Assembly: GCA_016235455.1 (NCBI GenBank)
Contig: JACRKZ010000138.1
Span: forward strand, 1-64,000
DNA: 64,000 nt
Direction of reading: 5' to 3'
Source of the DNA: Armatimonadota bacterium
GTDB lineage: Bacteria > Armatimonadota > UBA10988
This document shows, piece by piece, positions 1-64,000 of the stretch (position 1 is its first letter; each line of letters opens with the position of its first letter). A model generated the notes under the pieces. That model was given only the letters and a program-made list of their open reading frames with translations. It searched no databases and had not been told where the DNA came from. The position numbers and the translations under genes are program-made.

Positions 1-2
1 AT

Positions 3-770
3 CTGGGTCTGGTCGTCCTGCTGCCGCTCACGGCGCTGGTCTGGCGCACGACCAGCCTGGGACTGGCCGGCTTCTGGGCCGTGGTCACCGACGAGCGCGT
101 GCTGGCCTCGTACCGTGTGACCTTTGGCACAGCGCTGGTCGGCGCTTCCATCAACGCGGTATTCGGTTCGATCGTGGCCTGGACGCTGGTGCGCTACCGC
201 TTCCCCGGCCGCGACCTGCTCGACGCGCTGGTCGACCTGCCCTTCGCGCTGCCGACCGCGGTGTCGGGCATCGCGCTGACCGCGCTCTACTCACCGAAAG
301 GCTGGATCGGCGCGCTGCTGGCGCCGTATGGCATCAAGGTCGCCTACACGCCCTGGGGCATCGCCGTGGCCCTGACCTTCATCGGCCTGCCGTTTGTCGT
401 GCGCAGCCTGCAGCCCGCGCTGGAGGAGCTTGAGGCCGAGGTGGAGGAGGCCGCCGCCAGCCTCGGCGCCAGCCGCTGGCAGACCTTCCGCCGGGTCATC
501 TGGCCCGCGGTCTCGCCGGCCTTGGCCTCCGGCTTCGCCCTGGCCTTCGCGCGGGCGCTGGGCGAGTACGGCTCGGTGGTCTTCATCAGCGGCAACATGC
601 CCATGCGCACCGAGATCACGTCGCTGCTGATCATCACCAAACTCGAGCAGTTCGACTACGCCGGCGCCACGGCGCTGGCCGTGTCCATGCTGCTGGCCTC
701 GTTCGCCATCCTGCTGACGCTCAACGTCGGGCAGTGGCTCGTTCGCGCGCGCCACCAGAAGGGATCCTGA
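3..770 (+). CDS. cysT: Sulfate ABC transporter permease CysT (5' end lies outside the window)
   Basis: The frame is open from base 3 (LGLVVLLPL...). Motifs DLPFALPTAVSG, EAAASLGA (EAA loop) and FARALGEYGSV; first gene of cysTWA. Confidence 0.95.
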   Translation: MGLVVLLPLTALVWRTTSLGLAGFWAVVTDERVLASYRVTFGTALVGASINAVFGSIVAWTLVRYRFPGRDLLDALVDLPFALPTAVSGIALTALYSPKGWIGALLAPYGIKVAYTPWGIAVALTFIGLPFVVRSLQPALEELEAEVEEAAASLGASRWQTFRRVIWPAVSPALASGFALAFARALGEYGSVVFISGNMPMRTEITSLLIITKLEQFDYAGATALAVSMLLASFAILLTLNVGQWLVRARHQKGS

Positions 771-773
771 CCC

Positions 774-1628
774 ATGAAGCGTGCAGGCGATCCGCTCTGG
801 CTGCGCGTGTTGCTGATCGCGGTGTCGACTGCCTTTCTGGGCCTGTTCGTGCTGTTGCCGCTGATCGCGGTGTTCGCCGGCGCACTGCGCGATGGGCTGG
901 GTGTCTACCTGCGAGCGCTGGCCGAACCAGAGGCGTGGTCGGCCATCAAGTTGACGCTGCTCGTAGCCGCCATCGTGGTGCCGGCCAACGTGTTCTTCGG
1001 CCTGGCCGCGGCGTGGACCATCGCGCGCTTCCGCTTTGTCGGGCGCAGCCTGCTGACCACGCTCATCGACCTGCCCTTCGCGGTCTCGCCGGTGGTCTCG
1101 GGCCTCATCTACGTGCTCATGTTCGGCCTGCACGGTTGGTTCGGCCCATGGCTGTCGGCGCACAACCTGAAGGTCATCTTCGCCGTGCCCGGCGTGGTGC
1201 TGGCCACGTTGTTCGTCACCTTCCCGTTCGTCGCGCGCGAGCTCATCCCGCTCATGGAGGAGCAGGGCAGCGAAGAGGAAGAGGCCGCCCTGGTGCTCGG
1301 CGCGGGCGGGCTGCGCACCTTCTGGAGCATCACCCTACCCAACGTGCGCTGGGCGCTGCTGTACGGCGTCATCCTCTGCAACGCCCGCGCCATGGGGGAG
1401 TTCGGCGCGGTGTCTGTGGTCTCGGGCCACATCCGCGGCCGGACCAACACGCTGCCGCTGCAGGTGGAGATCCTCTACAACGAGTACCAGTTCGCCGCCG
1501 CCTTCGCGCTGGCCTCACTGCTGTCGCTGCTGGCCCTGGTGACGCTGGTCATCAAACGGCTGGCGGAACGCAAAGTGGCGCGAGAGAAGCGCGCCGGCCT
1601 CAGCCTGGAGCCGTCCCTTGAGCATTGA
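774..1628 (+). CDS. cysW: Sulfate ABC transporter permease CysW
   Basis: [42 protein letters not shown]; follows cysT. Confidence 0.95.
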
Positions 1629-2694
1629 AGTCCGCCACATCACCAAGACCTTCAACCAGCACCAGGCCCTGCGCGATGTCAGCCTGGCCGTGCCCAACGG
1701 CGAGTTGGTGGCGCTGCTGGGTCCTTCGGGCTGCGGCAAGACCACGCTGCTGCGCATCATCGCCGGCCTCGAGGAGCCGGACGCCGACGACAGCGCACGG
1801 GTGCTCTTCGACGGCCAGGACGTGGCCGAGCGCGGCGTCGGCCAGCGGCGCGTGGGCTTCGTCTTCCAGCACTATGCGCTGTTCCGACACATGAACGTGT
1901 TCGACAACATCGCCTTCGGCATGCGGGTCAAGCCCTGGCGCCAACGGCCCCGGCGCGGGCAGATACGCGACAAGGTCACTCACCTGCTGGAACTCATCCA
2001 GATGGCTGACCTGGGCCGACGCTTCCCTTCGCAGCTCTCGGGCGGCCAGCGCCAGCGCGTGGCTCTGGCCCGCGCGCTGGCCGTGGAGCCCAAGGTGCTG
2101 CTGCTCGACGAGCCGTTCGGCGCGCTCGACGCCAAGGTCCGCGCCGACTTGCGAAGCTGGTTGCGCCGGCTGCACGACGAGTTGCACATGACCAGCCTGT
2201 TCGTCACCCACGACCAGGAGGAGGCGCTGGAAGTGGCCGACCGCATCGTGGTCATGAACGACGGGCAGGTGGAGCAGGTGGGCACGCCCGACCAGGTCTT
2301 CCATCAGCCGACCAACACCTTCGTGGCCGACTTCCTGGGCAAGGTCAATCTATTCCACGCACGCGTCGAGCAGGGCAAGCTGGTGGCTGGCGCGCTGGTC
2401 ATGGACGCCCCGGCCTCGGGCGCCGCCGAAGGCCAGGCGGCGCAGGTGCTGGTGCGCCCGCACGACCTGCTCGTGGCCCGCGTGGCCGACGACACCGCCG
2501 CGCTGCCGGCGAAGGTGACCCGCGTCATCTCGACCAGCTCGGTGGTGCGCGTCGACCTGGTCACCACCGACGGCCAGACGCTCCAGGCCGATCTGGCGCA
2601 CGAGGCGTTCGCGCCGCTGGCGTTGAGCGTGGGCGACGCGGTGTTTGTCGGGCCGCGGCGGTCGCACGTGGTGGTGGATGACTATGTGATCTGA
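1618..2694 (+). CDS. cysA: Sulfate ABC transporter ATP-binding protein CysA
   Basis: Walker A GPSGCGKT, signature LSGGQRQR, Walker B LLLDEP, C-terminal TOBE-like region; TTG start overlaps the cysW end. Confidence 0.95.
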
Positions 2695-2706
2695 GCGCCG
2701 CTCGGC

Positions 2707-3399
2707 TCACCGCTGAGATGCCCGAGGCGGCGGCGGCAGCGTCTTCTTCACCAGATCGTACAAGCGGCACAACAGCACGGGCACCTCGTCGCGCAGCATC
2801 AGCCGGTCGAGGTGGTACTGGCCGTCGGGAAAGCCCTCGAAGACGCCCCGGTCGGCAAGCACCTTGAGTGCCTCCTCGCGGCTCGGCGCCGGGCTGTCCG
2901 GTGGGCTCTGGCGCGTCATGACGGCCAGCAGCCGGGCCAGCGCCACGCCGGCCTCACCGCGCGAGATTGGCTCGGTCCGGGCGCGAGTGCCGGAAATGGC
3001 CCCGGCGTCCAGCCGGCACGACGACACCTGCCGCAGCGCGGCCGCCGCCCAATGGTCGGGCGGCACGTCGCGGAAGCGCGGTCCCCACACCGCCTCGAAC
3101 AGCCCACGGTCGCGCAGAACCATGTCCGGGTCGGGCAGGCCGGTCCCGCCGCAATGGGCGACGTCGGCCGGCATCCAGTTGACCGTACGGCCGAGAATGA
3201 AGCCGAACTCCTCACGCGTCACCGGGTCGTTCAGGCGGTAGTAGCCGCCGGGATAGCCATCCAGCACCCCGACAGAGCTTAGCTTCTCGATAGCCTGATA
3301 GGCCCAGTGGCACGGAATGTCATTGAACGCGCCGGCCTGGGCGCCACCGGCGCATAGCGCCGCCAGCCCGACCATGCCTATGCGCCGCCAAGCTCGCAT
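2707..3399 (-). CDS. Secreted S-layer homology (SLH) domain protein
   Basis: Signal peptide; SLH motifs FNDIPCHWAYQAI...GYPGG...VTREE, FRDVPPDHWAAAA and GFPDG...MLRDE. Confidence 0.8.
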   Translation of the reverse strand: MRAWRRIGMVGLAALCAGGAQAGAFNDIPCHWAYQAIEKLSSVGVLDGYPGGYYRLNDPVTREEFGFILGRTVNWMPADVAHCGGTGLPDPDMVLRDRGLFEAVWGPRFRDVPPDHWAAAALRQVSSCRLDAGAISGTRARTEPISRGEAGVALARLLAVMTRQSPPDSPAPSREEALKVLADRGVFEGFPDGQYHLDRLMLRDEVPVLLCRLYDLVKKTLPPPPRASQR

Positions 3400-3545
3400 C
3401 GCCGCCCTCCTGTTCGCCGCTCACTGTGCCACATGGCCAGCGCGTCCGCCAGTCGGGCCGACCGCTGACCCGAGCCGACACGAACGGCATTTGCCGGCAA
3501 CGATGAGGTCGGCTAGACTGGCGCCACCAAGCGGAGTACCAACCC

Positions 3546-6500
3546 ATGGCGAGCACCACAGCGGCCCGCAAAGCAGCGATCCTGGTGATCAGTCTAGCGC
3601 TGACCGGTGCCGCGGCCAAGGAGCCCGTCGACTATGTCAACCCGCTGATCGGCGCCAGCACCAACGCCGCCCTGGGCGAAGGCAAGACCTTCCCCGGCGC
3701 GGCCACTCCGTTCGGCCTGGTGCAGCTTAGCCCCGACACCGTCACCGGCGGCGACAACGGGCCGGGCTACTCCTACGAGCACCGCACCATCGAGGGCTTC
3801 AGCTTCACCCACATGAGCGGGATCGGCTGGTATGGCGACTTGGGCAACCTGCAGGTGATGCCCACCGTCGGCCCGCTGCGCACCTCGTGCGGCCGCGAAC
3901 AGCAGCCGGGCGAAGGCTGGCGCAGCCGCTACGAGCACGACACCGAGGTGGCCCAGGCCGGCTACTACGCCGTGACGCTGGCCGACAGCGGCATCCGCGC
4001 CGAATGCACCGCGGCGCCGCGCGCGGGGATGCTGCGCTTCACACTGCCCCAGGCCGACCCGGCACGCCTCCAGATCGATCTGGCCCGTCGCGTGGCTGGC
4101 ACGTCCACGCGGCAGTACGTCAAGGTCGTCTCCGACCATGCCATCGAGGGTTGGATGCTCTGCACGCCGGCTGGCGGCGGCTGGGGCAATGGCGGCGGCG
4201 GCGGCCACTACAAGCTGCACTTCGCGCTCGAGTTCAGCCGGCCGCTGGGCGAGTTCGGCGTCTACAGCGCCGACATCCCCGACGACTGGCCGCGCAACAA
4301 CGATGCCATCGTCACGCCACGCTACCGCGAACGCGTCGCGGCGGCCCAGGTTATACGAGGCTGCCGCGAGTTCGAGGGCGCTCACCTGGGCTTCTTCGCC
4401 GAGTTCCCCAGCCGCGCCGGCGAGCAGGTGCTGGTCAAAGCCGGCATCTCGTTTGTCAGCCCCGAGGGCGCGCGCGCCAACCTCCGGCACGACATCGACC
4501 ACTGGGATTTCGACCGCGTGCGAACCGAGGCGCGCGCCCGCTGGGCCGAGGCGCTGGGCGGCATCAACGCCGAGGGCGGCAACGATGCGCAGCGTGAAGC
4601 GTTCTTCACCGCCATCTACCACTGCCTGATCGACCCGCGCAGCGTCAGCGATGTCGATGGCCAGTACATCGGCGCCGACGACCAGCCGCACCGCGCGCCG
4701 GATTTCACCTACCGCTCGGTGTTCAGCGGCTGGGATGTGTTCCGCAGCCAGTTCCCGCTGCTCACGCTGGTCCGGCCCGATGTGGTCAACGACCAGATCA
4801 ACTCGCAGATCCAGCTCGCCGAACTCAGCGGCCGCGGCTACTTCGAGCGCTGGGAGATGCTCAACGCCTACTCGGGCTGCATGATCGGCGACCCCATGGT
4901 GTCCATTCTGGCCAACGCCTATCAGCGCGGCATCCGTGGTTACGATGCCGACAAGGCCTGGCGGTTCGCGCGGGCCTCCATGGAGCGTAGCACCGGCCGC
5001 ATCGGCTGGTCGCCGGGCAGCCTGTCGCAGACCGTCGAGAACGCCTACTACGACCACTGCCTGGCACGCCTGGCGGCGGCCCTGGGCAGGACCGACGAAG
5101 TGGCGCCGCTCGAAGCCCGCGCGCAGTGGTACGCGAACCTCTACGATCCCACCGTGGGCAACCTGCGCGCGCGCCTGGCCGACGGCAGTTGGACCACCTG
5201 GCAGGGCAAGACCGTCCACGGCCAGGGCTGCGTCGAGAGCAATCCCTACCAGCAAGGCTGGTTCGTGCCCCAGGATGTGCAGGGCCTTGCAAACCTCATG
5301 GGCCTCGATCAGTTCCGCGCCTCGCTGGGCGAGTTCTTCGACAGGACGCCGCTCAGCTTCAAGTGGAACGACTACTACAACCACGCCAACGAGCCGGTAC
5401 ACCACGTGCCCTACCTGTTCACCTACGCAGGCCAGCCGTGGCTCACGCAGAAGTGGGCACGCACGGTCATGGACCATGCGTATGGTCCCGGCGTCAAGGG
5501 TCTGTGCGGCAACGAGGACGTCGGCCAGATGTCGGCCTGGTACGTGCTCAGCGCCGCCGGCTTCCACCCGGTCTCGCCCGTCGATGGCGTCTTCCTGCTG
5601 GGCAGCCCGCTGTTCGACAAGGTGACGCTGCGGCTCGACCCACGCTACTACCCCGGCCGCTCGTTTGCCGTCGTCGCCCGTGACAACGGGCCGACGCACC
5701 CGTACATCCAGTCGGCGACGCTCAACGGCCGGCCGTTGTCGCGCGCCTGGCTGCGCCACGAGGAGATCGTGGCCGGCGGCACGCTGGAGCTGACCATGGG
5801 CGCCGAGCCGAACCAGGCCTGGGGCACCGCGCCGGCCGACCGGCCGCCGTCGCTCAGCCAGCCCGTCGTCTGCACCGGCCTGACCGTGGCACCCGTCAAG
5901 CCCGGCTGGGGCGAAGCCATCACAGCCACCGTGACGCTGGCCAACCAGGGCGACGCACCCACGCCGGCGCGAGCCCAGGTGTGGACGGACGACAAGCTGC
6001 TGGCCAGCGTGCCGGTCACGCTGGCCGCCGGCGAACGCCGCGCCGTGGCCGTGCCGCTGCGGATAGCGGGCCCGGGGCGCCAGGTCCTGCACACCGTCGG
6101 CCAGCCGCCGGTCGAGCTGGAACTGGTCGACAACCGGCCGCTGCGTGTCCTCTCGGTGACCGCCGGCGACGACGGCGCCAAGGTCATGATCGCCTTGTCC
6201 AAACGGCCCGACAAGGCCTTCCTGGCCGCCGACTGCCGCATCGACGGCGTGGCGCCGCGGAGCCTGGAGGCAGCGCCCACGGGCACCGAATGGACTCTCG
6301 AGCCGGCCCAGTCGCTCGCGCCCGGTCGCCATCGTCTGGCGCTCGGTGGGCTCGGGGAGCTGAGCTTTGGTGTCGTCCGTGCCAAAGTGGAGGTCTTCCG
6401 CACCACCGGTGAATGGGCCGACCTGCCCACGGGCGCGCCCTCGGCCAAGGACTACGCCGACGCGCACGCCCAGCACGGCGCGACCGTGAGTTGGCTGGCG

Positions 6501-6950
6501 CCCTTCGCCCCGCCGCACGCGGCCGCCGGCAGCGACGGTCCGCTGCTGCCACGCCTGCTCGACGGCCTGGCCGCGGGGAGCGACGACGACACCGGCCACT
6601 GCACCTGGCTCGATGGCGGCGAAGCGCGGCTGCTGCTCGACCTCCAGGCCGAGATCCCCGTGACGCGCATCGCCACCTACTCCTGGCACCGCGGCGACCG
6701 CGCCCCACAACAGTTCGCCCTCTACGGCGCCGCCGGACCCACCGCGCCGGACGCCACCGAGGCCCTCGGCCCGCCGTGGGAGCACCTCGCCGACGTCGAC
6801 AGCACGCGCCTGGGCGACGGCGGCAAGCATGTCTCCACGGTCCGCGGCCAGCCACTGGGCACCTACCGCTGGCTGCTGTGGGTGCTGCAGCCGGTGGCCA
6901 AGCGGGAGAACCAGGGCACCTTCTTGACCGAAATCGATGTGGCTCAGTAG
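3546..6950 (+). CDS. Secreted GH92 alpha-1,2-mannosidase with C-terminal accessory (Ig-like and CBM-like) domains
   Basis: VDYVNPLIG, PGAATPFGLVQLSPDT, FSFTHMSG, WDVFRS, NEPVHHVPY, GNEDVGQMSAWYV; about 370 extra C-terminal residues. Confidence 0.9.
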   Translation: MASTTAARKAAILVISLALTGAAAKEPVDYVNPLIGASTNAALGEGKTFPGAATPFGLVQLSPDTVTGGDNGPGYSYEHRTIEGFSFTHMSGIGWYGDLGNLQVMPTVGPLRTSCGREQQPGEGWRSRYEHDTEVAQAGYYAVTLADSGIRAECTAAPRAGMLRFTLPQADPARLQIDLARRVAGTSTRQYVKVVSDHAIEGWMLCTPAGGGWGNGGGGGHYKLHFALEFSRPLGEFGVYSADIPDDWPRNNDAIVTPRYRERVAAAQVIRGCREFEGAHLGFFAEFPSRAGEQVLVKAGISFVSPEGARANLRHDIDHWDFDRVRTEARARWAEALGGINAEGGNDAQREAFFTAIYHCLIDPRSVSDVDGQYIGADDQPHRAPDFTYRSVFSGWDVFRSQFPLLTLVRPDVVNDQINSQIQLAELSGRGYFERWEMLNAYSGCMIGDPMVSILANAYQRGIRGYDADKAWRFARASMERSTGRIGWSPGSLSQTVENAYYDHCLARLAAALGRTDEVAPLEARAQWYANLYDPTVGNLRARLADGSWTTWQGKTVHGQGCVESNPYQQGWFVPQDVQGLANLMGLDQFRASLGEFFDRTPLSFKWNDYYNHANEPVHHVPYLFTYAGQPWLTQKWARTVMDHAYGPGVKGLCGNEDVGQMSAWYVLSAAGFHPVSPVDGVFLLGSPLFDKVTLRLDPRYYPGRSFAVVARDNGPTHPYIQSATLNGRPLSRAWLRHEEIVAGGTLELTMGAEPNQAWGTAPADRPPSLSQPVVCTGLTVAPVKPGWGEAITATVTLANQGDAPTPARAQVWTDDKLLASVPVTLAAGERRAVAVPLRIAGPGRQVLHTVGQPPVELELVDNRPLRVLSVTAGDDGAKVMIALSKRPDKAFLAADCRIDGVAPRSLEAAPTGTEWTLEPAQSLAPGRHRLALGGLGELSFGVVRAKVEVFRTTGEWADLPTGAPSAKDYADAHAQHGATVSWLAPFAPPHAAAGSDGPLLPRLLDGLAAGSDDDTGHCTWLDGGEARLLLDLQAEIPVTRIATYSWHRGDRAPQQFALYGAAGPTAPDATEALGPPWEHLADVDSTRLGDGGKHVSTVRGQPLGTYRWLLWVLQPVAKRENQGTFLTEIDVAQ

Positions 6951-7016
6951 GCGCACTGCGCGCTTCTTGTATCGGGATCCGGCCCAAGCTACACTGGCCC
7001 TGCCAAGGCGACGTCC

Positions 7017-9875
7017 ATGACCCTCACGCTGCTGCTGCTCACCGCCTGCCCCATCCTGGCCGGTCCCGCGCCGCTGGTGCTGCGCAACGACTCCGCGCTC
7101 CGCGAACTGACCTTCGACGGCCAGGTCTGGCGCACGACACGCTTGGCCCGCGCCGACGGCAGCGAGAGCGTTGCTCTCGTTAGCGATGAGTTCCACCTGC
7201 TCTACCTCGACGACCGCGAGGCCGACATCGGCGCCTATCAGGTCGACGGCGAGCCGGTCTGGCAGGGCAAGGAGCGGCTCGCCCTGCGCTATCGTCCGCG
7301 CGCCGGCGCCGACCTGCCGCCGGTGACGCTGACCTACTGGGTCGGGCCGGGCGCCACGCTGCGCAAGACCGTCACGCTGGGCATGAAGCCGGGCACATCG
7401 CTGGACCGGCTCGAGGTCGAGCGCTTCGTCACCCAGTCGCCCGCCGGCCGCGGCGGCCGCGGCGAGCCGGTCTATCTCGATGGCCGCTGGTTCTGCGGCC
7501 TGGAGTACCCCGCCGGCCACACCCGCCATACCGACGGCAACACGCCCGCCGCCGACGCCCACCATTACGAGAAGGTCGGCAACTACAGCCTCGTCGACCT
7601 CGACGGGCGCGACCGGCTGAAGACGCCCGTGCCCGGCATGGTGCGGCTCATCCACTTCCCCGGCGATGCGCCGGCCGATGGGCGGCTGGTCAGCAAGACC
7701 GCCGTGTTCGGCATCGGCCGGCCGGGACAGCCCATCGAGCTGGCCTTTGGCGACTACCTGCGCACCGTGGCCAAGCCCGACCGCTCTTTTGCCCACTACA
7801 ACAACTGGTTCGACGGCTCGGGCAAGAGCCTCCGTGGCGACGCCTTCGTCAAGGTGTGGCGCGCCTTCAAGCAGCGGCTGGAGCCCGCCGGCCTGCGGCT
7901 GGAGGCCATGGTGCCGGACAACGGCTGGCAGAACGGCAGCTCGCTCTGGGAACCGGGCGGCGACTTCCCCGGCGGCATGGCCGATCTGGCCAGGCTGGGC
8001 AAGATGCTGAAGGACGAGGGCTCGGGCCTCGGCCTGTGGCTGTCGCTCGACGGCACCAGCAACAACATCGGCTGGGGCGAGCAGCATGGCTACGCGCGCG
8101 CCAAGGCCAACGCCTACTTCAGCCAGTACTTCGCGCACTACTCGCTCTCGCAGCCCAAGTACCGCGCCGACATGGAGGCGCAGTTGCGCCGGCTGGTCCG
8201 CGAGTGCGGCCTGACCTACTTCAAGCATGACTTCAACCACCTGAGCGATGTCGGCCCCGGCAACGGCCATCCGGCCACGGACCGCCACGGCCACGAGGCC
8301 AACGTCGACGCGATGATCGCGCTGCTGGCCGCCTGCCGCGCCGAGAACCCGGCCATCTACCAGAACCTGACCAACTGGATGTGGTTCTCGCCCTGGTGGC
8401 TGATGCACGGCGACGCACTGTGGATGCTGGCCGGCGACGACGGCTTCAACCGCAACCAGCCCGAGCTGTCCAGCCGCGCCATGGCCACCACCGACCGCGA
8501 CACCTACCTGTGGCGCATGTGGGGCAACCCCGCCGACCGCCCGCTGGTGCCCATCTCGCGGCTCATGACGCACGGCATCATCCGCAACCCCGGCGGCCAG
8601 ATGGAGTCGCCGCAAGACACGCTGGCCGACTGGGCCGACCACGTCTGGATGCACTACGGACGCGGCACGCAGCTCAAGGAGTGGTACATCACGCCCGCCG
8701 CCCTGGATGACGCGCACTGGCAGGTGCTGCTCGACGTGCACCGCTGGAGCCAGCGCAACTTCAAAGCGCTCTGCAACACCGTGTTCGTCGGTGGCCGGCC
8801 CGACGAGGGCCGGGTCTATGGCTATCTGGGCTGGGACGGTGACCATGGCGTGCTGGTCGCGCGCAACCCCGCGGTCGCCGAGCAGACGCTGACCGCGCCG
8901 TTCGACGCCACCACGCTGTACCGCGGCAAGGCCGGCCAACCGTTCCGCGCCAAGCAGATCTACCCACAGGCCGGCGACTGGCCGACACCCTACCGCTCAG
9001 GCCAGCCGCTGGCCGTCACCATCCCCGGCTACACCACCATTGTCTTGGAGCTGGACCGCGGCGCCGCGACCAAGGCCAACACGCCAGACTTGTCGCGGCC
9101 CAAGGTCAGCGCCCAGTCGGTGACGCTGCCCGACGAGGTCATGGCCCGCTGCGACCTGCTGGTCATCGGCTACGACGAGCTGCCCATCGTGGCCCTCGAC
9201 GGCCAACCCGCGACACCGGCGCGCAGCAGCGAGGGCGGCGTGAACCAGTTCGCCGGCTATGCGCGCTCGGGCATGCCCAGCGCCACCGCGCGCATGTGGC
9301 GCATGGCCGGCTTCGACCTGCGGGCACGTCGCGGCCAGACGGTGACGCTCGGCTTCACCGGCGAGACGCGGGCCGAGGCCTGGCTGCTACTGGACCGTCC
9401 GCAGGGCGGCCGGACCATCCGCCAGACGGTGCGCGTCATGCCCGAGACCAAACTCCAGGCGCCGCCGCCGCGTGCGATCACCGACGCCGAATGGGCCGCT
9501 CGCCGCGCCGCGCGGCTCCGCCTCGACACCTTCGGCCTGGAGCCCTGGGCCGGTGGCAAGGCCAGCGTTGAGCTCAACGGCCAGATCGCGGGCGAACTGG
9601 CCGACCCCAAGGGGGGTGACTCCTGGCACTCCCAGACGCTGGACCTGCCGCTCGACCGCGTGCTGCGGGAGAACAAGCTCGCCGTGCTGCGCGAGAAGGA
9701 CGGCGACAAGTGGAAGCTGCGGCGCGCGACCCTGGAAGTGCAGTTGGCCGACGGCACCTGGGTGCCAAGCAACGTCGGCGCGCCGCAGACCAGCCACGGC
9801 GACTGGGCGTATCTGGAGGGCGAAGTCTTCGGGTCGCCGACGCGGACGCGGGTCATGGAGCTGGCGTTCAGGTGA
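7017..9875 (+). CDS. Secreted glycoside hydrolase-like protein (TIM barrel, alpha-galactosidase/clan GH-D-like)
   Basis: Signal peptide; YNNWFD, PDNGW, FPGG, GLWLS and YFKHDF resemble GH27/GH36 barrels; strong GC3 coding bias. Confidence 0.6.
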   Translation: MTLTLLLLTACPILAGPAPLVLRNDSALRELTFDGQVWRTTRLARADGSESVALVSDEFHLLYLDDREADIGAYQVDGEPVWQGKERLALRYRPRAGADLPPVTLTYWVGPGATLRKTVTLGMKPGTSLDRLEVERFVTQSPAGRGGRGEPVYLDGRWFCGLEYPAGHTRHTDGNTPAADAHHYEKVGNYSLVDLDGRDRLKTPVPGMVRLIHFPGDAPADGRLVSKTAVFGIGRPGQPIELAFGDYLRTVAKPDRSFAHYNNWFDGSGKSLRGDAFVKVWRAFKQRLEPAGLRLEAMVPDNGWQNGSSLWEPGGDFPGGMADLARLGKMLKDEGSGLGLWLSLDGTSNNIGWGEQHGYARAKANAYFSQYFAHYSLSQPKYRADMEAQLRRLVRECGLTYFKHDFNHLSDVGPGNGHPATDRHGHEANVDAMIALLAACRAENPAIYQNLTNWMWFSPWWLMHGDALWMLAGDDGFNRNQPELSSRAMATTDRDTYLWRMWGNPADRPLVPISRLMTHGIIRNPGGQMESPQDTLADWADHVWMHYGRGTQLKEWYITPAALDDAHWQVLLDVHRWSQRNFKALCNTVFVGGRPDEGRVYGYLGWDGDHGVLVARNPAVAEQTLTAPFDATTLYRGKAGQPFRAKQIYPQAGDWPTPYRSGQPLAVTIPGYTTIVLELDRGAATKANTPDLSRPKVSAQSVTLPDEVMARCDLLVIGYDELPIVALDGQPATPARSSEGGVNQFAGYARSGMPSATARMWRMAGFDLRARRGQTVTLGFTGETRAEAWLLLDRPQGGRTIRQTVRVMPETKLQAPPPRAITDAEWAARRAARLRLDTFGLEPWAGGKASVELNGQIAGELADPKGGDSWHSQTLDLPLDRVLRENKLAVLREKDGDKWKLRRATLEVQLADGTWVPSNVGAPQTSHGDWAYLEGEVFGSPTRTRVMELAFR

Positions 9876-10065
9876 GCTGGCCGCCGCTCCAGTAGGCCCG
9901 GCTCGGCCGTAGCGCCAGCAGCAGCGCCACCAGCACCAGCGCCGCCGCGTGCTGCCTCACTGGCTCGGCGAAGTGGGCGCCGATGACCATGCCGAGCAGC
10001 AGACAGCACCATTTGAGCAGGGCGATGTCAGACCACGCCCAGACCTTCGTGCGAAGCAGCTGCAT
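9868..10065 (-). CDS. Small membrane protein
   Basis: GGAG RBS before the ATG; two hydrophobic segments in 65 aa. Confidence 0.65.
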   Translation of the reverse strand: MQLLRTKVWAWSDIALLKWCCLLLGMVIGAHFAEPVRQHAAALVLVALLLALRPSRAYWSGGQLT

Positions 10066-10117
10066 GGCTTCGTCTCCGTTGACTCCAGTGTAGCGCGCAA
10101 CGCCGCGATCGGCCCGC

Positions 10118-11194
10118 TCACTCCGCCGGCGTCAACGGCAGATCCAGCCAGGCCAGCCCGATGTGCCGCCGCATGTGGCCCTGGTCGCGCGGGTCCTCGC
10201 GACCGTCGTAGAACAGCGCCAGCCGGTCGCCAACCTTGACCACCGAGGGCAGACCGACGATGGTCTGCGACCACTCGCAGTTCAGCCCATCGAGCACCAC
10301 CGCCTTGTGCCGAGGGTCCCACTTCGTTGGATCTTTGGACCAGTAGACCCACACCGCGTCGGTGTACTCGCCGCGCTGCAGCCCGACGTGGTTGGTGAAC
10401 AGGAACCAGGTCGCGTTGGCCGGCTCGTAGTACAGCGAGCTGTTCTCGATCTGCTCGGCCAGCGGCAGGGCCGGCTGCTCATCCACCGTCCAGGCACCGT
10501 TGAGGTCCTTGGTGCGGGCCAGGCTGAGCGTGCGCAGGATGGGCGCGTCGGTCGAGGCGCTGAAGAACATCAGGTACTCGTCGCCCTGCCGCACGATCTG
10601 GCCGGGACTCGCCGTCGCGGAATAGTAGGTGCCCGGCTTGGGCCGGAACGGCGTGACCTCGGGCTGCTTGACCCACGGCCCGGCCGGCGACTGACCGCGG
10701 GCCTTCATGGTCAGATAGGGGAACGCCGGGATGAGGTCGGGCGCCGGGCTGGTATGCGGCGTGCCGAGGTAATACATGTGCCAGTCCTGCCCATCGAAGT
10801 AGGTGGTGCCATACGACGCCGAGGCGGAGTCCGGTTCGCCCGGCTTGCCGAAGTCCAGCACGGGCCCCTTCTTGGTCCAGTGAGCCAAGTCGCCGCTGGT
10901 GGCCAGACACGACAGCCAGCCACGCGGGCCCGCGCCGTCGTAGTGCATGTAGTACGTGCCGCCGGACTCATACACCCACACATCGCGCGCGCCCAGCAGG
11001 TCGCACTGGCCCGGCCCGTCGCCCGAGCGCAACACGATGCCCTGGTCCTTCGCCTCCAGCCGATAGACGGCCGACGGCCGGCCGTCGGGGTACTGCCGCA
11101 CGTTCTCCGAGCGCACCATGCTCGTGCCTCCCAGCGCCGCCCAAGGCGCCAGCAGCGCGGCAGCGACGCATGTCAGGTTCGTGCACAGGTTCAT
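10118..11194 (-). CDS. Secreted five-bladed beta-propeller glycoside hydrolase-like protein (GH43/GH32/GH130 superfamily)
   Basis: GAGG RBS before ATG 11194; signal peptide; blade repeats YYMHYDG...LATSGDLAHW, YLMFFS...LARTKDL, LALFYDG...IGLA. Confidence 0.7.
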   Translation of the reverse strand: MNLCTNLTCVAAALLAPWAALGGTSMVRSENVRQYPDGRPSAVYRLEAKDQGIVLRSGDGPGQCDLLGARDVWVYESGGTYYMHYDGAGPRGWLSCLATSGDLAHWTKKGPVLDFGKPGEPDSASASYGTTYFDGQDWHMYYLGTPHTSPAPDLIPAFPYLTMKARGQSPAGPWVKQPEVTPFRPKPGTYYSATASPGQIVRQGDEYLMFFSASTDAPILRTLSLARTKDLNGAWTVDEQPALPLAEQIENSSLYYEPANATWFLFTNHVGLQRGEYTDAVWVYWSKDPTKWDPRHKAVVLDGLNCEWSQTIVGLPSVVKVGDRLALFYDGREDPRDQGHMRRHIGLAWLDLPLTPAE

Positions 11195-11325
11195 GGTTGT
11201 CCTCAACTGGCCCTGCTCATTCGGGCGCCGAGCGGCGTCCTCCTCCCCGCGTCACGACTTGCCAGCGCGGGCCGCCCAACCGCACAATGGGCTAGCGCCA
11301 CCACGCGCCGGGAGCCCGACCCGCC

Positions 11326-12795
11326 ATGATCCCGCTGCTACTGACCACCGCACTGGCCGCCAATGCGCCCATCCGGGCCTTCTGCATCGACTTCAACTGG
11401 GGACCGGGCGGGCCCAACGGCTTCGCCAAGCCGGGTCTGTGGGCCGATGTCTCGCCCGCCGACTCGCTGGCCTGGCACGCGGCGCTCGGCGCCAACGTCA
11501 TCCAGACCTTCGCCGTCTCCTGCAACGGCTACGCCTGGTACAAAGGCGGCCAGGTGCCGCCGCAGCCGGGGCTGCGGGCCGACTTCCTGCCCGAACTGGT
11601 CAAGCTGGCCCACGCGCGGGACATGCGCGTCATGGGCTACTTCTGCGTCGGCTCCAACACCCGCTGGGGCGCCGAGCACCCCGACCTGAGCTACGGCACG
11701 CCCAGCGCGCCGCACATCCCCTTCACCACCGCCTACCTCGACTTCCTCTGCGCGGAGATCGAGGAGTCGCTGCGGCTCAGCGGCATGGACGGCTTCATGA
11801 TCGACTGGGTCTGGAACCCGACGCGGCCGGTCAAGGACGGGGTCGAGCAGTGGCTGCCCAGCGAGCAGGCGGCCTACGCCGAACTGATGGGCAAGCCCTT
11901 CCCCGGCGCAGACAAGCTCGGCGCCGATGACCGGTTGGCTTATCACCGCCGCGCTATCGACCGCTGCTGGGCGCGCATTCGTCAGACCGCCAAACAGGCC
12001 AGGCCAGACTGCGTCATCTGGCTCAGTTGCCACAGTCTGGCCGACCCGACCGTGGCTGGCTCACCGCTGCTGCGCGAGGTGGACTGGCTGATGAACGAGA
12101 ACCCCAACCCCGCCGACCTGGCCGCCGCTCGGGCCAGCGCCGGGCCGAACACCACGCTGGTGCAGTGTCTGGTGGGCTGGGGCGATGCCCACGACGCCCA
12201 GCGCGTGCTGCTCAGCCCCGAGTACCGCGATCTCGCCGTCTACGGCTTTGCCAAGCCGGGCGACAACGGCTTCCCGCTGCCGGTGGCCGACTATCTGGCC
12301 CAGCCCATTCGCGGCTTCCGCGGCAACGACCGCAACATCGCCGTGCTGGCGCGCTGGTTCACCGGCCGGCCCATCGATGAGCCGGCACCGCTGGTAACCC
12401 AGGCCGCCGACGGCCAGCTCGCCCTGACGCCCGACAACGCCAAACTGGTGGGCATGAGCCCGGTGGTCATGGACGGCCAGATCGGCCATTGGGGCAACGT
12501 GCGCGACAGCGTCACCTGGCGCCTCCGGGTCGACCGACCGGGCGACTTCGACCTGGTGTTGACCTACGCCGTGGCGACGGGCATGGCGGGCAGCCGGTTC
12601 GCGGTGCTGGTCGATGAGCGGCGCTATGAGCAGACCGCGGTGGAGACCGGGCCAAGCTGGCGCGAGTACCGAGCGTTCGGGCTCGGCCGCGTGGCCCTGG
12701 CCGCGGGCGAGCACACGGTCAGCGTCGTGCCCGACCCGGCCGGGCCGTGGCGTGCGATCAGTCTGAAGGGGTTGGTGTTGGCGGCGGCAAGATAG
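11326..12795 (+). CDS. Secreted alpha-L-fucosidase-like/uncharacterised GH with C-terminal CBM6/35-like module
   Basis: Signal peptide; GYAWY, DFLPELVKLAH, GYFC, DGFMIDW; C-terminal IGHWGN...VTWRL...AGEHTV. Confidence 0.6.
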   Translation: MIPLLLTTALAANAPIRAFCIDFNWGPGGPNGFAKPGLWADVSPADSLAWHAALGANVIQTFAVSCNGYAWYKGGQVPPQPGLRADFLPELVKLAHARDMRVMGYFCVGSNTRWGAEHPDLSYGTPSAPHIPFTTAYLDFLCAEIEESLRLSGMDGFMIDWVWNPTRPVKDGVEQWLPSEQAAYAELMGKPFPGADKLGADDRLAYHRRAIDRCWARIRQTAKQARPDCVIWLSCHSLADPTVAGSPLLREVDWLMNENPNPADLAAARASAGPNTTLVQCLVGWGDAHDAQRVLLSPEYRDLAVYGFAKPGDNGFPLPVADYLAQPIRGFRGNDRNIAVLARWFTGRPIDEPAPLVTQAADGQLALTPDNAKLVGMSPVVMDGQIGHWGNVRDSVTWRLRVDRPGDFDLVLTYAVATGMAGSRFAVLVDERRYEQTAVETGPSWREYRAFGLGRVALAAGEHTVSVVPDPAGPWRAISLKGLVLAAAR

Positions 12796-12861
12796 CATGA
12801 GGGGAGTTGGCGGCCCCTTTGGCTGTCCGGGTCGTAACGCAAGGGGAAGGGACATGCTACG

Positions 12862-13056
12862 ATGAAGGTGCGTGCAGTGCTGGCTAGACTGCGCGCCGAC
12901 GGCTGGGATGTGGTGCGCGTGACGGGCAGCCACCGGCAGTTGCGCCATGCAAGCAAACCCGGGACGGTGACACTGTCAGGCCACCTCAACGACGACATGC
13001 AGGCAGGTACACTTCGCAGCATCTGGCGGCAGGCCGGCTTGGAGCCCGAGCAATGA
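12862..13056 (+). CDS. hicA: HicA family mRNA interferase toxin
   Basis: GW-x5-GSH-x3-H-x2-KPGTVT...GTLRSIWRQAG; ATGA overlap with hicB. Confidence 0.9.
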   Translation: MKVRAVLARLRADGWDVVRVTGSHRQLRHASKPGTVTLSGHLNDDMQAGTLRSIWRQAGLEPEQ

Positions 13057-13268
13057 TCGACTATACCGTGATCTACGAGCGCGGCCCGCGCAACTGGTCG
13101 GCCTACGTGCCTGACCTGCCGGGCTGTGTCGCCACCGGGCGTGATCGCGCGCGGACCGAGCAACTCATCCGCGAGGCCATCGAGCTGCATATCGAGGCCC
13201 TGCGTGAAGCCGGCGAATCGGTGCCCGCGCCCACCGTAGAGGCCGGCGTCGTGTCCGTCGCCGCGTGA
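13053..13268 (+). CDS. hicB: HicB family antitoxin (short form, no DNA-binding domain)
   Basis: SAYVPDLPGCVATG...IREAIELHIE...GESVP. Confidence 0.9.
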   Translation: MIDYTVIYERGPRNWSAYVPDLPGCVATGRDRARTEQLIREAIELHIEALREAGESVPAPTVEAGVVSVAA

Positions 13269-13276
13269 CCGTAGGA

Positions 13277-13315
13277 CAGACGGCCCACCGCCTGAGGATC
13301 GCGATGGGCCGTCTG
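13277..13315. terminator. Hairpin between convergent hicB and the beta-barrel gene
   Basis: CAGACGGCCCA ... TGGGCCGTCTG, 11-bp stem. Confidence 0.6.
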
Positions 13316-13338
13316 CGTCTTTGGGTTGTTCGGGGAGA

Positions 13339-14043
13339 CTAGAAGCTGTGCTCCCAGGCCAGCTTCACGCCCGGAACCAGGCGCACCGAGCGGTTGTAGT
13401 TGTGGCTCGGAATGTCGATGTCGAACGTGCCCGTCACCGACAGGCCATTGCCCAACGGGTAGGTCAGGCTCTGGCCCAGAATGGCCACGGCAAAGCCGTT
13501 CGGCGCGTAGGTCTTGCCGGAGTTGAAGCCCACTGCGCCCCAGGTGACATACGTCAGCTTGGCCGGCAGCGTCCAGGCGCGACCCGCCGAGGCGAGGAAC
13601 ACGTCGTGGTGCTGGTTGGTCAGGCCGTGGTAGATCGACAACGTCGGGTTCCAAGGCGAGACCGAGGTGCTCACCGAGGCGAACAACTCGTTCTTGGTGA
13701 TGTTGCCCAGCGGCCCGCCGTAATGGATGTAGCCACCGGTGACCGTCACGGGCAGGCTCTTGGAGGCATAGGTCAGCCGAGCCGTTACATCGTACTCGCT
13801 GCCGTAGCCCGACGCGTACGGCTGCCAGTGCCAGCCAGACACCCCGGCGCTGAACTCGGGGCTGATCTGGTAGTTCAGGCCCAACGAACTCGACTGCCCG
13901 CTGTAGCCGAACTGCAAGCCGCGGAACACGTACTCCACCTGGTAGCCGGTGCTGGCCGAGATCGAGAAGTCCCTGGCCACCCCGGCGCTCACGGCCGTCA
14001 GTGCCAGGCCTGCGACGAGCACGAATCCTGTCCACTTACGCAT
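13339..14043 (-). CDS. Outer-membrane beta-barrel protein (TorF/putative porin-like)
   Basis: Signal peptide; YVFRG motif, EYD, GYIHY, alternating beta-strand pattern, C-terminal Phe. Confidence 0.65.
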   Translation of the reverse strand: MRKWTGFVLVAGLALTAVSAGVARDFSISASTGYQVEYVFRGLQFGYSGQSSSLGLNYQISPEFSAGVSGWHWQPYASGYGSEYDVTARLTYASKSLPVTVTGGYIHYGGPLGNITKNELFASVSTSVSPWNPTLSIYHGLTNQHHDVFLASAGRAWTLPAKLTYVTWGAVGFNSGKTYAPNGFAVAILGQSLTYPLGNGLSVTGTFDIDIPSHNYNRSVRLVPGVKLAWEHSF

Positions 14044-14125
14044 TGCTCTGTCCTTTCACTGCCGTTGGCGCAGGGCGCTTGTCCATGTTTCAACGCACGG
14101 CGCCGGGGCAATCGAGTCGCTTGGC

Positions 14126-15631
<1,506 letters not shown>

Positions 15632-15789
15632 TCACCTGTCACTTCGGCCCGCCTGGGCACTCGGGCCTGTCCGGCCCACACCCGATCCCCGGTCGCGCCG
15701 CTACCGAGGACCGCGCGGACACAACGTGTTATCGCGCCGCGCGCCACACCCCATCTGCCCCGAAACCGTCGCCGCCCCACTTTCACCTG

Positions 15790-15865
15790 TATTCCTATCT
15801 ACTTACTCGTCATATGCTACGCTTCGGACCCAACGGCGTCAAGTCCTATTTTAAGATCGTGTATT
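15790..15865 (-). promoter_or_regulatory. Sigma70 promoter of the metY operon flanked by two AT-rich Rrf2/CymR-like boxes
   Basis: Minus strand TTGACG (15842-15837), 17 nt, TAGCAT (15819-15814). Direct repeat TCCTAT-N8/N7-TCGT at 15793-15810 and 15844-15860. Confidence 0.7.
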
Positions 15866-16017
15866 GGGTGATTGTTGGCCGAGACGTCGAGCAGCCGGGG
15901 ACGGCCCGCCGCCGAACTGGGCGAGCCGACCGGGCGTGTGGGGCGATCAGCGGCGTGGCGCCACGGAGTGGCAGTGGTGGAAAGCGGCGAATCGCGCGAT
16001 TGTACTGACGATGAGGC

Positions 16018-17739
16018 CTACCGCTCGAGCCGCGGCGCCAGCCAGACGCCCCAGGTGCCGCTGGCGCTGTCCCCGCCGAGCGCGGTCAGCAACTCCAGGC
16101 TCTTGGCGCCGTCGAGCGGCAGATCGAGGTGACGCGCAGTGTGGTCGGCCACCGGCTCGGAGCGCCAGATCTCCCGGCCGTCCGCACGCACAATGAAGCG
16201 CACCGCACCGTCATGGCCGTCTTGCAGGCCGTAGTCAGCCACCAGCCGTTTCCACTGGCCAGCGATCGCGTAGCTGTAGCTGGCAGCGGCGTGCGCAAAC
16301 AGGCCGCGGTCGTAGAAGCGGCCACCGACGGCGAGGAAGCGGTTGGTGTCCTCGCGCCAGACCTGGTCACGCAACGGCTGGCCCCAGCCCGTGCTCGCCG
16401 CGGTCCAGCGCAGGTCGGACAAGGCGACGGTCGTGGTGCCCGCGGGCACAGCGTCAGGCGCCAGCAGCGCCGGCGGGTTGGCCAGTCGCCGCACGAGGCG
16501 GCCTTGCGCGACCGCGACAGGGTCGGTGGCGAGCGCCTCCAACCCGCCGGCGACGCGGTCGATGGCGACCCTATCCCGCGAGTCCAGCGCGGCGAACGCC
16601 TCGGCCACCAGCGCCTGGCGCTGCATGGCACTCAGATCGGGCCTGGCATTGTCGTCGGCGGTGTAGTGGAAGCTGTGCGTGTCCCAGGCGCCGTTGTCCA
16701 GGCAGGCGCGCAGCCGCAGCTCGAACCGGCCGCGGCGCAGATCGCCGATGCTGACCTTGAAGCGTCCGTCGGCGTCCGGCAAGGCGGTCCAGGCGACCGC
16801 GTCGTAATCGTCCTTGATCGCCTCGTCGTCGTTGTAGGCGATGACGCCGTAGGGCTTGGGTGTGCCGCTGACCTTGCCGCTGACGGCGATCTTGCCGTCC
16901 TCGTAGGCCCACTTGAGATCCGTCAGCTGGGAGCTGACCTGGCCGCCGACGCCGTCGCGCGAGCCGCGGAACAGAGGCTGCCGCGCCAGGGCCAGGGCCG
17001 TCGCGCGCGACAGGATCGTGCCGGGCTTCTCGCCGCGCAGTTCGTTGCCGAAGGTATGGTTGCCCGCACCCATCAACGACAGGCCACGCTTCCGCTCCTC
17101 GCCGGTCTCCTTGTCGTGCGGCAGGCCAAAGGCGTGGCCCAACTCGTGGGCGAACCCGCCGATGTAGTGGCTGTTGAACTGGCCGAGACTGCACGGCCCG
17201 CCATACCAGGCGGGCGTGGTCTTGTCGGGCAGGTTGGCCGCGCTGATGCGCTGGTCGTCGTAGACCAGGCAGATGCCGTGGTCGAACGCACCCGACCCCG
17301 CATACGGCCCGACCTCGACCGCCTTGTCGCCGTTCCACTCGAGCAGCGTGGTGACCACCAGCACATACTCGCGGTCCAGATCGATCCCGCGCGGCGCGAC
17401 CGCGCGGCGCACCTCGCCGGCGATCTCCCAGAACGAGTTGCGGCCATACTCGCGCAGCTTCTTGGCGCCCGTGACCAGCTCGATCCGCGCCACCTCGCCG
17501 GCCATATCCAGCGCGAAGGTGTGCTCGCCGAGGCCGTTGGCGGCCATGCCGCGCCGGTAGAAGTCGGCCACATGCTGCACGCAGGCCGTGACCCGCGCAG
17601 CATACCCAGGAATGGCCTCGCGGTCGCTCGGCGTGAAGTAGACGATGCGCAGCACGGGCCCGGCGGCCGCTTGGAGGCGCGCGCCACAGCACAGCGCCAG
17701 AAGACAGGCCAGCAGCATGGGTCGGGCGGAATGGCGCAC
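16018..17739 (-). CDS. Secreted zinc metallopeptidase with C-terminal NPCBM domain
   Basis: Signal peptide; metzincin motif HELGHAFGLPH with a downstream LMG Met-turn; NPCBM-like LSDL.W...GWG...GLFAHA...DGAVRF. Confidence 0.85.
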   Translation of the reverse strand: MRHSARPMLLACLLALCCGARLQAAAGPVLRIVYFTPSDREAIPGYAARVTACVQHVADFYRRGMAANGLGEHTFALDMAGEVARIELVTGAKKLREYGRNSFWEIAGEVRRAVAPRGIDLDREYVLVVTTLLEWNGDKAVEVGPYAGSGAFDHGICLVYDDQRISAANLPDKTTPAWYGGPCSLGQFNSHYIGGFAHELGHAFGLPHDKETGEERKRGLSLMGAGNHTFGNELRGEKPGTILSRATALALARQPLFRGSRDGVGGQVSSQLTDLKWAYEDGKIAVSGKVSGTPKPYGVIAYNDDEAIKDDYDAVAWTALPDADGRFKVSIGDLRRGRFELRLRACLDNGAWDTHSFHYTADDNARPDLSAMQRQALVAEAFAALDSRDRVAIDRVAGGLEALATDPVAVAQGRLVRRLANPPALLAPDAVPAGTTTVALSDLRWTAASTGWGQPLRDQVWREDTNRFLAVGGRFYDRGLFAHAAASYSYAIAGQWKRLVADYGLQDGHDGAVRFIVRADGREIWRSEPVADHTARHLDLPLDGAKSLELLTALGGDSASGTWGVWLAPRLER

Positions 17740-17847
17740 GTTTGGTCTCCGGTCGGCGCATTCTACGCGCCGGCCGCCCCGCGCGCAACGACGGGGCGAG
17801 AAGGGTTGGCCATCGGCCGTGGCGAACTGCGCGGCAGGAGCTTCGTT

Positions 17848-19314
17848 ATGCTGCCGACCCTGGCCCTCCTAGCCCTGACTGCTGCCCAGCCGCACCGCAC
17901 CGACTGGATGCGCGACGCCGGCTGGGGCGTGTTCACGCACTACCTGACCGGCGCCGGGATGAGCGCCGACGACTGGAACAAGCGCGTCGACGCGTTCGAC
18001 GTGCCGGGCCTGGTCAAGCAGCTCGAGACCATCGGCTGCCGCTACTACTTCCTGACGCTGGGCCAGAACTCGGGGCACTACTGCTCACCCAACGCCGCGT
18101 ACGACGCGGCGACGGGCATCAGCCCTAGCAAATGCTCTAAACGCGACCTGGTGGCGGAGCTGGCCGTGGCGCTGGAGACCAAGGGCATCCGCATGTGCGT
18201 CTACCTGCCCGCGGGCGCACCGAACCAGGACGCGAAGGCCATGGCCGGGCTGGAATGGACCAACGGCCCGCACCGCAACGCCAACTTCCAGCGCAAGTGG
18301 GAGGCGGTCATCCGCGAGTGGTCGCTGCGCTGGGGCAAGCGCGTGCACGCCTGGTGGTTCGACGGCTGCTACTGGCCCGACGCCATGTACCGCTTCGCCG
18401 AGGCGCCCAACTTCGCCAGCTTCGCCGCGGCGGCCAAGGCAGGCAACCCCGACAGTCTGGTGGCCTTCAACCCCGGCGTGATCAACCCAATCATCTGCCA
18501 GACCCAGTGGGAAGACTTCACCGCGGGCGAGATCAACGAGCCGGGCTACATGGAACATCCCGGCCGCTGGGTGGTGGCGCCGCAGAAGCCCGGCGAGACT
18601 GATGCGCCGGCTGAGCAACGCCGCGCGCAGTATCAGATGCTGAGCTACCTTGGACCTACCTGGTGTGCCTCGCCGCCGCGCTTCACAGTCGACCGCGTCG
18701 CGGAGTATACGCGCGATGTGATGGACCACCAGGGCGTCGTGACCTGGGACGTGCCGATCGGCGCCGGCGGGCTGATTCCCAAGCCGTTCTTCGACCAGTT
18801 GGTGGCATTGCACGCCAGCCTGGCCGGGCCGCGTCCGCCCAAGACCGAGCGGCCGGTGACCCCGCCGGGCAACCTGGCCTTCCGCAGGCCGGCGCAACTG
18901 CTCAGCCTCGACGGCCTGCGCACCATGCAGGTGAACAGCGGCACCTACCACCCCAAGTGCGGTGTCGACGGCGACCCGGGCACCTTCGCCCTGGCCGGCG
19001 GCGAGTGGCCTTGGAGCTACCATGTCGACCTGGAGAAGGCGCAGGCCCTGGCCCGGGTGGTCATTACCTTCGCGGGTAGCCGCGACGGCCCGCGGAAGAC
19101 CGGCTACCCCACCGAGTACGCCATCCGGCTTTCGGCGGACGGCCTGAACTGGACCGAAGTGGCGCATGTGCAGGACGCCGTCGGCGGCAAGGTGGAGCAC
19201 ACCTTCGCAGCGGTCGAGGCACGCTATGTGCGCGTTCTCTCGATCAAGCCCGACGCGGCGGACCAACCGGGCGGTCAAATGGCCGTCGCGGAGTTGGAGG
19301 TCTACGGCCCTTAG
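17848..19314 (+). CDS. Secreted GH29-like alpha-L-fucosidase with C-terminal F5/8 type C (CBM32) domain
   Basis: AGGAG RBS before ATG 17848; GWGVFTHY, RDLVAEL, WWFDGCY; C-terminal VDLEK...SADGLNW...ARYVRV...AELEVYG. Confidence 0.75.
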   Translation: MLPTLALLALTAAQPHRTDWMRDAGWGVFTHYLTGAGMSADDWNKRVDAFDVPGLVKQLETIGCRYYFLTLGQNSGHYCSPNAAYDAATGISPSKCSKRDLVAELAVALETKGIRMCVYLPAGAPNQDAKAMAGLEWTNGPHRNANFQRKWEAVIREWSLRWGKRVHAWWFDGCYWPDAMYRFAEAPNFASFAAAAKAGNPDSLVAFNPGVINPIICQTQWEDFTAGEINEPGYMEHPGRWVVAPQKPGETDAPAEQRRAQYQMLSYLGPTWCASPPRFTVDRVAEYTRDVMDHQGVVTWDVPIGAGGLIPKPFFDQLVALHASLAGPRPPKTERPVTPPGNLAFRRPAQLLSLDGLRTMQVNSGTYHPKCGVDGDPGTFALAGGEWPWSYHVDLEKAQALARVVITFAGSRDGPRKTGYPTEYAIRLSADGLNWTEVAHVQDAVGGKVEHTFAAVEARYVRVLSIKPDAADQPGGQMAVAELEVYGP

Positions 19315-19318
19315 CAAC

Positions 19319-19356
19319 CGAGCGGGGCGGCTCCCTTGAGGTCGCCGCCCCGCTCG
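19319..19356. terminator. Hairpin between convergent genes
   Basis: CGAGCGGGGCGGC ... GCCGCCCCGCTCG, 13-bp perfect stem. Confidence 0.65.
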
Positions 19357-19375
19357 CCTCAGCCGCCGGAACGGC

Positions 19376-19987
<612 letters not shown>

Positions 19988-20023
19988 GCTCAACTCCGTG
20001 GCCAGCGCTGTGCCGGCGCGACC

Positions 20024-20101
20024 AAGATGCACTATCGCAATGCGCTATGTCAAGCGCGGAATCGGCTTCACTTTGACACGCGGGTGCCAGACGGCTACGC
20101 T
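20024..20101. promoter_or_regulatory. Back-to-back sigma70 promoters
   Basis: Plus strand TTGACA (20073-78), 17 nt, TACGCT (20096-101). Minus strand TTGACA (20053-48), 18 nt, CATCTT (20029-24). Confidence 0.6.
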
Positions 20102-20118
20102 TGTCCAGGAGAGCAACG

Positions 20119-21024
20119 ATGGCACACCAGACCGATCGACGCAGTTTCCTGGGCACCGGTGCCGCACTGGCGGCGGCCGGGCTGTTGGCTGGGCGCGGCC
20201 AGGCGCAGGCCGCGCGCAGCAAGGTCATCGTGGTGACCTGTCCGACCGCCATCACCGAGACGGACCAAGCCGATGCCGCCGCGGTCAAGACGATGATCGA
20301 TAAAGGCATCACCGCGCTGGCGGGCACCGACCAGGTGGACGCCGCCTGGGCCGCGCTGGTCAAGACCGACGACAAGGTGGCGCTGGTCGACGCGGGCACC
20401 TGGCTGATGAACGTGCCGGCCGTCTTCGCCGAAGTGGCGCGCGGCATCCAGAGCGCCAAGCCAGCCAAGCTGGCCCTGGCCATCTGCAAGATGACCAACA
20501 ACAACGCCGAGTACATGGGCAAGCTCAAAGCCGCGCTGGAGGCCGCCAAGGTCTCGGCCGACCTGATCGACCCCGGCTTGTACGCGCTGCCCTGCAAGTT
20601 CGGCGATGCCTTCACGCTGATGGCCACGCTGCCCACGGTCAAGGCGCACCCCATCTCGGGCGTGTCGGGAGCTGTGAAGCACTACGCCACGCTGACCGCG
20701 GGCAAGGTCTCGGAGTACCATGCCAACGGCATGGAGACCGCAGGCAAGGTGTTGGCCGACGAGTTTGGCAAGCACCGCCACCTGACCATCATCGACGGCC
20801 TGCGCTGGGGCAACGGTCGCAAGGGCCCGAGCTTCTACCGCAAGTGCCTGCTGTTCAGCACCGACCCCGTGGCGGCCGACGCCGTGGCGCTCAAGCTGTT
20901 CCTCGAGAATCAGCAGGCGCTCAACAACATCCCGCCCGAGCGGCACATCCAGCGGGCCGAGACCGAGTACAAGGCCGGCATCGCCGACCTGGCCAGGATC
21001 GATATCGTCGACCTCAAGGTCTAG
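20119..21024 (+). CDS. Tat-exported DUF362-domain protein
   Basis: AGGAG RBS; twin-arginine DRRSFL; LPTVKAH...SGAVKHY; STDPVAAD; HIQRA...GIADL. Confidence 0.75.
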   Translation: MAHQTDRRSFLGTGAALAAAGLLAGRGQAQAARSKVIVVTCPTAITETDQADAAAVKTMIDKGITALAGTDQVDAAWAALVKTDDKVALVDAGTWLMNVPAVFAEVARGIQSAKPAKLALAICKMTNNNAEYMGKLKAALEAAKVSADLIDPGLYALPCKFGDAFTLMATLPTVKAHPISGVSGAVKHYATLTAGKVSEYHANGMETAGKVLADEFGKHRHLTIIDGLRWGNGRKGPSFYRKCLLFSTDPVAADAVALKLFLENQQALNNIPPERHIQRAETEYKAGIADLARIDIVDLKV

Positions 21025-21027
21025 GCC

Positions 21028-21909
21028 ATGTGGGCTCTGCTCGCGGTGATACTGCTCGCTACGCCTCCGAAGGCCCCGGAGCCGCCCGAGGCGCTGCTCC
21101 GCGCCGCCTTTGTGGCCGGCAGCCCGCGCCTTGACGGCGCGATCGAGGTGTTCACCGGCGAGCACATCTACGAGTACATGGACGGCGCGGGCGAGTTGCC
21201 GGTGGCTTGTGGCTACCGGCAACTCGCCGCGGCCAGGCTGGTCGACGCCGCGGGCCGCAAGCTGACCGCTGAGCTGATCCTCTGCCCCGGCCCGGCCGAG
21301 GCCTTCGGCATCTACAGCCTGCGTCGGCAGCCGGGCGAGGCCATTGTGCCGCTGTCGCATCTGGCGCGGCACCTGGATGGCGAACTGATCGGCTGGCGCG
21401 GGCCGTATTTCTGGGTCGTCTCGAGCCTGGCGCAGCCCGCGCCGTCCCAGGACGATCTGTTGGCCACGGCCAAGCTGATCGAGGCCCGCATCCCCGACGC
21501 CGGCGCCCTGCCCGACCTGCTTGGGCGGCTGCCCATCGCCGACCTCAAGCCCGACAGCGCGCGCTACTGCCACGGCAAGTTCGGGCTCGATACGTTCTGG
21601 TTCCGCCGCGACAACCTGCTCGGCCTGCCGCTGCCTAGTGATGGGAGACCGGTCGACGTGGAAGTCGCCGCCGCCCGCTACGAGAAGCCCGTCGGGCAGC
21701 TCATCGTGGCCCACTACCCGAGCGTCGAACTGGCCGCCGCAGCCCACGCGCGTTGGGCCGCAGCCAAGGAAGCACACGAACTGGCCGTGCTCGACGGGGC
21801 CTGGCTGGGCCTGGTGGTCGATGCCGCCAGCGAGGCCGATGCGGCGGTGCTGGCCGAGCGGCTGAAGGCGACGATGGCCAAGCCGGGACCGGCCTGGACC
21901 GAGGGCTGA
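21028..21909 (+). CDS. Secreted DUF6599-like protein
   Basis: Signal peptide; IYEYMDGAGE...GY, AFGIYS, WRGPY. Confidence 0.6.
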   Translation: MWALLAVILLATPPKAPEPPEALLRAAFVAGSPRLDGAIEVFTGEHIYEYMDGAGELPVACGYRQLAAARLVDAAGRKLTAELILCPGPAEAFGIYSLRRQPGEAIVPLSHLARHLDGELIGWRGPYFWVVSSLAQPAPSQDDLLATAKLIEARIPDAGALPDLLGRLPIADLKPDSARYCHGKFGLDTFWFRRDNLLGLPLPSDGRPVDVEVAAARYEKPVGQLIVAHYPSVELAAAAHARWAAAKEAHELAVLDGAWLGLVVDAASEADAAVLAERLKATMAKPGPAWTEG

Positions 21910-21948
21910 CGTGGCCGGGCGGCGGCCAGCGATGCCAGGCCGAAGGGC

Positions 21949-22143
21949 ATGGACGCCAACGTGCTCATCATCATCGAGCCAGGCAAGCGCGGGGGCCGAC
22001 CGTGCGTTCGTGGCCAGCGCATCGCCGTGGCCGATGTGCTGGGCAGGCTGGCCGCCGGCATGGGCGAGGCGGAGATAGTCGACGACTTTCCCGAACTGAC
22101 CGTCGAGGACATCCGGGCGTGCCTGGCCTTCGCGGCCGGATGA
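21949..22143 (+). CDS. DUF433 family (antitoxin-like) protein
   Basis: PGKRGGRPCVRGQRIAV...EIVDDFPELTVEDIRACL. Confidence 0.85.
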   Translation: MDANVLIIIEPGKRGGRPCVRGQRIAVADVLGRLAAGMGEAEIVDDFPELTVEDIRACLAFAAG

Positions 22144-22272
22144 GGTGGTCCGGTAACGTCCCACGTCGCCGCCAATGCCCCGACTGGGAGCGCCAAGCGC
22201 CAGCAGCCTGCTCACAAGCCGGAAGAGGCGATGGCGACTCACATAGCAGGTGGACCATGGAACGGGGGCAGG

Positions 22273-25014
22273 TCACACGCCCTGGCCGCGCGACCGCCAC
22301 GATCTCGATTGCAGCGCCTTCTGCGCCTCCACCATGAGGCCTGCGGCGAGACTGACCACGAGCACCCACACCCACTCGATCTGGCCGACCGGAGCGGTCA
22401 GGAAGATGGTGTTCATGAGGGGCGCGTAGCTGAACAGGAGTTGCAGCGCGATCATGATCGCCACACCGACGAGCACGGACGGGTTGGAGGAGATGCCGAC
22501 GGCCCAGAGCGGACGGTGGAGCGACCGGCAGTTGAACAGGTAGGCGATCTCGATGCCGACGATGGCGTTGACCGCAAGCGTGCGGGCCACCGCTACGTCG
22601 CGGCCCGCATGGATGGCGACTTCATAGAGACCGAAGGCGCCGGTCAGCATCAGCACGCCCACCAGGGCCACGCGGGCCACCAGGTCGCGCGTCAGCAACG
22701 GCGCATCGGGCGCGCGCGGCGGGCGGCTCATCAGGCCCGGCTCGCGGGGCTCCAGGGCCAGCACCAGGCCCAGCACGCCGGCGGTCACCGTGTTGATCCA
22801 CAGGATCTGCACCGGTAGAATAGGCAGTGCGATGCCCAGCACGATGGCCAGCAAGAGGATCAGCCCCTGGCCCAGGTTGGTCGGCAAGGCCCAGACGATG
22901 ATCTTCATCAGGTTGTCGAAGACGCCCCGACCCTCCTCGACGGCGGCCTCGATGGTGGCGAAGTTGTCGTCGGTCAGCACCATGTCGGCAGCCTCCTTGG
23001 CCACCTCGGTGCCGGCGATGCCCATGGCGATACCGATATCGGCCTGCTTGAGCGCCGGGCCGTCGTTGACGCCGTCGCCCGTCATGGCAACGACATTGCC
23101 GCGCGCCTGAAGCGCCTCCACCAGGCGCAGCTTCTGCTCGGGCGAGACCCGCGCGAAGACGGCCACCTCAGCGGCGGCCTCGACCAACTGGGTGTCGCTC
23201 AGGGCCGCCAGCTGGTGGCCTGCCAGCACATGCGGCCGGGCCTCGGCCGGCACGTCCGGTGCCACTCCCAGCCCCACCTGAGCGGCGATGGCCGCGGCGG
23301 TGAGCGGATGGTCACCCGTGATCATCTTGACCTGAATGCCGGCTTCGCGGCAGGCACGCAGCGCCGCGATGACCTCCGCTCGCGGCGGGTCGATGATGGC
23401 CTGCACACCAAGGAACACGAGCCCGCTGGCCACGTCATCATGCGACAGTGTGGCAGTGCTCGGTGCAGCGGCCTTCCTGGCCAAGGCCAGCACCCGCAGT
23501 CCCTCAGCCGCCAGCTGGTCAGCCTCGGCCCGCACCTGCTCAGCGTTCAGGGCGTCCTCCACGCCGTTCTCACCAAGCGCTCGGTCGCAGCGCGCCAGCA
23601 CGACCTCCAGCGCGCCCTTGACATAGGCCACCCGGGTCCCCTGCTCGTCGGCGGTGTGCAGGGTGGCCATGTACTGATGCTGCGAGTCGAACGGGACAGC
23701 GTCAAGACGGGGCGACTCGCCGCGCAGCGACACGAGGTCCAGCCCCGCCTTGGCTGCCACCACCAGCAACGCTATCTCCGTCGGGTCGCCGTGTGCCTGC
23801 CATTGGCCCTCCTCGCGCACCAGCTCCGCATCGTTGCAGAGCAGCCCGGCCACGAGGCATTCCCGCAGCGCCGGGCCAAGGGTGTCGGTTGCCAGGACGC
23901 CGCTCTCATGGCGCAGGTCGCCGTTGGGCTCGTAACCAGCCCCGGTCACCCGGTATGGTCGCCCACCGGCGATGACCCGTTGCGTGGTCATCTGGTTCTG
24001 GGTCAGCGTGCCCGTCTTGTCGGAGCAGATGACGGTGGCGCCGCCCAGTGTCTCGACGGCGGGCAGACGACGAATGATGGCTCGGCGCCGCGCCATGCGG
24101 GCCACGCCGATGGCCAGCGTCACGGTCAGTGCTGCCGGCAGTCCCTCGGGGATCATAGCCACCGCCAGAGCCACTGCGGCGGTGAAGGTGTCCAGCGCGG
24201 GCTGGCCGCGCAGGAGACCGACCGCGAAAGTCAGGCCAGCGAGGGCCAGCACCGCGTAGAGGATCACGCGCGTGAAGGCCGCGATGCGCGCGGTCAGCGG
24301 CGTCTGCAGGTCTGCGGCGGCGGTGATCAACTGAGAGATGCGGCCGACCTCGGTGCCGTCACCCGTGGCCACCACGACGGCCAGCCCCTGGCCGTAGGTG
24401 ACCAGAGTCGAGGCATAGAGCATCGTTCTGCGCTCGGCCAGCGCGAGCTCGGCGGGCAGGCGATCCTCGCCATCCTTGGTGACCGGGGCGGACTCGCCGG
24501 TCAGCGCCGCCTCGGCCACTTGCAGGTCGCGCGACCGCACCAGGCGGAGGTCGGCCGGCACCTTGTCGCCGGCCTGGATCTCGACCACATCGCCCGGCAC
24601 CAACTCCGCCGCCGACAGGCGCAGGCGCTCGCCGGCTCGCAGCACGGTCGCCTCGGTAGTCATCGACTGCGCCAGGGCCTCGATGGCCTTCTCGGCCTTG
24701 GCCTCCTGCACGTAGCCGATGACCGCGTTGATGAGCACCACGGCCAGGATGATCACCGCGTCGACCGGGTCCTTGATGAGCGCCGTGATGGCACTGGAGC
24801 CCAGCAGCACGATGATGAGCGGGTTGCGGAACTGGGCCGCGAACCGCGTGAGCCGGCTGGGGCCGCGCCGCGGTGAGATCTCGTTGCGGCCGAAGTGCTG
24901 CTGGCGACGCCGCACCTCGAACTGGTCGAGCCCCGTCCCCGCGGTCGTGTCGAGCAGCTCGAGCACGGCCTCGGCCGACAGATGGTGCCAGTGCCGTTCC
25001 AGCAATGTCTGCAT
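22273..25014 (-). CDS. Cation-transporting P-type ATPase (type IIA, Ca2+-like)
   Basis: TGES, PEGLP, phosphorylation motif DKTGTLT, KGA, MITGD, TGDGVND. Confidence 0.95.
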   Translation of the reverse strand: MQTLLERHWHHLSAEAVLELLDTTAGTGLDQFEVRRRQQHFGRNEISPRRGPSRLTRFAAQFRNPLIIVLLGSSAITALIKDPVDAVIILAVVLINAVIGYVQEAKAEKAIEALAQSMTTEATVLRAGERLRLSAAELVPGDVVEIQAGDKVPADLRLVRSRDLQVAEAALTGESAPVTKDGEDRLPAELALAERRTMLYASTLVTYGQGLAVVVATGDGTEVGRISQLITAAADLQTPLTARIAAFTRVILYAVLALAGLTFAVGLLRGQPALDTFTAAVALAVAMIPEGLPAALTVTLAIGVARMARRRAIIRRLPAVETLGGATVICSDKTGTLTQNQMTTQRVIAGGRPYRVTGAGYEPNGDLRHESGVLATDTLGPALRECLVAGLLCNDAELVREEGQWQAHGDPTEIALLVVAAKAGLDLVSLRGESPRLDAVPFDSQHQYMATLHTADEQGTRVAYVKGALEVVLARCDRALGENGVEDALNAEQVRAEADQLAAEGLRVLALARKAAAPSTATLSHDDVASGLVFLGVQAIIDPPRAEVIAALRACREAGIQVKMITGDHPLTAAAIAAQVGLGVAPDVPAEARPHVLAGHQLAALSDTQLVEAAAEVAVFARVSPEQKLRLVEALQARGNVVAMTGDGVNDGPALKQADIGIAMGIAGTEVAKEAADMVLTDDNFATIEAAVEEGRGVFDNLMKIIVWALPTNLGQGLILLLAIVLGIALPILPVQILWINTVTAGVLGLVLALEPREPGLMSRPPRAPDAPLLTRDLVARVALVGVLMLTGAFGLYEVAIHAGRDVAVARTLAVNAIVGIEIAYLFNCRSLHRPLWAVGISSNPSVLVGVAIMIALQLLFSYAPLMNTIFLTAPVGQIEWVWVLVVSLAAGLMVEAQKALQSRSWRSRGQGV

Positions 25015-25059
25015 CGAGTGCCCTTTCGTCTGGCAAGGTAGACTTCGGGGGCGTGCGGA

Positions 25060-25632
25060 TTACACCGACCACGCGCTACTCCGCCGGGCCCAGGCGACCT
25101 CGATCGGCCCGTGCGGGTGTGGCCAGACGCCGCTCGCCAAGGTCAGTTGGTCGGTGCCGGCGCGACGCGGAACCGATCGAAGGTGCCCGGCCCGGGGAAG
25201 CTGACCCCCAGCCTGTAGCGCGACAGGTACCGGGTGGGCGCGGCCTACCAGGCATGGCAGCGGCTGGCGCCCTCGCTGTCCACGAAGTACACCCAGCAGG
25301 CCCAGGCGCCGGCGTCCGACATGCGGCCCCAGCCCAAGCGGATGAGTTCCAGTGCCGTCGGCCAGCCCTCGGGCCGTGTGCAGAGCGCGCCGAGTGCATC
25401 TCAAGCGAAGCACGAGGTGGTCCAGCAGCCGCAGTGTCGGCTTGCCGCCGCGCAACACCGCGCGGTCGGTGGCCAGTTCGCCCTTGGCGCCGGGGAACTC
25501 CCTGCCGTTGCCAAACTCCCTGCCCTGCGCGGGGTCGTCTGGCGCCACCACCGGCACGGGCTCCTGGGCCCAAGCGGCAACCGCCAGCAGCGACAGACAG
25601 AGCCAGAGAGCGAGCCGCGGTCGGCAGGTCAT
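25060..25632 (-). pseudogene. Chimeric remnant: N-terminus of a secreted protein joined to a decayed GH78 alpha-L-rhamnosidase C-terminus
   Basis: RBS, signal peptide and GREFPGAKG. A second frame reads ALELIRLGWGRMSDAGAWACWVYF...SRCHAW*AAPTRYLSRYRLGV..PGPG (TAG at 25247-45); a frameshift then gives LTLASGVWPHPHGPIEVAWAR. Confidence 0.65.
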
Positions 25633-25762
25633 GACCGTTCCCCTCAGTAACCGGAGGCCGAGTTCGTAGTTCGGCCTTCGGGCGGCCCTCCCAACGGCCA
25701 GGGCCATGGGGCACACCGCCTCAAAGCGGAGCTGCGACCCGGCCCTACGGGGCACTCGGCGG

Positions 25763-26746
25763 CTACGCCACTTCGACGCGCTCGATGCGGATCTTGGCGG
25801 GGTCGGCGATGCCCAGGCCCAGATCGGCGGCCAGCTTGATGTACGCCGGCGGCCGGCCGACGCGTGCCAGGGGCCGCAGCCCGGCTTCCTTGCGCAAGTC
25901 CTCGATCAACTGCGTGCCGACGGTGTCGTGCGCCACCGGGTCCAGCGCCAGCAGGATTAGGTCCAGGTCACGCCGTGCGTCGGGCTTGTTGGACGGTCCG
26001 CCATCGATGACGACCGTGGTCGCGTCGCAAACCACCAGCCGATGTTTGGTGCGCAGCGCGGGGATGCTGTTCAGGTCGGCGATGGCCTGGCAGATGCCGG
26101 GCCCGTGCAACTTCCAGGGCTCGTTGATCGAGCCGAAGTGGTTCTTCAGCGCGGCGGTGATACCCGCCAGGTTGTGGTCCTTGAGGATGGGCAGCGAGAC
26201 CAGCGCCGTGGCGTGGCTGGTGGTCAACGTACTGAGCTTCTGGGTCACCGTGCCCTGGATTGTCGGCTCGGCATCGTGGCCATAGCCGGCGGAGTTGGTG
26301 GCCACCACGCGGTAGCCCGCGGGGTTGGCGCCCACCAGGTAGCCGGCGCCCGACAACTCACGCTCCGAGCGCTCCCAGACCAGGCACTTGTCGCCCGGCA
26401 CGCCCGCGCTCATCACCCCGCGTGCGACGGCATCGGCCACGTCGGTACGGGTACTTATGGCCGAAGCCAGGCAGTTGACCTTCAGGGCCACGGTATCATC
26501 GGCCCGAAACAGCGACTTCCAGGCGTCGGCGCCGTCCTTGCCGGTCAGCTTGGCCAGGCCGGCAGCGACCATCTTGGCCACCTTCGCCGCGCGCTGGTCG
26601 ACGGCCAGCGCGGCCACGCCGGGGCAGTGCACGGCCACCACGACCGCCTCGTCGGCCGCGTCGGCACGGCCGGCCAGGCTCGCCGCGACGCTCGCGGCGG
26701 CCACGCCGGCCATGAATCCACGCCGGTCCACGGATTGCTGCACCAT
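25763..26746 (-). CDS. Tat-exported DUF362-domain protein
   Basis: GAGGAG RBS; DRRGFM; VALKVNC, LPILKDH...ITAALKNHFG, LDPVAHD. Confidence 0.85.
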   Translation of the reverse strand: MVQQSVDRRGFMAGVAAASVAASLAGRADAADEAVVVAVHCPGVAALAVDQRAAKVAKMVAAGLAKLTGKDGADAWKSLFRADDTVALKVNCLASAISTRTDVADAVARGVMSAGVPGDKCLVWERSERELSGAGYLVGANPAGYRVVATNSAGYGHDAEPTIQGTVTQKLSTLTTSHATALVSLPILKDHNLAGITAALKNHFGSINEPWKLHGPGICQAIADLNSIPALRTKHRLVVCDATTVVIDGGPSNKPDARRDLDLILLALDPVAHDTVGTQLIEDLRKEAGLRPLARVGRPPAYIKLAADLGLGIADPAKIRIERVEVA

Positions 26747-26765
26747 TTGCTGCTCTCCTCGTCTG

Positions 26766-27314
26766 CTACAAACCCAGCTTGGCGGCGATGGGTTCCATCG
26801 CCGCAATACAGAAAGCAATGTGCGCATCCAGGTCGACAGCCAGGTCGGCCGTGCCGTCGACGATGTCCTCGCGACTGACCGCCGCGGCGAAGGCCTTGTC
26901 CTTCAGCTTCTTGCGCACGCTCTTGGGCATCATGCCGCCCAACCGCTCGGGCCGCATGAGCGCCACGGCGGTGATGAACCCGGCCAACTCGTCACAGGCA
27001 AACAGCATCTTCTCCAACCGCGTCTCACGGCTCACGCCGGTGTGCCGCGCGTGCGACGCCACGGCCCGACAGATGACCTCGTCCACGCCCATGCCGCGCA
27101 GGATCTCGACGCCCTTCTGAGGGTGCTCGTCCAGCGTCGGATGCCGCTCCCAGTCGAAGTCGTGCAGCAGGCCGACCGTCTCCCACAGGTCTGCATCCTC
27201 GCCCTCGGCCACCGCCGCCGCGCGCAGACACGCCGCGACCGCCTCGCCGTGGCGGCGCAAGTTCTCGTTCTGGACCCATTCGTACATCAGGGCTCGGGCC
27301 TGGTCGGGGCTCAT
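26766..27314 (-). CDS. HDIG-family HD-domain hydrolase
   Basis: GGAG RBS; NLRRH, GLLHDFDWE, ASHA, DELAG, KKLKDKAFAAAVSRE. Confidence 0.85.
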   Translation of the reverse strand: MSPDQARALMYEWVQNENLRRHGEAVAACLRAAAVAEGEDADLWETVGLLHDFDWERHPTLDEHPQKGVEILRGMGVDEVICRAVASHARHTGVSRETRLEKMLFACDELAGFITAVALMRPERLGGMMPKSVRKKLKDKAFAAAVSREDIVDGTADLAVDLDAHIAFCIAAMEPIAAKLGL

Positions 27315-27416
27315 GCGTCGGTCTCCACGGGCCACATTGAACGTGGGTGGCGGAAGTCCTGCCCGGTGGCAGGAGAAGCCCTGACCCAACCGAACTACGC
27401 CCCGTGGAGATTCGCT

Positions 27417-30245
27417 ATGCGTCGGCATCTTCTGCTCGTGCTGCTGCTGGCCGGGTGCGCTGTGGGCCGCACCTTGACCTACACCGACCTGCTTGGCCAG
27501 ATGACCGACCTTGACCGGCTGACGCGGCTGCAGCCCGGCGTGAAGTCCGGCCAGTGCTCCTCGTGGGACCGCGCCGAGACCGAGCGCTGGGCGCCCAACG
27601 GCGATTGCGGACAGTACCTGCGCGTGGAACCCAACGGCGAAGCGGTCATGGCCGACCTCAAGGGTCCCGGCTGCGTGTTCCGCCTCTGGTCGGCCAACCC
27701 GCAAGGCAAGATCCGGTTCTACCTCGACGGCGCCGCCACCCCCAGCTATGAGTTCGACCACAACGAGCTGTACCAGGGCAAGACCGCCCCGTTCATCAAA
27801 CCGCTGGCCTGGCAGCGCGAGCCGGGCCGGGCCTCCGACCTCTACTTCCCCATTCCGTACCGCCACAGCCTGAAGATCACGGCCTCGGAAAAGATCAACC
27901 AGTACTACTGCGTCAACTACCAGACCTACCCCGAGGGCTGGCTGGTGCCGACCTTCCGCCTGCCGCTGAGCGCCGACGAGCAGCGTGCCGTGGACAAGGT
28001 GGCCCGAGCCTGGGCCGCGCCGGGCACCGACCCCAAGGCGCCACGCCGCGGTGCGCAGAGCAAGAGGCTGACCATCGAACTGCCGCCGGGACAGACCGCG
28101 CGGCTGGCCGAACTGGCCGGGCCCGGCGAGATCCGCGCGCTGCGCATCAAAGTCGACTGCGAGCAGCGCGACTGGCCGCGCAAGCTCGTGCTGCAGGGCA
28201 CCTGGGACGCCGCGCCGTGGCCGCAGGTGCTCAGCCCGATGGGCGCGTTCTTCGGCTTCGACTGGCAGGCGCCCGAGTACGGCGCGCTGCCCATGGGCTG
28301 CCTCGGCGGCGAGTCCTACTGCTTCTTCACCATGCCCTTTGGCAAGTCGGCCTCGCTGCGGCTGACCAGCCACCTGGCCAGGCCGGCGCTGATCACCTAC
28401 GAGGTGCTCTGGGCGCCACAGCCCATGGCCGACGACTCCTGCTACTTCTATGCTCGCTGGCGCCACGCCCGCAACGCGACGACCTTCGACTGGCCGTTCG
28501 TCGAGACCGCCGGCCACGGCACGCTGGTCGGCACGTCGCTCCAGATCAACCATCCCACCCCCGGCTGGTGGGGTGAAGGCGACGAGAAGGTCTGGGCCGA
28601 CGACGAGGACCAGTTCCCCCCATGGATCGGCACCGGCTCGGAGGACTACTTCGGCGATGCCTGGGGCATCCGCTACCTGCCCGGCCCGAGCTGGGGCTGC
28701 AGCCGGCAAGAAGGCAACCAGACCTGCTGCTATCGCTGGCACCTGCTGGACAACATTCCCTTTGCCAAGCGCCTGCGCATGACCATCGAGAACTACGGGC
28801 CCAACGGCCAGTGGGGCGGCCCCAGCGAGTACGAGTACAACAGCGTGGGCTACTGGTACCAGCAGGAGCTGGTGCCGCCGTTCGAGCAACTGCGCGACCG
28901 CACCTACATCGGCGGCGTCAAGCCCGGCGACAAGCCAAGCCCACAGGCCTACAACCCCGACCTGTTCCGCGCGCCGTCCGAGGACGACCTGCACTGTCTC
29001 GGCCTGGCCGAGCCCGGCTGCGTTGAAGCCGAGACACTGCTCAAACCCGCGGTCGATGCGGGGCGCGCCAGGATCATCAGCGACGTCGACCGCCCGCGGC
29101 CCTTCAACGTCGAGCAGGCGGTGGATTTCGGCACGGTCAAGGCCGGCGACGTGCTCGGCGAGTTCGGCCTCGACGTGCCGGCCGACGGCGTGTATCAGCC
29201 GACCGTTGTGGTGGGCGAAGAGACCACCGCCAGGCTCTGCCTGTCGACGCCCGACACGACTCCCGCTAGCGACGAGGCGCGCCCGCAGCCGTGGTTGCGC
29301 GTGCTGCCGCCGGTGTTGTTGACCAAGGGCAGCGCGAGCTTGCGCCTCACCGCGCTCACCGCCGGCCTCGCGGTCGTCGACGCGGTGCGCCTGGCGCCCG
29401 TGCCGCGCGAACTCGACGCCATGGAGGCCGAGGATCAGACCGTGGTCGCCAGCACCGGCGGCGGCGAGGCGCCGCGGCCCAGCCAGCCCATGCTCGGCCC
29501 CAGCGGCGGCCGCATCCTCGAATGGCACGGCGACCTCGGCGCGAGCCTGACGCTGCGCCTGGCCAAGCCGGCCGAGGAGGCCTACGTGCTGGGGGTCAAG
29601 CCCATGAGAGGGCCCGGCGCCGGCGTCTTGCAGGCCTTCGTCGGCGGCAAGGCCATCGGCCCGCGCTTCGACCTGTATGCACCCGAGAAGGGCGTTGGCC
29701 CGGCCGTCTTGCCGCTGGGTATGGTGCCCCGCGGTTGCGCCGAGGTCGAGTTGCGCCTGGTCGACAGGAATCCGGCGGCCACATCGGTCCACTGCGGGCT
29801 CGACTACTTCCGCTGGGAGCCCAAGATCCTGCATCCCGACAGCGCGCCCGGTCTGGTGGCCACGGTCACCGGGCTGCACGCCTGCCAGTACCGCATCCAG
29901 AACTTGGGTGACCGCTTCATCGGCAACCATCACCTGTGGTTGCAGCCGTGCGACAACAACGCCGTGCTGGAGATCGCCCTGGACGTGCCCGAGACTCGCG
30001 TCTACAAGCTCGCCCTCCGCCTGACCACCTCGTGGGACTATGCCAAGGTGCAGCCCTCGCTGGACAACAAAGACCTGGGCGAACCGGTTGACTGCTACAC
30101 GCTCACCGTCGAGCAGACTCCCGAGGTCGATCTGGGCAGCCACGAACTGACCGCCGGCCGGCACTACGTCAAGCTCAAGGCCGCCGGCCACAACGCCAAG
30201 TCGGCAGGCTACCTGATGGGCTTGGACTACCTGTCGGTCAAGTAG
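27417..30245 (+). CDS. Secreted DUF2961 (GH172-like) glycoside hydrolase with C-terminal beta-sandwich repeats
   Basis: GGAG RBS before ATG 27417; SSWDR, GPGCVFRLW, WWGEGDEK, GTGSEDYF, YRWHLLDNIPF; repeated GLDY-ending modules. Confidence 0.8.
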   Translation: MRRHLLLVLLLAGCAVGRTLTYTDLLGQMTDLDRLTRLQPGVKSGQCSSWDRAETERWAPNGDCGQYLRVEPNGEAVMADLKGPGCVFRLWSANPQGKIRFYLDGAATPSYEFDHNELYQGKTAPFIKPLAWQREPGRASDLYFPIPYRHSLKITASEKINQYYCVNYQTYPEGWLVPTFRLPLSADEQRAVDKVARAWAAPGTDPKAPRRGAQSKRLTIELPPGQTARLAELAGPGEIRALRIKVDCEQRDWPRKLVLQGTWDAAPWPQVLSPMGAFFGFDWQAPEYGALPMGCLGGESYCFFTMPFGKSASLRLTSHLARPALITYEVLWAPQPMADDSCYFYARWRHARNATTFDWPFVETAGHGTLVGTSLQINHPTPGWWGEGDEKVWADDEDQFPPWIGTGSEDYFGDAWGIRYLPGPSWGCSRQEGNQTCCYRWHLLDNIPFAKRLRMTIENYGPNGQWGGPSEYEYNSVGYWYQQELVPPFEQLRDRTYIGGVKPGDKPSPQAYNPDLFRAPSEDDLHCLGLAEPGCVEAETLLKPAVDAGRARIISDVDRPRPFNVEQAVDFGTVKAGDVLGEFGLDVPADGVYQPTVVVGEETTARLCLSTPDTTPASDEARPQPWLRVLPPVLLTKGSASLRLTALTAGLAVVDAVRLAPVPRELDAMEAEDQTVVASTGGGEAPRPSQPMLGPSGGRILEWHGDLGASLTLRLAKPAEEAYVLGVKPMRGPGAGVLQAFVGGKAIGPRFDLYAPEKGVGPAVLPLGMVPRGCAEVELRLVDRNPAATSVHCGLDYFRWEPKILHPDSAPGLVATVTGLHACQYRIQNLGDRFIGNHHLWLQPCDNNAVLEIALDVPETRVYKLALRLTTSWDYAKVQPSLDNKDLGEPVDCYTLTVEQTPEVDLGSHELTAGRHYVKLKAAGHNAKSAGYLMGLDYLSVK

Positions 30246-30251
30246 GCTGCG

Positions 30252-32834
30252 GTGAACGTCGAGGCCTTTCTGGAGCACGTTAGCCGCCTTCCTCACTACG
30301 CGGGGCAGGTGGTTGGTAGCCATGAGCAGCCCGCTCGCGAGCCACGGTTCGGCGACGACCTGGCCCTGAGCGACGCCACCCGCGCCACGCTCGCCGCGCT
30401 GGGCGTGGAGCGGCTCTATGCCCATCAGACCCAGGCCATCACCGCGCTGGCCGAGGGTCGCGACGTGTTGCTCTGCACCGGCACCGCCAGTGGCAAGAGC
30501 CTGGCCTATCTGGTGCCCATCATCGAGACGCTGACCCGCGACCCGCAGGCGCGCGCCTTGCTCGTCTTTCCCACCAAGGCGCTGTGCCAGGACCAGCACA
30601 CCCGCTTTAGCGCCGCCGTGGCCGAGGCGGGCCTCAGGTTCGAGACCGGCGTGTTCGACGCCGATACACCCCGCGCCGCACGCCGCCGGCTGCGCGACCG
30701 GGGCCGCGTGCTGTTCACCAACCCCGACATGCTCCACGCCGCCCTGATGCCCTCGCACACGGGCTGGGCACAACTCCTGGGCAACCTGCGGTATGTCGTG
30801 CTCGACGAGCTGCACACCTACTCGGGCCTGTTCGGCTCGGGCGTGGCCAACCTGTGGCGACGCTTCGAACGCGCCGTCCGCCATCACGGCGGCGACCCGC
30901 GCGTGGTCGCCTGCTCGGCCACCATCGGCAACCCCGCCGAGTTGGCCCGGCGCCTGCTGGGCCGCGACCTGCTGCTCATCGACGACGATGCCAGCCCCTG
31001 TGGCCGCCGCGTGTTCGTGCTGTGGAACCCACCGCGCGTGCGCCATACGCCCAACCGCTCGCGGCGCTCAGCCAACTGGGAGGCCACGCAGCTCGCCGCC
31101 GAGCTGATCCGCTGGGGCGTGCCCACGGTCTGCTTCTCCAAGGCCAAGATGACCGCCGAGCTCATCGCCCGCTACATCCGCGAGGAGCTGACCAAGACCG
31201 ATGCCGGCCTGGCCGAACGCGTCGCCGCCTACCGTGGCGGCTACCTGGCCGAGGAGCGTCGCGAGGTCGAGCGCCGACTGTTCTCTGGCGAGCTGATGGG
31301 TGTTAGCACCACACGCGCGCTGGAGTTGGGCATCGATGTCGGCGAGCTGGAAGCCTGCATCATCGTCGGCTACCCGGGCACTCTGGCCAGCTTCTTCCAA
31401 CAGGCCGGCCGCGCCGGGCGCCGGCAGGACGACGCCTTGGTGGTGCTGGTGGGCGTCGACACGCTCATCAACCAGTGGATCCTGCGCCACCCCGACTACC
31501 TCTTCGGCCGGCCGGTGGAGGAGGTCACGCTCGAGCCCGACAATCCGTTCATCGCGCTGGATCACGTGGCCTGCGCGGCGCACGAACTGCCCATCGCCGC
31601 CGACGAGGAGGACCTCTGCGGCCCGTCGACCGCTCTGGCGCTGGACATCCTGGCCGAGAACGGCAAGCTGTCGCGCGGGCCGGCCGGCTGGTTCTACTCG
31701 GGGCTCGAGATCCCCCAGCACGAGGTCTCGCTGCGCGGCTACTGCGACGACAACGTGGTCATCCAGGACGCCGACACCGGCGCCGTGCTGGGCGAGGTGA
31801 ACCGCCTCGACGCACCGCCCATCCTGCACCAGGGCGCCTACTACTTCCATCAGGGTGACTGCTATCTGTCGCTCTCACTCGATTTAGATAAGGAGTACCG
31901 CGCGCTCGTTCGGCGCATCGAGCCCGAGTGCTACACCCAGCCCATGGGTGGCACCGACGTCAAGCACATCGACGCGGTCTGCCTGCGACGCCCGCTGGGG
32001 CGAGGCCATGCCTGCTGGGGCGAGGTGACCTCCAACTTCGTGCTGTTCGCCTATGAGAAGGTGCCGTTCCACGAACTCGACGCCATCTCGGTGCACCCGG
32101 TGGAGGTGCCGGAGTACCTGCTCGACACCGTGTCGTTCTGGCTCGTGCCCGACGACGAGATCATTGCCCAAGCCCGTCAGGCCGGCATCGAAGTGCGCAA
32201 CGGCCTGCGCGGCATCGGCTATGCCACGCGGCTCATGCTGCCGCTGTTCTGCGTCTGCGAGACGCTGGAGCTGTCGCACTCGGTGGGCTGTGTGAACTCG
32301 CCGCCGCAGGCCGTGTTCATCTATGAACGCGTGCCGCTGGGCATGGGCGCCACGCGCCGCGCCTTCGACCGGCTGGAGACGATCATGCCCGCGGTGCTGG
32401 CGCATCTCCACGCCTGCGACTGCGAGGACGGCTGCCCGCTGTGCGTGGGCAAGCCGTTGCGGCAGTACACCACCTGGAACATCGAACGCGGCGAGGCCAG
32501 CGTGCCCAGCAAGTCCGCGGCCATCTGGCTGCTGGAGGCGATGTTGGCCGAGGTGGGCGGTGAGCCGACGCAGAACTGGGTGGCGGAGTTGCCCGACGAG
32601 GCGGAGCAGCGGCTGGCGCGCAACCTGCGCCGCCACCTGGAGCGCCGACGCGAGCCGCGGCGCATCCAGCACGAGCCCACGCCGCGCGCCGAGGTGGCGC
32701 CACCGCCGGTCGAGCCGGCGGCCAAGCTGGACATGCCCGACGCGGCGCGCCGACGCGAGCACCGCGACGAGCTGGCCAAGGAGACGCTGCGCGAGCGCGT
32801 GCGGCGGCGGATGCGCGAGCGCGAGGGGGAGTAG
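30252..32834 (+). CDS. DEAD/DEAH-box helicase with DUF1998 (Hrq1/SftH/MrfA family)
   Basis: TGTASGKSL, PTKAL, TNPDMLH, DELH, SAT, LELGIDVG, QQAGRAGR; C-terminal CDCEDGCPLC. Confidence 0.9.
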   Translation: MNVEAFLEHVSRLPHYAGQVVGSHEQPAREPRFGDDLALSDATRATLAALGVERLYAHQTQAITALAEGRDVLLCTGTASGKSLAYLVPIIETLTRDPQARALLVFPTKALCQDQHTRFSAAVAEAGLRFETGVFDADTPRAARRRLRDRGRVLFTNPDMLHAALMPSHTGWAQLLGNLRYVVLDELHTYSGLFGSGVANLWRRFERAVRHHGGDPRVVACSATIGNPAELARRLLGRDLLLIDDDASPCGRRVFVLWNPPRVRHTPNRSRRSANWEATQLAAELIRWGVPTVCFSKAKMTAELIARYIREELTKTDAGLAERVAAYRGGYLAEERREVERRLFSGELMGVSTTRALELGIDVGELEACIIVGYPGTLASFFQQAGRAGRRQDDALVVLVGVDTLINQWILRHPDYLFGRPVEEVTLEPDNPFIALDHVACAAHELPIAADEEDLCGPSTALALDILAENGKLSRGPAGWFYSGLEIPQHEVSLRGYCDDNVVIQDADTGAVLGEVNRLDAPPILHQGAYYFHQGDCYLSLSLDLDKEYRALVRRIEPECYTQPMGGTDVKHIDAVCLRRPLGRGHACWGEVTSNFVLFAYEKVPFHELDAISVHPVEVPEYLLDTVSFWLVPDDEIIAQARQAGIEVRNGLRGIGYATRLMLPLFCVCETLELSHSVGCVNSPPQAVFIYERVPLGMGATRRAFDRLETIMPAVLAHLHACDCEDGCPLCVGKPLRQYTTWNIERGEASVPSKSAAIWLLEAMLAEVGGEPTQNWVAELPDEAEQRLARNLRRHLERRREPRRIQHEPTPRAEVAPPPVEPAAKLDMPDAARRREHRDELAKETLRERVRRRMREREGE

Positions 32835-33031
32835 CTGGATCGTGGTCAAAGAACACTTCGGCAAAGAAGCGCCGCGTTCGGTGCCGCGCGGGACCGCGGA
32901 GCTCCCAGGGCTCGGCCGACATCCTGCCCGGCCTGTCTCTCCCGCCGCGTCGGACCACGCCAGCCCATTCTAGCCAACAACCCCACCCTCGCGCTATCAT
33001 CAGCACCCGATGCACCCAGGAGGCATCCGAC

Positions 33032-34138
33032 ATGAGCAGTTTCAGCCTGAACCTCCGACCGGCCGACCAGTGCCGCTACGATATCCTCTCGCTCGGCGAG
33101 ATCATGCTGCGGCTCGATCCCGGCGAGGGCCGCATCCATACCACGCGCAGCTTCCAGGTCTGGGAAGGCGGCGGCGAGTACAACGTGGCGCGCGGGCTAC
33201 GGCGCTGCTTCGGGCTGCGCGCGGCGGTGGCCACGGCCTTTGCCGACAACCCCGTGGGTCGGCTGGTCGAGGACTTCATCCTGCAGGGCGGGGTCGACAC
33301 CAGCCTGATCCGCTGGGTCAAGTACGACGGCATCGGCCGTGACGTGCGCAACGGGCTCAACTTCACCGAGCGCGGCTATGGCGTGCGCGGCGCCGTCGGC
33401 TGCTCCGACCGTGGCCACACCGCCGCGTCGCAACTCAAGCCCGGCGACATCGACTGGGAGCATATCTTCGGCGAGCTCGGCGTGCGCTGGATGCACACCG
33501 GCGGCATCTTTGCCGCGCTGTCGGCCACCACGCCCGACGTCGTGGAAGAAGCCATGACCGTGGCCAAGAAGCACGGCACTGCAATCTCCTATGACCTGAA
33601 CTACCGCCCGTCGCTGTGGAAGTCCATCGGCGGACAGGCCAAGGCCCAAGAGGTCAACCAGAAGCTGGCCCGCATGGTCGACGTGATGATCGGCAACGAA
33701 GAGGACTTCACCGCCTGCCTGGGCTTCGAGGTCGAGGGTGTCGACGCCAACCTGACGGCGCTGGAGACCGACAACTTCAAGGCCATGATCAACCGCGCCA
33801 CGGCCGCCTACCCCAACTTCAAGGTCGCCGCGACCACGCTGCGCTCGGTGCGCACCGCCACGCGCAACGACTGGGGCGCCATCTGCTGGGCCGGTGGCGA
33901 GTTCTACCAGGCCATCCATCGGCCCGACCTGGAGATCCTCGACCGCGTCGGCGGCGGCGACAGCTTCGCCTCGGGTCTGGTCTACGGCCTGATGGTCAAG
34001 GGCGACCCGGCCCTGGCCGTCAACTACGGCGCGGCCCACGGCGCGCTGGCCATGACCACCCCCGGCGACACCTCCATGGCCACGCTGGCCGAGGTCGAAA
34101 AGCTCATGGGCGGCGGCGGCGCGCGCGTCGACCGGTAG
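33032..34138 (+). CDS. kdgK: 2-keto-3-deoxygluconate kinase (PfkB family)
   Basis: GEIMLRLDP, GGGEYNVA, YDLNYRPSLW, GNEED, DRVGGGDSF. Confidence 0.85.
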   Translation: MSSFSLNLRPADQCRYDILSLGEIMLRLDPGEGRIHTTRSFQVWEGGGEYNVARGLRRCFGLRAAVATAFADNPVGRLVEDFILQGGVDTSLIRWVKYDGIGRDVRNGLNFTERGYGVRGAVGCSDRGHTAASQLKPGDIDWEHIFGELGVRWMHTGGIFAALSATTPDVVEEAMTVAKKHGTAISYDLNYRPSLWKSIGGQAKAQEVNQKLARMVDVMIGNEEDFTACLGFEVEGVDANLTALETDNFKAMINRATAAYPNFKVAATTLRSVRTATRNDWGAICWAGGEFYQAIHRPDLEILDRVGGGDSFASGLVYGLMVKGDPALAVNYGAAHGALAMTTPGDTSMATLAEVEKLMGGGGARVDR

Positions 34139-34148
34139 GGCGCGGCTA

Positions 34149-34243
34149 CGGTGAGCTGCATCCGCGGATAACGCAGATGGACGCAGATAGGTCTGAGTCA
34201 TCCATCTGCGATCATCTGCGCTATCTGCGGATGCAGCTCACCG
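34149..34243. repeat. 40-bp inverted repeat built from CGCRGAT units (REP-like; probable bidirectional terminator)
   Basis: Arms 34149-34188 and 34204-34243 with 4 mismatches; three CGC(A/G)GAT heptamers per arm. Confidence 0.8.
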
Positions 34244-36853
34244 CGGCTCGATGTTCAGGTTGTCCAGATAGATGACGGCCGGGCCGTTGGCCACCGAGAC
34301 GAAGCCGCACCAGGCGATCTTGCGGAAACCGTCGTCGCAGTGCAGTTTGGCGAAGACCTTCGGCGGCTGGCCGGGCAGAGCGACGGTCAGGGTGTAGGTG
34401 CCGTCGGCCTTGTCGCCCAGCGCGCAGTCGAGCTGGTAGTGGACCCACACGCTGCGCGGTATCTCCAGCAGTTTGGTGCCCTGCACCGTGAGCCAGCCGT
34501 CGGCGCCGAAGGCCAGTGCCGGACCCGTCTTCCAGGGCTGGCCGCCATCGCGCCAGGCGTGCTCGAACGGTGCGCCCGGCTCCAACCGCAGATCGAAGCT
34601 GACCCGCGCCGTGCCGTGGTCATAGCCGGGGTTGTAGAGCAGGTGCGGGTTGTAGAAGTTCGGCTGACCGGCGGCGTCGGTGAACTTCAGGCTCTGCTTG
34701 CCCGACGCCGCGGTCTCGGCGGTGAGGCGCAGGCTGGCCGCCTCGCTATCCTCCAGCGCGGTGCCGAAGCTGGGCTTGGCGCCCGGCTGGCCGTCCTCGA
34801 AGTCGTCGGCCACGGCGGCCGGCGGCGGTGGGATGGCCGGCGCATAGACCGCCGGCCAGGACTTGGTGAAGGTGTGGTTGGTCAGCCGGCCCGCCTTGCT
34901 GTAGTCCCACGGCTTGAAGCCAACCTTCGCTGCTGGTGAGCCCGGCTTGAGGCGATAGTCGCCGTGCTCGGGATCGACGAACATGGGGTCGGCCACCACG
35001 GAGTCGACATCCTGGCCCTTGGCCTGCCAGGCGGCCAGATCCAGATCCCCCCAGCGCGGCGCGTTGCCCCGGCGGTTCCAGTAGAGGTTGGAATCGAGCT
35101 CGCAGTTGGCCCGCGGCCAGGCGTTGTCGACCAGATGGCCGACGTCATAGAGCAGGATGTTGCGGTGCAGCGCCATGGAGAGATGCTGCTCCATCCGCCC
35201 GCAGCGCAGCAGCGGCGCGCCGTCGTCGAGGATGGGGCCGAAGATGTTGTTGCGCGCGGTGTTCTCGCGCCCATAGTTGACGTTGAACGAGTGCGTGGTG
35301 CAGCGGTAGACCAGGTTGTTCTCCACGGTGATGCCGCTGCTGCCCTCGTCGAGGTAGATGCCCACGCCCCACGGCACGCCGACCTGATCATGCACGACGT
35401 TGCCGCTGATGACCGTCCCGGTGGCCACGCCCAGCGTGTAGATGCCCGCCTCGTCGCCCAGCACACGCTGGGGCATGTCGTGGATGTGGTTGTCGGCGAT
35501 GGTATTGGCGCGCGTCGGCGTGTCGCCGTAGCCCCAGGTCCAGCCCGCGGAGATGCCGCTGTAGTAGAAGTCGGCGATCTCGTTGTGCGACAGCTCGCAG
35601 TGGTGCGCAAAGCCCAGCCAGATGCCCACCGCCGGTGGGTGCATCCGCCCGCCATGGGCAATGAGGCAGTCGCGCACCGTGTTGTGACCGGCCACGCCCT
35701 CGTCGTCCGGCGGCGCGCCGGGGCCGATCTTGATGCCGCCGCCGCCCAGGTCGGTCAGTTCGCAACGCTCGACGCGCACGCGCTTGGTGCCGTTGCCCAG
35801 CTCCAGCGCGTAGCCGCCGAGCCTGGTCAGCCGACAGTCCTCGAAGACGCTGTCGCGCAGGCCCTCGGCGGTGACCGCGGCGGCCATGCCGCTCTCGGCC
35901 TGTGGCAGGCTGTGCCCGTCGGGCTCCAGCAGCCAGTTGGCATGGGCGAAGGTCAGGCCGCGGAATTCCAGATGCTCCACCCACCGGCGGCCGGCGATGT
36001 CGCCCTGGAACTGCACCAGCGTGGTCAGTCGCGGTGCGATGACCAGCGCGCGCTCCGGCGCTTCGCCGGGCATCGGCACGTAGGTCAGCGTGGCCGTCGG
36101 TCGGTCCAGGTACCAGTCGCCGGGCTGGCCGAGTTGCTCCTTGACGTTCTCCACCAGGTACCGCGTGCCCGCGCCGAGCCCGGCCATCGACGGATGCCAC
36201 GTCGGCCGCCGGAAGGTGGCGATGCGCGCGGCGTCATCCACCTTGGCCAGCCTCATGCGTGACACCGACCAGGTGTGGAAGCACAGCACCTCGACATCGT
36301 CGAGGTTGGCCTGGTCGGCGCGCAGTGCGCCCTTCTCGAAGCGCAGCCGGTTGGCGCCGCGCTCGGCCACGTCGGGCGTAGGGGCGATGTTGCCCGTCGC
36401 GTAGGCGTAGCCCTGGCGCGGCCAGCGCGGCCGGAAGCGGCGCTCGCCGTTGATGAAGAGCTGGGTGAAGTTGCTGCCGTCCGGCAGCTTGGCCTGCCAA
36501 CGATTGCCAGCCACCCGCCAGTTGGCCACCGGCTGGCCGCCGCTGAGGATTACGTTGGCGCCGGGCGCGCCGCGGTAGACGATCGGCGCGCCGGCACGGC
36601 CGGAGTCCTCGGGCTGGAAGGTCAGCGTCGCCGGCAGGTAGTAGACGCCGCCCGCCAACGTGATCACGGCGCCGTCGGTCAGGCGACCGCCGGCTTTCAG
36701 CTCGCGAATGGCGTCACGCGCACGCTGGACCGTGGCCAGCGGCGCGGCCTTGGTGCCAGCGGCGGCATCGTTGCCGCCCGGCGCGACGAACAACTCCACC
36801 GGCGCGGCGGATATCGCGGCCGAGAGCAGAATGACCCAGAGCAGGTGGCGCAT
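34238..36853 (-). CDS. Secreted right-handed beta-helix (pectin-lyase fold, GH141-like) protein with C-terminal lectin-like domain
   Basis: GGAGG RBS before ATG 36853; FVAPGGNDAAAGTKAAPLAT, PGDWYLD, DLGGGGI, GIYTLG, GIYLDEGSS, DPMFVD..GDYRLKPGSPA. Confidence 0.85.
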   Translation of the reverse strand: MRHLLWVILLSAAISAAPVELFVAPGGNDAAAGTKAAPLATVQRARDAIRELKAGGRLTDGAVITLAGGVYYLPATLTFQPEDSGRAGAPIVYRGAPGANVILSGGQPVANWRVAGNRWQAKLPDGSNFTQLFINGERRFRPRWPRQGYAYATGNIAPTPDVAERGANRLRFEKGALRADQANLDDVEVLCFHTWSVSRMRLAKVDDAARIATFRRPTWHPSMAGLGAGTRYLVENVKEQLGQPGDWYLDRPTATLTYVPMPGEAPERALVIAPRLTTLVQFQGDIAGRRWVEHLEFRGLTFAHANWLLEPDGHSLPQAESGMAAAVTAEGLRDSVFEDCRLTRLGGYALELGNGTKRVRVERCELTDLGGGGIKIGPGAPPDDEGVAGHNTVRDCLIAHGGRMHPPAVGIWLGFAHHCELSHNEIADFYYSGISAGWTWGYGDTPTRANTIADNHIHDMPQRVLGDEAGIYTLGVATGTVISGNVVHDQVGVPWGVGIYLDEGSSGITVENNLVYRCTTHSFNVNYGRENTARNNIFGPILDDGAPLLRCGRMEQHLSMALHRNILLYDVGHLVDNAWPRANCELDSNLYWNRRGNAPRWGDLDLAAWQAKGQDVDSVVADPMFVDPEHGDYRLKPGSPAAKVGFKPWDYSKAGRLTNHTFTKSWPAVYAPAIPPPPAAVADDFEDGQPGAKPSFGTALEDSEAASLRLTAETAASGKQSLKFTDAAGQPNFYNPHLLYNPGYDHGTARVSFDLRLEPGAPFEHAWRDGGQPWKTGPALAFGADGWLTVQGTKLLEIPRSVWVHYQLDCALGDKADGTYTLTVALPGQPPKVFAKLHCDDGFRKIAWCGFVSVANGPAVIYLDNLNIEPR

Positions 36854-36883
36854 GACAGCCCTCCGCTCGGTGATTCGCGCGCT

Positions 36884-36961
36884 GGTGGCACCGGCCTCCT
36901 GGCCGGTGATTGCGCGCGGCTCGCCTCGATGGCCATCACCGGCCACGAGGCCGGTGCCACC
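36884..36961. repeat. REP doublet (REPIN-like) with GTGG tetranucleotide
   Basis: GGTGGCACCGGCCTCCTGGCCGGTGAT (36884-910) is inverted at 36935-961 with 1 mismatch; each arm forms its own hairpin. Confidence 0.8.
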
Positions 36962-36963
36962 CG

Positions 36964-38439
36964 TCAGGCGCGGCGCCAGCTCGTCCCGTCGCGCGTGTCT
37001 TCCAGCACCACACCCAGCTCGGTGAGCTGCAGGCGGATCTGGTCGGCCAGGGCGAAGTTCTTCTCGGCCCGCGCCGTGCGCCGCATGGCGATGAGGAGCT
37101 GCATCAGCCCATCCTCAAGATCGCCACCGGTCTGCGGCAACTGCGCCGGCACCAGACCCAGCACCGTGCCGCCCAAGTCGTTGAAGACCGCGTGGATCTC
37201 GTCGAGCGCCGCGCGCGACAGCCTGGTCCCGCTGTTCAGCAGATCGTTGCTGGCGCGGCACAGGTCGAACAGCACGGCCAGCGCGCCCGGCGCGCCGAAG
37301 TCGTCGTCCATCGCCTCCGCGAACCGGCTCCTGAAGCCCGCCAGGTCGAGGCCGTGGTCGGCGCCGTCGTCGGCCGCGCGCTCCAGCGCGCGTCGCACCA
37401 GGCCGACGGCGGTGTGCAGGCGGCGCAGTCCGTTCTCGGCAGCCTCGAGCCCTTCGGCGGTGAAGTCGAGATCGCTGCGGTAGTGGCTGGAGAGCACATA
37501 GAAGCGCAACACCAGCGGATCGTACTTGCGGCCGAGCATGGGGTGCGTGGGCCAGTCGGGGTTGACGATGTCTTTGATGAGCACGAAGTTGCCCTTCGAC
37601 TTGCCCATCTTCTCGCCATTGACCGTGATCATGTGGTTGTGCAGCCAGTAGCGCACGAACGGCTGCTCATGCGCGCCTTCGCTCTGGGCGATCTCGCACT
37701 CGTGGTGCGGGAACTGGTTCTCCAGGCCGCCGCCGTGGATATCGAAGGTGTTGCCCAGGTACTTGGCCGACATGGCCGAGCACTCCAAGTGCCAGCCCGG
37801 ATAGCCCGCGCCCCAGGGGCTGGGCCATTGCATGATGTGCTCGGGCTCGGCAGCCTTCCATAGCGCGAAGTCACGCGGGTCGCGCTTCTCATCGAGCACT
37901 GCCACGCGCGCGCCGGACTCCACGTCCTCGATCCGGCGGCCGGACAGCTTGCCGTAGCCCTCGAAGCTCTTCACATCGAAGTAGACGCTGCCGTTGACCT
38001 CGTAGGCATGGCCCTTGGCCAGCAGTTCCTGGCACAGCGCGATCTGCTCGGGGATATGGCCCGTGGCGCGCGGCTGAATGTCGGGCCGCAGCAGGCCCAA
38101 CGCGTCCATGTCGTCCAGATAGCTGTTGGTGAACAGCTCGGCGATGGCCATGGGATGCAGGCCGCGGCGCCGCGACTCGGCGATGATCTTGTCCTCGCCG
38201 GCGTCGGCATCGTCGGTCAGGTGGCCCACGTCGGTGATGTTCTGGACGTAGGTGACCTCATAGCCCGTGTAGCGCAGCCAGCGCACGATGACGTCGAAGC
38301 TCAGGTAGCTCTTGGCATGGCCCATATGCGAATGGCCGTAGACCGTCGGGCCACAGACGTACATGCCGACCCGCGGCGGGGCCAACGGCTCGAACGGCTC
38401 CTTGTCCCGGCGCAACGTGTTGTAGACCTGCAAGGCCAT
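36964..38439 (-). CDS. cysS: Cysteine--tRNA ligase
   Basis: [13 protein letters not shown] (HIGH motif), [24 protein letters not shown]. Confidence 0.97.
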
Positions 38440-38463
38440 GTCGTCTCGCTCCTCTGTCTAGTG

Positions 38464-39690
38464 CTATACGCCCGGCACCTGCTTCGACCGCGCCTTGAGC
38501 GAGTGCGTCACGGGCATCCCGCCGCGCACCAGCTCGCGTTCGAGCAGTTGCACGAACGCCGCCCGGTCGGGCCCGCGCACAATGGCCTGCTCGTGGGCCT
38601 CTTGCAGGGCCACGGGATACCCGTGCCCTTTGGCGATCTGGTCGACGATCACCGCGTGCACCAAAGATACCACCGACTCGTCGTCCGCGGCCCACTCGGG
38701 CATCTCGACGCGGCCGATCTCCCGCGCCGCGCCGTCGCGCGCTGCGTGGAGGTAGAAGAATGCCGCGCGCTGCTTGATGCGCTCATAGCCGCTGTTGCGC
38801 TCGACGAACAGCGGCGAGCGATGGCTCGCGGGCAGGACCGCGCCGAACAGGTCGGAGTCGACGAGCCCCGCCGGCCGGCCGCAGGGCAGGGCCTGGGCCT
38901 CGGCCACGGTCATGGTGTCGCTGCCGGTGACCTGCCTGACGGCGGCCAGATGCGGGCAGAGCTCGCAGTTGACCACCCGCTGGTCGCAGTCGCCCAGCCG
39001 CACGAGGTTGTTCACCTCGTTGGCGCCCGACCGGCTGACGTAGCTGGCCACCGGCACGCCGATCTCACCAAAGCGCGCCAGCAGCCGGCCATACTCCTCC
39101 AGGTGCGCGAGTGTGAAGCCATCGTCCTCGTGCGCCCAGCTCCAGGGGATCAGCTTGCCGTCCAGCAGCGCGACCGCCGGCCGCGCGGTCGTGGCTTCCG
39201 CCAGCGCCAGCAGGGCCCGCAGTTCCTCCACCGTGCGCACCACGGCCACGTGCTCGGCGGTGACCGTCTGGCGTTGGCCCAGCACGCCACGAAAGACATC
39301 GCCCTCGTCGCTGTACAGCCGCGGCTCCGAGTCCAGTTCCGCCGACGACTGCTCGCCATAGGTGAGGCGCACGCGGCCGGTGTTGACCACGAACCAGATG
39401 GCCGCGCCGTGGCGGTCGGGGTAAATCTGGCTGCCGTCGCTGGCCACGACGGTATAGGCGAGCGGCGCTGGCGGCGCGGGGAAGCTGCGGCCCGCCTCGG
39501 GCGTCAAGGCGGCCAGTTGCAGCTTGGTGCCGGCGGTGGCGGTGCGGTCGGCCCACCAGCTGTAGCGTCGCGCATGGTCGGCGTAGGCCGCCACGGTATG
39601 CTCACGCCGCCGCGCGCGGTCGGCCTGCTCGACGAGCTGCTGCTCGGCCAGGTCGGCAATGCGCGCATAGACCTCGTTGAGCTTGAACAT
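38464..39690 (-). CDS. nurA: NurA-domain nuclease
   Basis: ASDGSQIYPDRH, LLDGKLI, SYVSRS, RVEMPEW, GYPVALQEAHEQA. Confidence 0.85.
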   Translation of the reverse strand: MFKLNEVYARIADLAEQQLVEQADRARRREHTVAAYADHARRYSWWADRTATAGTKLQLAALTPEAGRSFPAPPAPLAYTVVASDGSQIYPDRHGAAIWFVVNTGRVRLTYGEQSSAELDSEPRLYSDEGDVFRGVLGQRQTVTAEHVAVVRTVEELRALLALAEATTARPAVALLDGKLIPWSWAHEDDGFTLAHLEEYGRLLARFGEIGVPVASYVSRSGANEVNNLVRLGDCDQRVVNCELCPHLAAVRQVTGSDTMTVAEAQALPCGRPAGLVDSDLFGAVLPASHRSPLFVERNSGYERIKQRAAFFYLHAARDGAAREIGRVEMPEWAADDESVVSLVHAVIVDQIAKGHGYPVALQEAHEQAIVRGPDRAAFVQLLERELVRGGMPVTHSLKARSKQVPGV

Positions 39691-39699
39691 GGCAGCCGA

Positions 39700-40476
39700 T
39701 CAGCGTCCGGCCAGCGTCACGAGCAACTGCTCGCACTCGGCGTAGTCGCGGTCGTGGTCGATGTCGAAGTTGAAGGCCGCGTCGCAGCCGAAGATGGCCG
39801 CCACGGGGAAGCCCATCAGCCGTGCGATGGCCGCCTCCAGCGCGGGCACGTTCATCAGCCGCCAGCCGAACTTCATGGACAGCGCGAAGCGCAGCGCGGT
39901 CAGCGGCCCGATCATGCCGAACAGCCGGGCGAAGTGCTTGCGCGCGCCAAAGACCATCTCGATCCGCTCGCGGTGCTGGGCGATGAGCGTGGGGCTCATG
40001 ACCATCACCGAGGAGGCGGTCAGGTCGCCTTCCTTGAGCGGCACATACTTGTTGGTGGCCTCGGGCAGGCGCGCCTCCACCTCTTCACGGCGGTAGATGG
40101 GCAACACGAAGCCCTTGTCGGCCGGGGTGCGCGCCACCAGATCGTCCAGGCCCTCAGCCGTGAGGAACGGCAGGTCGGAGGAGATGAACACCACCTGCTG
40201 CTGGTCGCCGAGCGCCTCGAGCCCAGCCATGATGTTGGCCGGCCCGCTGCCGCGGTCCTCGACAAACAGATCCTCCGGCCGCAGGTCGAGGCTGTCGCGG
40301 ATCTGGTTGGGGCCGACCACGCAGACGCGGCCGACGCGTGCCGCATTGTGGGCCGCGTCGAGCGCCGTGTCGATCAGCCGGTGCCCGCCAAACTCGAGCA
40401 CGCACTTGAACGGCTGCTCGAATCGGCTGGACAGGGAGTCGGGCATCGGCCCGCCGGCGGTGATCAGGGCGTCCAT
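39700..40476 (-). CDS. MobA-like nucleotidyltransferase domain protein
   Basis: DALITAGG, SSDLPFLT, DIDH. Confidence 0.8.
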   Translation of the reverse strand: MDALITAGGPMPDSLSSRFEQPFKCVLEFGGHRLIDTALDAAHNAARVGRVCVVGPNQIRDSLDLRPEDLFVEDRGSGPANIMAGLEALGDQQQVVFISSDLPFLTAEGLDDLVARTPADKGFVLPIYRREEVEARLPEATNKYVPLKEGDLTASSVMVMSPTLIAQHRERIEMVFGARKHFARLFGMIGPLTALRFALSMKFGWRLMNVPALEAAIARLMGFPVAAIFGCDAAFNFDIDHDRDYAECEQLLVTLAGR

Positions 40477-40546
40477 GGTGTCTCCAGGGCAGATAGTATA
40501 GCCGCTGCGGTTGCGCAGGCATACCAGCGCGCGTTACGCTGGGAGC

Positions 40547-42097
40547 ATGATCAAGCTGCTTACTGCCGCGGAAATGCGCGAACTCGACCGCGCCACCATC
40601 GAGGACCATGGCCTGGCCGGGGTGGTGCTCATGGAGCACGCCGGCCGGGCCGTGGCCGAGGCGGCGCGCGACCTGGCCGGCGGCGCGGGCCGCCACATCA
40701 CACTGGTCTGCGGCAAGGGCAACAACGGTGGCGACGGGTTCGTCGCCGCCCGCTGGCTGCTGCGCTGGGGATTCGTGCCCGAGGTCTTCCTGGTCGGCGA
40801 TCCCGAGAGCGTGCAGGGCGATGCACGCACCAACCTCAACCTGCTGTTGCGCGCCGGCTCCGGCGTGGAGACGCTGGCTGAGGAGGCCCACCTGGTACTG
40901 CTCACGGGCAGTCTGCGGCGGGCGGTGGTGGTGGTTGACGCACTGCTCGGCACGGGGCTCACCGGCCCGCCGGGTGGTGTGGTGGGCGGCGCCATCCGCA
41001 CGGTCAACGCCGGCGGCCGGCCCGTGCTGGCGGTCGATCTGCCCTCGGGGCTCAATGCCGACTCGGGCGAGGTCTATGACCCGCACATCGAGGCGGTGCG
41101 CACCGTCACCTTCGGCGCCTACAAGCGCGGTCTGGCGCTGCAGCCGGGCGCCGACTGCGCCGGCGAGGTGTCGGTCATCGACATCGGCCTGCCCACCGCC
41201 CTACTCAACGCGCTGGACAAGGCGCCCGCGCTGGTCGAGCCGGCCGATGTCGCCGCGCGCCTGCCGCGCCGCGCCGCCGACTTCCACAAGGGCCTGGCCG
41301 GCCGCGTTCTGCTCATCGCCGGCTCGCGCGCGCTGGGCGGCGCGGCGCTGCTGGCCGCGCGCGGCGCGGCACGTGGCGGCGCGGGCCTGGTCACGCTGGC
41401 GCTACCCGCGTGCCTGGCCGACAGCGCCCGCCTGGCCACCCCGGAGACCATGTGTCGGTCCATGCCCGAGACCGACGACGGTGCGCTCAACCCCGATTGC
41501 GCCGAACTGCTGGCGCCGCTGGTGGCTACCGCGGACGCCGTGGGCATAGGACCCGGCCTGGGCACCGGTGAAGGCGCGCGCGCCGCGCTGGCCGCCGCCT
41601 TCGCGGCGGCCACCGGGCCGCTGGTGCTCGACGCCGACGCGCTCAACCTGCTGGCCGACTCGCCCGAACTGCGCGATGGCGTGGACGTCCCGCTGATCCT
41701 CACGCCGCACCCCGGCGAGGCCGCGCGCCTGCTCAAGAGCGAGGTGCGCCGAGTCCAGGCCGACCGCCTCGGCGCGGCGGCCACCATCGCGCGCCGCTAC
41801 GGCGCCACGACGCTGCTCAAAGGCGCGCCCACGGTCGTGGCGACGAGCGCGGGCCGACTGACGCTCAACCCCACCGGCTGCCCGGCCATGGCCTCGGGCG
41901 GCATGGGCGATGTGCTCACCGGGCTGCTGGCCGCGCTGCTGGCCCAAGGGCTGTCGCCGAGCGATGCCGCGCTGGTCGGCGCGTGGCTGCATGGACGCGC
42001 GGGCGAACTGGCCGCCGACGGCGCCGACGCCGGCCTGCTGGCGGGCGATCTGGCCGACGCCCTGCCCGCCGCGCGGCGCGAGATCGCCTCGGCCTGA
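40547..42097 (+). CDS. nnr: Bifunctional NAD(P)H-hydrate epimerase/dehydratase
   Basis: LMEHAG, GKGNNGGDG, DALLGTG, DLPSG, GPGLG, TPHPGE, GGMGDVL. Confidence 0.95.
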   Translation: MIKLLTAAEMRELDRATIEDHGLAGVVLMEHAGRAVAEAARDLAGGAGRHITLVCGKGNNGGDGFVAARWLLRWGFVPEVFLVGDPESVQGDARTNLNLLLRAGSGVETLAEEAHLVLLTGSLRRAVVVVDALLGTGLTGPPGGVVGGAIRTVNAGGRPVLAVDLPSGLNADSGEVYDPHIEAVRTVTFGAYKRGLALQPGADCAGEVSVIDIGLPTALLNALDKAPALVEPADVAARLPRRAADFHKGLAGRVLLIAGSRALGGAALLAARGAARGGAGLVTLALPACLADSARLATPETMCRSMPETDDGALNPDCAELLAPLVATADAVGIGPGLGTGEGARAALAAAFAAATGPLVLDADALNLLADSPELRDGVDVPLILTPHPGEAARLLKSEVRRVQADRLGAAATIARRYGATTLLKGAPTVVATSAGRLTLNPTGCPAMASGGMGDVLTGLLAALLAQGLSPSDAALVGAWLHGRAGELAADGADAGLLAGDLADALPAARREIASA

Positions 42098-42198
42098 GCG
42101 CGGCGCCGAGGCGTGGCGCGGGGCCGTTTGGTGCCAATTCGCATCCGCCCCTCACACCTTCGTGCTGTGGTATCATGCTCTATGAGCAGGAGCCATCA

Positions 42199-42570
42199 AT
42201 GGAGCCCAACGAGAGCATCGCTTGGGTGGCGCTGGGAGTGGCCGGCGCTCTGGCGTTGATCATCGCCTCGGCGTTGCCGTTCATCTCGTCGCTGCTAGGA
42301 CCGCGGCGTCCATCGGACGTCAAGCTGCAGTCGTACGAGTGCGGCATCACCCCCGAACAGGAGGCCATGGGCCCGGTTTCGGTCCGGTTTGGCGTCACGG
42401 CCATGCTGTTCCTGCTGTTCGACATCGAAGTGGTCTTTCTCTACCCTTGGGCTGCTGCGTTTGGCAGGATGGGTCTGTTCGCGGTGTTTGAGGCACTCGT
42501 GTTTCTGGCCATCCTCGCCGTGGGTTACCTGTGGGTCTGGAAACGAGGTGCCTTCGAATGGGACAAGTGA
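42199..42570 (+). CDS. nuoA: NADH-quinone oxidoreductase subunit A
   Basis: AGGAG RBS; YECG, LFLLFDIEVVFLYPWA, KRGAFEW; extended -10 TGTGGTATCAT upstream. Confidence 0.95.
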   Translation: MEPNESIAWVALGVAGALALIIASALPFISSLLGPRRPSDVKLQSYECGITPEQEAMGPVSVRFGVTAMLFLLFDIEVVFLYPWAAAFGRMGLFAVFEALVFLAILAVGYLWVWKRGAFEWDK

Positions 42571-43076
42571 CCAACGGCGGCCAGGCGGTGGAGGCCGCGT
42601 TGACCGAGGCCTTCGGCGACCTGCTGAGCTTCGTGCCCACCAGCGATGGCATGTTGACCGTCGAACTCGCCGAGCCGAGCCGGCTGCTCGACGTGCTCGG
42701 CTGGCTGCGTAGCCACGCGGACTTCGCCTTCGCCCACCTCGCCGATGTCACGGCCGTGGACCGGTTGCCGCGCGAGCCGCGGTTCGACTTGGTCTACCAC
42801 CTGTTCTCCCTCGCGCTGCCGCTGCGCCTGCGCCTCCGGGTGCCGCTGGCCCTCGACCAGCCCATCGCCAGCGTGACGGGTCTGTGGTCGGGCGCCAACT
42901 ACTCCGAGCGCGAGGTCTTCGACCTGTTCGGCATCGTCTTCTCAGGCCACCCCAACCTGGAGCGCATCCTCCTGCCCGACGACTATGTGGGCTTCCCGCT
43001 ACGCCGCGACCATCCGCTGGGCGAGATTCCCGTAGACTTCGACCTGCCCTACCGAAAGCGATTTGGCCATGCGTGA
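42558..43076 (+). CDS. nuoC: NADH-quinone oxidoreductase subunit C
   Basis: DVTAVD, RFDLVYHL, EREVFDLFGI.F.GHPNLERILLP, PLRRD; start is ATG 42558 or GTG 42567. Confidence 0.93.
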   Translation: MGQVTNGGQAVEAALTEAFGDLLSFVPTSDGMLTVELAEPSRLLDVLGWLRSHADFAFAHLADVTAVDRLPREPRFDLVYHLFSLALPLRLRLRVPLALDQPIASVTGLWSGANYSEREVFDLFGIVFSGHPNLERILLPDDYVGFPLRRDHPLGEIPVDFDLPYRKRFGHA

Positions 43077-44283
43077 GTCCACCTGCGTCACCATCAACAT
43101 GGGCCCGCAGCACCCCAGCACGCACGGCGTGTTGCGGCTGGTCGTGGAACTCGATGGCGAGGTCGTCAAGGCGGTCAAGCCGGTCATCGGCTACCTGCAC
43201 ACGGGCATGGAGAAGGAGCTGGAGAACCAGCGCTACATCCAAGGCATCACCGTCACCGACCGCATGGACTACCTCTCGCCGTTGGGCAACAACCTGGCCT
43301 ACAGCCTGGCCGTGGAGCGGCTCTGCGGCATCGCGCCACCGGCCAAGGGGCAGTATCTGCGCGTCGTGCTGGCCGAGTTGCAGCGCATCTCCTCGCATCT
43401 GGTCTGGCTCGGCAGCCATGTCATGGACATCGGCGCCACCACGGTCTTTCTCTACTGCCTGCGCGAACGCGAGGCCGTGCTCGACCTGTTCGAGATGTGC
43501 TCGGGCGTACGCCTGATGACCTCGTTCATCCGGCCCGGCGGCCTCAAGCAGGATGTGCCGCGCGAGTTCTACGACGGCTTCGTCCAGGATGGCAAGAAGG
43601 CCCGCGGCGTGCGCGAGTTCATTGCCGACTTCCCGCGGCGCGTGGACGACTACGAGGCGCTGCTCACCGAGAATCCCATTTTCCGCAACCGCACCCAAGG
43701 TGTCGGCGTGCTGACCGCGCAACAGGCCATCGACCTCTGCCTGACCGGCGGCAGCCTGCGCGGTTCGGGCGTACCCTACGATATCCGCAAGGTCTTCCCC
43801 TACTCGAGCTACGACGAGTTCGACTTCGAGGTGCCGTTGGGCACGGCCGGCGATGTCTACAGCCGCTACCAGGTGCGCATCGCCGAGATGCGGCAGAGCG
43901 CGCGGATCATCGTCCAGGCGCTGGCCAAGATCGATGCGCTGGGCGACGATGCGCCGGTCAACAGCGACGACCGCAACTTCGTGCCGCCGCCCAAGCCCGA
44001 GCTGGCCTGGAGCATGGAAAGCCTGATCCACCACTTCAAGATCTGGACCGAAGGCATCAAGCCGCCCGCGGGCGAGGCCTATGTGCCCATCGAGTCGCCG
44101 CGCGGCGAGCTGGGTGTCTATGTGGTCTCCGACGGCAGCGCCAAGCCGCTGCGCGCCCATGTGCGGCCGCCGGCGTTCGTCAATCTGCAGGCGCTGGAAA
44201 CCATGGCTCGGGGCCATATGCTGGCCGACCTGGTGGCCTGCCTGGGCAGTCTCGACCCGGTGCTGGGCGAGATCGACCGATAG
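43069..44283 (+). CDS. nuoD: NADH-quinone oxidoreductase subunit D
   Basis: NMGPQHPSTHGVLR, GYLHTGMEK, DRMDY, ESPRGELG, GEIDR. Confidence 0.97.
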   Translation: MRESTCVTINMGPQHPSTHGVLRLVVELDGEVVKAVKPVIGYLHTGMEKELENQRYIQGITVTDRMDYLSPLGNNLAYSLAVERLCGIAPPAKGQYLRVVLAELQRISSHLVWLGSHVMDIGATTVFLYCLREREAVLDLFEMCSGVRLMTSFIRPGGLKQDVPREFYDGFVQDGKKARGVREFIADFPRRVDDYEALLTENPIFRNRTQGVGVLTAQQAIDLCLTGGSLRGSGVPYDIRKVFPYSSYDEFDFEVPLGTAGDVYSRYQVRIAEMRQSARIIVQALAKIDALGDDAPVNSDDRNFVPPPKPELAWSMESLIHHFKIWTEGIKPPAGEAYVPIESPRGELGVYVVSDGSAKPLRAHVRPPAFVNLQALETMARGHMLADLVACLGSLDPVLGEIDR

Positions 44284-44309
44284 CTTTGGATGCGTGACAA
44301 GGAGTCGAG

Positions 44310-44825
44310 GTGATGCTGTCCGACGCGGCACGAGCGGAGATTCTGGCCCATCGGGAACGCTATCCCGAAGGCCGGCAGAAGAGCGCGGTAATGGGCGCGC
44401 TGCATATCGCCCAGGCCGAACTCGGTTGGCTGTCGCCCGAGGTGTTCCGCGAGGTGGGCGAACTGCTCTCGCTGGCGCCGGTGCATGTCGCCGCCGTGGC
44501 CACCTTCTACACCATGTACGAGAAGGAGCCCGCCGGCCAGCACGTCATCGACGTCTGCTGCAACATCTCCTGCATGCTGCGCGGCGCCTATGAGATCCTC
44601 GAGCACATCGAGCAGCGCCTCGGCATCAAGCGCGGCGAGACCACCGCCGACGGCCAGATCACCATTCGCGAACAGGAGTGCATCGGCTCGTGCTCCACGG
44701 CCCCGGCCCTGCAGGTCAACTATCGCTTCCATGAGAACCTGACCATCGAGAAGGTCGACGCCATTCTCGACCAACTGCTCGCCGGTCAGCCGGTGGCCAG
44801 CCCCGAGGAGGTGACCCATGGCTGA
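44310..44825 (+). CDS. nuoE: NADH-quinone oxidoreductase subunit E
   Basis: VATFYTMY; 2Fe-2S ligands CCNISC ... CIGSC. Confidence 0.93.
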   Translation: MMLSDAARAEILAHRERYPEGRQKSAVMGALHIAQAELGWLSPEVFREVGELLSLAPVHVAAVATFYTMYEKEPAGQHVIDVCCNISCMLRGAYEILEHIEQRLGIKRGETTADGQITIREQECIGSCSTAPALQVNYRFHENLTIEKVDAILDQLLAGQPVASPEEVTHG

Positions 44826-46077
44826 GCGACGCATTCTGCTCGAGCACCTCGACGTGCCCAATGCCCACACCCTCGACGTGTGGCGCGCCCACGGCGGCTA
44901 TGCCAGCCTCGACTCGCTGTTCGCCAAGGAGCCCGCGGCCTGGGTCGACGAGGTCAAGGCTTCCGGCCTGTGCGGCCGCGGTGGCGCTGGTTTCCCCACG
45001 GGCATGAAGTGGAGCTTCCTGGCCAAGGGCACGGGTAAGCCCACCTACCTGGTGGTCAACTGCGACGAGTCCGAGCCCGGCACCTGCCATGACCGGCAAC
45101 TCGTCAGCCGACTGCCGCACCTGCTGGTCGAAGGCATCATTTGCACTTGCTGGGCCATCGACGCGCACCACGCGTTCATCTACATCCGCGGCGAGTATGC
45201 CTATGGCGCCGAGCGGCTCGAAGCCGCCATCGCCGAGGCCAATGCCGCCGGCCTGCTGGGCCAGACCATCAACGGCCGCGAGTTCCCGCTGCGCATCACC
45301 GTGCATCGCGGCGCGGGCGCCTACATCTGCGGCGAAGAGACCGCGTTGCTCAGCTCGCTCGAAGGTGACAAGGGTCAGCCGCGCCAGAAGCCGCCGTTCC
45401 CCGCGGTGGCCGGCCTGTATGCCGCTCCGACCATCGTCAACAACGTCCAGACCATCTGCAGCATCCCCTACATCGTGAAGCACGGCGCCGCCTGGTTCGC
45501 GGGCATCAACCTCGAGCCCGAGAGCAAGAGCCCCGGCCCGCGCATCGTCTCGGTCAGCGGCCATGTGCAGCGGCCAGGCGTCTACGAGATCGAGAACGGC
45601 ACGCCCTTCCGCGAGTTGATCTACGACATCTGCGGTGGCATGTTGCCCGGTCGCGACCTCAAGGCGGTCATCCCCGGCGGCTCCTCAATGCCGATGTTGC
45701 CCAAGGATGTCATCCTCAACACGACCACCTCGTTCGAGTCGATCCGCGCCGCCGGCAGCCAGCCGGGCAGCGGCGCGATCATCGTCATGGACGACAGCAC
45801 CAGCATCCCGCACGCCATCTGGCGTATCGCCAAGTTTTACGCTCACGAGAGCTGCGGCAAGTGCACGCCGTGTCGGGAAGGCAATCCCTGGACCGTCAAG
45901 ATCCTTGGCCGCATCATCGCCGGCCAGGGTGACCCGCGCGATCTGGCCATCCTCGACGACATCGCCGAGACCATGGAGAAGAACAGCTTCTGCCCGCTGG
46001 GCATCGCTGCTGCGTGGGCCTTGCAGGGCGGTCTGAAGCACTTCCGACACGAGTTCGAGGCGCTCTGTCAGGGCTGA
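44818..46077 (+). CDS. nuoF: NADH-quinone oxidoreductase subunit F
   Basis: GRGGAGFPTGMKW, DESEPG, GAGAYICGEETAL, ESCGKCTPCREG, FCPLG. Confidence 0.95.
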   Translation: MAERRILLEHLDVPNAHTLDVWRAHGGYASLDSLFAKEPAAWVDEVKASGLCGRGGAGFPTGMKWSFLAKGTGKPTYLVVNCDESEPGTCHDRQLVSRLPHLLVEGIICTCWAIDAHHAFIYIRGEYAYGAERLEAAIAEANAAGLLGQTINGREFPLRITVHRGAGAYICGEETALLSSLEGDKGQPRQKPPFPAVAGLYAAPTIVNNVQTICSIPYIVKHGAAWFAGINLEPESKSPGPRIVSVSGHVQRPGVYEIENGTPFRELIYDICGGMLPGRDLKAVIPGGSSMPMLPKDVILNTTTSFESIRAAGSQPGSGAIIVMDDSTSIPHAIWRIAKFYAHESCGKCTPCREGNPWTVKILGRIIAGQGDPRDLAILDDIAETMEKNSFCPLGIAAAWALQGGLKHFRHEFEALCQG

Positions 46078-46203
46078 TGCGGCGCGTCAGCCTCGGCACC
46101 CGATACGCCGCGATTGCGCGGCACCCAAACCGTCAATCAGTAGCCGCCGCTAGCGGTACCAGTATCGGCTTGTTCCGGGCGCGCAACGTTCGACGCCAAC
46201 CAA

Positions 46204-46247
46204 GGCCGCCACGCCAACCACTGCGCGCAGCGTTTGGCGTGGCGGCC
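46204..46247. terminator. Hairpin between convergent nuoF and the pilin-like gene
   Basis: GGCCGCCACGCCAA ... TTGGCGTGGCGGCC, 14-bp stem. Confidence 0.6.
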
Positions 46248-46272
46248 AGATCCACTGTGGCCGAGGCGCAGC

Positions 46273-46962
<690 letters not shown>

Positions 46963-46982
46963 AGCGGTTCTCCAGGGCGTAG

Positions 46983-46996
46983 TGACAACGCTACCA
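46983..46996. promoter_or_regulatory. LacI-family-like operator
   Basis: TGACAACGCTACCA fits TGnnAnCGnTnnCA; 21-34 nt upstream of the ATG and downstream of TTGACA (47038-33). Confidence 0.55.
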
Positions 46997-47100
46997 CACC
47001 TGGGTGCTACTTTGCCTCAGCCGGATACCGCATGTCAAGCGCCAAGCCGTTTCCGGCCCGTGTCTGGGCCGAACCGGACGACGTCGCCAAGTCGCTGGGC

Positions 47101-47138
47101 GGATGGGAGCGGGTCCGACCAGCGACCCGCTCCCGTCC
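47101..47138 (-). terminator. Hairpin downstream of the pilin-like gene
   Basis: GGATGGGAGCGGGTC ... GACCCGCTCCCGTCC stem, between the two pilin genes. Confidence 0.6.
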
Positions 47139-47163
47139 ACGCCGAACCAGGTGCGGCGAGCGC

Positions 47164-47838
47164 TTAGCCACCCACCGTCGGGTTGAGCCAGGGCGAATTG
47201 ATGAAGTACCACTGCTCGGGCTTCTGCGTCTTGACGTGGCCGTCGCAGTAGAGCACGTTGGCCTGCTCCATGTGCCGGGGATCCGGAGCGCACCAATCGG
47301 GGTTGTTGGGATCAGTGACGCAGCACCCGCCCGACATGTTCGGGTCCATGAGGATCCAGGCGCCCGGCTTCTTGCGGGTGATGTCGTACCACGGCGCGGC
47401 ACCGGGGCAATTGGTGCCGGACTCGGACATCATGACTGTGGTGGAGGGCTTGACCACCACCGCGATGGACTGCCAGCGCAGCATGTAGTTCATCGCGTAA
47501 GAGTTGGGCACCGGGTAGTCGGGGTCCAGAATCCAGCCGCTGGTCTGGTTCTTGTGCGGGTCGCTGGGACAGCCATAGACCTGCACGCTCTTGATGTAGG
47601 GCACCAGCCGGCCGGCCCAGATCTGCTGCTGCGCGGCATGGGTGGCCGGGAACTGCTCGTCGTAGTCCTGCACGTACTGCATGAAGGCGACACCGATCTG
47701 CTTGCAGTTGCTTTGGCAGCTCGATGTGCGCGCCTTCTCGCGCGCCTTGGCGAAGACCGGGAACAGGATGGCGGCCAGAATAGCGATGATCGCGATGACC
47801 ACCAGCAACTCGATGAGCGTGAATGCTCGACGTCTCAT
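47164..47838 (-). CDS. Prepilin-type DUF1559 / H-X9-DG protein
   Basis: GGAGG RBS before ATG 47838; MRRRA|FTLIELL..., [30 protein letters not shown]. Confidence 0.9.
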
Positions 47839-47858
47839 AGCGCACCTCCGTGGGTGAC

Positions 47859-47913
47859 TGACATCGGTGTCATACCCATCCGTTAGTGTGCCGCGCCGCC
47901 CGATGAACGTCAA
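47859..47913 (-). promoter_or_regulatory. Sigma70 promoter plus LacI-family-like operator
   Basis: TTGACG (47913-08), 17 nt, CACACT (47890-85); palindrome TGACATCGGTGTCA at 47859-72, 21-34 nt upstream of the ATG. Confidence 0.65.
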
Positions 47914-47948
47914 ATTGGGACGCGCTGCGATATTACCTGGCAAGGGCC

Positions 47949-49496
47949 TCAGCCTGCGCCGAGACGTGTCAGTTCCGGGCTGACCAGCCACAGCGCAAGC
48001 CCGATCAGCGCCAGGCCCATCAGCGCCTTGGCCAACCCCAGGTGGCGCCGCGCCAGGCTGGCCAGCCGTTCGGAACCCACGCCACACCAGGTCAGTACCA
48101 GAATGCCGACCAACGGTGCGGTGAAGCCGACGTTGTAGAGCACCAGCAACGGCAAGGCCTGGTCGCGCGTGGCGGGCATCTGCAGGCCGACGAGAATCGG
48201 CAGGTAGACCTGCGAGGTGCAGACCGCTTCGAGCAGCGTGACCACGAGCCCGGCGACTCCCGCGCCAAGCACGGCCCAGGGGCCGCTCAGGCCGCGGCGC
48301 AGGGCCGCATGGATCCACTGCCGCAGGCGCGTGGGCAACTGCACGCGCAACTCGCGCGTGGCGCCGCCGCGGGCCAGCGCGCGCGCGTCCGCCAGTTGGC
48401 CGCAGGCCACACCGCCGATCAGCGCGGCCACCGCCCAGCGTAGCGCGTTGCCGATGGCCACCCGCTGGCCGACGGCGCCCAGCGCGCGCAGCACGCCGAG
48501 GCCGAGCAGCAGGTAGGTGGTGAACACGGCCAGGGCGAACGCGGTCCCCGCGGCCAGCAGCACGCGCCGCCGATGGCCCAGGCGCGTGAGCAGCGCTACC
48601 AGGAACACCGCCGTGGCGAACGCGCAGGGGTTGAGCCCGTCCAGCAGGCCGGCGAACCCGACGGTCACGGGCGACATGCCGCGCAGTTCCTCGCCCACCA
48701 TCGGCCGGCGCAGCAGCACCTCCCGCGGTGGCTGCGTGGGGTGGTTGATCTCGGCGGTCAGCAGATCGAACGGCCGCCGGTCGATCTGCTCGCTCGGCAG
48801 CATGTGCCGCCCGACGAACCAGGTCACGCTGGCCACGGCGGCGCCCCGATAGCGGTCGCGGTAGCGGTACATCAGCGCCAAGTTGGCTCGGTCCTGCGTG
48901 TCGTACACCTCGAACCGCACCGCCGCCGCGAAGTAGCGGCGCAGCGGCTCGACGACCTGGTCGACCTGGTCCAGGCACTTGGCGCACTGCCCGCCGTAGA
49001 ACACAACGGCGGTCACCCGCTGGCTGCCCGCGCGCGCTGCATAGGGCGGCCCGTAGACCTCGTCGGGCAGCGGACGGGGGCCGCCCTTGGCGGGCACAAA
49101 GCGCGCCGTGATCGGCACTCGCAGCGTTGCGCCACCGACCACGGTGACCGTCACCTGGCCGCGGTACTCGAACGGTCGGCGCAATCCTCGGGGCGGCCGA
49201 ACCACCAACGAGAGCGCCGTCGGGTCGGTCGTGGTCACGGTCTGCTGCATCAAGCGTGGTGTCACCACGCTGTCGCCGGTCACGGCGCCCAGCGCCACCG
49301 CGCTGCGCCCCAGGTTGCGTAGGGCGACCAGCCGGACGACCGCGGAGTCGCTGGGCAGGTCGCGGCCGAGGTCCACCACCGCCGGCTCGACCACCACCTG
49401 GGCGGCGACCGGCGCGGCGGCCAGCCACAGCACCGCGGCGGCAGCGAGCGCGTGCCGTGTTCGGTGGCCCCAGAGCAACCGTGCCGGTCGCCTCAC
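47949..49496 (-). CDS. Ig-like (DUF1573-like) + thioredoxin-like + CcdA/DsbD-like membrane protein
   Basis: GGAGG before GTG 49496; signal peptide; CAKC; membrane cysteine pair [11 protein letters not shown] ... [11 protein letters not shown]; about six TM segments. Confidence 0.7.
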
Positions 49497-49557
49497 GACA
49501 AGCCTCCGCAAGCTGGCGCCTCGGCCGCGCTGTCCGCGCTTTACTCGCGCGGCGCGA

Positions 49558-50856
49558 TTACTCGCGCGGTGCGATGACCTCGATGCCGTCCATGTATGGC
49601 CGCAATGCCGGCGGCACGACCACGCTGCCGTCGGCCTGCTGGTTGGTCTCCAGGATGGCGGCCATGAGCCGCGAGGTGGCCAGCGCCGAGCCGTTGAGCG
49701 TGTGCACGAACTCGGGCTTGCTGGGCTTGCCGCCGGCGCTGGGATCGGCCTCGGGCCGGTAGCGCATCCGCCCGCGGCGGGCCTGATAGGCTTCGCAGTT
49801 GCTGGCCGAGCTGACTTCCAGATAGGCCTGCTGGCCCGGCAACCAGACTTCCACGTCGTAGGTTTTGGCCGCCTGCTGCGCGATGTCGCCGGTGACCAGC
49901 AGCGTGGTCACGAAGTGCAAGCCCAGCTCGTTGACCATGGCTTCCACCTGACCGGTGAGCGCTTCGAGCTGATCGTAGCTGTCCTCGGGCTGGCACAGGA
50001 TGTAGCGCTCGGTCTTGTTGAACTGATGGACGCGGATCAGCCCGCGCTCGCCCGCGCCATGGGCGCCGGCCTCACGCCGGAAGCACGGCGTGTAGGCCAT
50101 CAGCTTCATGGGCAGGTCGGCCGCGTCGATGATCTCGTCGCCAAACAGGCCGGTCAGCACGATCTCGGCGGTGGGGATGAGGTACAGCTCGTCGCGCTGA
50201 GCGTGGTAGACCTGGTCGGCGAACTTGGGCAGCACGCCGGCGCTGGTCATGACCGCGGCGTTGACCGCCAATGGCGGCATGATGTGCTCAAAGCCGTCGG
50301 CGATGCCGCGCGCGATGCAGAAGTTGATCAGCGCCCATTCGAGCCGCGCGCCCATGCCACGGTAACACGGCCAGCCGCTGCCGGCGGCCTTGGCGCCGCG
50401 CTCGAAGTCGAGCAGGCCCAGGCTCTCGGCCAGCGCCACATGGTGCCGGGGCTCGAAGTCGAACTCGGGCTTGGCGCCGAACGTGCGGATGACCTGGTTG
50501 TCGTGCTTGTCGGGGCTGGCAGGCACGCTCTCGTGCGGCAGGTTGGGCAGGTCCAGCAACGCTGCGTCGAGCGCCTCATCGGCGGCGCGACGCAGGTCGG
50601 CCAGCTCCTGGATGCGCGCCTTGATGGCGCTCATCTCGGCCGTCAGCTCGACCGTGTCCTCGCCGGCCTTCTTCTTCCGGGCCATCTCGGGGCCCACGGA
50701 GTTCTGCCGCGCGCGCAGTTGCTCTTCCTCGCCCAGCAGCTCGCGCCGCAAGGTGTCGGCGGCCAGCACCGAAGCCAGGCTGATCTCAGGGTCGCGTCGG
50801 CGAAGCTGGGCCTCGACCGCCTCGGGGTTCTCGCGAATGGCCTTGATATCGAGCAT
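49558..50856 (-). CDS. serS: Serine--tRNA ligase
   Basis: MLDIKAIR, LIPTAE, CFRREAG, GLIRVHQFNK, EVSSASNC, HTLNGSALA. Confidence 0.97.
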   Translation of the reverse strand: MLDIKAIRENPEAVEAQLRRRDPEISLASVLAADTLRRELLGEEEQLRARQNSVGPEMARKKKAGEDTVELTAEMSAIKARIQELADLRRAADEALDAALLDLPNLPHESVPASPDKHDNQVIRTFGAKPEFDFEPRHHVALAESLGLLDFERGAKAAGSGWPCYRGMGARLEWALINFCIARGIADGFEHIMPPLAVNAAVMTSAGVLPKFADQVYHAQRDELYLIPTAEIVLTGLFGDEIIDAADLPMKLMAYTPCFRREAGAHGAGERGLIRVHQFNKTERYILCQPEDSYDQLEALTGQVEAMVNELGLHFVTTLLVTGDIAQQAAKTYDVEVWLPGQQAYLEVSSASNCEAYQARRGRMRYRPEADPSAGGKPSKPEFVHTLNGSALATSRLMAAILETNQQADGSVVVPPALRPYMDGIEVIAPRE

Positions 50857-50882
50857 GGCTGGGCTCCTACCTTTGCCCTGGG

Positions 50883-50910
50883 ACTATAGCAGAGCCGATC
50901 CGGGTGTCAA
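50883..50910 (-). promoter_or_regulatory. serS sigma70 promoter
   Basis: TTGACA, 16 nt, TATAGT preceded by TG-c (extended -10). Confidence 0.65.
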
Positions 50911-50915
50911 GCGCG

Positions 50916-50985
50916 CCCCAAAGAACGGTGTCAGGGACCGTTTTCGGCCTGGGTCGAAAACGGTCCCTGACACCGTTCTTTGGGG
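50916..50985. repeat. 31-bp perfect inverted repeat (REP-like family, copy 1)
   Basis: CCCCAAAGAACGGTGTCAGGGACCGTTTTCG, 8-nt loop, exact reverse complement; related copy at 54249. Confidence 0.85.
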
Positions 50986-51047
50986 TGCCGTCGCCCGACC
51001 CTTGTTGATCGCCGGCTGGCGCCGTACCATAGACTGCGGAGGCGACG

Positions 51048-52217
51048 ATGCAGAGCTACGAACTACGCTATGGGGTCAACCCCAACCAGAAGCCGGCCCG
51101 GGTCGTTGCCGAGTCAGGTGACCTGCCGTTCGAAGTGCTCAGCGGGTCGCCCGGCTACATCAACCTGCTGGATGCGTTCAACGCCTGGATGCTCGTGTGC
51201 GAGCTGCGGACCTCGCTGGGTCTGCCCGCGGCGACCAGTTTCAAGCATGTCAGCCCGGCCGGCGCCGCCGTGGGCACGCCGCTGAGCCCCGAGCTGGCCC
51301 GCGCTTACTTCGTCGACGACATGGAGCTGACACCGCAGGCCGCCGCCTACGCCCGCGCGCGCGGCGCCGACGCCATGTCCAGCTTCGGCGACTGCGCCGC
51401 GCTGTCCGACATCTGCGACGTGGCCACGGCCAAGCTGCTCAAGCGCGAGGTCAGCGATGTGGTCGTCGCGCCCGACTATGAGCCCGAGGCGCTGGAGATC
51501 CTGCGCGCCAAGAAGGGCGGCAAGTACGTGGTCCTCCGGATGGACCCCAGCTACCAGCCGCCGACGCTGGACCGCCGCACCGTGTTCGGCGTGGCTTTCG
51601 AGCAGCCGCGCAACGACTGCCTCCTGGCCGACAACCTGTTCGCCAACATCGTCACCCAGGACAAGGAACTGCCCGAGAGCGCTCGGCGTGACCTGCTGGT
51701 GGCCACCATCACGCTCAAATACACCCAGTCCAACTCGGTCTGCTACGCCTACGATGGCCAGGTCATCGGTAACGGCGCAGGCCAGCAGTCGCGCGTCCAT
51801 TGCACGCGGCTGGCCGGCGACAAGGCCGACCTGTGGTGGTTGCGACAGCATCCGCGCACGTTGGACATGCAGTTCCGCGCCGGCCTGCCGCGCGCGGAGA
51901 AGAACAACGCCGTCGACCGCTTCCTGCTGCCCGAGCTGAGCGGCGCCGAGGAGGCGGCCTGGCGCAGCGCATTCGACCAGGTGCCCGCCCGCTTCACGCG
52001 CGAGGAGCGCCGCGCCTGGCTGGACAGCAAGTCCGGCGTGGCCATCAGCAGCGATGCCTTCTTCCCCTTCCGCGACAACATCGACCGCGCCGCGTCCAGC
52101 GGCGTGAAGTATGTGCTGGAAGCCGGCGGCTCGCTGCGCGACGACGAAGTCATCGCCGCGGCCGACGAGTATGGCATGGTCATGGGCTTCACCGGCGTGC
52201 GCCTGTTCCACCATTGA
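51048..52217 (+). CDS. purH: AICAR formyltransferase, monofunctional PurH-like (no N-terminal IMP cyclohydrolase domain)
   Basis: LRYGVNPNQ, YINLLDA, SFKHVSPAG, KYTQSNSV, GAGQQSR, SDAFFPF, GVRLFHH; only 389 aa. Confidence 0.9.
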   Translation: MQSYELRYGVNPNQKPARVVAESGDLPFEVLSGSPGYINLLDAFNAWMLVCELRTSLGLPAATSFKHVSPAGAAVGTPLSPELARAYFVDDMELTPQAAAYARARGADAMSSFGDCAALSDICDVATAKLLKREVSDVVVAPDYEPEALEILRAKKGGKYVVLRMDPSYQPPTLDRRTVFGVAFEQPRNDCLLADNLFANIVTQDKELPESARRDLLVATITLKYTQSNSVCYAYDGQVIGNGAGQQSRVHCTRLAGDKADLWWLRQHPRTLDMQFRAGLPRAEKNNAVDRFLLPELSGAEEAAWRSAFDQVPARFTREERRAWLDSKSGVAISSDAFFPFRDNIDRAASSGVKYVLEAGGSLRDDEVIAAADEYGMVMGFTGVRLFHH

Positions 52218-52266
52218 TCCATGATGAGCTGTGTGCCACCTTGGGCACGGGAGCCGATGCGGCGCT

Positions 52267-53541
52267 ATGAGTGATCCTGTCGACGCCCTGGTGGGCAAGC
52301 GCAAACGTGAGATGGACGGACCGGACAGCGCACACAGCGTGGGCTGGACGAGGCCGCGCCACGCCGAACTGGCCGACGAGGCCAACCCGCTCCTGCTCGA
52401 ATGCGGCCAGAGCATCTGGCCGGTGACGGTCGAGTACGAGCTGTATGGCGAGCTGTCGCCCGCGCGCGACAACGTGATCATGATTTTCCACGCGCTCAGC
52501 GGCGACGCCCATGTCGCCGGCTGGGACGCCACGTGGCAGGAGCATGGCCGGCCATGGCGCGCCTGGCCCGACGGCAAGAGCCCCAACTGGTGGGACAGCA
52601 TGGTCGGGCCGGGCAAGGCTTTCGACACAAGCCGCTACTGCGTGCTCTGCGCCAACGTGCTGGGCAGCTGCTACGGCACCACTGGCCCGTCATCGACTAA
52701 CCCGGCCACGGGCCGACCCTATGGCGTGGAGTTCCCACCGGTCACCGTGGGTGACTGGGTCAAGCTGCACGCGCGCCTGCTCGACCATCTGGGCATCGAC
52801 CAGCTGCTGTTGGCCGTGGGCGGCTCGCTGGGTGGACAGCAGGTCATCGAGCTAGGCCTGGCCTTCCCCGATCGAGCCAAGGGACTGGCTGTGCTGGCCG
52901 CCTCCCCGCAACTCTCCAACCAGGGCGTGGCCCTCAACTATGCCGCGCGGCAGGCCATCGTCAACGACCCGTGCTTCGCCTCGGGTCAGTACTACGGCTG
53001 CTGCCGGCCCGAGGCCGGGCTGGGCATCGCGCGCATGATCGGCCACATCACCTACCTGTCCGAGATGGGCATGGAGGCGCGATTCGACTCCGGCCGCAAG
53101 AAGCCCGACGAACTGCGCTGCGACCTGTTCAACCCGCACGAGCGCGCGCTGGGCGACGGCTCGGGCTTCATCGCGCATAACGAGTTCGAGGTGGAGAGCT
53201 ACCTCACCCGCCAGGCGCTGGGCTTCAATGAGCGGTTCGACGCCAACTCGTACTTGTACATCACCAAGGCCATGGACTACTACGATGCGGCCCAGTGGGG
53301 CGACGGCGATCTGGTGAAGGCCATGGCCCGGGCCCGGGGCGACTGGCTGGTGGCGTCGTTCACCAGCGACTGGCTGTACACGCCGGCGGGCTGCCGGCGG
53401 CTGGCCGATGCGCTGTGCGTGAACCTCAAGCCGGTGACGTACGTGAACATCGAGTCCGGCTACGGGCACGATGCGTTCCTGCTGGAGGTGGACGTGCTGG
53501 AGCGGCTGCTGACCGGCTTCCTGAAAGGGCTACAGCGATGA
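52267..53541 (+). CDS. metX: Homoserine O-acetyltransferase
   Basis: HALSGDAH, NVLGSCYGTTGPSS, nucleophile GGSLGG, RFDANSY, GHDAFL. Confidence 0.92.
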   Translation: MSDPVDALVGKRKREMDGPDSAHSVGWTRPRHAELADEANPLLLECGQSIWPVTVEYELYGELSPARDNVIMIFHALSGDAHVAGWDATWQEHGRPWRAWPDGKSPNWWDSMVGPGKAFDTSRYCVLCANVLGSCYGTTGPSSTNPATGRPYGVEFPPVTVGDWVKLHARLLDHLGIDQLLLAVGGSLGGQQVIELGLAFPDRAKGLAVLAASPQLSNQGVALNYAARQAIVNDPCFASGQYYGCCRPEAGLGIARMIGHITYLSEMGMEARFDSGRKKPDELRCDLFNPHERALGDGSGFIAHNEFEVESYLTRQALGFNERFDANSYLYITKAMDYYDAAQWGDGDLVKAMARARGDWLVASFTSDWLYTPAGCRRLADALCVNLKPVTYVNIESGYGHDAFLLEVDVLERLLTGFLKGLQR

Positions 53542-54248
53542 CGCACCGCGACCTCATCCAGCAACTGATGCAGAGCAAGCCGCAGATGGCCGAAGCGGTG
53601 GCCTTCCTGGCCTCGATCGACACGCAGTTTGGCCAAGAGAGCGGCGGCACGCCGCGGCCGCGCTGGGATCACGACCTGATCGGCGATCTCATCCCCGACG
53701 GCAGCAGCGTGCTCGACCTGGGCTGCGGCGACGGCGCGCTACTGGAACGGCTGCAGGCCAAGGGCTGCCGCGGCCAAGGGCTGGAAGTGGACCAGGAGAG
53801 CATCGTGCGCTGCGTGGAGCGCGGCGTGCCGGTCATCCAGTCCGACCTCGACCATGCCCTACCCGGATTCCCCGACCAGAGCTTCGACTACGTGGTGCTC
53901 GAAGAGACGCTGCAGACCGTGCGCCTGCCCGAGGTGGTGCTGCGCGAGATGCTGCGCATCGGCCGCACGGGCATCGTCTCATTCCCCAACTTCGGCCACT
54001 GGTGGGTGCGCACGCAGTTGCTCATCGAGGGTCGCATGCCCATGACGCCGCAGCTGAGCAAGAACTGGTTCGAGACGGACAACATCCACCTCTTCACCAT
54101 CCGCGACTTTGAAGGTTGGTGCGCCGACCACGCGGTCACCATCCACCAGCGGTTCGCCTATGCCGAGGGGGCCTTCCACGACCTCATCCCGGCCGACAAC
54201 GTGCTGGCCGAAGAGGCGCTGTTCGTCATCGGCGCCGCCACCTCATAG
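53538..54248 (+). CDS. metW: Methionine biosynthesis protein MetW
   Basis: ATGA overlap with metX; VLDLGCGDG, SFDYVVL..TLQ, SFPNFGHW, NIHLFT. Confidence 0.9.
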   Translation: MTHRDLIQQLMQSKPQMAEAVAFLASIDTQFGQESGGTPRPRWDHDLIGDLIPDGSSVLDLGCGDGALLERLQAKGCRGQGLEVDQESIVRCVERGVPVIQSDLDHALPGFPDQSFDYVVLEETLQTVRLPEVVLREMLRIGRTGIVSFPNFGHWWVRTQLLIEGRMPMTPQLSKNWFETDNIHLFTIRDFEGWCADHAVTIHQRFAYAEGAFHDLIPADNVLAEEALFVIGAATS

Positions 54249-54303
54249 AAACGGTGTCAGGACCCGTTTTCAGCATGGTGGAAAACGGGTCTTGACACCG
54301 TTT
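54249..54303. repeat. 23-bp inverted repeat (REP-like family, copy 2); probable bidirectional terminator
   Basis: AAACGGTGTCAGGACCCGTTTTC ... GAAAACGGGTCTTGACACCGTTT fills the gap between the metW and lepA stop codons. Confidence 0.85.
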
Positions 54304-54304
54304 T

Positions 54305-56110
54305 CTAGCTGTCCTCGCTGCGCAGTACCGCCAGGAAGGCCTCCTGCGGGATTTCGATGCGGCCGACCTGCTTCATGCGCTTCTTGCCCTCTTTCTGCTT
54401 TTCGAGGAGCTTGCGCTTGCGGCTGATATCGCCGCCGTAGCACTTGGCGGTAACGTCCTTGCGGTAGGGCGCGACGCGGGCGCTGGCGATGATCTTGGCG
54501 CCGATGGAGCACTGGATGCGGATCTCGAACTGCTGCCGCGGCAGGAGTTCCTTCAGCCGGCGGCAGAGCTCGATGCCGCGATGCTGCGAGGTGGAGCGGT
54601 GCATGATGCACGACAGCGCGTCCACCGGCTCGAGGTTGATCATCAGATCCGTCTTGACCAGGTCCGATTCCTGATAGCCGTCGGGCTCGTAGTCCAGCGT
54701 CGCATAGCCGCGGCTGCGCGACTTGAGGCTGTCGAAGAAGTCATGCAGAATCTCCGACAGCGGCAGCCGGTAGACCAGCATGGTGCGCGTCGGCGTGGTG
54801 TACTCCATGGTCACCAGCTCACCGCGCCGGCCCTGGGCCAGGTCCATGCACGGGCCGACGAACTCGGGCGGCGTCATGATCACCGCGCGCACGATGGGCT
54901 CCTCGATGGAGTCGATCTTCTGCGGCTCGGGCAGGTTGGCCGGATTGTGGATCTCCAGGATCTCGCCGCTGGTGGTGAGCACCTGATAGACCACGCTGGC
55001 CGCGGTGCAGATGAGGTCGAGATTGAACTCACGCTCCAGCCGCTCCTGGACGATCTGCATGTGCAGCAGGCCGAGGAACCCGCAGCGGAAGCCCATACCC
55101 AGCGCGGCCGAGGTCTCCGGCTCGTAGCTGAGCGCGGCGTCGTTGAGTTGCAGCCGTTCCAGCGCCTCGCGCAGGTCGTGGTACTCGGGCGAGTTGACCG
55201 GGTAGAGCCCCGAGAAGACCATCGACTTGGCCGGCTGATAGCCGGGCAGCGGCTCGGGCGCCGGGTGCTCGGCATCGGTCACCGTGTCGCCCACGCGCGT
55301 GTCAGCCACGGTGCGGATGTTGGCCACGATGTAGCCCACATCGCCGGGTTCCAGCGTGTTGACTACCTTCGGGGCCGGCTCGAACACGCCGAGTTCGTCG
55401 ATGTCGAACGTCTTGCCGTTACTCATCATCTGGATGGTCTGACCCTTGGTCAGCGCACCGTCGATGACCCGCACGTACGGCACTGCGCCGCGGTAGATGT
55501 CGAACTTGGAGTCGAAGATGAGCGCCTTCGTCGGGCCGCCGACCTTGGTCTTGGGGGCCGGCAGGTACTTGACGATGGCTTCGAGCAACTGCTCGATGTT
55601 GGTGCCATTGCGCGCCGAGACCGGCACGGCATGGTCGGCCGGGATGTTGAGGATCTCCTCGATCTGGTCCTTGCAGCGCTCGACATCCGCCGAGGCCAGG
55701 TCGATCTTGTTGATCACCGGCAGCACGGTCAGCCCGGCGGCCTCGGCCAGGTGGTAGTTGGCGATGGTCTGCGCTTCCACGCCCTGGCTGGCGTCGACCA
55801 CCAGCAGCGCGCCTTCGCAGGCCTGGAGCGCGCGGCTGACTTCGTACGAAAAGTCCACGTGGCCGGGCGTGTCGATCAGGTTCAGCGTGTAGGTCTGGCC
55901 ATCGACGGCGCGGTACGGCAGCCGGACCGCGGCGGCCTTGATGGTAATGCCGCGCTCGCGCTCGATATCCATGCTGTCGAGCATCTGGTCGCGCATGTGC
56001 CGCGTGTCCACCGTGCCGGCGACATCGATGATGCGGTCGGCCAAGGTCGACTTGCCGTGGTCGATGTGGGCCACGATGCAGAAACAGCGAGTACGGTCGA
56101 GATCGGGCAT
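54305..56110 (-). CDS. lepA: Elongation factor 4 (LepA)
   Basis: [62 protein letters not shown]. Confidence 0.98.
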
Positions 56111-56148
56111 GGGGATCCTGTGTCTCCGGCCGGGCCGGAACTGCCCGC

Positions 56149-56177
56149 ATTGTACGGTCGAGTGGGGTTGTGGTCAA
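56149..56177 (-). promoter_or_regulatory. lepA sigma70 promoter
   Basis: TTGACC, 17 nt, TACAAT. Confidence 0.7.
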
Positions 56178-56233
56178 CGAAACGCCCGTGGCGGAGGCCA
56201 CGGAACCGCTTCTGGCCCTCGCTCGACAGACAG

Positions 56234-56265
56234 CCCGTGGCCCGGCGGTTGGGCCGGGCCACGGG
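56234..56265 (-). terminator. Hairpin downstream of the Pro/Gly-rich gene
   Basis: CCCGTGGCCCGGC ... GCCGGGCCACGGG, 13-bp stem. Confidence 0.55.
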
Positions 56266-56299
56266 TGGTGGGGTCGATGCTGCTTGGCGGTTGTGTTCT

Positions 56300-57901
56300 C
56301 TATTCCGGCTTCTTGGCCCCGCGGATGATGCCGTCCACCGGGTCATTGTAGCCTCCACCGTTGTAGTAGCCGCCGCCGTTGTAGTAGCCGCCACCGTTGT
56401 AGCTGTCGGTCGGCCGGTTGTAGTCATACGGCTGATCCGGGTAGTTGGGCCGCGAACCCAGATACAGGTAGCGGTCGCCGCCGATGCTCTCCAGGTCCTC
56501 GCGTTCGATGCGGGTGGTGCCGGAGAAGTACTGGTAGCCCCAGCCGTTCGGCGCGATAGCGTCGATGGCCATGCGCAGGTACTGCGGCGGGTAGTGCAGC
56601 CGCCACACGGCGCGGTTGGGCCGGTTCTCGGTCTCGTAGGTGGCCGGATCGAGGCGGACGATGCGCCAGCCCTCAGGCAGTACGTCGGTGACGTCCACGC
56701 GGCTGATGCCAGTGCGCGGCAGGCTCAGCGTCAGTTCGATGCGCACCGTCTGTCCGGGCATCACCGTGCGCGGCATGCGCCGGGTCATGATCTTGTAGGC
56801 GTCATAGCTCGTGCCGCCGCCGTAGTTGCCGTCACCGTAGCTGTAGGTGCTCTGGCAGAGCGGGGTCAGCCGCGCTTCCAGCGTGCGCCCAGGCCGGATG
56901 GCCGCGGGCACTTCACGAATGGACTGCGAGCCACCGCGAGTGACCACGGAGAAGGAGCGCAACGTGCCGCCTCGGCCACTGCGGTCGTAGATGCGCAGGT
57001 ACCACTCGTGTCGGCCGTCAAGGAACTGCTCCCAGCCGCGCAGGCTGGTTCGGCCGATGCTCTGGCCACGGCGCTCGCCCCAGCTCCGCACGATGTCCAC
57101 GCCCTCGTTGCGGAAGGTGATCGGGATATCGCGCACCATGCCATCGGTGGTGCCCAGGTAAGCGATCACGTCGCTCGGGGACATGTTGTCCAGCACCGCC
57201 TCGGCGTATGGCACCCGCCGGTCGCTGTTGTAGTTGTAGTCGTTGTCATACGGGTCCGGCCGCGGGCAGCCGAGGATGATGTTCCAGTCGATGTCCCAGC
57301 CGTGGTCGGGCCGACCCGGTCCACCGGGGCGGTAGCCGCCGTTGTAGCCAGGGCCACCATAGCCCGGACCGCCATAGCCGGGGCCGCCGTAACCCGGACC
57401 GCCATGGCCAGGGCCGTCAGGTCGGCCGGGGCCACCGTAACCAGGGCCGTCAGGCCGGCCAGGCCCGCCGGGATTGCCGGGGCCGCCGTGGCCGGGACCG
57501 TAGCCAGAGCCGCCGGGTCCACCGCTGCCGGGCCCACCGGGCCGCGGGCCTTCGGGATGGCGGTTGTCCGCCGGCGGGTTTGGTGCCGTGGGCGGGGGAT
57601 CGTTCTTGGGCGGCGCGGGCGGCGGCTGGCGCCGGTCATCGTCGCGCGGGGCTTCGTTCTTTGGCGGCGGCGGTGGTGGCTGCCTGTCGCGCCTGTCGTC
57701 GTCGCGCTTGGTGTCGCTCTTGGGGGGCGGCGGCGGTGGCTGCTTGTCGCGCTTGTCGTCGTCGCGCTTGCTATCGCTCTTGGGCGGTGGGTCCTGGTTG
57801 CCGCGTGACGGCGTGCGACCAGCGCCCCTGTCCTGGGCGTTCGCAACGCTGGCCAAGGCCAGACCGACCGCCAACCATCCTGTCCAGCGTAGCTGCTTCA
57901 T
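56300..57901 (-). CDS. Secreted Pro/Gly-rich repeat protein with P-domain-like and DUF11/Ig-like modules
   Basis: AGGAGAGG RBS before ATG 57901; signal peptide; (KSDxKRDDDxRDxQPPPPPP)x3, GGPGY repeats, WYLRIYD...GTLRSFSV, VTDVLPEGW, (YNGGGY)x3. Confidence 0.75.
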   Translation of the reverse strand: MKQLRWTGWLAVGLALASVANAQDRGAGRTPSRGNQDPPPKSDSKRDDDKRDKQPPPPPPKSDTKRDDDRRDRQPPPPPPKNEAPRDDDRRQPPPAPPKNDPPPTAPNPPADNRHPEGPRPGGPGSGGPGGSGYGPGHGGPGNPGGPGRPDGPGYGGPGRPDGPGHGGPGYGGPGYGGPGYGGPGYNGGYRPGGPGRPDHGWDIDWNIILGCPRPDPYDNDYNYNSDRRVPYAEAVLDNMSPSDVIAYLGTTDGMVRDIPITFRNEGVDIVRSWGERRGQSIGRTSLRGWEQFLDGRHEWYLRIYDRSGRGGTLRSFSVVTRGGSQSIREVPAAIRPGRTLEARLTPLCQSTYSYGDGNYGGGTSYDAYKIMTRRMPRTVMPGQTVRIELTLSLPRTGISRVDVTDVLPEGWRIVRLDPATYETENRPNRAVWRLHYPPQYLRMAIDAIAPNGWGYQYFSGTTRIEREDLESIGGDRYLYLGSRPNYPDQPYDYNRPTDSYNGGGYYNGGGYYNGGGYNDPVDGIIRGAKKPE

Positions 57902-58032
57902 GGTCCTCTCCTTAGCTTTCGCTGATCCCAGGGACGTGCGCGGTCGACCCCACGTCAACGCGGCATGTGACGCAAGTGTGAAGGTGCCGCCGCGACTCCG
58001 CCGAACCCCGTCCCAGGAGTGCCGCCAACCCG

Positions 58033-59982
58033 ATGCAGCCGCCGCAGAGCACGTGCCAGCCCAGCGCCGCGCCGCTCTCCTGGTGGCGGTTCGCCCGCGC
58101 GGTGGTCACCGCCGGGCTGCTGCTGCCGCTCATGGCCTACTGGGCCGCCGACCAGGGCATCGACGTCATCCTCTCGCTCATGGTCCCGCCCATCGGCGCC
58201 ATTCTGCTGCTGGTCATGCTCAACCTGGCGCTGACCCGCGTCGTGCCCAAGCTGGCCTACAGCGTGGAGGAACTGATCCTGGTCTACGGCATGTTGGCCG
58301 TGGGCACCGCCGTGGCCTCGGAGTGGATGGACTGCATCACCAAGCAGGTCACCGGCTACGCGCTGTTCGCCACCGAGGGCAACCGCTTCGCCGAGCTGAT
58401 GAGCCCGCACCTGCCGCGCCTGCTGTTCTTCCGTGAGGATACGCACCTCAAGGACTACCTGGCCGGCGGCGGCGGCTGGGAGAGCCTGCGCGCCAACTGG
58501 CGCCTGTGGGCCCGACCCATCCTCGGCTGGACCTTCCTGACCAGCAGCCTGGCGCTGGCCATGCTCAGCATCAACAGCCTCATGCGCCGGCAATGGACGC
58601 AGCAGGAACGGCTGTCCTTCCCCTGCATCCAGTTCCCCTATGCGCTGGTCGAGGCGTCTGGCCCCAACCGCCCCTCGCTGTGGCGCGATCCGGCGCTGTG
58701 GTACGCCTTCGCGGCCATGGCGGCCATCGACTTCGCCAACGGCCTGTCCTTCCTCTACCCCGGCCTGCCGCGCATCAACGTGCGCTTCCTGGGCGACCTC
58801 AACCTGCTGTTCACCTCGCCGCCCTGGAACGCCACGGGCTGGACCCCGGTCGGCCTGTTCCCCTTCATCGTGGCCATGTCCACCTTCCTACCCACCGACC
58901 TCATGGCCTCGATGGTCGTCTTCTACTGGCTGCGCAAGGCCATGCAGATCGTCGCCTTCCAGATGGGCTACCCCCAAGGCGTGTTCGGCGGCGGCTACCT
59001 GGTGCCCAGCCCACCGTATTTCGGCGAGCAGACCTGGGGCGCATTCCTCGGTCTGTTCCTCACCGCGCTCTGGCTGGCCCGCGACCACCTGCGCGCCGCC
59101 TGGCAGCGCGTTCGCCTGGGCGGCAGCGACGAGGGCGATGTCAAGCCGCGCTGGGCGCTGGCCGGGCTGATAATTGGCTGGGCCGGCTGCGTGTTCGTCG
59201 GCCAGCTCTGCGGCCTGCCGGTCTGGTTCGGCATCCTCTACATCGGGCTGTTCCTGGCCTTCAGCACCGCCCTGACCCGGATGCGCGCCGAACTGGGTCC
59301 GCCGACGCACGAGATGGCCTGGCTGGGGCCCAACCAACTCGTGGTGGACCTGATGGGCACCCAGGGCATGACCCACCGCCGGCTGGTGGGCCTGAGCACC
59401 ACCTTCTACCTGTTCAACCGCATCCACCGCACCCACCCCATGCCGCACCAACTCGAAGGCATGAAGCTGGCCGAACGCGGCGGCGCCGACCAGCGTTGGA
59501 TGGCCGTGGCGCTGCTCCTGGCGGCCATCCTTGGCGCGCTGGCGGCGCATTGCGTGCGTATCTACCTGGGCTACCGCTGGGGCGCCGGTGGCGATGGCTG
59601 GGCTCAGACCAGCGTGGTCAACGACCTGCTCACCAACCCGCGCCGTCCCAACGCCACCGCCCTGGGCTTCGTGGGCGTCGGCGCGGGCACGGTGCTGCTG
59701 CTCAACCTGCTGCGCTTCCGCCTGGCCTGGTGGCCGCTGCATCCGGTGGGCTATGCGCTGGCCATGAACTTCGGCGTCGACTACTACTGGTTCTCACTGC
59801 TGGTGGCCATGGCGCTCAATCTGGCGCGTGCCGACGTATTCCATTTCGATCAATGGGCGGTTGGGGTGGATGCAGTAGAACATCGGCAGATTCCCTTGCG
59901 GACAGTCAGTTGGGATGGTACACTCCGCAGTGTTTTGTATGGCAATCGCAGTATCGGTGCATACCGAGCGGCTGCGACCTGA
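58033..59982 (+). CDS. DUF6785/DUF6784-like polytopic membrane protein whose C-terminus appears replaced by foreign sequence
   Basis: Many TM segments; QW..QERLSFP, RMRAELGPP, WWPLHPVGYA; host-like codon bias ends abruptly near 59820. Confidence 0.7.
   Translation: MQPPQSTCQPSAAPLSWWRFARAVVTAGLLLPLMAYWAADQGIDVILSLMVPPIGAILLLVMLNLALTRVVPKLAYSVEELILVYGMLAVGTAVASEWMDCITKQVTGYALFATEGNRFAELMSPHLPRLLFFREDTHLKDYLAGGGGWESLRANWRLWARPILGWTFLTSSLALAMLSINSLMRRQWTQQERLSFPCIQFPYALVEASGPNRPSLWRDPALWYAFAAMAAIDFANGLSFLYPGLPRINVRFLGDLNLLFTSPPWNATGWTPVGLFPFIVAMSTFLPTDLMASMVVFYWLRKAMQIVAFQMGYPQGVFGGGYLVPSPPYFGEQTWGAFLGLFLTALWLARDHLRAAWQRVRLGGSDEGDVKPRWALAGLIIGWAGCVFVGQLCGLPVWFGILYIGLFLAFSTALTRMRAELGPPTHEMAWLGPNQLVVDLMGTQGMTHRRLVGLSTTFYLFNRIHRTHPMPHQLEGMKLAERGGADQRWMAVALLLAAILGALAAHCVRIYLGYRWGAGGDGWAQTSVVNDLLTNPRRPNATALGFVGVGAGTVLLLNLLRFRLAWWPLHPVGYALAMNFGVDYYWFSLLVAMALNLARADVFHFDQWAVGVDAVEHRQIPLRTVSWDGTLRSVLYGNRSIGAYRAAAT
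59896..59924 (+). promoter_or_regulatory. Sigma70 promoter for the island operon
   Basis: TTGCGG, 17 nt, TACACT preceded by TG-g; about 130 nt before the KAP ATG. Confidence 0.55.
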
Positions 59983-60051
59983 CGTGCTCAGATCGAGGGC
60001 TGTGCTGTGGGGCGGACAGTCTGGGCGGGAGCAGCGCACACAGGAGGGGCG

Positions 60052-61395
60052 ATGAGCAACCACCAAGAGGCGGATCCGGCTGCTGCGACCGGGGGGCAGT
60101 TCGTGATCGAGTTGCGTGACGCGTCTTCGGAGCCGCTCCAGGCAGAGCAGATGCTCGACACGTGGAGCGAGTTCGAGCGGGTGCTGCTTCGCGTCAGGCC
60201 ACCATACAGTATTGCGGTGGACGGCGTATGGGGCAGCGGCAAGACCAAGCTGCTGCGCGGGCTGTTCGCGAGTGCGAGCCAGTCGTGGCCTTGCGTCTGG
60301 TTCAGCGCCTGGGAGTACGCAATCTGCAGCGTACCTATCGTGCCAGCGATGCTCCGCAAGATAAGCGCCGTCCACGCAGCCGCGCTGAATGGGCGTGTTG
60401 CTAGGACTCTTCTATGGGGCGGGGCGGCAACCGCGGCGGATGCAGCGGCGAAATTCATGGGGCTTGGCACACCGCTGAGCGATCTGGTTGCGGCCAAGGC
60501 CAAACTCACCAAGGCCGAGGCAGAGCTACTGAACACGAAGTTCGCGCTGTACAAGGATCCCGTCGAAGCCATCAAGCGGGACTTCTTGTACCTGTCGGGG
60601 CGCATCGCCACCAAGTCCCAGGCCAATCCCGACGGAAGGCCGCTGCTTGTGTTCATGGACGACCTCGATCGTCTTGTACCGGACGAAGCGTTGACCGCCC
60701 TGCAAGGAGTGCGGTCACTTCTTGCGTGCTGGCGAACAGACGAGTTCGCGGCCGACGACGAGCGCAGGATCTACGGCTACGACCTCCCTCCACGTGCTCC
60801 AGTCATCTTCATCTGCGCGGCCGACCTAGGGAGCATCAGGGCAGCCGTCGCCGCTCGGTACAAGGAGGCCACGGCCAGCTTGCCAGAGCTGCCACACTCG
60901 TTTGTCAACAAGCTGTTCGCTCTGCGCTTCTTCGTCCCGGTTCTGCAGCGCGAACCGCTGGCAGCCATGCTTGAGGGGCGGTTCTCTGCCGTCTCGGGAC
61001 AGCGTAGCTCGTGGAACTGGCGTGGACTCCTCGATTGCGTGCCGGACGACCCCCAGTACCAGTACCGCACGCTGCTATACGCTGCCGATCTTGCGTCATT
61101 GATGTATGAGCATCTCTGCTGCGCCGACAGCGACCAGAGACTCCTGTTCTTCGCGGCCCTCATAGCCCAGACGACGCCGCACGACATAGGTATGGTGGCA
61201 GAAGCCGTTCTCCAAAGCAGCGGTGTTGACAGCCCTTTGCGCCGCGAGCTAGACTTGGCCGCAGCCGCGCTGGGCAGCGCAGAGCACACGGCGAATCGCC
61301 AGCGCCTCGCCCAACTACTGCTCCTCACCGCCGCGTGGGCTGTCTCAGGAACTGACTACACTACAAAGGGAAGCCGAGATGGCCGTCAAGGTTGA
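60052..61395 (+). CDS. KAP family P-loop NTPase
   Basis: AGGAGG RBS before ATG 60052; IAVDGVWGSGKT (Walker A), WFSAWEY, LLVFMDDLDRL (Walker B), IFICAAD, FVNKLFALRFFVP. Confidence 0.85.
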   Translation: MSNHQEADPAAATGGQFVIELRDASSEPLQAEQMLDTWSEFERVLLRVRPPYSIAVDGVWGSGKTKLLRGLFASASQSWPCVWFSAWEYAICSVPIVPAMLRKISAVHAAALNGRVARTLLWGGAATAADAAAKFMGLGTPLSDLVAAKAKLTKAEAELLNTKFALYKDPVEAIKRDFLYLSGRIATKSQANPDGRPLLVFMDDLDRLVPDEALTALQGVRSLLACWRTDEFAADDERRIYGYDLPPRAPVIFICAADLGSIRAAVAARYKEATASLPELPHSFVNKLFALRFFVPVLQREPLAAMLEGRFSAVSGQRSSWNWRGLLDCVPDDPQYQYRTLLYAADLASLMYEHLCCADSDQRLLFFAALIAQTTPHDIGMVAEAVLQSSGVDSPLRRELDLAAAALGSAEHTANRQRLAQLLLLTAAWAVSGTDYTTKGSRDGRQG

Positions 61396-62368
61396 GGCAA
61401 CCGAGCAGGTCCGACAACACAAAGCCGTGTGGGTGGCTTGGCCTACCGCGGCCATGGAGTCGACGGAGGCTCCGCCTGAGCCGCTCGGCCCCGTGCGGCC
61501 AGGAGCGCCGATTGGCGAAGCAGACCCCTTTGCCGACCAGCCTGACGAACCGCACCTCGTCTTCCGCGGCCTGCTCCACAACGGTCGTGATGACCTGCCT
61601 AAGGATCTCGCGATCCTGGTCACGCTGCCCCTGCAGGCGGACCTGCAGTCCGAGGGCGAGGCTGGTGCTACGCCGTTGACAGAGCGTGCTGAGGCAGCTG
61701 TCGAGACGCCAAGGACAAAAGGCTGCACTACTCTGGGGCAGAACGCCGACGAGTCCTGGCCGGACTGTGGCGCTGTTCGCCTCTACCTGACAGGCAAGAA
61801 GCACCACAGAGTGGCCTACCGGCTGGTGATGCAATGCCGCGGCTCCAATGCTCTGCGCGACACGTGCCAGTTCCACCGGGCGCTGGGGAGCGAGACCAAC
61901 AGGCACTACAGCGTTCGGTCGTGGAAGGACGAGATCGATGCGGCACCACTGCACCACTGCGAGGTGACCGCCGATGACGGGTGCTCGTTGACCGGGCCGG
62001 AAATGCCGGCAACGATCCAGGCCCTGGCCTCGCAAGTGTGGGAGCACGGCCGCGGTTTGCGTACACCGGACATCGATGCGCAGCGCAGCGCGCGGCACCT
62101 TGAGGACATTGCCGTCGGTCAGGCCAGTCCCGTCGGGTCGTCTCGGTCGGCAGTGGTCGAGGCAGTACTGGTTAGGCCGGTGGAGGCGCTGACCATCGCT
62201 CGAGTGCTCGGCTCTATCGGTGACGATCTCTGCGTTAAGGTGACCGGGAGTTACCTCGGCTCCGAGGCAGGCCAGGCATTGAGGGTCCGAATCGACGATG
62301 AGGCAGCCCGGAGGGAGGACTATCGACGGTCAGGTGGTTCAGGCGCCGAGGATCAGGACAGATCATGA
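61379..62368 (+). CDS. Hypothetical protein (possibly degenerate ACT-like repeats)
   Basis: 329-aa ORF overlapping both neighbours; weak ACT-like segments LYLTGKKHHRV and LTGPEMPATIQALASQVWEHG. Confidence 0.6.
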   Translation: MAVKVEATEQVRQHKAVWVAWPTAAMESTEAPPEPLGPVRPGAPIGEADPFADQPDEPHLVFRGLLHNGRDDLPKDLAILVTLPLQADLQSEGEAGATPLTERAEAAVETPRTKGCTTLGQNADESWPDCGAVRLYLTGKKHHRVAYRLVMQCRGSNALRDTCQFHRALGSETNRHYSVRSWKDEIDAAPLHHCEVTADDGCSLTGPEMPATIQALASQVWEHGRGLRTPDIDAQRSARHLEDIAVGQASPVGSSRSAVVEAVLVRPVEALTIARVLGSIGDDLCVKVTGSYLGSEAGQALRVRIDDEAARREDYRRSGGSGAEDQDRS

Positions 62369-63996
62369 CACCAACGCCCGTTGCGCGACAGCCGCTCGGC
62401 TGGCACAGCTGGCTGGCCGCCCAGTTGGGCGAGCTTGCGCTCGGCCCCCTTGTCGAGCAGGCGGCCACCTACGTCCGACATGTCTTCATCGATCCGCAGA
62501 AGCGCGCGCCAGAGGGCCAGCTGCAAGCCTTCAGAGCCTCCGAACACAAGGGGCATGAGTATCCCGACCTTTGGATGAACAGCATAGTCTACATGTCTCT
62601 ATGGAAGCTGTGCCACGGAGTTGGCGACTACTCGTTCACTGGTGTTCCAGGGATAGACACGCAGACGCAGCAAGACATCAATGAGCTGTGGGCCTATGGC
62701 GTTGGTTGGATGGACGATACGGCGCGCGGCGCGCAGTTCTGTCTTCCTGGCGGCAATGACAGCCCGGATGACTATGGCCAAGCAGGTGTGTCGAACACCT
62801 TCTCCCTCGCAATGTACGTGTTCGTGCGCTCTCACTTCGCGCGCGGCAAGGAGTTCGACCTCGGCACCAACCTTGAGCCAGCATTCGTCAGCCCCGCCGT
62901 GCCGGTCCAAGCCGTGCGGATGTTGCTGCAGACCCGGAGCGGCAATGGCTGGTGGCAGACCCAGGCCCGAGCAGACGGTCGCGGGTGGATGCGCGACGCA
63001 GCTACCGGCGATGAGCGCACAGACAGATACGACGTTCAGGCAACAGCGGTTGCGGTCTCGGCTCTCGGTGACTGGTTGGTCACTATTGGCCAGCATCGCA
63101 GATGGCAGTTCACTCGTTGGCTCACCGAGAAGGGGCTCCTCGCCTCGAATCTGCCACCCATTCACCGAGCTGCCCAGCGGGACTGGCTGCTTCGCACATC
63201 GCGCCACCAGTTCTGGGAGGACGACGACTGGCTCAAGAGGGCGACAGAGCTACGTTGGTCGGAGGCCGACCGAGCCGGCCTGCTGACTGACGAACTCCGA
63301 CAGAAGTGGTATGAGACGGCCGAAGTAGCTGAAGCTGCGGTGGCGCAGAGAAACGGCGTCACGCCCGTCGAGTGGATTGGGCTATGCCAGAGCGTTCGGC
63401 AGGCCCGAGACGATGGCATCGGGCAACTGGTCAGCGCACGCCTGGACCGGGGCGATTGGCCGCGGTGGTTCGACTCAGCCGCCAACGAGTACGGCGGCTA
63501 TGGCGACATCCTCGTCGCCTGTGATGTTCTATACGCACTGGACCGCTTCGGCGGACGGGCCGGCAAGGACGTCAGCAGCCTGGTCGACGATGGCTGCTCG
63601 TACCTCTGGCGCGAGGCAGGCTTGTCCGATCCAGATCGGCTCCCACTATGGCCGTCGGAACACCAGCCGGGCCTCGCCGCCGGGCAACCTGGCGGCGAGG
63701 AGGACAGCCGCCGGGTGGAGGAAGTCGCTCGCGTGTGCGCCGTACTGTTCAGAGCCAGGTACGCCGTCTACTTCCCCGCCCTCCTGCGGGGACTCAGTTG
63801 GCTGCTCCGTACCTCAATCCGCGACGCCGCCCCAGACCCCGACGGCCACGTTGGCCTCAAGCACGTCTGGGCGCTCTATGCCCTCATCGAAATACTACGG
63901 CGGCACGACATCTACCAGCAAGGGTACGAGCAGACGACGGAGCGGATGTTGGCCCCTAGTCGTGACTGGGTGCCCTCAGGCCCACTTGGATGCTGA
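62365..63996 (+). CDS. Prenyltransferase/squalene-cyclase-repeat-like alpha/alpha-toroid protein
   Basis: ATGA overlap with the upstream ORF; QW-like repeats MLLQTRSGNGWW and QLVSARLDRGDW, helices DVQATAVAVSAL and ILVACDVLYAL, also DGCSYL and RGLSWLL. Confidence 0.55.
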   Translation: MTPTPVARQPLGWHSWLAAQLGELALGPLVEQAATYVRHVFIDPQKRAPEGQLQAFRASEHKGHEYPDLWMNSIVYMSLWKLCHGVGDYSFTGVPGIDTQTQQDINELWAYGVGWMDDTARGAQFCLPGGNDSPDDYGQAGVSNTFSLAMYVFVRSHFARGKEFDLGTNLEPAFVSPAVPVQAVRMLLQTRSGNGWWQTQARADGRGWMRDAATGDERTDRYDVQATAVAVSALGDWLVTIGQHRRWQFTRWLTEKGLLASNLPPIHRAAQRDWLLRTSRHQFWEDDDWLKRATELRWSEADRAGLLTDELRQKWYETAEVAEAAVAQRNGVTPVEWIGLCQSVRQARDDGIGQLVSARLDRGDWPRWFDSAANEYGGYGDILVACDVLYALDRFGGRAGKDVSSLVDDGCSYLWREAGLSDPDRLPLWPSEHQPGLAAGQPGGEEDSRRVEEVARVCAVLFRARYAVYFPALLRGLSWLLRTSIRDAAPDPDGHVGLKHVWALYALIEILRRHDIYQQGYEQTTERMLAPSRDWVPSGPLGC

Positions 63997-64000
63997 TGGG

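What the first reader, a model, noticed from the sequence alone, without database searches (positions are those of the whole stretch)
60052..64000. Candidate new defence/conflict system: KAP NTPase + unknown protein + prenyltransferase/cyclase-like toroid + further coupled gene
Seen: three overlapping ORFs (17-nt overlap, then ATGA) in atypical-composition DNA with its own promoter. The last stop overlaps another ATG (TGATG at 63994-98), so the operon probably continues. Established: KAP NTPases such as F-plasmid PifA act in phage exclusion and are common in defence islands. I know of no described system pairing a KAP NTPase with a QW-repeat alpha/alpha-toroid protein. Inference: an NTPase-gated multi-protein system whose effector may modify a lipid, isoprenoid or protein.
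Basis: partly seen in the sequence, partly recalled or inferred. Interest (0 to 1): 0.78.

Follow-up and report, generated by a model that had tools for sequence, protein, structure and literature searches.

The report
KAP ATPase–toroid three-gene cassette
Three tightly packed genes (an ATP-driven switch protein, a fast-changing small cysteine-rich protein and a ring-shaped all-helical protein) recur in the same order in distantly related bacteria and look like a rare, undescribed mobile conflict or anti-virus module, but no function has been tested.

Summary
The three overlapping ORFs are real genes. They are a KAP P-loop NTPase (60052-61395), a 329-aa protein with no known family (61379-62368) and a 543-aa protein (62365-63996). 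AlphaFold2 on a 6-sequence alignment folds the third as an (alpha/alpha)6 toroid, with weak sequence links to the TED/terpene-cyclase group. The same KAP–middle–toroid order occurs in 5 of 5 loci whose context I could see: the window, a Hydrogenedentes MAG and a second genome of its phylum, a Fibrobacteria MAG, and a metagenome element. The cassette is very rare. Exhaustive phmmer over 1.84 billion representatives found 4 toroid relatives. It has foreign composition (GC3 0.74 against 0.84-0.92), and run contigs branch at its left edge. The operon does not continue: the ATG at 63996 opens 22 codons, a -40 kcal/mol hairpin spans the stop, and the next gene is convergent. No PADLOC system fits. 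The toroid lacks DxDD, DDxxD and thioester motifs but keeps an invariant Lys/His/Arg cluster. My best reading (about 0.5) is an undescribed NTPase-gated conflict module. The closest described analogue is the APE system (toroid + ParA + effector), of which it is not a member. Defence function is inferred, not shown.

The parts
59879..60051 (+). Left edge of the cassette and 5' untranslated/regulatory region, with a Shine-Dalgarno AGGAGG at 60042-60047.
   Evidence: The upstream membrane-protein gene really ends at TAG 59876-59878. Run contigs of X1 and X2 branch right after 59878. The sequence is read. No sigma-70 consensus site was found here.
60052..61395 (+). KAP-family P-loop NTPase, 447 aa. 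Walker A is GVWGSGKT at residues 58-65 and Walker B is LLVFMDDLDR at 198-207. There is a C-terminal helical region of about 120 aa with no known domain.
   Evidence: Pfam KAP_NTPase scores 1.1e-13. The nearest PADLOC models are PDC-S20 at 1.6e-10 and PifA at 2e-8, as partial matches. Homologues in the other loci match at BLASTP 1e-27 and hhalign 99.9%. No clear transmembrane segment was found.
61379..62368 (+). Middle protein, 329 aa, with no known family. It is fast-evolving and Cys-rich. Its motifs are W-x-D-C, C-R-x(4-8)-C and (L/V)-R-P-x-E-A-x-x-I-x-R.
   Evidence: No Pfam, NCBIfam, PADLOC or PHROG hit. A gene of 247-329 aa sits in the same position in 5 of 5 loci. The shared motifs appear in the same order in alignment A6. 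The L013 and L015 copies match at BLASTP 5e-10. The window copy matches only over the 16-residue C-terminal motif (hhalign E = 0.046).
62365..63996 (+). (alpha/alpha)6 toroid protein, 543 aa, of a small new family. The invariant polar residues are K81, S156, H157, R394, E509, R512 and R513. It carries a lineage-specific insertion at about residues 242-325.
   Evidence: AF2 on a 6-sequence alignment gives pLDDT 68 and pTM 0.77. All top Foldseek and VIA hits are toroids, with Z up to 25.4. hhalign to bacterial alpha-2-macroglobulin TED regions gives 87% and 78%. The insertion is seen against P0009.
63964..64000 (.). Hairpin that spans the ORF3 stop codon. Its second arm reaches 64017, beyond the window. 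It is probably a bidirectional terminator between convergent genes.
   Evidence: The inverted repeat has 21-nt arms that are 90% complementary. The RNA fold gives -40.2 kcal/mol, z = -3.0. No U-tract follows it.

Best explanation
This is a compact, horizontally mobile three-gene module that acts as one unit. It is most likely a cytoplasmic conflict (anti-phage or anti-mobile-element) system.

The KAP NTPase and the toroid are the constant pair. I infer that the KAP protein is the NTP-driven switch or assembly engine. I infer that the toroid is a binding or sensing module that uses its invariant basic cluster (K81, H157, R394, R512, R513, with S156 and E509) to hold an anionic ligand or a partner protein. 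I infer that the fast-evolving, Cys-motif middle protein is the specificity subunit or the effector released or activated by the pair.

Shown:
- The genes are real.
- The three families travel together in a fixed order.
- The cassette is rare, patchily distributed and compositionally foreign.
- The NTPase motifs are intact.
- The toroid fold is present, and known catalytic motifs are absent.

Inferred:
- Physical association of the three proteins.
- Ligand binding by the basic cluster.
- The roles of the three proteins.
- The defence function itself.
For: Module:
- KAP–middle–toroid lie in the same order and on the same strand in 5 of 5 loci with visible context. These are the window, L012, L013, L015/L014 and L022, from at least three phyla.
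- Genes overlap or are closely spaced.
- The KAP subfamily is specific to the cassette. In 401 genomes of the window's phylum the own copy scores 5.9e-161 and the next best KAP scores 3.7e-20.

Mobility and accessory nature:
- GC3 is 0.74 against 0.84-0.92.
- Cassette GC is below flank GC in 4 of 5 loci.
- Toroid-family hits at E <= 1e-5 were 1 of 401 (own), 1 of 296 (L013's own genome) and 2 of 135 genomes in three phyla.
- Only 4 relatives were found among 1.84 billion representatives.
- In run contigs a minor path leaves the window's sequence directly after the upstream gene's stop codon at 59878. This is seen in 2 of 4 runs of one study.

Conflict flavour:
- The nearest PADLOC models of all four complete KAPs are PDC-S20, PifA and QatA.
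- KAP NTPases fused to unknown regions protected against phages in the experiments of PMC13552941 (passages read).
- L013 has an RmrA-like gene (1.9e-44) plus a PemK/MazF toxin gene next door.
- L014 has an integrase nearby, and L015 a HerA-type fragment.
- The middle protein is the least conserved of the three in 10 of 10 locus pairs.

Analogy:
- The APE system pairs a TED-like toroid with a P-loop NTPase and a variable third gene.

Toroid:
Against: - No experiment exists, and no RNA run was listed.
- No recognisable effector domain (nuclease, TIR, protease, pore) is present in any of the three proteins.
- The window, L012 and L022 have no known defence gene beside the cassette.
- L012 and L013 sit among polysaccharide-synthesis genes (WbqC, DegT, GT4, GT1), so an envelope-related role stays open.
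- The PADLOC matches of the KAP are domain-level only. QatA in NCBIfam scores 27 bits against a cut-off of 600.
- The structural model is of middling confidence (pLDDT 68).
- The best structural Z-scores go to GH76 glycosidases (25.4), not to TED or SHC (19.9-22.2). The superfamily call therefore rests on weak sequence signals.
- I inferred the position of the invariant residues on one face from helix order, because I could not inspect coordinates.
- Homology of the window's middle protein to the others rests on short motifs (hhalign E = 0.046).
- Only 5 loci are known, and L014/L015 are probably one element seen twice.
Confidence: 0.5

Rival explanations
1. The toroid is a true enzyme (terpene cyclase or prenyltransferase-like, or a glycan-active GH76/GH88/epimerase-like enzyme). 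It would work on an envelope lipid or polysaccharide, and the KAP NTPase and middle protein would be its regulators. On this reading the module is a niche metabolic or envelope cassette, not an immune system.
For: - The best structural matches are GH76 mannanases (Z 25.4 over 326 residues), GH88/GH105 enzymes and epimerases.
- SHC, OSC and diterpene synthases also match (Z 20-22).
- L012 and L013 lie among glycosyltransferase, aminotransferase and WbqC genes.
- The invariant basic pocket could bind a diphosphate or a sugar phosphate.
Against: - 0 of 7 members has DxDD, DDxxD or a conserved Asp pair.
- Sequence identity to GH76 is 6-8%.
- No Pfam enzyme family matches any of 6 members, even at E <= 10.
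- None of the three proteins has a signal peptide or a clear transmembrane segment (N-termini read).
- The flanks differ in all 5 loci, so the polysaccharide context is not conserved.
Confidence: 0.15
2. The cassette is a selfish addiction or toxin-antitoxin-like module. The middle protein would be a toxin held in check by the KAP-toroid pair, and the module would persist by post-segregational killing rather than by defending the host.
For: - The cassette is small, mobile and compositionally foreign, with a patchy distribution.
- The genes are translationally coupled.
- One component evolves fast.
- In L013 it lies next to another toxin-antitoxin-type pair.
Against: - Three large proteins totalling 1,319 aa are unusually costly for a plain addiction module.
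- None of the three resembles a known toxin or antitoxin family.
- The boundary with abortive-infection defence is blurred, so this reading partly overlaps the best explanation.
Confidence: 0.15
3. It is a derived member of the APE (alpha-alpha toroid–ParA–effector) systems. ParA would have been lost or replaced, and the KAP-related NTPase that APE uses as an effector would have been retained.
For: - APE is a three-gene system with a TED-like toroid that lacks the thioester cysteine.
- The family here has an invariant Ser156.
Against: - 0 of 5 middle proteins has a P-loop.
- No ParA was found among the flanking genes scanned.
- The third gene is one family, not a set of different effector domains.
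- I could not obtain APE sequences to compare (bioRxiv supplements are closed).
Confidence: 0.1

Closest known systems
APE system (Alpha-Alpha toroid–ParA–Effector), bioRxiv 10.64898/2026.10.19.760177 (section 21 read)
   Same: It is a three-gene neighbourhood spread over distant phyla. A cytoplasmic alpha/alpha-toroid related to the complement TED, without the thioester Cys, is paired with a P-loop NTPase and a variable third gene. The authors propose the toroid as sensor.
   Different: The core NTPase here is KAP, not ParA. The toroid here has no long charged C-terminal helix. The third gene is a single fast-evolving Cys-motif family, not a set of HD, caspase or TIR effectors. The gene order is KAP–middle–toroid. 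The sequence relationship to APE toroids was not testable here.
KAP P-loop NTPase defence proteins: EF_KAP and relatives (PMC13552941, passages read), F-plasmid PifA, PADLOC candidate PDC-S20
   Same: They have a KAP NTPase domain with intact Walker motifs. The NTPase works with a linked module of unknown fold. In EF_KAP a Walker B mutation and deletion of the unknown region both abolish defence. PDC-S20 models have a similar length (450-464 positions).
   Different: Those are single proteins, with the unknown region fused and often with transmembrane helices. Here the KAP is soluble by hydropathy, and the partners are two separate genes. Matches to the PifA and PDC-S20 models are partial (31-39 bits for the window's KAP).
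QatABCD (QatA = KAP NTPase; PMC13279940, passages read)
   Same: It is a multi-gene system in which a KAP NTPase accompanies proteins of other function. QatA oligomerises and is accessory to a core pair.
   Different: There is no QueC-like QatC, QatB or TatD QatD here (no PADLOC hits for ORF2 or ORF3). QatA in NCBIfam scores 27 bits against a cut-off of 600.
Thioester domain (TED) of bacterial alpha-2-macroglobulins and complement C3/C4; squalene-hopene and oxidosqualene cyclases
   Same: They share the (alpha/alpha)6 toroid and the repeat unit 'L..Q.pdG.W ... D..AT...lyaL'. hhalign gives 87% and 78% over 72-73 columns. The OSC QW repeats match at E = 0.024. VIA gives Z 19.9-22.2 at 14-16% identity.
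   Different: There is no thioester CGEQ and no DxDD. No Pfam model matches. The protein stands alone and is cytoplasmic. A different set of invariant residues is conserved.

Membership tests
KAP family P-loop NTPases (Pfam PF07693) | Match to the family HMM above its gathering score | tested here: met
   The window's KAP scores 51.6 bits against a cut-off of 20, E = 1.1e-13, over residues 49-323. The KAPs of L012, L013 and L015 score 35, 41.4 and 30.2 bits.
KAP family P-loop NTPases (Pfam PF07693) | Intact Walker A (GxxxxGKT) and Walker B (hhhhDD) | tested here: met
   GVWGSGKT lies at residue 58 and LLVFMDDLDR at 198. Both motifs are present in 4 of 4 complete KAPs of the cassette.
KAP family P-loop NTPases (Pfam PF07693) | Transmembrane helices inserted within the NTPase domain. 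This is typical of many prokaryotic members but is not obligatory. The feature is recalled from the original family description and comes from no call. | tested here: not met
   The best 19-residue Kyte-Doolittle windows score 1.23-1.75. In the window's protein the best window lies in the P-loop core, not in the insert. This is a crude test.
Named KAP defence systems (QatABCD, PifA, PDC-S20) | Full-length match to the system's model, and presence of the partner genes | tested here: not met
   QatA in NCBIfam scores 27.3 bits against a cut-off of 600. In PADLOC, PDC-S20 scores 39 bits over residues 42-217 and PifA scores 31 bits. ORF2 and ORF3 hit no PADLOC model.
Terpenoid cyclase / protein prenyltransferase / TED toroid superfamily | (alpha/alpha)6 toroid fold | tested here: met
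   The AF2 model has pTM 0.77. All listed Foldseek hits are toroids, with C4d best at E = 2.9e-3. VIA gives Z 25.4 to 16.8 over about 260-340 aligned residues, spanning model residues 22-523.
Terpenoid cyclase / protein prenyltransferase / TED toroid superfamily | Sequence membership (Pfam SQHop_cyclase_N/C, Prenyltrans, TED_complement) | tested here: not met
   0 of 6 members match any of these families at E <= 10.
Terpenoid cyclase / protein prenyltransferase / TED toroid superfamily | QW-type repeat unit shared with the superfamily | tested here: inconclusive
   hhalign to two bacterial A2M TED regions gives 87% and 78% over 72-73 columns. The profile against PDB matches the OSC repeats at E = 0.024. 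The nearest ESM Atlas clusters are SQHop_cyclase/TED at 0.92, with 174 shared features. Each signal is weak, and they cover only one or two repeat units.
Terpenoid cyclase / protein prenyltransferase / TED toroid superfamily | Catalytic motifs: class II DxDD, class I DDxxD, thioester C-x-E-Q | tested here: not met
   0 of 7 members has any of these motifs.
GH76 and other (alpha/alpha)6 glycoside hydrolases | Conserved catalytic acid pair. The adjacent Asp-Asp of GH76 is recalled, and is supported by the D125N and D136A/D137A variants named in the entry titles. | tested here: not met
   No DD is conserved across the 7 sequences. The only columns at least 6 of 7 acidic are 98, 236, 381, 393, 509 and 526, and none are adjacent. 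Identity is 6-8%.
APE system | ParA (ConB2) NTPase as the constant partner | tested here: not met
   The NTPase is KAP. 0 of 5 middle proteins has a P-loop. No ParA-type Pfam hit was found among the flanking genes scanned.
APE system | [quoted passage not shown] | tested here: inconclusive
   The toroid is present. However, 6 of 7 members end about 12-13 residues after the invariant RR, and the window's copy ends 30 residues after it. I had no APE sequences to compare.

The most novel reading that the evidence does not exclude
This would be a new class of NTPase-gated prokaryotic immune system. A complement-TED-like or terpene-cyclase-like toroid, stripped of the known catalytic motifs, would serve as the invader- or ligand-sensing element through an invariant Lys/His/Arg pocket. 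Alternatively it could be a covalent tagging element using the invariant Ser156-His157. It would be driven by a dedicated soluble KAP NTPase and coupled to a rapidly diversifying Cys-motif protein. This would be an evolutionary parallel, independent of ParA-based APE systems, to the use of TED toroids in animal complement.
Probability: 0.25. Interest if true: 0.8.

Novelty: new variant of a known kind. Interest (0 to 1): 0.6.

Why it matters
If it is a defence system, it adds a third, independent case of an alpha/alpha-toroid recruited to immunity, after complement/alpha-2-macroglobulin TEDs and the APE systems. It would also show how a KAP NTPase works with separate partner proteins rather than with fused unknown regions.

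The module is small (about 4 kb) and self-contained, and its three proteins appear soluble. The NTPase motifs and the seven invariant polar residues of the toroid give clear mutational targets, so the module is directly testable in a laboratory host.

Two of the three proteins define families with no Pfam, NCBIfam, PHROG or PADLOC model.

Tried and rejected
- **Word-seeded homologue searches.** All three proteins found only themselves.
- **Single-sequence AF2 of ORF3.** It failed, with pLDDT 36.
- **Viral collections and plasmids.**
  - IMG/VR: 29 pattern stretches, 0 confirmed.
  - BFVD fold search: nothing at E <= 0.001.
  - PLSDB tblastn with P0005: no match.
- **ESM Atlas for ORF2.** No usable hit.
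- **PDB profile searches.** The middle-protein profile gave one weak row at E = 0.12. The KAP profile gave only generic AAA/NLR rows at E >= 0.039.
- **Complex prediction (KAP + toroid).** It was never run.
- **RNA evidence.** No RNA holder was listed.
- **Insertion into the upstream gene (withdrawn).** I first read the upstream membrane-protein gene as truncated by the insertion. I withdrew that reading for three reasons:
  - The last 26 codons, ending at TAG 59876-59878, are still present in another frame.
  - Contigs of two runs carry about 115 extra letters at 59819.
  - The apparent truncation is therefore a 115-nt gap or variant of this assembly, and the cassette begins after the gene's stop.
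- **Direct repeats flanking the cassette.** None were convincing.
- **tRNA genes.** None in the window.
- **Earlier findings of this scan.** Nothing by sequence or place.
- **Literature searches.**
  - No paper held all the terms for 'terpene cyclase' + 'anti-phage' + 'defense system'.
  - None held 'prenyltransferase' + 'KAP NTPase'.
  - None held 'thioester domain' + 'anti-phage'.
  - None held 'PDC-S20'.
  - 'alpha-alpha toroid' + 'immunity' + 'NTPase' gave only the APE preprint.
  - The preprint's supplements are closed, so a listing of this architecture there cannot be excluded.

Full report
**Observation**

The window is G000:C113:1-64000, and the contig ends at 64828. Three same-strand ORFs lie at 60052-61395 (447 aa), 61379-62368 (329 aa) and 62365-63996 (543 aa).

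All three show the codon-position GC pattern of real genes in those frames. Their GC3 is 0.74, against 0.92, 0.84 and 0.90 for the three upstream host genes. An AGGAGG sits 4 nt before the ATG at 60052.

The sigma-70 consensus scan finds no promoter upstream of 60052. Its single hit (TTGACA-18-TAGACT) lies at 61226-61255 inside the KAP gene, and 0.7 hits are expected by chance.

The operon does not go on:
- The ATG at 63996 opens only 22 codons.
- A hairpin with 21-nt arms (63964-63984 / 63997-64017; -40.2 kcal/mol, z = -3.0) spans the stop codon.
- The next gene is convergent. It is a GNAT-like ORF whose frame breaks after about 95 codons.

**The three proteins**

*ORF1.* It is a KAP-family P-loop NTPase: Pfam PF07693, 51.6 bits against a cut-off of 20. 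Walker A is GVWGSGKT and Walker B is LLVFMDDLDR. Its nearest PADLOC models are PDC-S20 (1.6e-10), PifA (2e-8) and QatA, all partial matches. QatA in NCBIfam scores 27 bits against a cut-off of 600. Hydropathy shows no clear membrane segment.

*ORF2.* It hits nothing in Pfam, NCBIfam, PADLOC or PHROGs. The ESM Atlas gave no usable hit.

*ORF3.* It hits no Pfam family. The evidence for its fold and kinship is as follows:
- Single-sequence AF2 failed, with pLDDT 36.
- On an alignment of six family members the model reached pLDDT 68 and pTM 0.77.
- All top Foldseek rows are (alpha/alpha)6 toroids. The best is the C4d thioester domain at E = 2.9e-3.
- VIA-align over 48,161 chains gives these matches, all spanning model residues about 22-523:

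| Match | Z | Aligned residues | Identity |
|---|---|---|---|
| GH76 | 25.4 | 326 | 8% |
| Squalene-hopene cyclase 8paj | 22.2 | 286 | 16% |
| Oxidosqualene cyclase | 21.1 | 304 | 14% |
| C4d | 19.9 | 281 | 16% |

- The fold class is firm. The choice among toroid superfamilies is not settled by Z.
- Three weak sequence signals point to the TED/terpene-cyclase group:
  - The nearest ESM Atlas clusters are SQHop_cyclase/TED at 0.92.
  - The family profile matches the QW repeats of lanosterol synthase at E = 0.024.
  - In 401 genomes of the window's phylum, the only hits besides the own gene are the TED regions of two bacterial alpha-2-macroglobulins (2e-4 and 3e-4). hhalign rates these at 87% and 78% over 72-73 columns.
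- These signals cover one or two repeat units only.
- 0 of 7 family members has DxDD, DDxxD or a C-x-E-Q thioester motif, and none has a conserved adjacent acid pair.
- The invariant polar residues are K81, S156, H157, R394, E509, R512 and R513.
- They lie at the C-terminal ends of predicted helices 68-83, 145-159, 382-395 and 498-512. From the repeat pattern I take these to be inner helices.
- In this fold the inner helices run parallel (established knowledge of the fold, recalled). These residues should therefore cluster on one face. I could not inspect coordinates, so this is an inference.

**Relatives and gene order**

Word-seeded searches found only the query for each of the three proteins.

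Exhaustive phmmer of ORF3 against 1.84 billion representatives found four relatives, at 1e-31 to 9e-5. A cluster mate of the best one, P0009 (444 aa), is 34-37% identical in two blocks. It lacks residues about 242-325 of the window's protein, which is a lineage-specific insertion.

Pattern scans gave two loci in genome contigs, from 7 pattern stretches:
- a Hydrogenedentes MAG (L012)
- a Fibrobacteria MAG (L013)

Scans of metagenome contigs gave two loci from 32 stretches. These are L014 and L015. Their ORF lengths are identical, so they are probably one element seen twice; I did not verify this.

A profile search of the L012 phylum found one more locus, G700 (L022; 2 of 135 genomes). The L013 phylum gave only L013's own genome (1 of 296). 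The window's relatives gave none (1 of 61, own only).

In all 5 loci whose surroundings I could read, the order is the same: a KAP NTPase of 417-447 aa, then a protein of 247-329 aa, then the toroid of 433-543 aa, all on one strand. The L022 KAP is cut by its contig end. The context of P0005 and P0009 could not be seen.

The KAPs are specifically related:
- BLASTP 1e-27 between the window's KAP and L012's.
- hhalign 99.9% for the L022 KAP.
- In the window's phylum the next-best KAP scores only 3.7e-20, against 5.9e-161 for the own copy.

The middle proteins are barely alignable:
- L013 against L015 gives 5e-10.
- The window's copy matches only over a 16-residue motif (hhalign E = 0.046).
- All five share, in the same order, W-x-D-C, C-R-x(4-8)-C and (L/V)-R-P-x-E-A-x-x-I-x-R.
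- They have 7-10 cysteines each and no P-loop.

In pairwise local alignments the middle protein scores lowest in 10 of 10 locus pairs. The KAP scores highest in 9 of 10; the exception involves the truncated L022 KAP.

**Mobility**

Cassette GC is below flank GC in 4 of 5 loci (0.642 against 0.689 in the window).

I first thought the cassette had truncated the upstream membrane-protein gene. That was wrong, for these reasons:
- The last 26 codons of that gene, ending at TAG 59876-59878, are present in another frame.
- Contigs of two runs carry about 115 extra letters at 59819.
- The break is therefore a gap or variant of this assembly.

The cassette starts right after the stop codon. At exactly that point (after 59878) a minor contig path leaves the window's sequence in 2 of 4 runs of one study:

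| Run | Minor-path depth | Cassette-path depth |
|---|---|---|
| X1 | 6.8 | 28.3 |
| X2 | 5.5 | 7.3 |

X1 may be the source sample. The shared 30-mer is unique in this genome. This hints at presence/absence or replacement polymorphism, no more.

**Neighbours**

- L013 has an RmrA-like gene (PADLOC 1.9e-44) followed by a PemK/MazF toxin gene.
- L014 has a tyrosine integrase, and L015 a HerA-type fragment.
- L012 and L013 also carry polysaccharide-synthesis genes.
- L022 and the window have no defence-type neighbours.

**What it most likely is**

It is a self-contained, mobile, cytoplasmic three-protein module. I put about 0.9 on 'one functional unit' and about 0.5 on 'conflict/defence system'.

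Within that reading I infer these roles:
- The KAP NTPase is the switch.
- The toroid is a binding or sensing module that uses its basic pocket.
- The fast-evolving Cys-motif protein is the specificity or effector subunit.

This follows from three points:
- KAP NTPases are shown to control linked unknown modules in phage defence (PMC13552941, passages read).
- QatA is an oligomeric accessory KAP (PMC13279940, passages read).
- The APE proposal pairs a TED-like toroid sensor with a P-loop NTPase and a variable third gene (bioRxiv 10.64898/2026.10.19.760177, section 21 read).

It is not an APE member. There is no ParA, no long C-terminal helix, and the third gene is a single family.

The rivals are an enzymatic or envelope role (0.15), a plain addiction module (0.15) and a ParA-less APE derivative (0.1).

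**Novelty**

No PADLOC model fits ORF2 or ORF3. No paper in the searched library pairs a KAP NTPase core with a toroid. The APE preprint's closed supplements could bear on this. I rate the cassette a new variant of a known kind (NTPase-centred candidate immune modules), with two new protein families. Earlier notes of this scan describe other KAP NTPases coupled to repeat-type sensor partners. They are unchecked leads, and I did not test them.

Noticed in passing
window 59767-59878: The upstream membrane-protein gene (58033-) looks truncated or frameshifted in this assembly. Its last 26 codons (…IWRVPTYSISINGRLGWMQ*) lie in another frame and end at TAG 59876-59878. Contigs of runs X1 and X2 hold about 115 extra letters at 59819 that would restore the frame. 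This is an assembly gap or a population variant.
   Followed up: partly
window 59849-59878 and beyond: The assembly graph branches here. Minor contigs in runs X1 and X2 share this 30-mer, which is unique in G000. They then diverge from the window directly after the stop codon at 59878, at the cassette's left edge. The main X1 contig runs about 9.1 kb past 64000, further than the MAG contig.
   Followed up: partly
window 58033-59982 and paralogues: The roughly 650-aa polytopic membrane protein belongs to a large expanded family. It has 16 matches in G000 and 8-36 in each of the five other genomes of the family. It has no Pfam or NCBIfam name.
   Followed up: no
window 56300-57958 (-): This 552-aa ORF is extremely Pro/Gly/Asp-rich and repetitive (…DDKRDKQPPPPPPK… and GPGYGGPG repeats), with a folded C-terminal part.
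   Followed up: no
L003 4977-5519 (-) = contig 63975-64517: The convergent downstream GNAT-like gene changes reading frame after about 95 codons. The C-terminal GNAT-like part continues in another frame. This is a frameshift, a pseudogene or an assembly error.
   Followed up: partly
window 61226-61255: The only sigma-70-like consensus match in the region (TTGACA-18-TAGACT, 10 of 12) lies inside the KAP gene, about 125 nt before the ORF2 start. It could be an internal promoter or a chance match, since 0.7 hits are expected.
   Followed up: no
L013 10162-11725: Next to the Fibrobacteria copy of the cassette lies an RmrA-like HTH-peptidase M78 gene (PADLOC 1.9e-44). A PemK/MazF-type toxin gene overlaps and follows it. 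This is a Rosmer-like or toxin-antitoxin pair.
   Followed up: partly
L017 (G009:C121) and L018 (G237:C15): Two very large bacterial alpha-2-macroglobulin genes (open frames of 2904 and 1594 aa) are present in the window's phylum. Their TED regions are the nearest sequence matches to the toroid profile.
   Followed up: partly
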